Assembly (NCBI RefSeq): GCF_006345805.1
Contig: NC_043001.1
Location: forward strand, 8,804,001 to 8,868,000
DNA: 64,000 bases
Direction: 5' to 3'
Source: Octopus sinensis
Taxonomy: Eukaryota
A program made the position numbers and the translations under genes. Shown here one piece after another: positions 1-64,000 of the stretch; position 1 is the first letter of the stretch; the number at the start of each line of letters is the position of its first letter. The notes below the pieces were generated by a model. That model had not been told where the DNA came from and searched no databases. It saw only the letters and a program-made list of their open reading frames with translations.

Positions 1-1039
1 TATATGTATGTATGTATGTATGTTATGTATGTATGTATGTATGTATGTATGTATTATCTGCGTGTGCATGTGTGTATTTATTACTGTATTACGCAAACGT
101 GTGTGTCTCTTCTACTGCGAAACAGAATTGTTCATCAGAAGAAATTTTTTAAAAAATTGAAACAATTTTAAAATGACTCAAAAAATGAAAAAATAAATAT
201 TCGAAAGAAATTGTTAAAAAATAGGTACTGTCAAATTCCTTCGAATAAATACTCGCTGAAATATTGTGCGGTCCTTTTTTTCATTTATTAATTCGTATTT
301 GTTTTTAAAGGGCTGCAAAATTTTCGGTTTTATGGCCTAAATTCATTTCTGATTTACATTTTCTTTTAAATTTACAACTTCGATAAATGAACCTGGCGTC
401 CAATTTTAATTTTAGGCTTTCAATCGATGCAAATAAATTTTAGAGTCTTTTTTTTCAAGTTACCATTTTACAAATGTTTTCTGCGATCAATATATCGATT
501 CGAAAATAATATAAAAAAATTTTAAAGTATTAAAAAAAAATCGAAGAGCAGAAAACCGAGAAAGAAAGCGAGCATGATTATTTATCGATTTTGTGATAGG
601 TTTTGCAGAGTTTGGCCTCCTTCTCTTTTAATATGCCAATATTGAATTTTGCTTAAAGATAAACAGGTTATATTGATGTTTTTTCACCTATAAGATATAA
701 ATAAAATATAAGAAATATGAAGAAATAAAACAAAACATAGCTAAACTAATAGTTACGTAAAATTGAAATGGAATACGAATTAAATATAGGCGATTATTCG
801 AAATTTATGAATTTTCTGTTTTTTTTATATAGCTATAATTAGTTATCTGTTTTCTACGCTACAAGATATTTATTACTGGACACACGAGATTCTTGGCTTT
901 CTGCTCGAATGACATTTCCTCATCTATTCCAAACAGAGATATAACAGAAGATTGTTATACATGCTTACATATATAATAAGCAAAAAGCCCACCCCTTCTT
1001 ACCTATGTATATCTGTGTGTGTCCGTGTCTCTTTCTGTG

Positions 1040-1104
1040 TATGCGTGTGTATATATATATAGACACATACATACATATATACATATATGCATATATATAA
1101 TATA

Positions 1105-1189
<85 letters not shown>

Positions 1190-1467
1190 ATATATATATA
1201 TATATACATATATATGTATATATATATAATATATATATGTATATATGTATATATTTGTATATATATATGTATGTATCTATATTATATATATGTATATATT
1301 AGCGATTATGCACACGCACGACCGTCCACAGACGCATAAGTGTATATAGAACTATACGTACATACACATATATCTAGATATATGTGTATTCAGGTGTATT
1401 CATATATATGTATATATATATACATATATATAATATATATATATGTAATATATATATATTATATATA

Positions 1468-1510
<43 letters not shown>

Positions 1511-1515
1511 TATAT
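1040..1515. repeat. (TA)n-rich compound microsatellite (representative of dozens of TA/CA/GA/TAGA tracts in the window)
   Basis: Directly visible dinucleotide tracts; they explain the IY/CV/HT-rich spurious ORFs. Confidence 0.95.
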
Positions 1516-1653
1516 CCATGCACACAAACACACAAGCGCTCTGGTATGCATATATGTAAACACACTTATTAACGAGATATTTATTTGCTCGCTTGAGAAC
1601 CACTCACGTGAAACTGGGAATTGCCATCTGTGAAGTTTCATATGCAAAGTAAC

Positions 1654-1714
<61 letters not shown>

Positions 1715-1970
1715 ATATTGGATAAAATGTGACGTCTCGAATAATGATAACAACAGCAAGAAGGAGATGGAGGAGGAGAAGAAGAAGTAGAAGAAGAAGA
1801 AGATGAATAAGACGAAGAAGAAGAAGATGATGAAGAAGACGAAGAAGAAGAAGGAAAAAGAAGAAAAAGAAGAAAAAAAAAGAAGAAGAAGAAGAAGAAG
1901 AAGAAGAAGAAGAAGAAGAAGAAGAAGAAGATAAAGAAGAAGAAGAAGAAGAAGACGACGACGACGACAA
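1654..1970. repeat. (GTA)n and (GAA)n trinucleotide microsatellites
   Basis: Directly visible. Confidence 0.95.
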
Positions 1971-2132
1971 CAAAGAACCACTCCTGCTATAACAGCCGAA
2001 AGATAGTATGAACATAAGTGTTTACATATACGTATACGCAAATATACAAAAGCTTATACACAGATACACGCATTCTTGTATGCGAGTATGTATATATATA
2101 TAGATGTAGATGAGTATGTGTGTTTTTTCATA

Positions 2133-2163
<31 letters not shown>

Positions 2164-2939
2164 CAGTATAAATGTGAAATATCCATATTATTTGTTCATT
2201 GAATATATAACCATTTACAGTTATACTGTAAAAATATATTCCTGAAAGGAATAAATAAAACATTTTTAATATTCAAATGAGCTGCATAATATTACAATAA
2301 CATAAAATGCAGATGGAACTCTCAACTTTACTTCTTAGAAATGTTTGGGCATTCTAATCATTTGATTTATTGAGCAGAATCGTTTCAGAAATCGATGACT
2401 TTAATCGTTAATCAAGTACTTGACATATGTTAATAAAAGAAACAATATAAACAGTGCGTGAGTTGCTATTGGCAAAGGGACCTTACCAGCATGCAACCTT
2501 CTACCTTCAACTGGAACGCTAATGTCAAAGATTTCTCTAGAGTATTCGAACATTCAGTAGAGTTCACTGCATATTCAGATGCCGTGTTTGTATTTCAGCC
2601 CTAGGCCTGCACTTACTGAGCAGGCTTACAATGAAAGGCGTTCTATCGATGACTATCCCGAAGAATTGTACACTCTTGGGCTAAGCCATATAATGATGCA
2701 GTTTTCTACTTTTAAAGTTAGTAGTGTATTATTCGAAGATGGAGATTCTATACGCGGTCTGAGGTGTCGAATAACCGCTAACTGGTATGTTCAGATGTCT
2801 AATTGTCATGGTTTTGTAGCTAACAAGCATATAATTTGATTAATGCCTTATTGCCCGTAATCCTGACCACAATATCTTTCTCACGGTACTTGCGTGATTC
2901 TGCTTCCCAAAATTTCCAATTACTATTATTTTATTCTTC

Positions 2940-3130
2940 ATCTTTTAATTGTTCCCGTCATTAAGCTGTCGCCATTTGGGGGAACAGCATTAAAAATTTT
3001 TCGTCCAATGAATCGAACCCAGTAAAATTTCTAAGACTGAATACTTATGCTATCGGTTTATTTCGTATTATGGTAATGTAAGAAAACTAACACTGCTTGT
3101 CAAGTATTGGTTTGTACAAAGACACAAACG
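2940..3130 (-). mobile_element. Old 3' fragment of SINE family A
   Basis: Diverged reverse-complement match to the tail of the copy at 15.0-15.4 kb. Confidence 0.55.
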
Positions 3131-3174
3131 CACACGTACACACTCACGCACATACATACACGCATATAAATGCA

Positions 3175-3219
<45 letters not shown>

Positions 3220-3233
3220 ATGAGAGAGAGAGG

Positions 3234-3267
<34 letters not shown>

Positions 3268-3389
3268 ATAGATATATATATAGATATACATATATACAGT
3301 ATATAGATACATATATATATATATATATATATTAATATATTATATATATATATACATATATATGCATCCATACATGCATACACACATAA

Positions 3390-3865
3390 TTTCCGACAAG
3401 ACAGTCATGACGGTTGGGCAAATCCTACGGGAAAATTAGGGAATTGCGCTGAATGATCTCCGCATTTTGTTTCCTGGGGTTTCCAGAAGCACCATTCATG
3501 GGATTTGCGCGAAAAGTTGTAAGGTTGCTCGCACGAATGCTCATAGATCATAAACGGCAACCCACTTTATTGTCCGCTCAGTCATTACCACCTGTTCCCT
3601 AAGCTGCTGGAACAACGCTTGGCCAGAGCGCGCTTCACCAACGATGATGAGTCTCATCGCTTCTTCAACCATGTGCCGTTGAGCTGGTATGATACGGGCA
3701 TACAAAAAACTGCCCCAGTGCCCGCAAAATTGCTTCGATAGAAATACTGATTATTTAGAAAAGTAGATTAATGTTCAAAATTTAAAACGATGTAATTATC
3801 ATTGACAGTAAACGTTACTGTGATTTCTAAATATTTTTGGAGACCTTACTTTTTGGATTACTCAC

Positions 3866-3868
<3 letters not shown>
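3390..3868 (+). mobile_element. Internally deleted mariner transposon remnant (transposase C-terminus and right TIR)
   Basis: Translates to HYHLFPKL..RFTNDDE..WYDTGIQK/LPQ..CFDRNTDYLEK*, matching the mariner DYHLF...GDYVEK terminus; ends ...ttggattactcacg+TA. Confidence 0.85.
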
Positions 3869-3941
<73 letters not shown>

Positions 3942-4691
3942 ATGTAAGTATGTATTATGTAAGTATGTATACACACATACTCACATATATATATATATGT
4001 ATATTGGTAGATAGATAGATAGAGAGAGAAAGAGAGAGAGAGTGAGACAGAGAGATTAGAAACAGGAATTCCTTGTGTAGAATACACTTCGTTGCGCTCA
4101 AGAGTTATGAGCTTGAGCAGATAGAGAAGTAAATATAAGGAGAAGCAAGTGAGACAGGGCGATATACACAACATATTTAACGCATTTAATACAAGAATAA
4201 ATGTACGTATGTGTACATATATAGAGGTCCACGTTACACAGAATGTAAATAATATTAGAAATTAAAGGGGGTTAAGGAATTAAAAGCGGTTGGGTAAGAC
4301 CACCAAGACTCCACGTGATGGCCCAAAATAGTGACTGTAACTTCATTCCACAACACCAACCTGCGTATTCAGGGAACAAGTTTATATTTGGGGGTTTGAC
4401 GAAATGGAGTTTTAAGATTGAGTTTCAAAATTCTATCTTTAAACTCCATTCTGTCAACACCTCCAGTATAATATTCATATATATATATAGTGAGATACAG
4501 AGAGACAAATACACGTAAACCCACACATACACATACATTCACACAACACACGCACACAAACATATATTAGCGTTATTGTTACTATTAATATGCGCTTATT
4601 TGATTTGAATATATATATATATGTATTATATATATATATATATATACATAATTATATCCATATATATATACATACATACATACACACATAT

Positions 4692-4742
<51 letters not shown>

Positions 4743-4999
4743 TGTGTGTGTGTGTGTATAATGTTACAAAAATGAAACATCCGATCACATAGACGATACA
4801 AAGGCGTGCAGGAAAATCAATTAGAGGGACAGGAAAAAGGACGGGTATTCATGCCCGTTTTTCGGCAGTCGAGTTACGAGATGTCCTTACATTTTCGGGC
4901 AGTTACACTTGAGAATGTTCGATCTGGTTGTCCCCACCATAAGTCTAAGTTAAGAGCATTATATTTCTTGCAACAAAGCTAGCGAATGTGTACGACATC

Positions 5000-6420
5000 A
5001 AAGAAAAGAAAACGGAGAACATTGTACGCAATTACTAATACAAACAATAGAGGTGTCTTTCGACTAAGGGCAACTGAATTTGAGCTATATATTTATATAA
5101 ATTTATTTTATGTAATCATATTGGTAGGGAACAATCCCAGCTGTATCCTCTTGTGGCACATCAAGAGTATGTTAGAATTGAAAATTCTCTTAGAATTCTG
5201 TTACATGCTAGGACTGAAAATTCTGGAAATACCTTTTGAAGAATTTTTATATAACAAAAGGAATCTTCAAAATTACATGGTATCATTTATTCACCATAAC
5301 ACATGCTTCAGTTGCGAATTGGATCTTCATAATTGTACATATTGGATAAACGTGTATGAAATATTAGAAATATTAGAACTTAAAAATAAAGCATTTACAG
5401 CGCAGAAGTTCGAATTTGAGGGCAATATCTTTAGTAAGACTTAAAAATATCCATTGATAGTTGTTATCACTGAAGAAAACGATGACGAACAATATCGGTT
5501 ACACTACAAGAATCGAAGTTTGTATTAGAAAGGGTGTCACATATATTGTTAGATGCAGTCATGTTTAGGAAAGCTAAGTCGGAATTATTTCTACTATTCT
5601 TTGCCAACTAATATATAATATGAATGAGAAGGTTTTGTATTATTCTCTGCAATAACTAATACCCGGGAGGGTTGAATATGAAGGAGGGATGTTATTGCTG
5701 GCCGCATCGAGCATGACCTTCATAGTTTTGCATTTTGCATGTCTAAAGCATGGTTTGAAACTGGTATGTATATAATCCTTAACCGTATATAACAATTATT
5801 TTTAACTGCAGCGAACACATGGTTATGGCACCTTCAATTCTCTTTCGCATATGAGTAATTCGAGCATTCTGTAAAACCATATGTTTGAACAAACCCAGTA
5901 TGCCTTTTGAAGTTGAGTATATTATGCCACAAGTATGGCTTCAGAGAAAGCTATTTGAAAATATTCTTCCGTTAATCTAATGAACAAAATTTTTCCTGGA
6001 AGCTTTTTTTCACCATAAACGGATTTTAAAATATTCTTTTCTAACTACAAACGCATACGTAAATCGTAATTTCTGCAAAGCGCAGCCAAATTAAAAATTC
6101 CTAAAACAGGCAGTAAACCTGTACACATATAATTGAGAACTGCTTTACAGTGGAGCTCAATATTTCACGAACAAATATCTTTAAAAACCCGTCAATAAAG
6201 ATATGTACAGAAGTGTTTATAATTCTGTTGATAAAAGATAATGAGGTAATGGTTGCTAAATGCAGATCAGACTTGTATCCTGCCGCAGAGTACGGTGAGA
6301 TGTTACACTGGAGCATGTAAGACGGTTGGTTGAATAATTTCATTAATTGCTTAACTTCCTGATGAAGCTGTGAGAATCAAAAGACATTTTGTCGCGATTG
6401 GAAACACTTATGTAGACCAG
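5000..6420 (+). mobile_element. Highly decayed Penelope-like element (RT thumb / GIY-YIG region) ending in a degenerate hammerhead
   Basis: Broken frames with PLE-like patches such as LLIKDNEVMVAKCRS (cf. LLNKRSEL..KCRH), followed by CTGATGA (6359)...GAAAC (6401). Confidence 0.45.
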
Positions 6421-7137
6421 CGTTTATATAACTGAAAATAATCACAACACAAACTGACTAGAAACACCCATAAAGACCTATAGAAATGTAGTCTTTTGGT
6501 ACTAAGTTTCCAAAAATAATCAGTTTAACATTTCTGGCTAAAAATCAAATTACATCAAATATATCTACACCTCAGTTGGGCAGATTTTGGTCGAACAATA
6601 ATCTTTGTGAAACAATCTTGAAACAAAATTGAGGCGATATATACGAACACTGAGGCTCTGAATTTGTGACACCTACACTGGACAGGTATGTGTACATATA
6701 TAATACCACTTTAAACAAAACAAAATGTTCCATCAATATCTTTCTATTAACCTACGTCATACAAACTTACTTTCCTCCCATTCTTTCCTATTGACTTCTA
6801 CATCTATTTCACATCCATAATACACCAAGCCGAACTTCACAAAGCTGCAGCCAAGGAAGAAGAACAAGTCGTCACAAATTATATAGTCGCCTCGTGGTGA
6901 ATATATATATGTAACTGTATAATAATATCGATTTGAAGCGACGGTTTTTTTAAATACAAAGAAATGACCGAAAAATGATGAGCTAACCTCGAGCAGAATC
7001 GAGTCCACAAATCGACGCTTACACGGCTCCTTGTACATCCAATTGGTCAAATGCTCATCCTTTAATTTCAGCTACATTTAGTTAATATATACTTAAACTG
7101 TCTAATACTACATATAATATTCATAATATTTTTCATT

Positions 7138-7285
7138 TATCTTTTTTTGGCTTCAGTCGTCACACTGTGGCCATGCTGGAGCACCGCCTAGAAGTATTTT
7201 TCGTCAAATGAATTGACCCCAAGTCTTATTCTTTTGTAAAACGTGGTATTTATTTTATCGGGTTCTTAGGCCGAACCGCTAAGTC
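7138..7285 (-). mobile_element. 3' fragment of SINE family A
   Basis: tgtggccatgctggagcaccgcc...gccgaaccgctaagt is the reverse complement of the family A tail. Confidence 0.8.
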
Positions 7286-7299
7286 ATAGTCATGGAATT

Positions 7300-7418
7300 C
7301 ATAGATTGCTAGCCACTACACTTTCTTTATTTTCTCTCCTTCCCGAGCGTTATACGAATATATCTATTTGTTGTCTACACCACCTGTCTTCGTCTTTTGT
7401 TTTTTGTGAATTCTCCTT
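7300..7418 (+). mobile_element. pLTR-like repeat related to 25960-26105 but lacking the hammerhead segment
   Basis: Shares tttattttctct...cgagc...gtcttcgtcttttgtttt with 25960-26100. Confidence 0.5.
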
Positions 7419-7536
7419 ATATATATATATATATATATATATAGTGTGTGTGTGTATGTGTGTGTGTGTATGTATGTATGTGTTGTTGTTTTGTTGTGTT
7501 CGTGTGTTTGTGTTTGTGTGTGTGTGTGAGTTGTTA

Positions 7537-7587
<51 letters not shown>

Positions 7588-8523
7588 GTTATCTATGTAT
7601 AATATTGGTTTAATTTATTTTCCGCAATTAATTAAAGTGTGTACATAATAGTTACAGGCCACTATTGATTTATTCCATGTCGTAGACAATTGATGCTTAA
7701 TATTTGAAGTGATATTTCGTTCCGTTGGTTTACATTTACTTCTTGTTTTATAAAATCACGTTTTACTGTTTTAAGTATGTTAATAATTATTTTCGTTATG
7801 ATTTGGGCGTTAAGTCAATTTTACTATGTTTAGATGTTGTAGGTGGGAATATTCGTTTAACTATATTGTCTGTATTTATACTTTATATTTAATAGATATT
7901 AGTCTCTACGCTTGTGTATTTCTATGTTGTTGTTTTGAGACAAATTGATGTCTCATAGTTACTGTGATATGTTATTGTGATACTTTATGTTTGTCCTTTT
8001 AATTAGGTTTTCGAGATTTAAATATGTGTTAGAGACTGTTAGGTAACAATATCTACAGGTTTATGGTGTTTAATTTAACCTTTATGTCTAGAATTCTAGT
8101 TTGATTATTTTAAGACTATCATTATTTCGCATTTTGTATATTTGCAACTTGAGTTATCCACTACGACTAATGAATTCTGTTCAATAAGTTTAATATGCAA
8201 GCTTATGAATTATTTTATGATTTTAAAATTCTATAGATATTGGAGGGGGAAATTCACACTTTTTATGATATAAAATCTGTTTTCCATAATTTTAATTTTA
8301 ATTTTATATGCGTCCTAGCTATAGGTATTAAGCGACATCTGTTTTCGATTTCATGTTAGCATTTGTGTTACGTAACAATAACCCAATGTTGACGTAAAGG
8401 GAAGAAAGTTCAATATGCGTCCTACGTCGAAGAATTGCAGGACAGTAAATGTATATATTTGTGTAATAAGCAATGTAGTATATACGCAGATACACACACA
8501 CCTGCACACTCACACTTATGAAC

Positions 8524-8617
<94 letters not shown>

Positions 8618-8636
8618 AAACGAATAAGTTGTTTAC

Positions 8637-8736
8637 NNNNNNNNNNNNNNNNNNNNNNNNNNNNNNNNNNNNNNNNNNNNNNNNNNNNNNNNNNNNNNNN
8701 NNNNNNNNNNNNNNNNNNNNNNNNNNNNNNNNNNNN
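8637..8736. other. Assembly gap (100 N)
   Basis: Run of N. Confidence 1.
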
Positions 8737-9053
8737 TTAGTAATTGGCTCAAAAGTAAATAGCAAGGTCATGTAGGGGGACATGGAGTTAAGTACAGAGT
8801 GGTGTTCGTATGGGTGTATGTGTGCGTGTGTGCATGTGTGTGTATGTGTGCGCGCATGTGTGTGTGTGTGTGTGTGCGTGCGTGCAAAGAAATGATACAG
8901 TTCAATTTTTCATTCATACGCAAAAGGGCTACGCAAGATTTAGCTAATGCAAGCGAACTGCGTATCAAAATTTATAGGTAGATAAAATATTAGAAGCCCA
9001 ATTGCAATGATATAAGACTCATAGTAAAAATAAGAATTATTATTATTATTATT

Positions 9054-9374
9054 CAGTAGTTTTATTTTTATAGCGTGCTTTCACTTCACTACCGAGCGCA
9101 GCTCTGTGTGCCTTGGGTATGTGCTGTGATTTGTTGTGATGCTCTGATGGTTATTGTATGGAAAGTGTTCTGCGTAGGATGTGTGCAGTGCCTAGTAGTG
9201 CAATTTTCTGTATGTTATATGTGTTTGTAAGTCCTGGTGTTTTTGTTATGTATTTGTCTGAATATTTTTTTATCATGCCTAATGCACCTACTATGATAGG
9301 AATTGTTTCTGTTTTCAGATTCCACATTCTAGTTACCTCTATTTCCAGGTCTTTGTATTTTGAGAGTTTCTCCA

Positions 9375-9377
<3 letters not shown>
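9054..9377 (-). mobile_element. R4/Dong-clade non-LTR retrotransposon 3' end (restriction-like endonuclease C-terminus and 3' UTR) in (TAA)n
   Basis: ORF 9151-9375 KLSKYKDLEIEVTRMW..IPIIVGALG..IQKIALLGTAHILRR; (AAT)n on both sides. Confidence 0.85.
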
Positions 9378-9448
<71 letters not shown>

Positions 9449-10002
9449 GAGTGAGAGAGCAGTGCATGCCATCAAAGTGACACTGGGGTAAAATATACGA
9501 AGCCCAATATACCCATCATGACTACCCGTCTGATAAAGGTACACCAGGCACATGCATCACAACCATATGTGCGCGACATGGTGATCTCATATCAAGATAA
9601 ACAGCACATGACCTTGCAGGTGGGGCCCAGTTAGAATTTTCTTCAGGTTGAGTAGCCCATCCCGCTCAAAAGGTCCCTGAATAAGGGTTGTTTAAGGATG
9701 TTGATAGAACCACCCATGTTTCCAGAGGTGAATTATTCAAACCCCGAAGAATCCCTCTCAACACATGGCTATGATGCTCCCCCACTACTTCTGCTCGTGA
9801 TCAGAGATGCACATATCGTCAGCCACTAAGGGACATGCTCAACTGGTTAAGGTCAAACAACTGACAAGCAAATCTGTGGTATTGAGCAGAATATTTGCTG
9901 TAGCCCATCTTTTATACCAAGACAAAACAATGTACATGATAACACTTCCAATCAGTTAAGATCAGAAGCCATGAGAGCCACTGCCTGGTACTGCATCAGG
10001 GC

Positions 10003-10004
<2 letters not shown>
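9449..10004 (-). mobile_element. ~555-bp non-coding (TAA)n-inserted repeat X, copy 1
   Basis: Closely similar to 10183-10724 with the same termini; bounded by (AAT)n; strand inferred from the microsatellite phase shared with the Dong copies. Confidence 0.8.
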
Positions 10005-10039
<35 letters not shown>

Positions 10040-10182
10040 ATTATTATTATTATTATTAATATTATTATTATTATTATTAATTATTATCATTATCATCATC
10101 ATCCTCATTATTATTATCATTATTATCATTATTATAATTCTTAGTATCATTATTTATTATTATTATTATAATTATTATTATT

Positions 10183-10724
10183 GAGTGAGAGAGCAGTGCA
10201 TGCCATCAAAGTGACACTGGGGTAAAATATATGAAGCCCAGGATACCCATCATGACTACCCGTCTGATAAGGGTACACCAGGCACGTGCATCACAACCGT
10301 ATGTGCGCGACATGGTGATCTCATATCAAGATAAACAGCACATGACCTTGCAGGTGGAGCCCAGTTAGAATTTTCTTCTGGTCGAGTAACCCATCCCGCT
10401 CAAATTTTCCCTGAATAAAGGTTGTTTAAGGATGTTGAACGAAACACCCATGTTTCCAGAGGTGAATTATTCAAACCCCAAAGAATCTTTCTCAACACTT
10501 GGCTATGATGCTCCCCCACTACTTCTGCTCGTGATCAGAGATGCACATATCGTCAGCCACTAAGGGACGTGCTCAAATGGTTAAGGTCAAACAACTGTCA
10601 AGCAAATCTGTTGTATTGAGCAGAATATTTGTTATACCAAGACAAAACAAGTACATGATGACACTTCCAATTAGTTAAGATTAGAAACCACGGGAGCCAC
10701 TGCCTGGTACTGCATAAGCGGGCA
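10183..10724 (-). mobile_element. Repeat X, copy 2
   Basis: Direct repeat of 9449-10004 with substitutions and one ~14-bp deletion. Confidence 0.8.
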
Positions 10725-10807
<83 letters not shown>

Positions 10808-10865
10808 CATCATCATCATCGTTATTATTATTATCATTATTATTATTATCATCATCATCATTATT

Positions 10866-10929
<64 letters not shown>

Positions 10930-10930
10930 T

Positions 10931-11292
10931 CAGTAGTATATTTTTTATATCGTGCTTTCACTTCACTACCGAGCGCAGCTCTGTGTTCTGTGATTTGTTG
11001 TGATGCTCTGATGGTTATTGTATGGAAAGTGTTCTGCGTAGGATGTGTGCAGTGCCTAGTAGTGCAATTTTCTGTATGTTATATGTGTTTGCAAGTCCTG
11101 GTGTTTTTGTTATGTATTTGTCTGAATATTTTTTTATCATGCCTAATGCACCTATTATGATAGGAATTATTTCTGCTTTTAGATTCCACATTCTGGTTAC
11201 CTCTATTTCCAGGTCTTTGTATTTTGAAAGTTCCTCCATTTCTTTTAGAGACACGTTGTCATCCGCTGGTATTGATACATCAATTAGTTGTA
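10931..11292 (-). mobile_element. R4/Dong-clade LINE 3' end
   Basis: LIDVSIPADDNVSLKEMEELSKYKDLEIE...LLGTAHILRR (REL D..K..KY motif); same 3' UTR as 9054-9377. Confidence 0.85.
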
Positions 11293-11334
11293 TGTATGTA
11301 TATGTGTGATCTGATAGAGGTATCACCTTCAAAA

Positions 11335-11958
11335 CCAATCTTGCATTTTAACGGTCGTCCTGTACTCTTCTCAGACCAGGACGATATATCGGCGCCACAT
11401 CATGGTTTTAGAAAGATTCCATAAGTCTTGCCTAAGGAGCACACTAGACATCAAATAGCAATCTTTAACATCAGACACCGTTGTTCTTCAGCAAGCTAAC
11501 ACATCCAGTATTGAAATGATCCTCATACACAACCAGATGCGTTGATTTGAGCACCTTCCTATGATGCAGGATGACAGGTTACCAAAGCAGATGTTTTACG
11601 GGGAGTTGCAGAGTGGCAAACGTCCGAGACATAAACCTAAGAAAAGTTTTAGGGATGCTGTCAAAAGCAATCTTTAGGCTCTTGATGTGAAAGTTGAAGA
11701 CTGGGAGCAGTTGCCGCAAGATCGATCGGTTTGGGAACAAAGGATCTACAATAGATGTAAAGCATTTGAGGCTCGAAGAATTCATAGACAGGATTTCTCT
11801 ACAATCCCAGACACTTTCCTTTAAAAATATTTGTGAGATCTGCAATAGAGTTTTTTTTGTTTTGTCAAGAGCAGGACTTACTAGCCATATGAGATCTCAT
11901 GACAGTATTTATTAATTGAAGAGATGGTCTTCTTCTGTAAAGAAGTGGTAATCATCAC
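11335..11958 (+). mobile_element. RTE (BovB-like) LINE 3' fragment
   Basis: TIYRRHIMVLERFHKSCLRS..DDRLPKQMFYGELQSGKRPRHKPKK..DWEQL..DRSVW and terminal C2H2 CEICNR..SRAGLTSHMRSH. Confidence 0.9.
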
Positions 11959-13534
11959 GTTTGTGTAACCGTTAATGTGTCGTATATAAGTTGGGTTACT
12001 GTTCGTCCAATTTTAAAGTGTCTCATTTAAATATGCATGGCACATCTCCAAGACATTAGAAATGACAGAATTTGTCGTTACCCTGACAGTAGTTAAGAAA
12101 TATTTGCATTCCATTCGGAAAGATGTCATTTGTATCTAAACCATTTGGTTCCTGATTCTTTATCACTTTCAAAGAGGAGATAATTCATCACATTAAAAGT
12201 CATTTTACGTCTTGCTTCAGAATGATGAGTATCCAAACACAAGTAATATCATATTTCAAATAACGCCTTGCCTTTGATGCAGTATGTGTCAAGAGACATG
12301 TGTGTAACGAGTTATTTTCTATTTATTGTAAACTTTATGGCGTCTGCTTGATCTTTCGAAAATAGTAAATATTTTATCGTTCATAGTGGAATAACACATA
12401 TATTTATCTTATGAGTAGTTAAATTGAGCGAACGGTCAAACGATTCATTGGTGTATAGGTATCATTAAATTGTTTACATTTCCTTGTAACTGAAGATCTT
12501 AAAAATCCAGTCATTGAAACGGAAGGGGTAAACGCCAACTCAGAGACATGGTGAAATGTTTTGGACTGAAATATTGCGGAGCTAATCTTCGTTTTTAAGC
12601 TACTGCAAACAAAAGACTGTTTTTTTTCATTCGAAACGGTTTCTCTTGTTTTCACAGGTATCACCATTGTCTAGAAAGTTGTCATCAAAGCTTAGAATCT
12701 CAGTTCTTTGCTTTAATTTTTTCTTATTCTTCAGATTACTGTCAGCAGTACAATGTTATGAATCTGTTGAAGTATATTGGAGTTGTGACGCATATGGTAT
12801 GATACAATCTCCCTGGATGGAATGAATAAGCTTAAATCTCGAATGAAAACAGAATTAAATAAATAAATGTGTATGTCTGTATGTGTCTCTTTCTGTATTT
12901 GTGTGTTTGTGTCAGAAAGAGAGATAGAGAGACAGACCGACGGACGGTCAGACAAACAGAGACAGTGTGTGTGTGTCTGTGTGTGTGTGTGTGTTTAGCT
13001 GAATATTGAAACCTTTCAGAATGAAAGAACTGGAATCAGAAACGTTGTATTATATATATATTGAAATATGTCACAGAATTTATCACGTTAAATGTGGAAA
13101 TATTTATTAGATGAGATCTGAAGAAAATGAAGATTTAAACTGCATCAATAATATGAAAGACTTCAACATAAATTCTGTACAAAATTTAAATTATGAGAGA
13201 TTTCTTCTTCATTGATTTTTACCTTGGAAATATTGACAACGCAAACGAGAGGCACATGACGTGCGGCGTCGCTTAGTGTGACACAGATAGCAAAAGGCGT
13301 CTTTAAGAAACAACTTCAAAAAGAGTCATTCATTTAATTCCCAGCTTAAATACATGCGAGAAAAGCTATCGGATAAATTGAAACTTCAATGATAAGCAAG
13401 GATTTGTTTGTTTTCCTCTCAAATAAAAGATGATATTGATTACACCGTTTTTGCGACATCTCGGTAGCAATGGAAATCTATATTATTGTGTCATTTCACG
13501 TTTTCACAGAAAATAATACGTGCGTGTTTTATAT

Positions 13535-13597
<63 letters not shown>

Positions 13598-13686
13598 TTA
13601 TATACATATATATATACATATATAGATGTATATATATATATGTATGTTTATATATATGTGTATATAAATATATATATATGTATGAT

Positions 13687-13731
<45 letters not shown>

Positions 13732-13831
13732 TATATTCATACATACATAATATTTACACAAACACATAGAAAGAGGCGGAGAGATAGATTGATTGATTGA
13801 TTGATAGATATAGGCATATACATATTGTATG

Positions 13832-13871
<40 letters not shown>

Positions 13872-14249
13872 GTGTGTGTGTGTGTGTGCGTGTGTGTACA
13901 TATATTAATTATGTATGTGTGTGATTATATGCAGATACGCTTGCAGAAACACGAATATCATAGGGAGAGAAGGGGAGAAAGAAGGGCGTATGTATTTATG
14001 CCTGTAAATGCTTATATGTGTGTATGTGTGTGTTGTGCCTGAGTGTGTTGTGTGTGAGTGTGCACATGAGCGTGTGTGTATGTACGTGTGAGTTTCTGTG
14101 CAATTTACATATTCACATATTTATATTATTATTTGAATATTTCCAAACAATAAAATCGCTAATTCCACTTTCCCAGTGCAGTTGTTATTACATTTGTGAC
14201 GGCGTGTGTGAGGAAGAACAATCTATCACTTGACACGAATTTCTTCTCT

Positions 14250-14865
14250 CTGATTCTCAGCATTTTTCGTTATTAATATTTTTCAGCTCCTGATATTCGA
14301 TTTTTTTTTAGGTGTCCAGTACACCATCCTAAATGTTTGCACTAAAACTATGATAGCTTTGTGAGATGTAGTTTTATTGAATTCCGACAGCTCTGTCATT
14401 CCAGCCTCCCAAAATCTGCTGAAGCGTTCTTTTGTTAATCCATCTTTTCTCATAGAACCAACGTATGCAATATTCTTGTCGATTTTAATGTATTTCTTTC
14501 ATTCATCACCAGAGAAAGAGAATATAAACAGGCCATTATTATCCATATTTCTTGTCTGGATGACGATCATTCTTCTTTTGCCTCTCAAATACGAACAACC
14601 ATCCTCATCAAACTCCATTGTGTAAGTCCCGTGGGAATATTCTGGACATTTCTGTCTCTTGGTGATCTGAATATTACTTAAATATTGCTGAAGTTCATCA
14701 ACAGAAGAAGCGTGTGGGTGACGTTAATGCTATTTGCTTTTCTCTTCTCCAGATCCTTTCAAAGTGCTTGCATTTCTTTAACAAGGCTAACAACACGTTC
14801 ACTGCTATGTCGAAAATCATTGGAGATAAGATCTCTTCCTGGAATTTTGCTGCTAGAACTCTCAT
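14250..14865 (-). mobile_element. Old R4/Dong-like reverse transcriptase fragment
   Basis: Minus strand gives FQEEILSPMIFDIAVNVL (cf. IFQGDSLSPLLF), VTHTL..VDELQQY (cf. THLLFVDDLKLY), MEFDEDGCSYL, KYIKIDKNIAYVG and ELSEFNKT. Confidence 0.7.
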
Positions 14866-14923
14866 TAAATTAATATGTAAAGAATGAACTACTAAAGGTC
14901 TATGAGTGACTTTCTATGACATC

Positions 14924-15043
14924 GGCGCAGGCGTGGCTGTGTAGGCGCAGGCGTGGCTGTGTAGGCGCAGGCGTGGCTGTGTAGGCGCAGGCGTGGCTGT
15001 GTAGGAGGAGGCGTGGCTGTGTATGCGCAGGCGTGGCTGTGTG
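14924..15043 (+). repeat. Six tandem copies of the 20-bp SINE A 5' end (GGCGCAGGCGTGGCTGTGTA)
   Basis: Period-20 array running directly into the SINE body. Confidence 0.95.
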
Positions 15044-15445
15044 GTCAGTAGCTTGTTTACCAACCACATGGTTCCGGGTTCATTCCCACTGTGTGGCACA
15101 TTGGGCAAGTGTCTTCTACTATAGCCTCGGGCCGATCAAAGCCTTGTGAGTGGATTTAGTAGACGGAAACTGAAAGAAGCTCGTCGTATATATGTATATG
15201 TATATATATATGTATGCGTGTCTATGTTTGTGTGTCTGTGTTTGTCCCCCTAGCATTGCTTGACAGCAGATGCTGGTGTGTTTATATTCCCGTTACTTAG
15301 CGGTTCGGCAAAAGAGACCGATAGATTAAGCACTGGGCTTACAAAAGAATAAGTTCCGGGGTCGATTTGCTCGATTAAAGGCGGTGCTCCAGCATGGCCG
15401 CAGTCAAATGACTGAAACAAGTAATAGAGTATTAGAGTAATAGAG
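15024..15445 (+). mobile_element. Full-length tRNA-derived SINE family A (CORE-like segment, internal TA/TG microsatellite)
   Basis: A box TGGCTGTGTGG, B box GGTTCA.TCC, CORE-like tggcacattgggcaagtgtc, tail ggtgctccagcatggccgcagtcaaatgactgaaac(aagtaa/agag)n; many copies in the window. Confidence 0.9.
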
Positions 15446-15601
15446 ATTGTGTGTTAATGAACGTGAATGTGTGTAATATATATATATATGGAAAATAAAT
15501 ATAGAGATATACTAAGAACAATCCAATATATTTTTTATACTACAATATTACATTAAATATTGTGAATATAACATTATAATATACCATAACATAATATTAT
15601 T

Positions 15602-16088
15602 GTGACCCCTTCGGTCAGGGATGGTCATGGGATTGCATCTAGAGAGTTACCCTCCGAGGTAAAACTCTGGGCAAGGTTGTTTACGAAAGACCAGCAGTGG
15701 TCCACGCGTACCAGACTCCCCTCTCCATGCCACCGATGTTATCCAAGGGAAAGGCAAAGGCCGATTAAACTTGGCACCAGTGACGTCGCAGCTCGTCTAT
15801 TAACGTGCAAGTGACTGAGCACTCTACAGACACGTGTACCCTTAACGTAGTTCTCGGGGAGATTCAGCGTGACATAGAGTGTGACAAGGCTGGCCCTTTG
15901 AAATACAGGTACAACAGAAACAGGAAAAAAAAAGTGGGAGAAACTTGTGGTGAAAGAGTACAGCAGGGTTCTTCACCACCTTCGTGCTTTCGCTTAATAA
16001 ACACTCACAATGCCCGGTCTGGGAATCGAAACCGCGATCGTACTACCGCGAGTCCGCTGCGCTAACCAATGGGCCATTGCGCTTCCAC
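15602..16088 (-). mobile_element. Chimeric SINE: family C tRNA(Arg)-like head and body joined to a family D tail
   Basis: 15800-16088 matches 43762-44143; 15640-15790 matches 61952-62100; flanked by aacataatat(t/c)at direct repeats. Confidence 0.8.
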
Positions 16089-16124
16089 AACATAATATCA
16101 TATAACGTAAATAATTGTACTGTA

Positions 16125-16588
16125 TTCAAAGGATGAGGAATCAAGTATATTATTTATATTATTTGCATTTCACGGATATTTGTCCTCATCTTGTATGTTG
16201 TTAATCCAATATTTCGGCTGCTATACCCTCAAGACATTATCAGGTGTAGTGGGGAATTTCGAATCTAGGTTCTCATTCCTAAGGTATTATTCAATGTTAA
16301 TAATAAATATAATAATAATAATAATTATAATAATCATAATAATCATAATAATAATAATAATAATAATATAGTCACTGCCTGGGTTCGAACTTGGAATCTT
16401 GGAGTTACTATCCCGCGCTCATAACCACTACGCCATATGCCCGTGACAACCCGGGTTCGAAATTTTCCCAAGACACCTGATGAAGGCTGGAGAGAGTATC
16501 AGCTGAAACGTTGTGTTAACAACAGACAAGATAAGGACAAATATCTGTCAAATGTAAATAATGGACATAATTCCTCATCTGTTAAATA
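16125..16588 (-). mobile_element. Element with ~150-bp inverted hammerhead-containing arms around a tRNA-like head (candidate Penelope-dependent SINE), copy 1
   Basis: 16125-16275 is the inverted repeat of 16445-16588; tRNA-like head on minus at 16371-16442 (TGGCGTAGTGG, GTTCGAAC); second copy at 55752-56073. Confidence 0.8.
16472..16517 (+). ncRNA. Minimal type I hammerhead ribozyme motif
   Basis: gacac-CTGATGA-a-ggctg(gagagagtat)cagct-GAA-ACGT-T-gtgtt: stem I gacac/gtgtt, stem II, palindromic stem III ACGT, GUU cleavage triplet. Confidence 0.8.
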
Positions 16589-16789
16589 ATTGTAATATAC
16601 ATAAATTACTGGATTGTCTAACTATATCTCTCGATTTAATTTATCTTTATTATTGAATTAGACCAATATTTATATGGTATCCAACTCAAGTACCAGCGAA
16701 TTGGATGTTTAACACAACCCTTTGAAGGATTTCATCTCCTCAGTTTCTTACCTTATATATATGTGTGTGTATATATATTCCTTTCTTCT

Positions 16790-16980
16790 TTTAGTATTTT
16801 ACTTGTTTCAGTTATATGACTGCAGCCATGCTGGAGCACCGCCTTTAGTCGAATAAATCAACCCCAGGACTTATTCTTTATAAGACTAGTACTTATTTTA
16901 TCGTTCTCTTTTGCCGAACCGCTAAGTTACGGGGACGTAAGTACGGAAACATCGGTTGGTGGGATGGTGGGAGACAGAGA
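16790..16980 (-). mobile_element. SINE family A 3' half
   Basis: Reverse complement of the family A tail. Confidence 0.85.
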
Positions 16981-17239
16981 TGCATAAAGATATACATGCA
17001 TATATGTGTATATTTATATATATATGTGTGTATATGTATATGTATGTACATATATATGTATATGCACATACATATATATAATAATGTATTAAAATATATA
17101 TGTATATGTATATGTATATATATATATATATAATATATATATTATATATATATATATATATTATATATATATATATAAATAGTAACTTTATGACAACAAA
17201 ACAATGAATGGGACTTATTTTGTAAATAGATGAATTTTA

Positions 17240-17451
17240 CTGTATATAATGTGTGACAATAATTCGGTTACCATAATAAAACTCCGAGTTTCGGATGTCG
17301 GGATGGAAATCTGCTCCGTCAGTTATTAAAACAATAGCATTTCTAAATTGTCTTAATAACTGACGAGATGCCAGAGCAGAGCTCCGCACTGACATCCGAA
17401 ACTGGGAGATTTATTACGGCAACCGAATAATTGTCGCACAGTATATTACAG
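17240..17451. mobile_element. Head-to-head foldback of two hammerhead-bearing pLTR arms
   Basis: Arms 17240-17335 and 17347-17451; right arm taataa-CTGACGA-gatgccag..ctgacatc-cGAAAC..ttatta; left arm (minus) GAA-ACTCgGAGT-T-ttatta. Confidence 0.75.
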
Positions 17452-17469
17452 ATATATATAGAGAGAGGA

Positions 17470-17571
<102 letters not shown>

Positions 17572-18166
17572 GATTTGTTTATTAGAATCTATGGAAACAC
17601 TAATAGCTCAAACATGAATTTTAATACTTCAACTTCTTTTTCGGAAACACCTTTATCCCCTGTGATTCAATTCAGTATACGCGTTGGATAATTCTGTAAA
17701 TCAATATCCGACCCGTGAAGAAACTTAATGCAAGATTTTCTTTCCTTTTTCTCTATATAATTCTCAACAATCTTTCCAACCTCCGCACCGACATTATTTT
17801 TGTGTAAATAACCACACGTTAGGGTGAAAGAAATTTCAAAATATACAGTTTATGTTGAACTGCTTTTTAACAATTACTATTTTCATCCTGGTTTTGCTTT
17901 GTTTTCTTTTTCATTAACTTTTCATTCCGTTTTGTTTATAATTTTATATTTCTTTTATATTTGCGATAGATGTTTCGTTTTCAGTTGATAGACCCTCTTT
18001 TATATATATGTTTGTATACATAAAACAAAAATAAATTTATATATACATACATACATATACATATATATATAGGCATATATATGTATGTATAAGCTAAATA
18101 TATATTTGTTATATATTCGTTGCATATATAAACACATACATGCATACTCACACACACACGCACACA

Positions 18167-18206
<40 letters not shown>

Positions 18207-18952
18207 TACACACACATATATATATAGTATAATATTTTGCATTGATTCGTTCGTGAAATGATATTGTTTGTATTTTATTCCATCAAAATTGCACTTGACT
18301 TGATAAACACTTGTACTTGGCGTTGGATTTTATTTATGGTGTATGGATGTATTAAAACATACTTGTTCTATGAATCTAGCTCAATAAATAACTAGTTCCT
18401 TTCATGTATTTGCCAATATCCCCCTGGAAATTCTCTGAGCCGTGTATAAGTTTGTGATTGCCCCCCAAATATTTTTTCTTTCATTTCTTTCTTCAAGCGT
18501 TTTCATTTCAAAGGAGAATGTTCCGTCTTAGTTCTATTATGATAAGTTACTGTGTCATGGAAAGGGAGGTGAATATTAAAATGCCCATCTATATTCTTTG
18601 AAATAATGTCTAGGTGTAATTGATCACATAGAAACACCATACTTTCACATTGCCTCTTTCATATTTGAAATACAGGAGCAACCAAATGCTATCCAACGTG
18701 GTTAAGTCGTTTGTTTCGTAATCATGAGATCGTCGGTTCGACCTTACCTTCAGGCCATATAAGCAGATACGTTTTCTTAAACCTCAGAATTGAACAAAGT
18801 GAATTTGCGTGAATGTGAGTCGATGACACGTGGAATGGACTGTACCAATATTTCGCAGGTGTAGGGGGTTCAGTTATTCAAATAGCGCAAATGGAAGCAC
18901 TCACAGATACATTTGAGGCGTATTAAAGTCCAATATTAGGATTAACTAAAAA

Positions 18953-19170
18953 GGGGCGGGCTGGCAGAATCATTAGCACGCCGGGCGATATGCTTAATGT
19001 CTGCCGTTATATTCTGAATTCAATTTCAGCCGAGGTCGACTTTGCCTTTCCTCCTTTTGGGCTGGATTAAATAAGTATCACTTGCGCACTGGGGTCGATG
19101 CAATCGGCATAATCCATTTGTCTTTGTTTGTCCCCTTTATGTTTAGTCCCTTGTAGGCAATAAAGAAATA
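18953..19170 (+). mobile_element. SINE family B (tRNA-like head and Nin/Deu-like central domain)
   Basis: ggcgggctggcagaatcattagcacgccggg...gaggtcgactttgcctttc...cactggggtcgat; many copies in the window. Confidence 0.85.
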
Positions 19171-19399
19171 AATATTATGATTAACCACAAAGAATAAGTG
19201 CTACGCTTACAAGGAATAAGTCTTTGAGGTCGATTTGTTCGACTAAAGGCGGTGCTTCATCATGGCCACAGTCGAATGGCTGAAACATAAAAAAATAAAA
19301 CAAAGCCAAAGCACAATGCTCCCTCCGCATTATAACCATCAATAAAATACTTCTAGAATATCACTAGCCTTCCGAACTTTGTAGCATATTATTTTGTAC

Positions 19400-19932
19400 T
19401 CTAGGCATAAGGCCCAAAATTCTTGGGGAAGCGTCTAGTCGATTAGACGGACGCCAGTACGCAACTGGTACTTACTTTTTTGACCCCGAAAGGATGAAAG
19501 GCAAAGTCGACCTCGGCGGAATTTGAACTCAGAACGTAGCGGCAGACAAAATACCTATTTCTTTAATTCCCACAAGGGGCTAAACACAGAGGGGACAAAC
19601 AAGGACAGACAGACGGATTAATTCGATTATATCGACCCCAGTACGTAACTGGTACTTATTTAATCGACCCCGAAAGGATGAAAGGCAAAGTCGACCTCGG
19701 CGGAATTTGAACTCAGAACGTATCAGCAGCTAACGTTTCTTATTTCGTTATTGCCTACAAGGGCCTAAACACAGAGGGGACAAACAAGGACAGACAAAGG
19801 GATTAAGACGATTACATCCACCCCAGTCCGTAACTAGTACTTAATTTATCGACCCCGAAAGGATGAAAGGCAATGTCGACCTCGGTGGAATTTGAACTCG
19901 GCGTGCTAACGTTTCTGCTAGCTCGCCGCCTT
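19400..19932 (-). mobile_element. SINE family B, three tandem body units behind one head
   Basis: Three iterations of gaccccgaaaggatgaaaggcaaagtcgacctcggcggaatttgaactc. Confidence 0.9.
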
Positions 19933-21824
19933 CCAATCTGTGTAGAATAATGACCCAGTAAAGTATGTGCTGTGTGAGTTATTTTATTTTATTGATTGCC
20001 GAACGCATTGGCTTCTGGTTCCGACTACACGGAGTTCCCCTTTGGCTAAACGTGATTCTAGAGTAAGTTCTCCTACAGTGAGACTATATTCTTGCACTGC
20101 GTTCTCTTGGTTACAATAGGTGCTTTTCATTTCAGAATATATTCCGGTGCTTCTGAAATAAATTAGCTTTTACATATCAATATGTTCTTAGAAAGCAAAT
20201 GCTTAATCGTAAATTTTCCCCTATAAGCAATGCAACGTTCCTATATAATTTCCGACTCTACATAAATTCTGATAAAACCGCTTTATTATATGATTATAAT
20301 ATTGCTGTTAATTGATGTTCCGCGTCAAACTACATTTCGACATATTCAATAACCTTTCCCCAACATAACACAAAACTAGCGAAAGTGTAAATTCTATAAA
20401 ATAAAGATCTAAAGGTGACTGGCTGCAACACTCTTTACAATCTTTATTAGTTATGAGATATAGTCCTTAATAAGTTAATAATTGTGTTGTTCTGTATCTT
20501 TATTGTTTTCACAAATCCAGAATGAAAATATCATTATTGACTGCGATAACTCGAACATCGATTGAGACGTTTTCTAACGTTTTGATAGCCAATATATTCA
20601 GACTCACTTGAATTTCTCTTTGAATATCTTGTTACGCCTGCTTATCTCGGTCAATGATTGCTACCGACAAAATTGATAAGCTATCTTTTAAATTCTCTTT
20701 CTGCGAAGAATATTGTTATAGCACTGATATAGGCATCGAGAAAAAGTAGAAAGTATAAATAAACTTATCATGTTTTTCTGTTACAGACAAAAATGTCGGA
20801 TTTCTATATGTTTGATAATAAACAATAGAAATACGGTGCTTTCCAATATTTGTTCTTGACGACTGGTCGTTCCAGCTGCTAAACAAGATATTTAAACACA
20901 TGAGAGTTTACAATACAATGACGTGTATCGTGTGAAGTTAAGTACTAAACTTGATTTGATTCTAAAATCATCTCTCTGAAGATAAATTCTTCGCGAACCA
21001 GATTAGCGTATTCTCAAACACTGCTTCCGCTGAGATAAACTTCACTATTAAAACCACTTGCTTTTCCCCTTCTTTCATACGATCGAATAGTGTGATTCTG
21101 TGTAATTTGATTAGTCTAGCTCAAGTTTAATTTATATATATTGTCCATATATATTTATCATGGTGGTACATTCAAATTTCACTTTTTCCTGGAGTCTTAA
21201 TGTCGGCTGGTCTATTGTTATGGCCTCATTTCAGAATATTCATATTTCTGTTCGTATTTATAATCAGCGCTTTTTATCTGTCTTTTTTGAGAGCCATGAG
21301 ACTTTATCTCCACAGCAGTCGCCATGGACAATCAAATTTCTGATACAAAATATCCGTTTCTTTCAGTTTTTTTTCTATTAGTATTTATGAATTATTTTAG
21401 CTTTTATTTCATTTTCCACTTTTAACAAAATAAAGCACAATATGATTATAGAAAATACAACCAATATCCACGAATATATTTGTGTGTGTGGTAGTTTCTA
21501 TTTGTGTATTTGGTTATTGGTAAAGAGATTAGTAACTGGTAACGAATAAAAATATAAACCACTCCATTCTCTCCAACAATATTTATATACTCCGATGCCA
21601 AAAATTTCCATGATCCATAATTTGAATGTCATTGAAATATAAGATCTATATGTGTGTGTGTATGTGTGTGTCAGTGTGTATGTTTCTATGTGTGCATGTG
21701 TCTCTATATGTGCGTAAGTGTGTCTATGTTTATAGGTCTGTTTATATGGAGGCATAAGTATATTAAACATACATACGCACTCACACCGCGCATATAGACA
21801 AATACATGTATGTATATATATATA

Positions 21825-21891
<67 letters not shown>

Positions 21892-22025
21892 TGTATTTGC
21901 GTGAATGTGTATGAGTGTGTTTATGTTCGTGTGTATTGGAAATCGGCGAAGCCCGCTTCCATTTCGTTGGAGGGAATTATTTCCTCCTCTCATTTTATCA
22001 TTTCCTCATGCATACTGTGTACATA

Positions 22026-22079
<54 letters not shown>

Positions 22080-22483
22080 TAATATATATATATATATATG
22101 CATATATATATACATATATATATATAGATACATATACTCATATAAATATATGTATAGTCATAAATTAATCTTTATATTTTATATCTAGTAATAACAAAAA
22201 TAGTCTTTGCTAAACTGGAGAACAGCTAAATACTATCTATAGAGTACTTATTTATTACAGTTTTATGAGGAAAGCTTGACAGTGACTTTGAAGCGACGTG
22301 TGTGCTACATTTCGTTAGACTGTAAATACACACAGACATGTGTGTGTGGTGTGTATGTGAGAGAGAGAGTGTGTGTATATATATATATTATATAATATAT
22401 ATATATATATTAAATTAGAGACAAAACCACTATTAGGTAAATCAAACAATGAAAAACTTAAGCCAATACATAATATTATTTAA

Positions 22484-22524
<41 letters not shown>

Positions 22525-22544
22525 ATATATATATACACTGCTCT

Positions 22545-23165
22545 CCTTTCAGTCTGTTTCTTGTGATGTGGTTTCTTTCGGTGTCTGAGATAAATATAAA
22601 AATATTTTCGAATCTTCTTTGGAAATCTTTATTTACATCTACGTCTCGCAGATGTCTGATGCTGCTTGGCGAAGTACTGACAATTTGTAGATCCATGAAA
22701 GCGAACCTCTTATAGTAATATTTCTTTATTGTAGGTAGAGAATACTGGATCTTTGGTATTATGCAGTGCCGTTCAAGCCGAGTGTTAGCATAGACTTTTG
22801 ATTCCGGACTTATAAACTATGACTTCCAGGAACTTCTGTATATATATCACTGTATATCTTCCATATCTTGTCTTCAGAGATTCTACCTTCCATTCCTTCA
22901 TCCGCTCCCAGTAGCTCATCGCCCACAGAGAGCCAACCTTTGTTGAATAATGATTTGACTTCCGCTGTTATTTGATACTTTTGGTACCAGTAATCTAGAC
23001 TGTCTAAAACGAATGATGTTTGTTAGGGTATCATAGCACCCTTTTTCCGGTTCTGATTGATCTCAGAATCGACCTAGTCACGCACCTGCACCTTGTTGTC
23101 ATCTTAGAAATTTGCGCATAGAATGATGCATCACAACCCAAATCTGTAGGTATGTGCGTATGAAA
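22545..23165 (-). mobile_element. CR1/L2-like LINE ORF2 C-terminal remnant
   Basis: MSYWERMKEWKVESLKTRYGRYTVIYIQKFLE..YANTRLERHCIIPKI (cf. SYWERLKELRLYSLERRRERY..IYIWKILE). Confidence 0.7.
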
Positions 23166-23314
23166 GCTTCCTAAATTGCTCTTTTGTGATAAATTCATGT
23201 GTTCATTATTTACATTATCCACATGCACACACAAACACACACATACACATTCGTATATATACTCACATATACATATATTTACCTATTAATACACTTTTAC
23301 TTATTTGTTTGTCC

Positions 23315-23445
23315 TTCTGCCGAAGTCGAGTTTGCCTTTTATCCTTTCGTAGTCGACAAATTAAGTACTAATTGCGTACTGGGGTCGATGAAATCGACTA
23401 GGCCCCTCCCACAAATTCCAGACCCTGTGCCTATAGTAGAAAGGG
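23315..23445 (+). mobile_element. SINE family B fragment
   Basis: gccgaagtcgagtttgccttttatccttt...tactggggtcgat. Confidence 0.75.
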
Positions 23446-24718
23446 TTACTTTGTATCTATACGAAAGATTCTAAATAATAAATGTGTGAATAGGGAACTC
23501 ATTGGAGCTAGAAACAAATTTCAAACCAAATAATGCTAACCCAATTTGCAGAAATATTCTGAAAGAGACCGGGGTGAAATCTTTTTTAGTGATTACCTAA
23601 GCCTTTATTCTATTATTAGTTCATAAAACGCGACAATACTTCACAGAACTTTAGCAAAAATCACTGATTGACCACCTGTCTCCAAATATATCAGATCTAT
23701 AAATCATTGAACGAAAATTCGATCCGAGTCATGATTTGTGCAGTAAATTATTTCAAGATTACCTTATCATCGACCGATGTACACTGCTAGACCTTCCAGC
23801 AAATTGTGTTTATTATGTCGGAAATAAATCTCAAACTTCAGGAAAACCAAACATGTTCACATAAGACTCGTAAGTCTAGATAGAGTATGTTGCCAAAATA
23901 TTCCACCACAACGCCAGTCACAAGCCACACAAGACACTGCTACTTCTTCATTCGTGAAACTTATTGTTCTCTATATAAAATGAATATTATGTGTTATAAA
24001 GAACACAAATTTCTTTCTTAAATTAACTACAGGTTCCAATAATGAAAGCGAAAAGCCGTTAATAGTATTCATATGATTTTTATGGCTTAATCAGTTGCAA
24101 CATTTTGGCATTTTCAGTGACTCGGTGAATGGCAAAACAAACATAATTTTGACTGAATATGGCAAAATTCTCCTTCAAACCAATCACGAACAAGATGCTG
24201 GTGTTAAACCATTAACATATTAGTTTTATTTAACTTGAAATACTACAAGTGTAGTTTCTAATCAGTTTGTTTGGCTTATTAAAAAAGCGCAATTGAAATT
24301 AAGTAGGCGATAAATAAGTATTAATGATAATTTATGAGATGCGCGTAAAACAGCGACAATCCAAACAACAAGGTGTTAATTGAATCCCAATGCGATCTGG
24401 CAAACTCAAACATGAATATCATATATCTTTTGTTTTTCGTCATCAGAGAATATCTACTCCTTTCAAACGATGTTTATTCATAACCCCATGCAAATCAACG
24501 GAGTCAAGAGGGTTTGAGGTTCCGTGGGATTTTGACTTAATTTTCTGCCACTAACTCAAAGGAACGTCACTGAATCGATGAATCTAGCAAGGGAACTGGT
24601 AGAGCTCTTCTTTATACAAAGGAAAAAACAAATTATTTGTTGATGTATGCAGATATCTGGGAGGCAGAAAATAGTTCCTTGCTTGCATTTTCGTTGTTCT
24701 GCGTGCACCTTATGAATA

Positions 24719-25014
24719 GTGGAGGCTTAGTGGTTAGAGCAGCGAACTTGCGATCGAGGGATCGTGGGTTCGAATCTCAACCCGGATGATGTGTGTGTTT
24801 ATGAGCGAAACACCTAAGCTCCACGTGGCTCCGGCAAAAAGTAATGGCGAACTTCTGCTGACACCTTCGCCATAAATTTCTCTCATTCTTTCCTCCTGCA
24901 TCTTGCAGCTCACCTGCGAAGAACCTGCGTCCCATCCAGGTGGGGAACCTATACGCCAAGGAAACCGGAAAACCGGCCCTTATGAGCCAGGCGTGGCTCG
25001 AGAAGGAACAAACA
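24719..25014 (+). mobile_element. tRNA-derived SINE with family C head and V-domain-like 3' half
   Basis: A box GGCTTAGTGG, B box GGTTCGAATC; cctgcg..cgtcccatccagg..gaaaccgg..gagcca..tggctcg resembles the V-SINE domain; flanking accttatgRat direct repeats. Confidence 0.75.
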
Positions 25015-25749
25015 ACCTTATGGATTATTCTTCTTTTGGTACACGTCAGCAAACATCGACATATAATTTGCGGCTTTCTATAAGCAAGGAATCGTGATCG
25101 TGTTAGATTCAACATTACGGTGGCGACGTAGCTCTGAGTGGGAGACACTCAACAAAGTCGAATCACCACGTAGTCTCAAAATCCCTTTACACCGTTGAAT
25201 GGCGTGTATTATGAACAAACATCGTCTCTCCCTAGGAACTGTTCTCGCCTAACGAAAGACAACGGCGATCAGTTATTCAATTCGAAACGGCCAAAACTGA
25301 TTGAGTATAGCTAGGTCATTGTTATGAATAACAGATAGCTATCATTTTAATAGGTAGCGTACAGTCAATGTTTAATGATTAAATACACGCTGAGCAGCAA
25401 GTAATTAAACTCAGAAATAGCTTGCCGTGTTAGGTAAGTGTTATAATATATGACCAGGAATTCCGCAAGACATTTCAAAGCAGCACCTAGAGTTCTAGCA
25501 TTTTCCAATCCAAACACATTTTTTGTTAACATTCCAGAAAACTTGGAAAATATTTTTTATTCACAACCCAATGTAATATATACAAATGCATAACGAATTA
25601 GTTGTAGCTTCAGTTTCTTACCTAGGGTCAATCTAGGCGCTTAGATGTTCGTTGACAGTGAATTATTTCTGGCTTATGATTTCGGTATCATTGCTCATTT
25701 GGTGGATTTCGGTCAAAGGCAGCGAGAAAACGTCGACACTATTAGGCAA

Positions 25750-26215
25750 GCGTGGCTGTATGAAAAGGCGTTTGCTTCTCAGCCACATGGATCTTTATAG
25801 TTGGAATCTGGAACAAGTGGCTGCTGCTTGCCCAAGCAAACAGAATACATTTACCCAAATCTCAGCCGACGAAAAGCTTGAGAGTGAATTAGGTAGACGG
25901 AAACTGGAAGAAGCCTGTCGCTGAAATCTACGCAGTTTTTCTCTCTCCGTTTTTTTTTCTCTATTTATTTTCTCTTATCCTTTTCTGACGAAGAGCGTAG
26001 GCTCGAAACATAAAAGACTCTTATGTTCTCATCGAGCATTAAACTAATACACATCCTTGTTGTTCCTACATATGTCTTCGTCTTTTGTTTTTCTATAAAT
26101 TTGAAGCATGAGTGTGTGTGTGTATGTGTGTGTTTGATCGTGTTTACGTCCACGTAACTTTGTCGATCGGGAGAAGAGAGCGATAGGATAAGTACCAGGG
26201 TGTAACAAAATAACC
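25750..26215 (+). mobile_element. Old SINE family A split by a pLTR insertion (~25925-26105)
   Basis: Head to gtagacggaaactggaagaagcctgtcg, then resumes at tgtgtttacgtccacgtaactt..gataggataagtaccagg. Confidence 0.65.
25980..26017 (+). ncRNA. Minimal type I hammerhead ribozyme motif within a pLTR-like insert
   Basis: tttt-CTGACGA-a-gagc(gtag)gctc-GAA-ACAT-A-aaag. Confidence 0.7.
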
Positions 26216-27084
26216 TTTGAGCATATAAAAAGAAACTTACATGATTGGGACTAATTTTAATTCCTCAAATAAATTGAAGGTCAAACATATTTGTTTGGAA
26301 GTTTATAGAGGTAAATATCAATTGCAGTATATGACTGGTACACAGTTTCTTGTTGAAAAGCGTTGCTACCCAGATGGAATTTGAATTCACATCATAGAGA
26401 CCTTCAGCTACCTGATATCCATGTATTTTCTGCAACACTCTAAAAATACTTCTGAAGCTTATATATGGCTCTAACATTTACGTAACTCACACCTTTTTCT
26501 TTGAATATATGCATTCATTGCAAACTGGGACTACTTAGGAACAATAATATCATTACACCATATTATCATTATATAGAAGTGCATATACATATGACCCTTA
26601 CATGTTTATTAAAGTTAAAATATTATCACTGAAATTTCATTCATTCATACCATAGATCTAGTGTTAACAATAGTTTCTATTGTGAACGAGTGTAAGTTTA
26701 TTTGGCTTTATCGAGTTATTTTCTCTAAATTACATTTCTGTGGTTTGTTTAGATGTTACAGCGCAAAATACTTTGTTTGGATAAATATTTATGGCTGTTT
26801 GCTTATTGATATTTGCAAATGTTTGATGTGATTCATGTAGAAGGTGTTTCTTAGAAATTCTATTATGCTAGCCGAAAATGCATTCAGTTGTTTCTCTAAG
26901 CCTTCTAGATGGATTTTCTTCAAATCGTATAGATAATATATTTTTAACTCCTAGATTACAATGCTTTGTATAAATAAATAAATATATATATATATATATT
27001 TATATATATGTATATGTGTGTATATATATATATATAAATATATGTATATATATATACATATATATATATATGTGTGTATATATG

Positions 27085-27141
<57 letters not shown>

Positions 27142-28253
27142 ATATACATTTAAGTTCGTGTAAGCATGCATATTTATATATTCGATTGCGTATGTCTGCG
27201 AATGTATGCACGCGTATATGTAACCGATTTCACGTCCGTCAGATAGGTTGTCTTGCGAATATATACAAGCAAGATAAATCTCTACTGTTTTATTGATTAC
27301 TTGAATATATGTGAGAATGGGTAAAACGAGAGATCTAAGCAGTTTTGTGCGTGATAAGAGTTTATGTGCAACACTTAAATTCAGAAATTTCAAAGCTGTT
27401 GGATGTTTCACTTTTTGAAAGTTCTCAGAAATGTATTAAAAAAAAACGAAAACGATAAACAAAATAGTAACTATCTATTTCTACAATTTTTTTGTCAGCC
27501 TTAAAATAGCTAATCATTTCACATTCGTATTTGCTTGCCTGACTTACATCATTCTTGGAAAATGTCTTATTCTAAACCCAGGATCAGAATAGATGTATGT
27601 GATATTTTTTACTTATTTTGTTCGAGTCATCGATTTCTACCTAAGAGTTTCAAACTAAATATAACTAGAGTGATGGTCTATGGTATGAGGCGTATTTCAA
27701 ATAAACCTCACACAGCATGCTGTGTACGATTTCATAACGATTCCTCAACTAGCAAAGAAAAAAAAACATTTTAGTATCGAAGAGGGTCGTAGTAAATAGC
27801 AAGCAAGGAAAGACAACTGCGAAAATGATACTGCAAAGTAATGATTTCAAATAATGACAATATGAACTGGCACAAATGAAAGGCTGTAGACGTTTATGAA
27901 ATGCGATAGAGGGAATTAAATGGAAGTTTATTTACTAAGATACATTTCGAGCTAGAAACAATCTTATAAAAAAATTACTGGTTTAAACGTGTAAAAATAT
28001 TCATTAATATATGAAATAGATACAGGTAACATAATCAAAGCAAGAGCACTCACAGAGAACAAACCTCCACCAATGCAACACCAATGTCCTCTGAACGATT
28101 ATCCTGCTAGGATACTATGAAAGGTTTTTGTCATGTTACTTGATATAATTCAATAAAGGGTTATTGGCATCTAAGGCTACTTATTGTAGCCAGGTGTTAG
28201 GATTCTTTTCTTTCCCAGCAGTCTAATCTGTTGCGTATATATGAAAATAATAA

Positions 28254-28601
28254 TAACAAGAGCATTCGGAGAGTGCAGACCTCTGCCAAGGCAACACTAA
28301 CGTCCTCTCAACGATTATCCAGATATGATTTTTTTAAATGAGAATATCGACTACTTTCAGAAACAAGAATACTACAAATGAACCCGACCGCTCTCAAAAA
28401 TTAAGTAAGAAAATCAGGAAAAATAATTCAGAATCCTCGTCTACAACCGGATCCGTCATAAAATCTAACTAGTTTGTGCCAGTCCCGAGTCCAAACGTCC
28501 CTGAAAGGTTCATCAGAATCCATCCAGCGGTTCTTGAGATATCACGGACAAACAAACACGATTGAAAACAATGCCCCCGCCTTAGCGAAGGCGGAGTTAA
28601 T
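28254..28601 (+). mobile_element. Non-autonomous Helentron/DINE-1-like element
   Basis: Starts taacaagag with subterminal acctctgccaagg; ends with hairpin ccgccttagcgaaggcgg+agttaat; partial second 5' end at 28041-28103. Confidence 0.65.
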
Positions 28602-28619
28602 ATTGCTGATCAACGCATG

Positions 28620-28768
28620 CGCGCTGCTCATCTTGATATTACATCACCATGGCGGTGCTGCATGTACACGGGGTAACCCTATAAGACGGGTAGTCATGAT
28701 GAGAATATTGCATTTCGTATAATCGTCCCTCGGAGTAATTTCGTTGGCGTTTGTTGCTTTCACACTCG
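28620..28768 (+). mobile_element. Diverged 3' end of repeat X
   Basis: atcttgatat..atcaccatg..agacgggtagtcatgatg..ttcgtata..cactc matches the reverse complement of 9449-9610. Confidence 0.7.
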
Positions 28769-28800
28769 AGAACAACAACAACAACAACAACAATAATAAT

Positions 28801-29086
28801 AAGGTAACGAGAATGTGGAATCTAAAAACAGAAACAATTCCTATCATAGTAAGTGCTTTAGGTATGATAAATAAATATTCAGACAAATACTTAACAAAAA
28901 CACCAGGACTTACAAACACATATAACATACAGAAAATTGCACTACTAGACACTGCACACATCCTACGCAGAACACCTTCCATACAATAACCATCAGAGCA
29001 TCACAACAAATCACAGCACATACCCAAGGCACACGGAGCTGCGCTCGGTAGTGAAGTGAAAGCACGCTATAAAAATAAAACTACTG
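28801..29086 (+). mobile_element. R4/Dong-clade LINE 3' end in (AAT)n
   Basis: VTRMWNLKTETIPIIVSALG..IQKIALLDTAHILRR plus shared 3' UTR. Confidence 0.85.
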
Positions 29087-29119
29087 AATAATAATAATAA
29101 CAATAATAATGGTAATAAT

Positions 29120-29340
29120 GTTTTGCAAGTTTACCACTAGGCTAACAATTTCAGGGTATGGTGGGTAATTGATTACATCGACCTCACTATTTTACTGGTA
29201 CTTAAATATACTGACCCTGAATGACTGGACGGCGAAGGTGATCTCTGGGGAATTTATACTCCGAACATAAAGCCAGGCATTTGACCTGCCGTTAAGCTAA
29301 GCATCTTGTCAGGCGTGCTAACGATCCATCCAGCACACCA
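29120..29340 (-). mobile_element. Old SINE family B
   Basis: gattacatcgacc..actggtact..gaccctgaa..ggcgtgctaacgat. Confidence 0.65.
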
Positions 29341-29405
29341 TCTTGTCTACTACTACTACTACTACTACTAATACTGCTGCTACTGCTACTGCTACTGCTG
29401 CTGCT

Positions 29406-29436
<31 letters not shown>

Positions 29437-29450
29437 TTAATAATAATAAT

Positions 29451-29481
<31 letters not shown>

Positions 29482-29893
29482 ATGTGGTGCAGGATGAGGT
29501 AAATGAAGATGATGATATGATGAGGATGGTGAGGATGATAATTTAAAATATAATTCCGGACCAAAGGATTTAGAGCAGAGTTTAATCGATTCAATGGACG
29601 CCGTACTTCATCGATTAAGTATTTTGTATACCACTCAATGATGAGTGTCTAACCGCGGCGGATGTTGAAGTGGGAATTTAACCAGCTGGAGAAACTACAA
29701 ACTACCACAACAAACTTTCACTTACATTTATGTTCAATCTGAAAACATATCTTTGTGCAAAATATATCAAATAAAGGCGAGGAGCAATGAAGCTGGTCGT
29801 CGCAGAAATGAAGATCAAACGTGTAATATTTGTGAATTTATAATATAATTGTTATATTGCAATTTGTTCCAGGTAGACGGCCATCCACAGTAC

Positions 29894-29949
<56 letters not shown>

Positions 29950-30166
29950 AGTTGGTTTGTGAACGTCGCAAGAAATTTGAAAGCTACATGCGAAACCGGT
30001 CTTTCTTTTAAATTATGTCATTATAAGAGAAAAAAAATTAAAAAAATAACATTTTTTAATATTCTTCAGACATATTGACGCAAATATATATATATTTTTT
30101 AACATTTAAGCCTTCTGTAGTTTTTTCACTCTTTACTATTTTATATATATATATATATATATAATA

Positions 30167-30261
<95 letters not shown>

Positions 30262-31671
30262 TAAACAAGCTATTAGGATACAGTTTCTATCAAGTCTGCG
30301 CACTTTCGCACGCCTCTAGAACAAAAAAATCCAAACTGCAAATAAGAATGACTCCAAGGTTGATAGTTGAAAGCCTTCTCTCAATCTAAGAATGTACGTA
30401 ATATGGAAAGTCCAAATGTCGATATTTGCAGAAAGGAATATAGTGGGAATCGATGGAAATGTTGGCAATCTAAACAAATAACAGGAATTTTGTTTCACAA
30501 TCACACAAACATAGCATAGGAATTTATAATAGATGCGAAAAGAATGGATTTCACTTCGACAATACGTTACAGCAAGGCTTTAGCCAAAGAAATCGAAACG
30601 ACGATAACATACTTACATAAAATTCGATGGGAACTTGAGCTTAATCTTGGTCCCGAAGAGGCGAGCTACTTGAGGAGAAACATTGTAAACGATAAAATAT
30701 CAGAAATCGAACGCCATTGTGAAATGACGGGATACATAAGGAAAAACCCAATTAAGAGACGCAAAACTTAGATAAAACATACAGAATATAAATAATGATG
30801 ATGAGCTTAACATACAGGAATGCCATGGGCTTAATACATAGGGATGCCAATGACAACGAGGAAATGCATTTGAATAAACCCTAAAACGCCTGCACAATAC
30901 GGGCCAAGAAAATTCAGAGGCAAAAAACACAGAAATATAAATAATATTTAAATGAGAAATATTGTAGAATATATAAAAAAAAGTTAAGGTAGAAATCACA
31001 CTCGTAACAATGTAAAGACTGTTGTAATTAAAGAATAAAAACAACAGAATCCACAAAGGAAAATCGAAAATAGTGTCTAAAGAGAAATCAGAACGATAAA
31101 ATAAAAGCAATTTAATAAACGAAGAAGACTTAATTAAAAACCGTGTGAACATCAATATTATCTGTTTAAGCAAACTAATATATGCAGAAGGCACAAAGGA
31201 AATGGAGTAATTAAATATATTCGTATAGGTGTAACAAGAACCCAATCTAAGGAAGAGAGAAAAACCACACACAATAAAAATAGAAAAACTTTAATGAAAT
31301 CAACAACGAAGCGACAAATCAAGAATAAAGAATTGGAGAGAGATATCAGTAAAAACGAAATATCCCCCACAAAATACAGAATACACGAAAACGGGATGCT
31401 GCTACATCACAACGAATAAGATGCTAAGAAAACTTGCTGCGTGTATTTTCAGCTATCCCATTATTTTGCTTCTGACAATATTCGTAATATGGTCAGGCAC
31501 TTTTAAAAGTAAATACCTGCTTTTCGTCACCGAAGTTCACCGTCGCCTTGTAGATCAAGTGGATTCCTTAGCACACGCGATTCGCCAGCGTAAAAGGACA
31601 CTGAGGCACTTCGTTCTTCCGACCATCTTGTTTCTCTTCTCAGTCATAGCTACTCTCCTAGAACAGTGAAT

Positions 31672-32130
31672 TTTATTTCTTTACTGCCCACAAAGGGCTA
31701 AACACAATGGGGACAAACTAGGACAGACAAACGGATTAAGTTGATTACATTGTCCCCAGTGCGTAACTGGTACTTAATTAATCGACCCCGAAAGGATGGA
31801 AGGCAAAGTCGACCTCGGCGGAATTTTGGAATCAGAACGTAACGGCAAAAGAAATACCTATTTCTTTACTACCCACAAGGGGCTAAACACAGAGAGGACA
31901 AACATGGACAGACAAACAGATTAAGTCGATTTTATCGACCCCATTGCGTAATTGGTACTTATTTAATCGACGCCGAAAGGATGAAAAGCAAAGTAGACCT
32001 CGGCGGAATTTGAACTCAGAACGTAGCGGCAGACGAAATACCTATTTCTTTACTACCCACAAGGGGCTAAACACTGAGAGGACAAACAAGGACAGACAAA
32101 CGGATTAAGTCGATTACATCGACCCCAGTG
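31672..32130 (-). mobile_element. SINE family B tandem body array (about 2.5 units, headless)
   Basis: Repeated cccacaaggggctaaacac..ggacagacaaac..gtcgacctcggcggaatt. Confidence 0.9.
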
Positions 32131-32384
32131 CATGATGACGATTACCATAATCCATGGGGTACACGCATTAGAGTAAAACGCCAAACATTTACGTATCGAT
32201 TTCGAAACCATTCAGTGAATATCTAACCGATGTTGCTTTTTGTTAGTGGAGAAATCCTCTTCCCTTTAAACGGTTTGTGTTCATGCTAATTCACCAATAT
32301 GTCAAGGTGTACCGCAGTGTAGGATTTTCGTCGACTACAAGCAGGACCGATTTTAACTACATCTAGGTATGATCGTGGCACTCA

Positions 32385-32733
32385 GTCGGTTTCCAGTTAA
32401 TCCAATCAATGAAACAGCCTGCTCGTAAAATTAACATGTAAGTGGCTGAGCACTCCACAGACACGTAGTTCTCGGGGAGATTCAGCGTGACACAGTGTGT
32501 GACAAAGCTGGTCCTTTGAAATACAGGTATAGCAGAAAAAGAAAGATTCTTATTAAGATCAAGAGAAAAATGTGGTGAAAGTCTACAGCAGAGTTCGCCC
32601 ACCCCTGCCGGAGTCTCGTGGACCTTTAGGTGTTTTCGCTCTATAAACACACACAACGCCCAATCTGGGAATCAAAGCCGCGATCCCACGACTGCGAGTC
32701 CGCTACCCTACACACTGGGTCATTGCGCCCCCA
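32385..32733 (-). mobile_element. SINE family C (tRNA-Arg-like head; resembles octopus OR-type SINEs)
   Basis: Matches 43762-44143. Confidence 0.85.
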
Positions 32734-33056
32734 CATATTTATCATACATAATAAGAGTTAAAACTTCAACACTATCAACAACATACATACGTCGACACCA
32801 CCACCAATACTACCACCACCACTAACGACCACAACAATAACAATAGAAGTAAACTGCTAGCATTGTGTATGTTTATAGTTGATATGTTATATCTTTTTTT
32901 CATCTGAACCATTTCTAAAAAAGTTAGCTGGGTTCTAAGGAACAAACACAGGGACAAAGCCAGAATTTTGGTAGCAGAAAATTGTGTTCCTTGTTTAACT
33001 TTTGAAAAGTCTTGCGTAGTTTTACAGTTCTGTATATACATACATATATATATATA

Positions 33057-33164
33057 TTTTCGTAATGAGATAAAAAAAGCTAAGGTTGTGTAGATTTTAG
33101 AACATTTGTCTATAAATGTTCTAAAATCTATACAGCCTTGATTTTTTTTATCTCATTACGAAAA
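33057..33164. repeat. ~53-bp-arm near-perfect palindrome
   Basis: ttttcgtaatgagataaaaaaa..aacatttgt / ataaatgtt..ttttttatctcattacgaaaa. Confidence 0.9.
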
Positions 33165-33331
33165 AAAATTGTATATACAAACGCTGACATATGACCAAAG
33201 GTGAACCCCTTATTCGCATAATCACCGAATCTGGAACATAACTATGATCTATCTATAGCATTTATTCAGCATAACCTGACAACTTTGGGTCTCAATTACA
33301 CTATTACCTCTCATAACCTCCATATATATAT

Positions 33332-33422
<91 letters not shown>

Positions 33423-33449
33423 TTCAACACTGATATTCCGTCAGTTACA

Positions 33450-33707
33450 TCAACGAGGGTTCCAGATGATCCGATCGCCGAAACGACCTCCTAGTGATAT
33501 TAACTTGCAAGTGGTTGGAGATTCCACAGTCGCGCGTATCCTTAGCGTAGTTATAGTTATGAAGGCGATTCAGGTGCTAATCATTTTTCCTCTCTGATCG
33601 AAGCTGGAACATGAAATAAATGTTTGCTGAAGGAGACAACGCGCTAACAAGAATCGAACTCACGACTTACGATCGAGAGCCGGAAATCCTAACCACTAAG
33701 CCATACG
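33450..33707 (-). mobile_element. Old SINE with family D-type head and family C-type tail
   Basis: gagggttccagatgatccgatc (C tail)...gaatcgaactcacgac..cctaaccactaagcca (head). Confidence 0.65.
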
Positions 33708-33719
33708 TATGTAGGGATA

Positions 33720-33956
33720 TAGGTATTTCTTCATTACCCACAAGGGGCTAAACTTAGAAGGGACAAACAAGGACAGACAAAGGGATTAAGTCGATTACAT
33801 CGACCCCAGTGTGAAACTGGTACTTTATTTATCGACTCCGAAAAAATGAAAGGCAATGTCGACCTCGGCGGTATTTGAACTCAGAACGTAACGACAGACG
33901 AAATACCGCTAAGCATTTCGCCCGGCGCGCTAACGTTTCTGCCAGCTCGCCGCCTT
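33720..33956 (-). mobile_element. SINE family B, monomeric full-length
   Basis: Ends ..gctaacgtttctgccagctcgccgcc. Confidence 0.9.
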
Positions 33957-33986
33957 ATCTGTAGGGATATATGGATGTATAAATAT

Positions 33987-34150
33987 ATAGGTGTAGGAGT
34001 GGTTATGTGGTAAGAAGCTTGCTTTCCAACCATATAGTTCTGGGTTCAGTCCCACTGCGTGGCTACTTGGGCGAGTGTCTTCTGCTTTAGCCTCGAGGCA
34101 ACCAGAGCCTTGTGAATGGATTTTGTAGACGGAAACTGAAAGAAGCCTAT

Positions 34151-34227
<77 letters not shown>

Positions 34228-34428
34228 TGTGTGGGTGTTTGTGTATGCAGTTGTCCATCTGTTTGTCCCTCCACCACTGCTTGACAACCGATATCAGCGT
34301 GTTTACGTGCTCGTAACGTAGCGTTTCGTCAACTGAGACCAATGGAATAAGTACCAAGCTTAGAAAGAATTTGTCCTGAGGTCAATTTGTCCAACAAAAT
34401 GTGGTGCTCCAGCACGGCCATAGTCACG
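33987..34428 (+). mobile_element. SINE family A
   Basis: Head, CORE-like segment, internal microsatellite, tail. Confidence 0.85.
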
Positions 34429-35569
34429 TATATATATAAATATGTATATATATATATATATGTATGTATGTATATATATGTATATTTTTATATATATATC
34501 ATAAATAAATATCTATATCTATATATATATATATATTATATATATAATATATAAGAGAGAGGGAGAGAGATATACAGTTACCCATGCATACATGTGCGTG
34601 TGCGTATTTGTTCGGTTACTATTGAACTTAGCACGTTTGTGTAAGTGCTGTGAAGCCTCTCTGGCGTTGTTCGTGAGAGAAATGATGCCAGCAAATGATA
34701 TGGTTCCGTTAACAATGTGTTACCATCAATAACGTGGTATCACCTGCAATATTTTTACACCAATTGTCTTGAATGATGGGATATCTTCAATGTTCGTGAG
34801 CATTCAGATATCGTCAGCATGTTTAACGCCAATAGAGAGCCATCTACATTAGAATGAAAGGAAGTAAATAATTTCAATCTTCGATCATAAATAAATGAAA
34901 AAGCTAAACTTCCTGTGTATACTAATGATTGCAGGGGTTCCATTTGCATTTAGAAATGTCACATTTAATTCCTAAGTATTATGGCTCTTATTAGTCTGGA
35001 TATTGTATAAATAAGTAAAATGTGGAGTCTGGTGAAATTACTGGTGGCCTACGTTGGCAAATAGCATTTACTAAAGTATATAGATGTGATTAAGTCAGTA
35101 TACCATGCTGAGATGATAACACTGACGTCACGAACAAAAGGGTTCCTGCGAATGGGAGAGTAAGAGTGACCGAGAGAAAGAGTGAGTGAGTGGAGAGAGA
35201 AAGTGGGAGGGGCAGTGAGTGAGAGAGAGAGAGTGAGATTGTGGGCGAGAGAGATGAGGAGGAGGGATAGGTTACAACTAAAATTTTTGTTGCTCTTGTT
35301 CTTTCACCCCAGGTCGGCTCTTACTGGACGAACCTATAATTAGACAGATCAGCAATGATTCGATATGTTCCGTTTTGAAATAAAATATTGTAAATTCTTT
35401 TTCTTTTACAAATATTTGAATATTATCTAGAATATTATTTTAGGTCTTTTCTTTGCAGATGCTATGGTAGGATTTAAAAGAAATTGGACTATTATTTCTA
35501 GCACAAAAGCTTCCTAACCTCGGTCCAAAAGAATTAAGAGTGCAACAGAGTTGTCGCAATAATACAGTA

Positions 35570-35727
35570 GCAGGCTAGCTATGTGCTAAGAAGATTGCTT
35601 CCCAGTCACATAGTTCTGGGTTCAGTCCCACTACGTGGCACCACGGGCAAGTGTCTTCTACTATAGCCTCGGGATGAACAAAGCAGTGTGAGTGGATGTG
35701 GTAGAACAAAACTGAAAGAAGCCCGTC

Positions 35728-35802
<75 letters not shown>

Positions 35803-36020
35803 TTATATGGTGTGTCTGTTTCTGCCACTCTGCTGTCGCTTGACAGCCAAAGCTGGTGTCTTTATATACCCGTAAATTAGTGGTTCGACAAAAGAGACTG
35901 ATAAAATAAGTAGTAAGCTTACAAAGAAATATGTGTTGGGGTAGATTTCTTCCACTGGCTCAATTTAAGGCGGTGCTCCAGCAAGGCCGCAATGAAATAA
36001 CTGAAGCAAACAAAAGAATA
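35570..36020 (+). mobile_element. SINE family A
   Basis: Same head, CORE-like segment and tail as 15024-15445. Confidence 0.85.
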
Positions 36021-36149
36021 AATGGTATAGAAGGGTAGAATCTGTTACCTCATACATTCATGAGTATGAGCGAGTAACGTTCAGCTGAAGTAATACCCCT
36101 TCGGGTAGACCTCTATTCAGCTTTTATGAAATAGTCATCTCATAATTAT

Positions 36150-36318
36150 AGGCTTATGAGTGGCTGTGTGGTATGTAGCTTGCTTACAAACTACATGGTT
36201 CTGAGTTCAGTCCCACTGCGTGGCACCTTGGGCAAGTGTCTTCTACTATAGCCTCAGGCCAACCAAAGCCTTGTGAATGTATTTGGTAGACGGAAACTGA
36301 AAGAAGCCCGTCGTATAT

Positions 36319-36366
<48 letters not shown>

Positions 36367-36586
36367 TATATGTGTGTGTGTGTCTGTTTTTGTGTCCCCC
36401 CCTAACAACGCTTTACAACTGATGCAGGTGTGTTTACATCCCCGTAACTTAGCGGTTCGGCAAAAAAGACCGATAGAACAAGTACTAGGATTACAAAGAA
36501 TAAGTCCTGAGGTCGTTTTGCTCGAGTAAAGGCGGCGCTCCAGCATGGCCACAGTCAAATGACTGAAAAGAGCAAAAGAGTAAAAG
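36150..36586 (+). mobile_element. SINE family A
   Basis: Same head, CORE-like segment and tail as 15024-15445. Confidence 0.9.
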
Positions 36587-36715
36587 TGACTATTCATTAG
36601 ACAACGATAAACGCCTGTTGTTTGGCCTAAATTATAACAGTCAGGTTATTCTTTTACGTTTGCCTGGTTATTCTTCAATCAGAGGAAGCAAGCCGCATCT
36701 CTGACATCCGTAAAT

Positions 36716-37400
36716 ATTTCCATATTGAATGGCACCGATGTAGGTGAGGATTCCTTTCTACTTCTTCAATTTGACATCTTCGTATAATTACAATATATAT
36801 AGCTGCATGAATGTTCAGATCCTTCAGGGTAAAGACAAGAGTGGGTTCGGTGATATATATCAATTGTGTCTTCGGAGGAAATGTATTTAACCAAAAAATT
36901 ATTGTATTGCATTTATGAGTTACAGTTCTCCAGTAACCAGTGCACTCTTCTTTAATCATGTGTAAGAGCAGTACTGCTTATAATTGGTTAAAAGCAGTCT
37001 ATTGACCATTGTCTTTGATCTTCATTCATATTCAGTAACTAAACAAAGCCGGACTATTTTCTCGCTCCAAAGTAGTTTTGTCACTTTAACATATATGCTG
37101 ATGAGAGAACAGGGAGTAAAATGTAATCACTTCTAGAACTTCTAGAGATACTCAGCACATTCAATTTTGTGTAATATTTTTCATGAGAACAGCGTATTCT
37201 ATATTTTTATCCTCATTAGAAAAATTGATTTTTATTTCTTATTTGAAGGACTTTAAGTTACATATCACTGAACCGACTCTTGTCTTTACCCTGAAGGTTC
37301 TGCACTCTCATAGAGATATATATTGTAATTATACGAAGATGTCAAATTGAAGAAGTAGAAACGAATCCTCACCTACATCGGTGCCATTCAATATGGAAAT
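36716..37400. repeat. Inverted repeat, ~140-bp arms (36716-36856 and 37262-37400) with a ~405-bp spacer
   Basis: atttccatattgaatggcaccgatgtaggtgaggatt.. versus ..aatcctcacctacatcggtgccattcaatatggaaat. Confidence 0.92.
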
Positions 37401-37732
37401 TCTTTGCTACTTTAGAGAATGGCAGGAGAGTTGCAGTTGCAAAGATATACTACGACACAGGTGAAGCTTCTTGCTTGGCAGTATACATTGTAGGTCTTGA
37501 AGTAAAAGTGATATTTTTTAGAGGATTACGTAAGAAATGAAAATAATGGGAAATATTTATGTAGATTAGTTATGTAATAACAAAGCTGGAGACTTGAAAA
37601 TATTTTGGTATTATTTATTCATCATTGAACATGTTTAATTTGCTTGTAGTATTTTACATGAAATATAATAAAACTGAAATCTCTTTTAAATGTTACGATA
37701 ACATCAGAAAATGAAAGAACGTCATTCTTCAA

Positions 37733-37848
37733 GGTGGCGAGCTGGCGGGATGTTAGCACACCGGGCAAAACGCTCAGCAGCTTTTCGTTCGTCCTTGCAT
37801 CATTCTGAGTTCAAATTACGTCGAAGTCGACTTTGCCTTTCATCCTTG
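37733..37848 (+). mobile_element. SINE family B 5' fragment
   Basis: ggtggcgagctggc..gtcgactttgcctttcatcc. Confidence 0.8.
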
Positions 37849-38045
37849 TGGCAACATTTAAAAGTCGAGATAACTTTAAATCTCTTTGGTCAGCTTTTAT
37901 AACCACAATAACAGCATCCCTCATCATTTCTTGAATAAACTGAGGGCCTGCTGTTATTATTTTCTGTAACAAAGATTATACAGAGTTAGCAAAAAATGCA
38001 TCAATGACCCTAAACATAATGTCATCGAGTACCTTACGCACCCTG

Positions 38046-38112
<67 letters not shown>

Positions 38113-38212
38113 TCAAAGTAAGCAACCCATGATTTATATGGATAATACCGTACAAAATTCAGGTGCATTTGACTTAAGTACCATATTCATTTGAATCTAA
38201 CTTTTGCTGAAC

Positions 38213-38265
<53 letters not shown>

Positions 38266-38959
38266 CATATATATATATATTAGTGTTTTGGTTATAATAC
38301 ACTATGGTTTGTGTGTGTGCGTGCGCGTGTGTATCCCATTGTGTGTGCATGGCTCTGTATATGTGTCTGTGGAAAGCTGTACAAGATCTAACAAATTGTA
38401 ACTTTAACAGCGTTATAATCCTTTCTGGTTCCATAGAACTCGAACGTATTTATGCTTCCAGTTCCTATATATAAACGATTAACTCTAATAAAAGCCACTT
38501 GAACTATAAATGACAAAAATTGATTTATGCAATAATTTGACGTAAACAAACACAAAACTTCAAATGGAAAAAAAAAGTAGAAAATAATTTATTACAGTGG
38601 TGAAATATCATGAGAGGTTGGTATGTGTGGAATTACTCATCATTACAAGATAATGATGTCATTTACATCTACTAATTTATATACTATTTATTCCTATTTA
38701 TTGTCCTAAACAATTGATTAGGATTACTTACCGATTTTCCTTAATAATGTGTTTAACACAGTATACATCCTCTGTGTAGTTTTTCTAGGGATATTACGTT
38801 TTATGATACGCAGCGATTTAGTCTTCCTTTATAATTTATAGCATATGTGGACTATATAATTACTGCTATGTACTTATGTTATTCATAATATATACTAAAT
38901 TATTGAGCACCCTTTAGCTATCGTTGATATTCATTCGGTAGCAATCTGACAATAATTTG

Positions 38960-39430
38960 ATATATGATATACAATTAATTAGATTAGCTGTCATTAGATC
39001 AACATACCAGATTTCGAAGGAGACAGCTACTAAATATATGTTGAACAATATAGAGAATCACGCCCTTAAGCTCCGAAAACGTAACCGAAATTGTCGATTA
39101 TGTAGTGGAGGGCATGACATATGCAATAAGAAGCCGCACAGAAATGTCTTTCATGGTATGGTTTGACACCTCTGAATATAAAACATCGCTGTTCCTACGA
39201 AAACTGCCCAAGGATAAATGTAAAATCATTTTCGGGGTTTGGATATTTCCATTTGTTTAAGCTCAAGGTTTGCTGGTGGAACACTCCAATAAGTGTTCCT
39301 GCCAAGTACAAAACAAGCTTGATGCAAGAAAAATATTGTTAACATTTCATTGAACATTACTGGGAATCAGATCAATAATGGAAAAGGTTTTGCACTTTCC
39401 AACATATGTTCTCAACACTTTTTATTTTTA
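38960..39430. mobile_element. Possible decayed piggyBac-like transposase pieces
   Basis: Plus strand NNIENHALKLRKRNRNCRLC..CNKKPHRN resembles the piggyBac Cys-rich tail; minus 39200-39400 has VNNIF..AGT-like core patches. Confidence 0.35.
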
Positions 39431-39660
39431 TCGAAAATCATTTCTTCGTTCCTAAACCAAAATTTTACTGATGTCACAAAGGGAAGAACAATTGTCAAAA
39501 TTCGTCGAATTCAGCGAATCTTAGTTGTGTTGCCAGCATACATAATATCTAGGTATAAATACGTAGAAAGACACACAGACAGCCAGTATACGGCAACACA
39601 ATTAACGAAAGAGAAAAATCATAAACTACGAGTATATAAGTATATATATATATATATTAT

Positions 39661-39694
<34 letters not shown>

Positions 39695-40072
39695 GTGTGT
39701 GTGTGTGTGTATAGTAATATATGTGAAAAGGTTGAATTATAGTTCGTCCTTTTATTTTGGAGGGTTCCAAAATACGATTTCTAATAAAGATTCATCATAT
39801 TTTGCTAGTACCTTACTGGCGTACGTTTGGGGATATGAACACGGGAACATGTGTTTGGTAAGCAAGCTACGTAACACACAGCCGCTCCGAATTTGGCTTG
39901 CAAGATTCTTTAGGTGAGTTCTGCTGTGTCTGGGAAGAGTCTTTCTCTTTTAGTGCCTTATAATTTTACACATTAATAAGTGGAAATTTTACTGGTGTGT
40001 GTGTTAAATTATAATACACTAAAAGAGAATAACTCTTCAGACAACAACAGTTTATATACATACATATATTAT

Positions 40073-40117
<45 letters not shown>

Positions 40118-40121
40118 ATAT

Positions 40122-40182
<61 letters not shown>

Positions 40183-40482
40183 GAAAAAAAACACCTTTTT
40201 ATCAATTCAAAATGAACGATTAAATTACACCATCTAGAAAATTACATATATAGAAAATTTAAAATCAAAATAACAAAAATGTATAGATTAAGTAAATTGC
40301 AAAAAAAAAAAAAAAAAATGTATATAATAGGTAGAAAGAAAAATAACACGTGTTCGCTGCTATATTTAAGAGATTATTATAGTAGTAGAGAAATCACTTC
40401 GATATAAATATAGTCGGTCATCAGGTTAAAAATAATATAGAACAATAAAATAATTAATTAATAAATATACTTTAATATATAT

Positions 40483-40572
<90 letters not shown>

Positions 40573-40573
<1 letters not shown>

Positions 40574-40714
40574 TTTATTTAAAAGCAGCAGAAATTCAAC
40601 AAAACCTGTTACTCTGAGTTTCACGTTCCCGTTCGTCGGACAGCTTTTGTCCGACGAACGGAACGTGAAACTCAGTAAGAGGTTTTGTTGAATTTCTTCT
40701 GCTTTTAAATAAAG
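40573..40714. mobile_element. Head-to-head foldback of hammerhead-bearing pLTR arms in (TA)n
   Basis: ~70-bp arms; left arm on minus (40606-40643) reads ctgt-CCGACGA-acg(ggaa)cgt-GAA-ACTCaGAGT-A-acag. Confidence 0.75.
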
Positions 40715-40785
40715 CGTATTACTCTACCCCTAGTATTTGAGTAGTCTGTTTTCCTACATTGTTTAACATTTTATGTGTTTACACC

Positions 40786-40854
<69 letters not shown>

Positions 40855-41320
40855 GTGTGTGGTGTGTGCGTTATGAAAATCCTAAATATACATATATATA
40901 CACACTTGTCACAAAATACGATTAAGAGTGTCAAGATACCTGCATTGCTAGACATAGGAGCTAAAATGCTCTAACGTTGTATTCAAAGCATATAATTGAC
41001 ATCAAATTCACACCCACATTCAGATTTTATTGATCACTATCTAACAGTAGGTTTATAACTTTTGCCAGATTTGAGTTGGGTCTTTTGTAGAGTGTGAATG
41101 GATTACTGAATAAACTGAAGTCAACAAGAAGGAACATAGCGGAATATAATTTGTAATCATTACAATTGTGTCCACGCAGTTCTCCAGAATCGCTGGTATT
41201 TCTTTATGCAGCCGTTTCCCAGCATTATGAAATCTCGTAGTGTTTGCGCAGATTATATAAGACTATTGTTTGTGGAACAATATTCAGAAGCAGTATTTCA
41301 AAAAAACTATATTCATATAT

Positions 41321-41700
41321 AGGCGCAGGCGTGGCTGTTTGGCGTAGGTACAGGCGTGGCTGTGTGGTAAGTGGCTTGCTTACCAACCATGTGGCACTTT
41401 GAGCAAGTGTCTTCTACTATAGTCTCGGCCTGACCAAAGCCTTTTGAGTGTATTTGGTAGATGGAAACCGAAAGAAGCCTGTAGTATATATATGTATGCT
41501 TGTGTCTGTGTTTGTCCCGCCCACCATCGCTTGACAACCGATGCTGGTGAGCTAACGCCCCCGTAACTTAGCGGGTCAGCAAAAGAGACTGATAGGATAA
41601 GTACTAGGCTTACTAAGGATAGTTCCTGGGGTCGACTTATTCGGCTAAACCCGTGCTCCAGCATGGCCGCAGGCAAATGACTGAAATAAATAAAAGAAAC
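41321..41700 (+). mobile_element. SINE family A with duplicated 5' end
   Basis: ggcgcaggcgtggctgtttggcgta-ggtacaggcgtggctgtgtggtaag. Confidence 0.88.
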
Positions 41701-41895
41701 ACAACTTGATGGAAACACTAATATAAACAAACACCTGCCAAGCTGGAGCACTATGCTACGGGGAAGCAACTGTAGTGATTACAAATAAATGTTCCCCTGC
41801 CAGCAACTTATTCCATATTATACATATATATAATTTTATTTATTTTAGTCATTCGACTTCGGCCATACTGGAGCACCTCCTTTAAAGGACTGAAA

Positions 41896-42016
41896 GACGT
41901 TTACACCACCCAGGTTTCCCAAACGGTCACCGATCTTAGTACAAACTAGGCTCGACGTTGCTTGACTTTATTGATCGGACCAGAACCGGTGTTTTCAAAG
42001 GGTTATGCCCGTAAAC
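41896..42016 (-). pseudogene. Full-length, diverged, solitary 5S rRNA copy
   Basis: Reverse complement GTTTACGGGCATAACCCTTTGAAAACACCGGTTCTGGTCCGATCAATAAAGTCAAGCAACGTCGAGCCTAGTTTGTACTAAGATCGGTGACCGTTTGGGAAACCTGGGTGGTGTAAAC is colinear with metazoan 5S rRNA, with many substitutions. Confidence 0.92.
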
Positions 42017-42419
42017 GATATATATATATATATATATGTAAAATATGAATTAGAGATAAAACCACTATTATGCAACTCAATCGATTCTTCTATCAAGTTT
42101 TCCTTCTCATTGCTTATCAACGACAAACAGAATTCTCGGAGATATGAACATAAATCTGTATTTGTGTGGTTGATAACGGGAGAAAACAAAATCTTGAAAG
42201 ACGATCGATGTCAGGGCTGAAATAACCGACAAGTGTATATATATTCTCCCGAGTTATTTTAATCTTTTGAGATTTTCACTTAGTAAATTACTCTTTAAGT
42301 TTGTGTGCCATTGTGCTATAAGGACTTGTTCATGTGGTTATAAAATTTGATTTAATACTAAATTGAATTTTTCCCAGTAAGTTTGGAGTTATACTCCCCA
42401 ATATTATATATATATATAT

Positions 42420-42463
<44 letters not shown>

Positions 42464-43761
42464 TAGATGGATGGATGGATGGATGGATTGATTTATATAA
42501 TGGTGAAAGTGTGAGGCGATAAAAATATATTTCTAATTAACAACATGTTATTGGAATTGGATAATACTTAACTGCTCTTAGTGTTGATTTCTATAGCACA
42601 TAACTTTCAATGCTGTGGATAGCCTCGAGATATTCTAGCTGAGGATTTCATGGATTCCGTGAAAAATTTTATATTGATGCCAAAGGTTTTGGCTTGAGGT
42701 TTGTGCGAAGTAAAGTCTATTCTCATTAGTTTCATTAGTTCTAAGAGAGTTTTATGCGTGTCGTTTCGATATAAATTATTTCATCTTGAACACGATTCAC
42801 GATTTTCAGCATTAATTGCTAGTTTAGTAGCATTACGTACGATGATACATGACCAATTACTCTGTTAGATCTGACGTCAATATTGCTGTTAGTGTTGTTG
42901 CTGTCGCTGTTCTTGCTGGCTTTCCTGTTTCATTCTATTTAATCAATGATTGAGCAGACTTTTAGCAAAATTATTTCCAGTTGTCAACACACCTCTTTTT
43001 CGTTTAATAAATAACAAATTAAATGCATAGAAACTTTATTAACTAACATATTGTTCCTTTTTGAAAATATTTGTACTTTCATGAAGGAAATTTGTCTGTT
43101 TATTCTTAACGAATAAATTATTGGCTCACCATGATTCTTTCACTCGATTTCTATCCCTGTTGGCTTTGCTGGGTAAATGCAATATAATGTAATCTTCAAG
43201 CTACTCCTAAGAAATATTCCAGTTTTATACCTAATGCAATCTATTGATTATCATGTAGCGTTAACACGTGTCTTGCAATTTTCTCTTACGATATCATCAC
43301 TAACAATTTGATACGATGTACGCAGTCCACGCTCACCTCAAAATCGTTATGTTGTTTGCATATAGGTTTAAGTATTAAGAACTTCCTATCCTCTTCATAC
43401 GTCCATTGTAAATTTCTTTATGTGTTGTATATTCTTCAGTGATTGTTTTACGGTTGTTTTTTCTCCCTAGACATCTATTTATTCATGACGACGCTAGTGC
43501 TATCGAAAATCTTAGGACTAATTTCTCCTTCAGTTTGCCGGGGGGAACGAATTAGATGTCGATTGAGACGCAGATGATTTTGCAATTGTAAAAATAGCAG
43601 TTGATGTATGTGGTAAACATGAGAGTCAAGACTATTGAAAAGGTTGCAAGACGCAACGAAAATTTTAGGAAAATAAAAATAAGAAATAAGTGGAAATTTT
43701 ACCAGCTAATTGTGTGACATTATATGGCACAAAAAGAAAAAAATGACTCTCCCCAGACACA

Positions 43762-44143
43762 TGGATGGAAGCACTCCGTCGGTTACGACAACAAGGGTTC
43801 CGGTTGATCCGATCAACGGAACAGCCTGCTCGTGAAATTAACGTGTAAGTGGCTGAGCACTCCACAGACGTGTACCCTTAACGTAGTTCTTGGGGATATT
43901 CAGCGTGACACAGAGAGTGACAAGGCCGGCCTTTGAAATACAGGTACAACAGAAACAGAAGTAAGAATGATAGAAAGTTTGTGGTGAAAGAGTACAGCAG
44001 GGATCACCACCATCCCTGGCGGAGCCTCGTGGAGCTTTTAGATGTTTTCGCTCAATAAACACTCCCAACGCCCGGTCTGGGAATTGAAACCGCGATCCTA
44101 TGACCGCGAGTCCGCTGCCCTAACCACTGGGCCATTGCGCCTC
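43762..44143 (-). mobile_element. Full-length SINE family C with 13-bp TSD
   Basis: Head GGAGGCGCAATGGCCCAGTGGTTAGGGCAGCGGACTCGCGG; TSD ctccccagacaca at 43749-43761 and 44144-44156. Confidence 0.93.
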
Positions 44144-44614
44144 CTCCCCAGACACAACAGTATGTGGTAAATATTTTTGGTTAAAAACTTGCACCAGTTT
44201 TCCAGCCATCGAAGAATAGGACAACACTCATTTTCTCCTTTCTAGGCCGATAAAAGAATGTAGAAATCCAGGAAGGTGGTAAGATGGGACTGTAAGAACG
44301 CTAGACTAGATACATTCAAGTATTTATTACCGTATTTTGTTGTCTAAGTTCAAATTCAGCCATGGTCCACTCGGGTGGTAGACTTAATCTATTGCCTGGT
44401 TTTACCTCACCAGGTGTTGTCTATGACTTAGGGAAGTCCACCCAATTGCAATGTTTTGGACCAGGCTTCGATTTCAGGGTACATTGTTCTCCATCCGTTC
44501 CCACCACTCTTAAAACAGTAAAAATGTTAAACAAATGATGGAGAGAATTTTGTGATTTTGAAAGCACCAAAATAATTGTTAATTAATTGCAAAACAAATG
44601 AGTTTAATTTTGGT

Positions 44615-44800
44615 TTCAGATTTTCACACAAGGCCAGCAATTTCGGGGCTGGCTGCCGATTACTCAACTGGAACTTATTTCATTGACCCTTGAAAGGATA
44701 AAAGTTAAAGCCAACCTTGGAGGAATTCGAACACAGAACGTCAATGCCACTGAGAATTGTTGCCTGGTTTGCTAGCGATTCTGCCATCAAGCCACCTTAA
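44615..44800 (-). mobile_element. Old SINE family B
   Basis: cacaaggccagcaatttcgggg..gacccttgaaaggataaaag..ctagcgattctgcca. Confidence 0.65.
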
Positions 44801-45472
44801 CTGAGTCTAATATTGATATCGGGATCGACAGAATACAGATTTCCCTAGATGTATTGATGTAAGAATTCAGACTTTGTTGTGTTCCAGTAAGTTATTCCGA
44901 TAGTTTACGGCAACAGCAATCAGTCTGAGAACAATAATTACATTTCGGAGCGATTCTATCTCAGACGCATAAATTAAGAAGAAAAAAAACTTACATGTGG
45001 AGTTTATTTGCATGCATGTCTGTCTGAATTACTATAATTCTCCTATAAATCATTTATTCACATCATCAATGCCAGCAATTTAAAGAAAATTCGAAATGCA
45101 CAATTTCCCTATTTGTATATCCCTATTTGCATATCCGATGAATTGCTACAAAAGGAGAGCCACTTTCACATTGTTACCCGCCGCATAAGTAAAATTCTCC
45201 TTTCAAATAATGTGTTTAACGAGTAGGGTTATTCCCGACGCTATCAACTGTAGGATACGTATTCCAACGTTGCTACATTTTATCAACTTCTGACATCAGG
45301 GCTCTTGCACATAGTCCACTAGAACCAACCCTTGTTATATGTATGCAGCAAAAAATAATTTCGTTGGCGCATGCAGAGCTTTAACAAGCGATAATTAATT
45401 AAACGGACATCGCCAACGTAGATTAAATTATATCTCCGTACGTGCACGGCATTATTCATCTCATATATATAT

Positions 45473-45519
<47 letters not shown>

Positions 45520-46378
45520 GTATATAATATGTGGCTCTTACTAATACGTATGCACTCTGAATGCTCAATCTCGTATGCTACTACACACGTGTGCTCACAT
45601 ACACTCACATACTCAAATGTATGTAGGGGAAATTTTCATTAGAAAGATTTTTGAAAGATAAATTATTTACAACCGGTTTCGATTATATAAATCTTGACTA
45701 AAACAATAGTGAAAATATTTTAATTTCATGTTATCATGAGAATTTTTTAATCCATGTCAGTAGCAGGAAAGCTCGTTTGTGATGTAGGCCACTAAGTCTA
45801 AATGGAGCTAATTGGAGATTGTTATTATTAGAAGCAGGGGAGGGAACTACTCCTTCTCTGGAGGTTAATTGATTGTATGTGTGTATGTGTTTATTTATGT
45901 GCCTTTGTGTGAGTTTCTATGTGTGCATGTGTGTGTACGAGATACCTATGGCGAATAGTTCAATGCCGAATTCTAGGAATGACTTACCAATCGCTACTGA
46001 AGTATTTAGCGATTACAATTCACAGTGTCCGTTGTCTTGCCATTCGTTGTCAGAATTGTGTACTCGTTGTGTTTCGCTGATAATTGTGACTTTGTCAGAC
46101 TTGCATCAATTAATCTGAAGTAAGAGAATGCATGAAACGACGTCAATATAAATTCACACGCAGCACCGGAAGTAGTTGTCTCTTTATTCTCTTTGCATTT
46201 TATTGGACAAGTCTCGCTACTGTAGCATCACCTGTGAAACATGGCAGATAAAATATATAACGGTAAATCACTGGAGTTGACCTAATGCATATATATATTT
46301 TTCTATATATGTAGGTCCACGGTTGGTCGGGTTAACCACTAGTAAATAAGGTAATCAATACATAGCAGAGTAAATTAA

Positions 46379-46511
46379 TTTATTTTATAGAAGGAGCTTA
46401 TACAGGGCTAGAACGTTTTCATTCAAAAAGAAATCATCAGGAGCTCTGATGATTTCTTTTGAATGTACAGTTCTAGCCCTGTTGTAGAAGCTCCGGTCTT
46501 CAAATAATAAA
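46379..46511. mobile_element. Head-to-head foldback with hammerhead cores at the centre
   Basis: ..gaacgttttcattcaaaaagaaatcatcag gagct ctgatgatttcttttgaatg..; minus arm CTGATGA..GAA-AACGTT-C; stem I truncated by the inversion. Confidence 0.6.
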
Positions 46512-46542
46512 TATATATATATATATATATATAGATATATAT

Positions 46543-46595
<53 letters not shown>

Positions 46596-47091
46596 TTTTA
46601 GCTCAGTCTCCGACCTTAAACTTAGAGATACCGCATTAACTCCCCTATAAACTAATAATTTTTAACGAGGCAGTATATACTCAAAGTTCCTAAAGCACTT
46701 TAGACGCTATAGTGATGTTTAAATGGCCTAGCCATACCTGGAAGGGCAGCATATCCACAATTTTCTGGATCTAGGAGATCAGTTGATAGTAGAGATAATT
46801 TAGATTAAAAACTTTCAATTGAGTCGATGGATACAATCACTTATGAAACAGCTAGTGACTTTGCATTGGTTGACGTATTGTGGCTACCACTACAGTGTAG
46901 GAATGGCCTCACCGTTTCTGTATGATGTACTGCGGGATAGAACCGAATTCAGCACAATTTCAAAGCGCGTGTGTTAACCATATAACCCAGACTATACAAC
47001 TATACAGAAATTTGAGAAACGAAAGACTTAAAAATACCGTAATTTCATTTCTTTTCTTGAACGAAAATATAATCTCTATTTCAGTCCACCC

Positions 47092-47140
<49 letters not shown>

Positions 47141-49020
47141 TCTCTCTCCCCTCACATACACACAAATACACACATATATATATAATGAAATTTGATTGGC
47201 TGAGTTAAATATGCTGTTAACGGTAGAGTCAAAATATTGCTCTAATGTTTTTCTTGTAATATATTATTGTTTGGCAATTTTGTGAATACAACATGGCCTT
47301 CTTCTAAGTTTTATCACTATAGCTTCAACTTTAAAGCTATATCTTATATTTATTCAATAATGCTTCAAGCACATAGCGTCAGTACATTTATACACACACG
47401 CACATATATATGTACATATAAGCACACATACACACACACATAGACACACACACACGCGGACATATATATATATAAGCATAGATAAATGCATACAAATTGT
47501 ATGTGCATCCTACGTACATTTATGCCACCAAATATACAGACAGACATGTGTCCTCTATTATCCTTTGATCGAAAACATGGCCGGAATGCTGACAACCGAC
47601 AGGACACAGCTAACGGCAATCGCTGTACATGTATCCAATCTCATCACGAATATCAGTAGCCTTGATGCTATCAGATAAATCTAATGCATACTGGCTAAAA
47701 AAGAAACATCTTTAAACGAACCTATTATAGACAAAACTATTGAAGTTCTCTTTGTCGGCAACCGTCAGCAGGAACTATAACAGATAAATAACTTCATTAT
47801 CTGCAAATGTTCATATCAAACTGTATGAGGATTATGGTATTTTTAAATATCTAACTGATGAAGTCTGCTTCTTCAAGAGCTGCCCTTACAGCTTAATTAT
47901 ACTATTCAGTTATAGAATATTTAGGTGTAAGACGTAAGTTAAGTTCTTTGTGGCTTATCAAATGTGAAAATCTGATTCTATAAGTAAGGCTAAACTACCA
48001 TAGAATACTTATGCTGCAAAATATGAATAAGAGTAAGTTCAATAAAGCACGTTCTAAGTTCGGTAGAAAAGAGTCTACTTTGTGACTTCAACGCGTGTGT
48101 CTGTGTGCTGGCGTCTTCTGAACAAGTTGCTGTGAGGAGGTATATAATTGATAGAATACATCGTAACAGTCGTCCATTGACCGAACTTCGCATGCGTCAG
48201 AACTTTATCTCATCACTGCTTACTTCAGAATCACGTGGGCAAGCTTCAATGTTTTTACCGTTGCAACTGGGAGTGTTTAATATACGTAGATGTTTGTGAA
48301 AACGAAGTTACATAATGAGAAGGAACGTTACGTCCATTTACGCTAAAGCAATTTAAAAAGCCGTTAAGCAGATCACCAGTCTTCTACTCGACACGTTGAT
48401 ATATTTAAAGACACTGAGTTGGCTATACATGTATGGGATCTGAAGACCAATTGCACACCGTATGCAATCAAGTAGAGAATCAAAGATAAATACACGCCGT
48501 ATATAAACGGCTCAAAATGATGCAAATTGTGCGTAGTTTTTCAATCCCAGAACTCCACCACACTATTTAACTCCAGATCCAAAAGTTTTGCCAGATGCAA
48601 GCTTATGAACAAGTTTCGGTTTTCGAACTGGAAGACGCCACCCATTCAAACTGAATGATTTCCTCGCCGCCTTCTCTCTGTTATATCATTCCACACATAT
48701 TAATTATGTTTTCCTACTTTATGTTTTCCAGAGACAAAAGGACGAAGATCTTGATATTCTTTCCTTTCATTTCGCTCAACTTATGCATGAATCTCCATTC
48801 TGTTGCATTCCTCTTGTTTCCTTTCATGTTGTCTCATTGAGCAGCATCTTGGCTTTTAAATACATCGAACGATATACGCTGACATTGCTTCGAGATATAT
48901 TGCTTGTTATTAGAATCTGCCAAATTATTGTATTTCGAAATCACGAAACTATTAATAAATTGTTTATACATTGTGTATATTAAATATTTGCCACTCAGTG
49001 GATGGAGGACTATATATATG

Positions 49021-49069
<49 letters not shown>

Positions 49070-49125
49070 TATAAATAAACATTTCTATATATAAACACAC
49101 GCACACACTCACAAACACACTCACA

Positions 49126-49164
<39 letters not shown>

Positions 49165-49852
49165 ACATATATATATATATATATACGTATATGGATATGT
49201 ATAAATTTGAGTGTGTATGATTATTACTAACATATGCGAACAAAATTGGTGGTGACAGAATTTGTCTGAATTCAACTGGATGTACAATACTTACTTAGGC
49301 AGGCTTAAACAGACGCACACATACACGCACGAACGCACACACATCATACACCCATATACAAACACGACCCACATATACGCACACAATCAAACAGTTACAC
49401 AATTACGCACATCTATATACATTCGCACAATTAACATGTGACCAAATCTGTCATGAACAATTTTCCTTCTTAGTAATCATAACTTTAAGGAACATTTGAA
49501 AAAGAAAGAAAACATACAAATAGTTTGATTGGTAGTTTCTTATTGCAAACCCCGTGCACATTTAATGTAAATGGCTATTATACTACTTATCAATCAAAAC
49601 GGAAAACCATATTGTGAAATAGAACACCACGTACATTCCAGTCTGCTAAGCTAATTAGCTTAAATTTTCTATTCACATATTTTGCTCCGCATTAATATTA
49701 ACAACACAAACAAGATATTAGTAATAATTATTTACAACCTAAATGGATAAGAACGTTTTAACACGATTTAATACGATATAATGGAAGAGAATATATGTAT
49801 GCTTAAGAACAGGTTGATCAAGCTCTATAGCAAAGTTATATAAGACACGAAA

Positions 49853-50415
49853 TGGCTGCGAGCTGGCAGAAACGTTAGCACGCCGGGTGAAATGCTTAGC
49901 AGTATTTCGTCTGCCGTTACGTTCGGATTTCAAATTCCGCCGAGGTCGACTTTGCCTTTCATCCTTTCGGGGTCGATTACATAAGTACCAGTTACGCACT
50001 GGGGTCGATATAATCGACTTAATCGGTTTGTCTGTCTTTGTTTGTCCTCTCTGTGTTTAGCCCCTTGTGGTTAGTAAAGAAATGGGTATTTTGTCTGTCT
50101 TTACGTTCTGAGTTCAAATTCCGGCGAGGTCGACTTTGCCTTTCATCCTTTCGGATTTGATAAAAGAAGTACCAGTTACGCACCAGTGCGTAACTGGTAC
50201 TTCTTTTATCAAATCCGAAGGATGAAAGGCAAAGTCGACCTCGCCGGATGCGTAACTGGTACTTCTTTTATCAAATCCGAAAGGATGAAAGGCAAAGTCG
50301 ACCTCGCCGGAATTTGAACTCAGAACGTAAAGACAGACATGTAGTCGACTTAATCCATTTGTCTGTTCTTGTTTGACCCCTCTATGTTTAGCCCCTTGTC
50401 GGCAATAAAGAAATA
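49853..50415 (+). mobile_element. SINE family B dimer containing an internal inverted duplication (50093-50338)
   Basis: Head plus two body units; the second unit is followed by two reverse-complement copies of itself. Confidence 0.9.
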
Positions 50416-50489
50416 TATATAAGACGCGAAACTTGAAACACTTTTACAGAGGTCAGGAGAAATAGTGCAAATAATATAAAAGAGAAGAT

Positions 50490-50660
50490 GGTACAGGTGT
50501 GGCTGTGTGGAAACAAAATTTGCTCCTTAATCGGATGGTTCCGATATCCGTCCAGTTGCGTGGCACCTTGAACAAGTGTCTTCCACTATAGACTAGTGCA
50601 CACCAAAACTTCGTGAGGGGATTTCGTATATGGAACGTGAAAGAAGCTTGTTATACATAC

Positions 50661-50694
<34 letters not shown>

Positions 50695-51003
50695 GTATGT
50701 ATGTATGTATGTATATATGTATGTATGTATGTGTGTGTGTGCTTCTGTGCCGGTGTGTTTATGTATACACTTGTGTGTATTTTTATGTCTGTATGTCTGT
50801 CTGTGTCCTCTTCCACTACTTAACATCTGGTCGGTATGTTTACGGACCCACAACTTAGCGGTTCGTACAACGAATCTGATAGAATACGTAGCAGGCTTTA
50901 ATAAGTAAGTACTGGTGTTGACCCCTTCGACTAAGATTGTTCAAGTCAGTGCCCTAGTGTGGCCGTAGTCTAGTGACTAAATCAAAATATCTAAAACATA
51001 AAA
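50490..51003 (+). mobile_element. Old SINE family A
   Basis: ggtacaggtgtggctgtgtgg..tggcaccttgaacaagtgtc..tggccgtagtctagtgactaaa. Confidence 0.75.
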
Positions 51004-51284
51004 GATGGCTTGTAATCGAGAATATCTTCGCCATCATGGGAATTTCTTGTCAGGAGAGGAATTCCGTTTATTAGGGACGGCTGAAAAAGCATTATATGTT
51101 TCACAGTGTAGAGAAAATAAATTGGCGTCAAATAGTTTGTGCTCTATACGATATGGCAGTTCATCACTGACAGCCAGTGATGTATATATATATATGCTGA
51201 TGTAATTCTTACATTGTTTAAAATGAAGTAGCATGAAACGATTGTACTACATTACCTTTGATATCCTTGTTACTTATTTTGATC

Positions 51285-51362
<78 letters not shown>

Positions 51363-51947
51363 TATGGATATAATTATTACTATTATCATTAATATTATGA
51401 TAATTACGAAGAGAGAGACAAACAGACAGACTGATGTATCTAGATATGCATACAAATCAAATGGGAAATTAACTTTAAAAGTTCTACCCTTATTTTTATT
51501 ACAAAAAATGGGTAATAAAGAACGGTTATTTCCCTTATGCTGCAAAACTACATTTTTCGTCATATTGTCATTATTCGAACTAAAATTTAAATTGTTTTCA
51601 TGGCCTGATTAATAGAGGCAGTATTAAATGCCAACAGGGTTAATATACGTAATTTTTTTATAGCCTGCTTTAAGTTAGGCATAGTTATAAAATTCGACTT
51701 TATCATTAAAGATCTCAACATTAGCAGATAATCCGAACGTGTTTATCGTTGTAAACATTGGCAAAAACATAGCTTTAGGTTCCCATAAGTAATTTCTGCC
51801 AATCTATAAAATTCGACCTTTAACAGTCTCCTTACAGCTCATTTCTGCTACGTATATCTATTTCCACGCTTTTAAACTATATTCCCATTCATCTAAGACA
51901 TTCTATTTCACCAGTTTTAATTTTCTATTAATTTCTTTCTTTCTCTT

Positions 51948-51985
<38 letters not shown>

Positions 51986-51987
51986 AT

Positions 51988-52018
<31 letters not shown>

Positions 52019-52048
52019 TGTGTGTGTGTATGTATGTATGTATATATC

Positions 52049-52083
<35 letters not shown>

Positions 52084-52224
52084 TATATATACATATATTA
52101 AATAATGTATAGTCTATTGGAACTAATTCTCAAATTAAATTATATGTAATACGTTAAATCCATTTATAAAAATAGTTATCATAACTAATAACGATCGTAA
52201 CTAATAACTATCAACAAACTATAA

Positions 52225-52293
<69 letters not shown>

Positions 52294-52346
52294 GAAATAT
52301 AAAAATTCTAAATATCTCATAGAGATATGTGCTGTGGTGGAGCGAT

Positions 52347-52475
52347 AGAGTGGTTGTATACTGTCAACTTAACGTGACATTCTTGTAAGAGGAAGCGTCG
52401 ATGCTTCCTATGGCTAAACAGCGGTGGCATAATTCCCCTACGGGACTGTCACGTTAAGTTGACAGTATACTACCA

Positions 52476-52479
<4 letters not shown>
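52347..52479. mobile_element. MITE-like element with ~33-bp terminal inverted repeats
   Basis: agagtggttgtatactgtcaacttaacgtgaca ... tgtcacgttaagttgacagtatactaccactct. Confidence 0.65.
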
Positions 52480-52545
<66 letters not shown>

Positions 52546-52941
52546 TGTGTGTGTGTGTATGTGTGTGTGTGTGTGTGTATCTATGTATGTATCTATATAT
52601 ATAACCACTTTCAAAGTTGTAAATTTTTAACTACCAATGACAGCACATACATCACGTGCATATATTAGCCCAATGACGTTGACTGTGTTTCTGTCTAACT
52701 TTTTACTTCATAATTGCCCTTAATATTCATTTAAAATAAATGGAAGCTGTAACCCGTCGGCATCTTCTGTCAGAAGCCTGCCTATCAGCCTCAAAACAAA
52801 ACTCTTATGTGATGATGTCAATCATAGTAAACTTCCACCATGAATATTTTACAGTCTAGTCTGCCATTTTATTTCTTTCTTTCGTAAAACTTCAGCGCCA
52901 TCAACATCGTCGGTGTTTAGTCAACGTTATTATATTTCACA

Positions 52942-53357
52942 AGGCGGCAAGCTTGGCAGAAATCTTAGCACGCCGGATGAAATGCTTAGCGGTATTTCGT
53001 CTGCCGTTACATTCTAAGTTCAAATTCCGCCGAGGTCGACTTTGCCTTTCAATCCTTTCGGGGTCGATAAATTAAGTACCTGTTACGCACTGGAGTCGAT
53101 ATAATCGACTTAATCTGTTTGTCGCTCCTTGTTTGTCCTCACTGTGTTTAGCACCTTGTGGGCAATGAAGAAATAGGTATTTCGTCTGTCGTTACGATGT
53201 GAGTTCAAATTCCTCCGAGTTCGACTTTGCCTTTCATCCTTTCGGGGTCGATAAATTAAGTAGCAGTTGCGCACTGGGGTCGATGTAATCGACTTAAAAC
53301 CTTTGTCTCTCCTTGCTTGTCCCCTCTAAGTTTATCCCCTGTGGGCAATAAAAAATA
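52942..53357 (+). mobile_element. SINE family B, head plus two tandem body units
   Basis: Two iterations of gtatttcgtctg..gccttt..cactgg.gtcgat..tgtgggcaat. Confidence 0.9.
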
Positions 53358-53520
53358 GTTATGTTTCACTAAATTCAAGTTAGAAGACTGGAGTTTTTCA
53401 ACCAAGTCATAAAATGATAACGTGGCTGTGTGATAAGATGCTTGCTTTACAGCCACATGGCTGCAGATTCAGTCCTATGACATGGTACCGTGGACAAGTG
53501 TATCCTACTAAACCCTCAAG

Positions 53521-54010
53521 CTGAGTACAAACTGGATCACTCTGCAGCAGAAGCTCTACAGAATATGAAACTGCACATTGGTAATGGTTTTGTTAACATC
53601 AGAACTCTTCATAGATGGTTCCAGAGCTCAGGTCGAAGAGATGATAGCCTTGAAAATAAACCAAGGGTTAGGCCAAAATCAGTTATTCAGCATGATGGAT
53701 TATATACTTCGGTTGAACAAAATCCGAGAACAGAACTAAGGTTTGAAAACTTTCATGAGAACTGCAAACATCAGGCTCAACTATTTTTGGACACCTGTAA
53801 AAATTGGATAAATCAAGAAACCGGATAGGTTTGTTCCACATCATCTCGTTAAGAGAGTCAAAAAACCGACACCTCGAGTGTGCTCCTTATTGGAAAAGAC
53901 CGTTTTTGCATCAAATCATTACTTGTGATCAGAAATGGATATACTTTGACAACAGGACAGCGATTAGATGCATCAAAGTCTCCTAAACGTTACCAAAACC
54001 ACCATTGCAC
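53521..54010 (+). mobile_element. Mariner transposase pseudogene fragment (HTH to first catalytic Asp)
   Basis: EYKLDHSAAEA..RTLHRWFQ..SLENKPRVRP..VEQNPRT; RFVPHHL (WVPHEL); PFLHQIITCDQKWIYFDN (TGDEKW). Confidence 0.92.
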
Positions 54011-54082
54011 ACTAAATGTTAATATATGTATATGCATTCATGTATGTAGGTGTGTGGGGGCACAGGCATGCCTACGTGGATA

Positions 54083-54545
54083 GATGCAGGTGTGGCGGTA
54101 AGGTAAGAATCTTGTTCCCAAATACATTATTCTGGATTCAGTCCCTCTGTGTGACACATTGGGCAGGTGTCTTCAACTACACCCTCGGCCCGACTAAAGC
54201 CTCGTGACCGGATTTGGTAGAGACAACCAGAAAGAAGTCTTCGTATCTTTGTGTGTAGGCATGCGCACACGTGTGTGTGTATGTGTGCGTGTGCGTGTGT
54301 GTATGTGTGTGTGTGCGTGTGTGTGTGTGCGTCATTGTTTGTCTGCGTCTGAGTTTGTTCCCCACTATCGTTTGAAAACCGGTACCAGTTTGTTTACATC
54401 CCGTAACTTAGCTGTTGGCAAAAGAGACCGATAGCATAAGTACAAGGCATGAAAACAAAGGTAGACCTGCGGATGATAATTCTACCAAATATATTTCAAG
54501 GTAGTACCTCCAGCTTGACATAAGTCTAATGACTGAATCCCGTAA
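54083..54545 (+). mobile_element. Old SINE family A
   Basis: Head, tgtgacacattgggcaggtgtc, ttggcaaaagagaccgatag. Confidence 0.75.
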
Positions 54546-54548
54546 AAG

Positions 54549-54605
<57 letters not shown>

Positions 54606-55056
54606 GATATAATATATATAATAAATAATAAATAAAACATATGCATATATACATACATTATGTACGTACCTACCTCTACATGTATATATAGATGCATATA
54701 TGGGTACAAGACACCAAAAGACGTAGAACACAATGAAAGGCGAAAACATAAACACAAAACCAAGGAACTGGACATTTTTCTTAAACAACGAAAAAATAGA
54801 GTACAGGACAAATAAAAGAAGGAAAATTCCCCTTCTTCAGTCGCCATGGTTTCATCTACTCTGCTCTTCGAAGGTGAAGGCGATACGCATCTTCGATAGA
54901 AACTTTGCTTCCCGCGAAAAGCAAATTAAATAAAATTTGAGATCTTTTTGTGGAGGGGTAAAAATGGTAACAAAAACAACAACTACAACAACAACGACGA
55001 CAACAACAAAAACAACAACAACAACAACAACAATAATAATAATAATTATAATAATA

Positions 55057-55356
55057 AAATTCAAAGACCTGGAAATAGAGGTAACTACAATGTGGAATCT
55101 AAGAATAGAAACAATTCCTATTATAGTAGGTGCATTAGGCATGATAAAATATTCAGACAAATACATAACACAAACACCAGGACTTACAAACACATATAAC
55201 ATACAGAAAATTGCACTACTAGGCACTGCACACATCCTACGCAGAACACTTTCAATACAGTAACCATCAGAGCATCACAACAAATCACAGTACATACACA
55301 AGGCACACAGAGTAGTGTGTGAAGTGAAAGCACGCTATAAAAAAATAAAACTACTG
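55057..55356 (+). mobile_element. R4/Dong-clade LINE 3' end in (AAC/AAT)n
   Basis: KFKDLEIEVTTMW..IPIIVGALG..LLGTAHILRRTLSIQ plus 3' UTR and a long (AAT)n. Confidence 0.85.
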
Positions 55357-55371
55357 AATGATAATAATAAC

Positions 55372-55408
<37 letters not shown>

Positions 55409-55511
55409 TGATAATAATAATAATAATATAATAATAATAATAATATAAAATAATAATAATGATAATAATAATATTAATAATAATAACAATAATAATAATA
55501 TAATAATAATA

Positions 55512-55561
<50 letters not shown>

Positions 55562-55751
55562 TAATAATAAAGTATTAACGAAAGAATGAGACCTCGACAT
55601 TAGACAGATAGAGGGGATTATTTATATATGTTATAAATCAGAACAAACAATAGAAACTTGTCATTGTATCAGACGGAAATGTATCGTAGCTCTTCGCTCC
55701 GACATTCGAAACTCCAAGTACTTTAAAGACAACCTTTTACTGTTTCAGTTC

Positions 55752-56073
55752 TATATTTAAGAGATGAGGAATTAAGTACATTATTTACATTATTTATATT
55801 ATTTATATTTCACGGATATTTGTCATCTTTTTTTGTTGTATACACAATGTTTCGACTGATATACCCTCCAGTCTTCATCAAGCGTCTTGGGGAAATTTCA
55901 AACCTGGGTTCCCACTCCTAAGCTATTTTTCGATGCTATTATTATTAGTATTATTATTATTCAAGTAACAGCCTGGAATCGAACTCGGAATCTTGGTGTT
56001 AGTAGCTCGCGCTCTTAACCACTACGCCAACAAACAAGACGAGGAGAAATATCCGTTGAATGTAAATAATGTA
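55752..56073 (-). mobile_element. tRNA-head / hammerhead element, copy 2 (right arm partly deleted)
   Basis: Colinear with 16125-16588; minus hammerhead 55841-55886 gacgc-TTGATGA-a-gactg(gagggtatat)cagtc-GAAACATT-gtgta; tRNA-like head 55965-56028. Confidence 0.8.
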
Positions 56074-56176
56074 CTTTTACTGTTTGTTCTAATTTCCAAT
56101 ATATATATACATATATATATATATATATTTTATATATACATATATATATATAAATATATATGTATATGTATATATA

Positions 56177-56264
<88 letters not shown>

Positions 56265-56275
56265 GTGTATATATA

Positions 56276-56306
<31 letters not shown>

Positions 56307-56582
56307 AATATATATATATGTATATATATATATGTATATATATTATATATATGTATATATGTATATATATATAAATATATATATATATATGTATATAAAT
56401 ATGTATATAAGTTGTGTTGTCATCAAATACTTCTGTAAATTCCGCGGTCAGTTTAAGTCCTAAATGATTCACCTTTGAAGAGAAAAGTATGTGTAAGTAT
56501 GTATACGTCGATACAGCAACATATGAGTGTCAAATTATTTACATGTTTGTATATGTACACATGCATGTATACAAATACATAC

Positions 56583-56619
<37 letters not shown>

Positions 56620-57109
56620 GCATGTCTACATACATTTTTTTATATATATAAATATATATATATATGTACATATATATATTCTGTGTTTATGTATGTGTGT
56701 AGATATGTTAGTGTACTTGTATGCGTGTCTGTTTAAGGTAAAAGGCAGCTTAACGAGTTTCACTACCTCAAGGAATGATGAATAACAACTCTTGATTAAA
56801 TTTATAGTTGTATAGGTAACGTAAAATTCATTGCCCCTGCAGTTAATAGTATATAAATTTAGGTTAGTGATCTTCGAAATCTGGTATATTCATGGGAGGG
56901 CGAGAGAGAAACAGAGAGAAAGAATGTTTCTGATTATTTGACTGAGAGATTTTCAAACGAATCTGATGTATTATCTTTCGGTAAGTTGTTTTCGTATGCA
57001 TCGGCGTATTATGGGAGTGCTTTGATGATATTTGAGGGGAAGCAGTTGTATCTAGTAACCGATTGATGTGGCCTATATTGCTGAGTATTTCTCTGTCTCA
57101 CGTTGTCAA

Positions 57110-57343
57110 CTTTTGGCACAACGCCGGCAATATTCCGGTTCGGGTGGAATCAATTACATCGACTCCTGTTCTTAACTGGTACGTATTTTATCGACCTTGA
57201 ATGGATGAAAGGTATTATCGGCTGGGTTGGCATTTCAAACTTAGAACATTGAGAAAAGGAAAAAAAAATTCCGATAAGTATTTTCTTCGACGCTCTACAG
57301 TTTCTGCCATCTTGTTAGCTTTATGATAACAATAATATTGATG

Positions 57344-57423
<80 letters not shown>

Positions 57424-57425
57424 GC

Positions 57426-57456
<31 letters not shown>

Positions 57457-57497
57457 TTGATAATAATAATAATGATAATAATAATAATAATAATAAC

Positions 57498-57559
<62 letters not shown>

Positions 57560-58003
57560 TAATCCTTTTCACTAAAGCCTCAACGCCTGAAATTTGTGGG
57601 GAGGGGACGAGTCGATTACATCGATACCAGTGTTTAACCGTTACTTAATCTATCAACCCCAAATGGATTAAAGCGAAAGTCGATCTCGGCGAAATTTGAA
57701 CTCAGAACGTAAGGACAGGCGAAATGCAGCTAAGCTTTTTGCCCGGTGTTCCACTCACCGCCTTACAATAATAATATAATAATAATAATAATTGTTTTCA
57801 CTGTGGGTGCAAAACCAAAACGTCTTGGGGGAGGAAATTGATCCATTACGTTGACCCTAGTGCTCAAATGGTGTTCTCCCTTATCGAGCGCGAAAGGATG
57901 AAAGGTGAAGTTGATCGCGGTGGAATCCCTCAGAAAGTTAATAGCCGGAGAAATGTCGCCAAATACTTTGTCCGGCGTGCTAAAGTTCCAGTCAGCTCGT
58001 CAC
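57110..58003 (-). mobile_element. Three old SINE family B copies separated by (AAT)n
   Basis: Copies at ~57110-57320, 57563-57765 and 57795-58003. Confidence 0.7.
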
Positions 58004-58029
58004 CACAAAACAGATAAAGAAGCTTGGCT

Positions 58030-58305
58030 GTGCATCCCGTCGGTTACGACACTGAGTGTTCCGGTCATTTCGATCAACAAAGAGCCTGCCCGTGAAGTAA
58101 AAGTGGAAGTAGCTGACCGCTGTACGGGCACACATACTCGTAACGTAGTTCTCGGCGAGAACCAGTGGGAGGAGGGGCTGGCTCATTGCCCTGCACGCAC
58201 GACTTATTTATGCCAGCTGACTGGACTCGAGCAATGGGAAATAAAGTTTCTTCCACACGGAAACAGCATAACACCGGGAATCGATCCTACGACCTCAGCC
58301 ACGCA
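58030..58305 (-). mobile_element. Old SINE with D-type head and C-type tail
   Basis: ccgtcggttacgac..taacgtagttctcgg..ggactcgagcaatgggaaataaag..gggaatcgatcc. Confidence 0.6.
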
Positions 58306-58773
58306 CCTTCAATCATATTGGAGTTGTCAATATGTCGAATAGTATATGTATCGCGGGAATTGATGAGGTAGTTTCTCAACTGAATTAGATTGGAATATTC
58401 TTATAGAAAGCGATATCCATTGATGCATGAAATATCCCATTTATACAGAAACGTAAAATTTAAGTGTATAAGTTGTTTCTGCAAACAATGTCCGTTTATT
58501 TATTTTTTTTCTAAATTTAATATTTTTAAGTAGATTAATCTATATATCACAGAGAGAATCGAATATCTCGAATGTAGTGGATGTAGGTGGACAGGTGAGG
58601 TACGAAGAGATATTTAATAGATTGCGGAAAGAGACAGATTAATTAGGTCAACACGTCTGCTGAAAGGGGAGAGTGGAAGTGTCAGACGTCTGGCAGATTG
58701 ATATCTACAAAAACACATATGTATTTTATTGTATGTATGTGTATATATTGTGCGTAGGCATAATATTACATAT

Positions 58774-58832
<59 letters not shown>

Positions 58833-59370
58833 GTGTGTGTGTATAAGTGTAGTGCATTTGTGTTTGCAATATATATGACAAACACAAACGAGACCACACT
58901 TATGTATACGTACATACATACATACATATGTGTGTATAGAAATAGTGAGTTAGTGTGTGAGTGAGTGAGTGAGTGAGTAAGTCTGATAGATGGACAGATG
59001 TATGTATGTGTGTATACTCACAAACACACAAACAAACACATATATATTTAGTATGATAGCTATTAATATTTGTATAGAAAGTGTCATATAACACATGGAT
59101 CTCCAGCTTATATTTCTTGCGTGGAAAGAGAAATCTAGGAAAGATCATGTTATGTTATCCCCAATTTCTCATGGAATATTTCTCTTCGGACTGGCCTTGG
59201 ATAAACCTCAAAATGGTTGTCGGTAACGTGGGATTTTGTGGGGAGCAACGTTGTTTCAAGGTGAATCATCTGGCTCAACGTTTTATTGCGGGCAGCTATT
59301 GCGATTAAAGAATTGTTAATTACTGAAAAACTTTATAAATATTAACACTTGAATTTTTTTCTGATTGAAT

Positions 59371-59751
59371 GGTGGAAGCACTCCGTCGGTTACGACGACG
59401 AGGGTTCCGGTTGATCCAAATCAACGGAACAGCCTGCTCGTGAAATTAACGTGTAAGTGACTGAGCACTCCACATACACGTGTACCCTTAACGTAGTTCT
59501 CGGGGATATTCAGCGTGACACAGAGAGTGACAAGGCCGGCCCTTTGAAATACAGGTACAACAGAAACAGGAAGTAAGAGTGAGAGAAAGTTGTGGTGAAA
59601 GAGTACAGCAGGGATCACCACCATCCCCTGCCGGAGCCTCGTGGAGCTTTAGGTGCTCAATAAACACTCACAAAGCCCGGTCTGGGAATCGAAACCGCGA
59701 TCCTCTGACCGCGAGTCCGCTGCCCTAACCACTGGGCCATTGTACCTCCAC
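59371..59751 (-). mobile_element. Full-length SINE family C with 12-bp TSD
   Basis: TSD ttctgattgaat at 59359-59370 and 59752-59763. Confidence 0.93.
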
Positions 59752-59875
59752 TTCTGATTGAATATATATGTCCAGAAGGTTAATCATTGTGGATATCGTG
59801 CTTGTGGAGGCAACGGTATTGATGCAGGTCGGTGAAGGATATGGGTGTGAATCTCTGTGTGGGTTTCATATATAT

Positions 59876-60195
59876 GAAGGCACGTGGATTAGTTGTTAGG
59901 GTGTTCGGCTCAAGATCGTAAGGGCGTGAGTTCGATTGCCAATGGTGCGTTGTGCCCTGGAGCATGACACTTTACTTCGCATTGTTCTTGTTCAACCAGC
60001 TGATGAAAATGAGTTATATCTGTAATTACAAATGCCACCCTTGATACATTCTGTTTCACGCTGAATATCCCTCGGAATTATGTTAAGGATATGCGTTTCT
60101 GAGGAAGTCTCAACCATTTGCACGTTAACGTCACGAGCAGTCTCTTCCTTTGATCGGAGCAGCTGGAACACTCGCCATCGCAAGAAACAGAGTGT
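59876..60195 (+). mobile_element. Old SINE with D-type head and C-type tail
   Basis: gaaggcacgtggattagttgttaggg..gagttcgatt..tcacgctgaatatccc..cacgttaacgtcacgagcag. Confidence 0.7.
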
Positions 60196-60837
60196 GAATA
60201 TGTATGTATTCATTTTGCTGATCCTGTTGCAAAGAAAACTAACATTTCCAAGTTGTATCCATCAAGGAAAATATAACCTATCCAAATGGAATGCATCATG
60301 AACGCATGAACACCAATGTTAGTTGTGGAACATTTATCCATAACAGTGGAGAAAACACAACATAACTTCCCAATTAGAAAGTTACCACTTGCAGGGAAGC
60401 AACAAAATGCGCATAAAAATTTCTCAACTACAAATAGTAGATCATTCATTAACATAATCAAATATCCCAGCCACACTTCAAAACAGGCGTGCACCACAAA
60501 AATATTTAAATACTTAAATACTTTCAATGCATAAAAAGTATGACTATAATTAAGTATTAAAACAACTGTGTAAAGCCTTTGATTTAATTCTTATATTCCA
60601 AATGCTCAGGTTCTCATTCTTACACTTCTTTTCTTTGGAAACCCTGAGTTTTTTCTCGCTCTATTTTTTCAAATGCGGCTTACGAAAGATTCAGTATGCA
60701 GGTAAATATATTAAAGACCATGACACTGATCCAGCCTGCACCAAGCCACAACAATTCACCCCAAAAACGTTAGCATCAATTGCCAAACTCTAAAAGTTGA
60801 ACACTTAACATATCTTGTATGTATCCTATCGAAGACT

Positions 60838-61535
60838 CCCACGTGTGAAAAGGACGTGGAGAACCGGATTGCGGAGGCCCACTTTGCCTTCGACTCAACC
60901 AACGTGTATTCCTCAATTACCATCCGGATAAATAACATGGTCTTCCGTGCCAATGTCGTGTCAACTCTACTCTACGATGGTGAGACTTGGACGTTGTACC
61001 GCCGTAACTTCAAACCCCTCGAATCCTTCCAACAATCGAAGCTATGACAGATCCTCAACATAGAATGGGAAGATCACGTTACCACCGAGATTCCTCGCCA
61101 CACCATTTTTCGCCATCGTCTTCGATGGGCAGGTCATGTCCAGCGTATGGAGCTCTCTCGTTTCCCAAAGATCATGCTCTACGGAGAACTTGCAATCAGT
61201 ACAAGACCCAGAAGAGGTCCGAAATTCCGTTTTAAAGACCTATTCAAACGGAACTTGGCTCAACCTAACAATTAGCCATCCTCACGGGAAGAGATTGCCA
61301 TGGATAGGACAGCTTGGAGGACTGCTATCCGCAATGGAGCCATCTCCTTCGGACAGAACAGACAACAGAATGAGGAGGCAAAAGGCAAAAGAAAAGAGCG
61401 TCTTCAATATACTCAACATGCACCGACCATCCCCTGCGAGTTCTGCCGACGACTCTTGGACTCCAAAGTCACTTTCCGCACAAACATGAGCCGAGGAGAC
61501 GGGAAGGAAACTGACGAACCCGATGCTCGGATATG
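60838..61535 (+). mobile_element. RTE LINE 3' fragment
   Basis: VENRIAEAHFAF..VVSTLLYDGETWTLYRR..LRWAGHVQRME..RFPKIMLYGEL..RGPKFRFKD..DRTAWRTAI..PCEFC. Confidence 0.92.
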
Positions 61536-61599
61536 AGCTGGAGCCAATGATTTTAAGTTAGACTCACATATATCCTGATGTTGCTTAGTTACCTTCTTT

Positions 61600-61950
61600 G
61601 AGATCTTCCTTCTTCCTACAAACACTTCCTCCCACCCATCTCTCCTCTCTTGCTCCGACTCCTACTTCTTCTCTTCCCTCGTACCCACCTTCTCCCTTCC
61701 CCTTCTCCCTTCATCGTCACCCCTCCTTCGTAACCCCACCCCTATACAATCCAACACCACCTTCCCTATCCATCCCTTACCACCCACACCGCCACCTCAT
61801 CCCTTACACCGGCTCCAATATACCCCACCTCTATCCCGACCATCAGCCTCACCACACCCCACCCTTGTTTACCCCAATCTCGCCTCCACACATCCCAACA
61901 TCATCACAGCACTCACCACCAGGTCATACACCACCATACCACACACCACA
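61600..61950. repeat. C-rich low-complexity tract
   Basis: Irregular CCC/CAC runs with almost no G on plus. Confidence 0.8.
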
Positions 61951-61951
61951 T

Positions 61952-62220
61952 AGAAGCTTACCCTCCTAGGCACAAGTCCGGGTAAGGTTATTTGTGGAAG
62001 GCCAACAATCGCCCATGCTTACCAGCCTCCCCTCTCCACGCCACTGATGTTATCCAAAGGAAAGGCAAAGGGGCCGATACAGCTTGGCACCTGTGACGTT
62101 TCTACAGCTGAGTGAAATGGAGCAACGTGAAATAATGTGTTTTGCTCAAGAACACAACACTCAACCCGTCCGGGACTCGAACTCACAACCTCACGATCGT
62201 CAGCTCAACTTTTTAGCCAC
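61952..62220 (-). mobile_element. SINE family D
   Basis: tRNA-like head (B box GAGTTCGAGTCC on minus), CORE-like tgtgttcttgagcaaaacac, tail shared with 15640-15790. Confidence 0.75.
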
Positions 62221-62574
62221 CTTCACATAGATATAGTTTCGCTATATCTGCGCGTAGGTGTACGTGTATGTGTGCATGTGTGTACATGTGAGTGCATGCG
62301 TGCAATGTGACTGCGTGTTTGTGAGAGCGTGTGTGTGTATGTGCGTATGTAAGAAGTAGGTGTCTAGTCGCCAGACTCATTAAATCGTCGGATAGAACGC
62401 TTTGCTGTATTTGTTCCGATTCTCTGAACCCTGAATCCAAATTCCATGGACAATTTACCTTTTATCTTATCTGGATCGCTCAATTACCATTCGAGTATTG
62501 AAGCAGCTTCTTAATTCTTCTCACTTTCTCTATCTGCTGCCGTCTTTTGAACTCTTCTCTCCGTTTCCTTTCTT

Positions 62575-62606
<32 letters not shown>

Positions 62607-63794
62607 AATCTATCTATCTGTCATTCTTTCTTTCCCTCTGTTCCTCACTGTAAGAACTCGACTGTGTTCAAATCAAGAGATGGATCAGCTTCGCAACGTA
62701 GATAATCCACAAGAGAGGTAATACATCCCGACGAAGCATCTCTGATTCCACTAAGGGTATATACCCCGGGGAATGACGGATAGAATAATTGCTTAAGAGA
62801 GTCTGTAACTACAATAAGATTCAATCTAAGCGGAAAATATTTGGACAACATCAAACTAGAAACATGAAGCTTTTAAGCAAAAGTAATAGTCATATAATTT
62901 CCAATAAAAATAATCTTCTCTATGATGTTATTTCATTAAAAACACAGAAACTGGTAATTAGATAATGTATATCATTTAATTACCGACTACTGTCAAAAGT
63001 AATAACAACTTTTGATAAAAAGTAAGTTTTTCTCACCCAAATATAAGCATCGTGATTGTTATATATAAAAGCATGTGTACTTTTTCTCGATATCAATTCT
63101 CTGGTGAAAACAATTCGAATGTATAAAGTGGATACGATGTTACCGCTTACATTTACGTAATTAGTGCAAAAGTATTGTAAATATACTTAGGAGTTTCATT
63201 ATGAGTTCTCAAAAATACATAGTAAACAGTTTAGTCTATTTTATATTCGTGTGATCACATGATCGACTAGACTAATATGTGTAGCTATATATCGCTGGTC
63301 ACAATACGCTTTAAGGAAAATGTATAGACGAATGTATATATTTCGGTACGTAGTTTGATTTAATAATACTGCTGCGTTGAGAGTATTTTGTCGAAATATT
63401 GTATTCTAGTAAATATCATATGGCTGCTGAAAATGCGTTATTTATGCAAATTGATACAAAGAGTCTGCGTTAGAATGGATGTTTATCAATACATAAGTAA
63501 GAACATTTCTAAAATAGATAAAACATTGATAAAATTAACCGACTGCTGAAATAGCATTATCTCAGCAAACAGCCAAGCGTGTTATGATAAAAATCGCATG
63601 GGTAGATATAAAACAACGTACGGTACATTATACATTATATTATCGATAACTCAGTGGTTAGAAAATGAAAGAAAGTTATAAAAAAAGTCGAAGCTGAAAT
63701 ATATAAACATAAAATACCACCTGAGTTGTTTACAAAATTAATTTATATTCCTATTGTATTTAATTACATTTAACTATATCTAAGTATATTAATG

Positions 63795-63990
63795 AAGCGA
63801 GTTGACAGAATCATAACCGCAGCGGAAAGACGAATGCATACCGACATTTCTTTCGTCCTTACTGCCGGATTTGATTTTGTGCTTCATCCATTCAGGGTCG
63901 ATAAATTAAATAGAAGTTACGCACTGGGGTCGATATAAAATACTTCGGCACTTCCCGAAATAGTTGGTCTTGTGTCAAAAGTTGAAACCA
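63795..63990 (+). mobile_element. Old SINE family B
   Basis: gcgagttgacagaatc..ttcatccattcagggtcgataaattaa..cactggggtcgat. Confidence 0.7.
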
Positions 63991-64000
63991 ATAAGTTACG

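Follow-up and report, generated by a model that had tools for sequence, protein, structure and literature searches.

The insertion at positions 16125-16588 of the window, a stretch of 64,000 nucleotides from Octopus sinensis (contig NC_043001.1, positions 8,804,001 to 8,868,000), is two head-to-head copies of a Penelope/Poseidon-type pLTR. The repeated unit, a tRNA-like head followed by an AAT linker and an arm, is almost certainly the pLTR that belongs to an autonomous Penelope/Poseidon-type element of this genome. The anatomy of such insertions is already known; the new part is the tRNA-derived cassette with A and B boxes at the 5' edge of the pLTR, and the chances appear about evenly balanced that it acts as the internal Pol III promoter of the autonomous element. 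A sequence-only reading of the insertion had proposed a SINE that is separate from its Penelope partner. This separation is not borne out, as the whole unit, including the head, is found as the pLTR of the autonomous element.

Insertions in the window and across the genome

The first insertion (copy 1) is flanked by an exact 12-bp target-site duplication (TSD) at 16108..16119 and 16583..16594, the right copy of which overlaps the arm end by 6 nt. On the minus strand, the pLTR begins at its 5' edge with the tRNA-derived head and a 3-nt leader (16371..16445), the putative Pol III promoter, with +1 at 16442, the A box at 16435-16425 and the B box at 16390-16383. The (AAT)n linker between the head and the ORF start, whose length differs between copies, lies at about 16301-16370. 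The 3' part of the pLTR (16120..16300, minus strand) holds a short leader, the start codon (16276-16274) and the first ~50 codons, decayed, down to the 3' tail, and it matches a family copy at 84% over positions 1-180 of 182. Within it lies a degenerate hammerhead (16203..16248, minus strand), in which stems I and II are damaged and the core reads CUGAUAA.

The second, opposite-facing copy (16443..16588, plus strand) is truncated at the ORF start codon and matches a family copy at 86%; its 48-codon open frame matches the N-terminus of the element's protein. Inside this coding sequence lies an intact minimal type I hammerhead (16472..16517, plus strand), whose computed fold is as expected and whose features are those described in PMC4209133. 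It has stem I GACAC/GUGUU, the core CUGAUGA (16477-16483), one extra A, stem II and GAAAC, and the cut is predicted after 16512, the last base of GUU (16510-16512). The two arms align as inverted repeats over 16149-16259/16461-16571 (77%) and again over 16123-16160/16551-16588 (79%). Thus, the inverted arms, the minus-strand head, the linker and the two hammerheads, one intact and one degenerate, are all as the sequence-only reading had described them.

That reading had also seen the same order of parts at 55752-56073. A second insertion (copy 2) is indeed present at 55746..56073 on the minus strand, with a 12-bp TSD (55734..55745, right copy 56074-56085), but only one of its arms carries a hammerhead, and a degenerate one. 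It consists of a full-tailed arm (55746-~55940), a short linker, a head without its first ~7 nt (55964-56029) and a 46-nt inverted arm (56028-56073), which begins downstream of the hammerhead and lacks it. A different tRNA-headed SINE-like repeat lies at 15780-16088 on the minus strand, ~20 nt left of the copy 1 TSD, and its head has no match to the family head.

Exact 21-23-mer searches of the source genome (2.72 Gb) give 5,541 matches for the arm end and 3,478 for the head start, dropping to 808 just upstream of the head, and reversed-sequence controls for the arm and head words give none. Because thousands of exact matches stand against zero in the controls, the family is not a chance nesting, in agreement with the earlier reading. 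At 5-10% divergence, the 5,541 matches imply roughly 16,000-50,000 arm ends. The head and arm also co-occur, as that reading had expected: in 30 loci picked by the head, the arm lies downstream in 24 and inverted upstream in four, i.e., it is linked to the head in 28, and neither arrangement is seen in two. The expectation of a fixed geometry fails, as the inversion breakpoints vary between copies.

For the insertion signature, we used the first 90 exact arm-end matches on contig C1, which leaves 87 insertions after removal of three segmental duplicates. An inverted copy is present in 53 of these and absent from 34, and head sequence is found in 55. For 43 of 49 inverted arms, the end lies 25-45 nt before that of the main arm, at positions 137-157 as against 182. 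Copies therefore end at two 3' points 25-45 nt apart, with a one-sided tail of 30-40 nt; they end in ORF sequence, mostly 6-15 nt beyond a fixed motif. An exact TSD of 9-14 nt flanks 28 of 49 insertions and none of the mismatched flank pairs. This combination of 5' inversions, one-sided tail and short TSDs is the pattern described for Penelope elements in the relevant parts of PMC8557442 and PMC3846280.

The pLTR and coding sequence of the autonomous element

Around the ORF for reverse transcriptase (RT) and endonuclease, the pLTR, consisting of the head, (AAT)n and the ORF start with its hammerhead, is found both before and after the coding sequence. In 30 loci picked by the endonuclease region, the head or arm lies directly downstream in sense in 29, with a head match in 27. 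The ORF stop codon is located ~40 nt before the head, some copies extend upstream of the head into the ORF's C-terminus, and one carries an inverted RT fragment there. The RT-picked locus L140 is a complete tandem of head-AAT-arm, ORF and head. Of 30 loci picked by the ORF 5' end, some of which are duplicates, 21 have the arm in sense immediately before the ORF body. The arm is itself the first ~50 codons of the ORF, with the hammerhead inside. Because the head follows the ORF, L140 is a complete tandem and the arm is coding, the apparent SINE unit is the pLTR. An autonomous Penelope-like element sharing this pLTR, which the sequence-only reading had named as a check, is thus present in the genome in L140 and in the ORF-linked loci.

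The 5' pLTR of L140 begins at -2 of the head. Among six distinct 5' pLTRs that reach the head before an ORF, three start at the head edge (L140/L261, L275 and L266/L281) and the other three begin at -45, -159, and -261 or beyond.

The coding capacity is of Penelope type, as is the pLTR with its minimal hammerhead, and both had been proposed earlier. The 48-codon frame of the plus arm in the window matches the start of a 391-aa stop-free stretch in locus L280, and the peptide encoded by the hammerhead, TPDxG..PKRCVNN, also starts an unrelated 847-aa homolog (P0003). The RT domain PF00078 is matched on locus L122 (E 3.5e-10), there are 861 ORF homologs at E <= 1e-20, including Anolis carolinensis, sea urchin and insect proteins, and a quick tree supports placement with PLE-type RTs. 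The A. carolinensis protein is 33% identical to the element protein over 303 aa, and the C-terminal region VYxIPCSCG..Y.G.T..R aligns with it at E 7e-48. The Pfam GIY-YIG domain PF01541 gives no match on three of three decayed copies and E 0.23 on P0003, and it is carried by four of the homologs listed. By homology, the C-terminus is thus a putative GIY-YIG endonuclease. None of the loci examined has an intact ORF, 391 aa being the longest stop-free stretch. We regard the family as real, abundant and probably inactive. In sequencing runs of five organisms, 0.62-0.76 of the family words are present, and no RNA run is among the matches listed.

At the junction of ORF and head, e.g., L038:1480-1515, the ~19 nt before the head resemble a decayed fold-back of the head start. 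This suggests that the head may have been joined to the ORF via a snap-back intermediate.

Conservation of the CUGANGA/GAAA core across the family had been set as a further check, and the core is largely kept. From 119 aligned tails, 89 ungapped copies could be scored: CUGANGA is present in 62, GAAA in 72 and the full core together with the palindrome in 27, and the cleavage base is U in all 89. The motif has the features of minimal type I hammerheads, i.e., an extra base after position 9, a G10.1-C11.1 pair and a palindromic stem III. Such motifs are described in PMC4209133 as inactive as monomers and of low activity as dimers. Computed dimers of the octopus motif pair through the stem III palindrome, although folding says nothing on activity. 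The proposal that self-cleaved RNA serves as the template is not supported, as only one of 44 sense-arm 5' ends within the arm lies <=3 nt from the cut. No RNA ends are seen at the cleavage site in three RNA-seq runs (~6% of each) of organism B. We also considered the hammerhead cut as the stop point of the cDNA and rejected it, since there is no pile-up of 5' ends at the cut. The hammerhead would be a weak ribozyme, dependent on a dimer or on protein and dispensable for these copies.

The tRNA-derived head and the question of Pol III transcription

The head is tRNA-derived and has A and B boxes, as first proposed, and it matches a profile built from 18 genomic tRNAs at E = 2e-5. Among 33 genomic tRNA loci the nearest is Arg(TCT), with a score of 58 against a shuffle mean of 25, and Ala is next with 55; because these two scores are so close, the parent could be either Arg or Ala. 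ARAGORN calls no tRNA in the window or in 58 loci, and Rfam calls neither a tRNA nor a hammerhead on the head and arm. The boxes are intact but the tRNA stems are broken, with two of seven pairs left in the acceptor stem, three of five in the anticodon stem and three of five in the T stem.

The 5' boundary at the head is sharp. Of 71 head-bearing segments, 24 end within +6..+60; among the other 47, 37 have their end within -8..+5 and 10 extend further upstream. Per nucleotide, the stop rate is 0.056 at -8..+5 (47 segments at risk), compared with 0.006 within the head and 0.008 just upstream. A minor cluster of stops lies at +13..+19 (12 of 71 segments). In many segments, the first bases of the head are present again as a short fold-back, which would be expected if the cDNA ended at about -6/-7 and primed itself; in such fold-back copies, the palindrome also inflates the end calls at -5 to -7. 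A distance of 13-14 nt between the start and an A box is suitable for Pol III. RNase P-type processing was considered as the source of the 5' end and rejected, as 1-7 nt upstream of +1 are retained in most of the short copies.

The stop does not have to mark the start of transcription. A hairpin spans the junction of ORF and head (-13.1 kcal/mol as RNA), and palindromes mark the pLTR 5' ends of rotifer elements; the relevant part of PMC3846280 reports no tRNA head for these. The boundary could therefore be structural.

A Pol III transcript would be expected to avoid TTTT. A survey of 134 aligned segments, 126,875 nt in all, finds no TTTT on the sense strand (~2.45 kb) that at least 30% of the copies have in common, and 29 AAAA sites that are shared. 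Two base-composition nulls expect 5.0 or 3.3 shared TTTT sites and give none in 1/300 or 8/300 trials (P = 0.003-0.03), while a codon-preserving null gives P(<=1) = 0.12, or 0.022 with neutral Phe usage. Other elements (25 non-redundant of 79 loci) have a median of 4.3 TTTT per kb; one of them, L389, has none, and the ~1-kb fragments L404 and L405 are also without TTTT. In the family itself, a TTTT variant occurs in 15 of 119 tails, including that of the plus arm in the window. The depletion supports transcription by Pol III in a suggestive way only.

A second A/B cassette is found in a distant Penelope element, L324. Of 79 metagenome loci, 36 include the ORF end and at least 150 nt downstream, and 16 remain after removal of duplicates; L324 is the only one of these 16 with such a cassette, where shuffles expect 0.003. 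It has an A box, a B box and a short AAT stretch, followed by a hammerhead in the first codons of the ORF. L324 is an intact tandem element with a protein 38% identical to the query, but lies outside the clade of the octopus element (SH-aLRT 99, quick tree). Its cassette is unlike the octopus head, matches the tRNA profile at only E = 0.55, has no Rfam tRNA call, and is part of a unit with two TTTT near the ORF start. The unit (L324:2760-3030 and 5550-5741, JGI1357J11328_10009043) is 2,791 nt long, with an open ORF of ~850 aa and a GUC-site hammerhead in the pLTR, and would be a better bench subject than the decayed copies in the window.

A single-protein scan of metagenome contigs and a scan of viral contigs found no related locus, and prokaryote genome contigs gave three loci (L403-L405), none with A/B boxes; these are Penelope-like sequences in contigs of three bacterial MAGs and probably represent host contamination. 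At L382:603, a tRNA-like A/B cassette lies ~2.4 kb upstream of a Penelope-like match, and it is probably a SINE without relation to it.

RNA-seq was examined on locus L284, using three raw runs of organism B (~6% of each) and one contig set. Read counts are equal on the two strands (e.g., 1325 vs 1351), and neither starts nor ends accumulate at any place, in a test that is limited by library type and species. The depth is lower over the head (115-330) than over the arm (440-1440) and falls ~100-fold after the tail. This pattern fits passive transcription of scattered copies; libraries of this type may lose short or non-polyadenylated RNA. In run X22, three reads join L284:1608 to 1195, running from the ORF through an A-rich stretch into the head at about -6, and they reflect either a genomic tandem or a circular junction.

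From the boundary, the missing TTTT and the L324 cassette, we infer that Pol III may transcribe the family. Alternatively, the head could be a passenger, i.e., a captured tRNA or SINE remnant in an element transcribed by Pol II, with the junction hairpin stopping or folding back the RT and so setting the boundary. We consider this rather unlikely, although several observations agree with it. The hairpin lies at the right place, palindromic pLTR 5' ends and self-priming are described for other Penelope elements in PMC3846280, the Penelope promoter mapped in Drosophila resembles TATA-less LINE promoters according to PMC2377424, and the RNA-seq has neither a sense excess nor a start. Translation would also be straightforward under Pol II. 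However, the loop of the hairpin and its 5' strand, not its base, are where the stops concentrate, and there is the minor cluster at +13..+19. A passenger would also not be expected to keep its boxes while losing its stems, to sit where L324 has its own A/B cassette, or to lack shared TTTT when most other elements have T-rich 3' regions.

Pol III RNA has no cap, so the ORF would need another route of translation if it is read from such RNA. It can be speculated, although we regard the whole as somewhat improbable, that Pol III transcribes the autonomous element end to end from a captured tRNA, that terminators have been purged from the 2.5-kb coding strand, and that the hammerhead region assists translation of the uncapped RNA. 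In the same speculation, capture would have occurred more than once (in this family and in L324), and such pLTRs would seed SINE-like repeats moved by Penelope. If the head is a working promoter, the polymerase that makes tRNAs would here drive a protein-coding retrotransposon, a case of which we found no description in the literature searched. In titles and the openings of abstracts, no tRNA-derived promoter in a pLTR is described, and the relevant parts of PMC2377424 and PMC3846280 describe Penelope promoters as LINE-like or TATA/Inr-like. It would also show how an autonomous element can give rise directly to a SINE-like repeat.

Solo copies and relationship to known systems

The closest known system is PAc (Poseidon from Anolis carolinensis), as far as it is described in the relevant parts of PMC11167929. 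Both elements have a single ORF with RT followed by a GIY-YIG-type endonuclease, and a pLTR that includes the ORF start with a hammerhead over the first codons. In both, there are two 3' ends and a tail of 30-40 nt, 5' inversions and short TSDs of variable length. Unlike the PAc pLTR described there, the octopus pLTR opens with a cassette of A and B boxes derived from a tRNA, followed by an AAT linker, and this edge is a sharp stopping point for copies.

We suggest that Pol III would start ~6-7 nt before the head and read through pLTR, ORF and pLTR. The protein would then begin to copy uncut RNA from an internal point, ~120-160 nt into the ORF, as PAc does; in vitro, PAc starts internally on an uncut RNA template and the tail is the sequence between its two start sites (PMC11167929). 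A start in the 5' pLTR would give a cDNA of ~300 nt that runs to the 5' end of the RNA, i.e., the abundant solo copies, while the long copies would come from a start in the 3' pLTR or from RNA that is tandem or circular. The inverted arm could arise when the end of the cDNA, or a second cDNA from the other target strand, pairs via the head-edge palindrome or through microhomology. The hammerhead would not be needed for any of these steps. With its sharp and testable 5' boundary, the family ties solo copies, the one-sided tail and inversions to one transcript, which bears on two open questions, namely how Penelope elements are transcribed and why they leave inverted, palindrome-centred copies.

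Solo copies are thus probably, for the most part, direct products of the RNA of the autonomous element and not a self-propagating SINE. The majority sequences of solo and ORF-linked copies are identical, both for heads (132 vs 59) and for tails (92 vs 27), and tail divergence is equal (5.1% vs 5.3%, p = 0.79). Head divergence is 5.9% in solo and 7.7% in linked copies (p = 0.03), a comparison in which many solo heads were picked for quality. Four head positions differ between the two sets at p < 0.02, and these look like decay of the linked set and not like a diagnostic variant. The family shares with tRNA-derived SINEs a tRNA-related head with A and B boxes. It has neither the A-rich or simple-repeat 3' tail of such SINEs nor a non-coding lineage of its own among 191 heads and 119 tails, a sample from which rare subfamilies could escape. 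Solo copies stop at the RT start point and are without the ORF stretch beyond; for PAc, the first 172 nt of the ORF are reported as needed, with RT starts at 111-118 (PMC11167929). A separate SINE family with the same head was also looked for and not found among the 30 head-picked loci (arm downstream in 24, inverted upstream in four, neither in two).

Solo pLTRs could instead be transcribed again from their own Pol III promoter and copied in trans by the Penelope protein, which would make them a de facto SINE. Solo copies outnumber ORF-linked ones ~4:1 and keep both boxes, their heads are slightly less diverged, locus L004 holds short tandem units of the arm and ~120 nt of ORF, and in a rotifer a host gene has been mobilised in trans by pLTR sequences alone, according to PMC3846280. 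Nevertheless, re-transcription in trans is unlikely. A diagnostic solo subfamily is absent, with identical majorities and tails of equal age, solo copies lack the ORF stretch that PAc needs, and 5' ends do not accumulate at the hammerhead cut. One full-length transcript is also expected to give more short copies than long ones.

A DNA transposon, such as a MITE, that has terminal inverted repeats and a captured tRNA-like piece, or a chance nesting of SINEs, is suggested by the inverted ends only when copy 1 is seen alone, and both readings are so improbable that we regard them as already refuted by the insertion and ORF evidence. The 34 of 87 insertions without inversion, the unequal arms and the variable breakpoints do not agree with matched terminal inverted repeats, the TSD varies from 9 to 14 bp, and the arms are the start of an RT-coding ORF. 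Chance nesting would not link arm and head in 28 of 30 head-picked loci. That the arms are not the inverted repeats of a DNA transposon is also what the first reading had held.

Like tRNA-derived SINEs, the solo copies have an A/B-box head, a length of ~300 bp, thousands of copies and TSDs; unlike them, their body is the coding 5' end of an autonomous element, they end in neither poly(A) nor a simple repeat, and they form no lineage of their own. Thousands of copies have the look of tRNA-SINEs, and repeat libraries could list them under that name. The octopus tRNA-derived SINEs OR1, OR2 and OK were compared by description, and OR1 is described as a CORE-SINE in PMC4824008. The O. vulgaris repeat library behind PMC13282606 may contain the family under a SINE or Penelope label.

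Two other systems combine a short repeat with a hammerhead. In the schistosome repeats Sm-alpha and Sj-alpha, a Pol III-type promoter also precedes the hammerhead; however, as described in PMC6765202 these are non-coding, tandem and active as ribozymes, while the octopus unit belongs to a coding element and mostly occurs singly or inverted. Animal non-LTR retrozymes are likewise pLTR-related hammerhead units moved by Penelope machinery (PMC7229834; bioRxiv 10.64898/2026.07.22.740005), but they are described as head-to-tail tandem arrays, and typical octopus insertions are single or inverted. The main text of the preprint 10.64898/2026.07.22.740005 makes no mention of tRNA, Pol III or octopus.

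Tandem units are seen only in L004 (L004:1070-3110, G000:C27:7599024-7602168), where short units of the arm and ~120 nt of ORF flank an inversion on both sides. This tandem may be a retrozyme-like, non-autonomous derivative that retains the protein-binding region.

Two further repeats were noted in the window. At 41898-42016 on the minus strand, a 5S rRNA-like sequence (62 bits, Rfam cut-off 38) runs into a repeat-like tail and is either a 5S pseudogene or a 5S-headed retroposon. At 50119-50249, a near-perfect 131-nt palindrome is formed by two pieces of a common repeat in inverted orientation, and a partial third copy comes after it.
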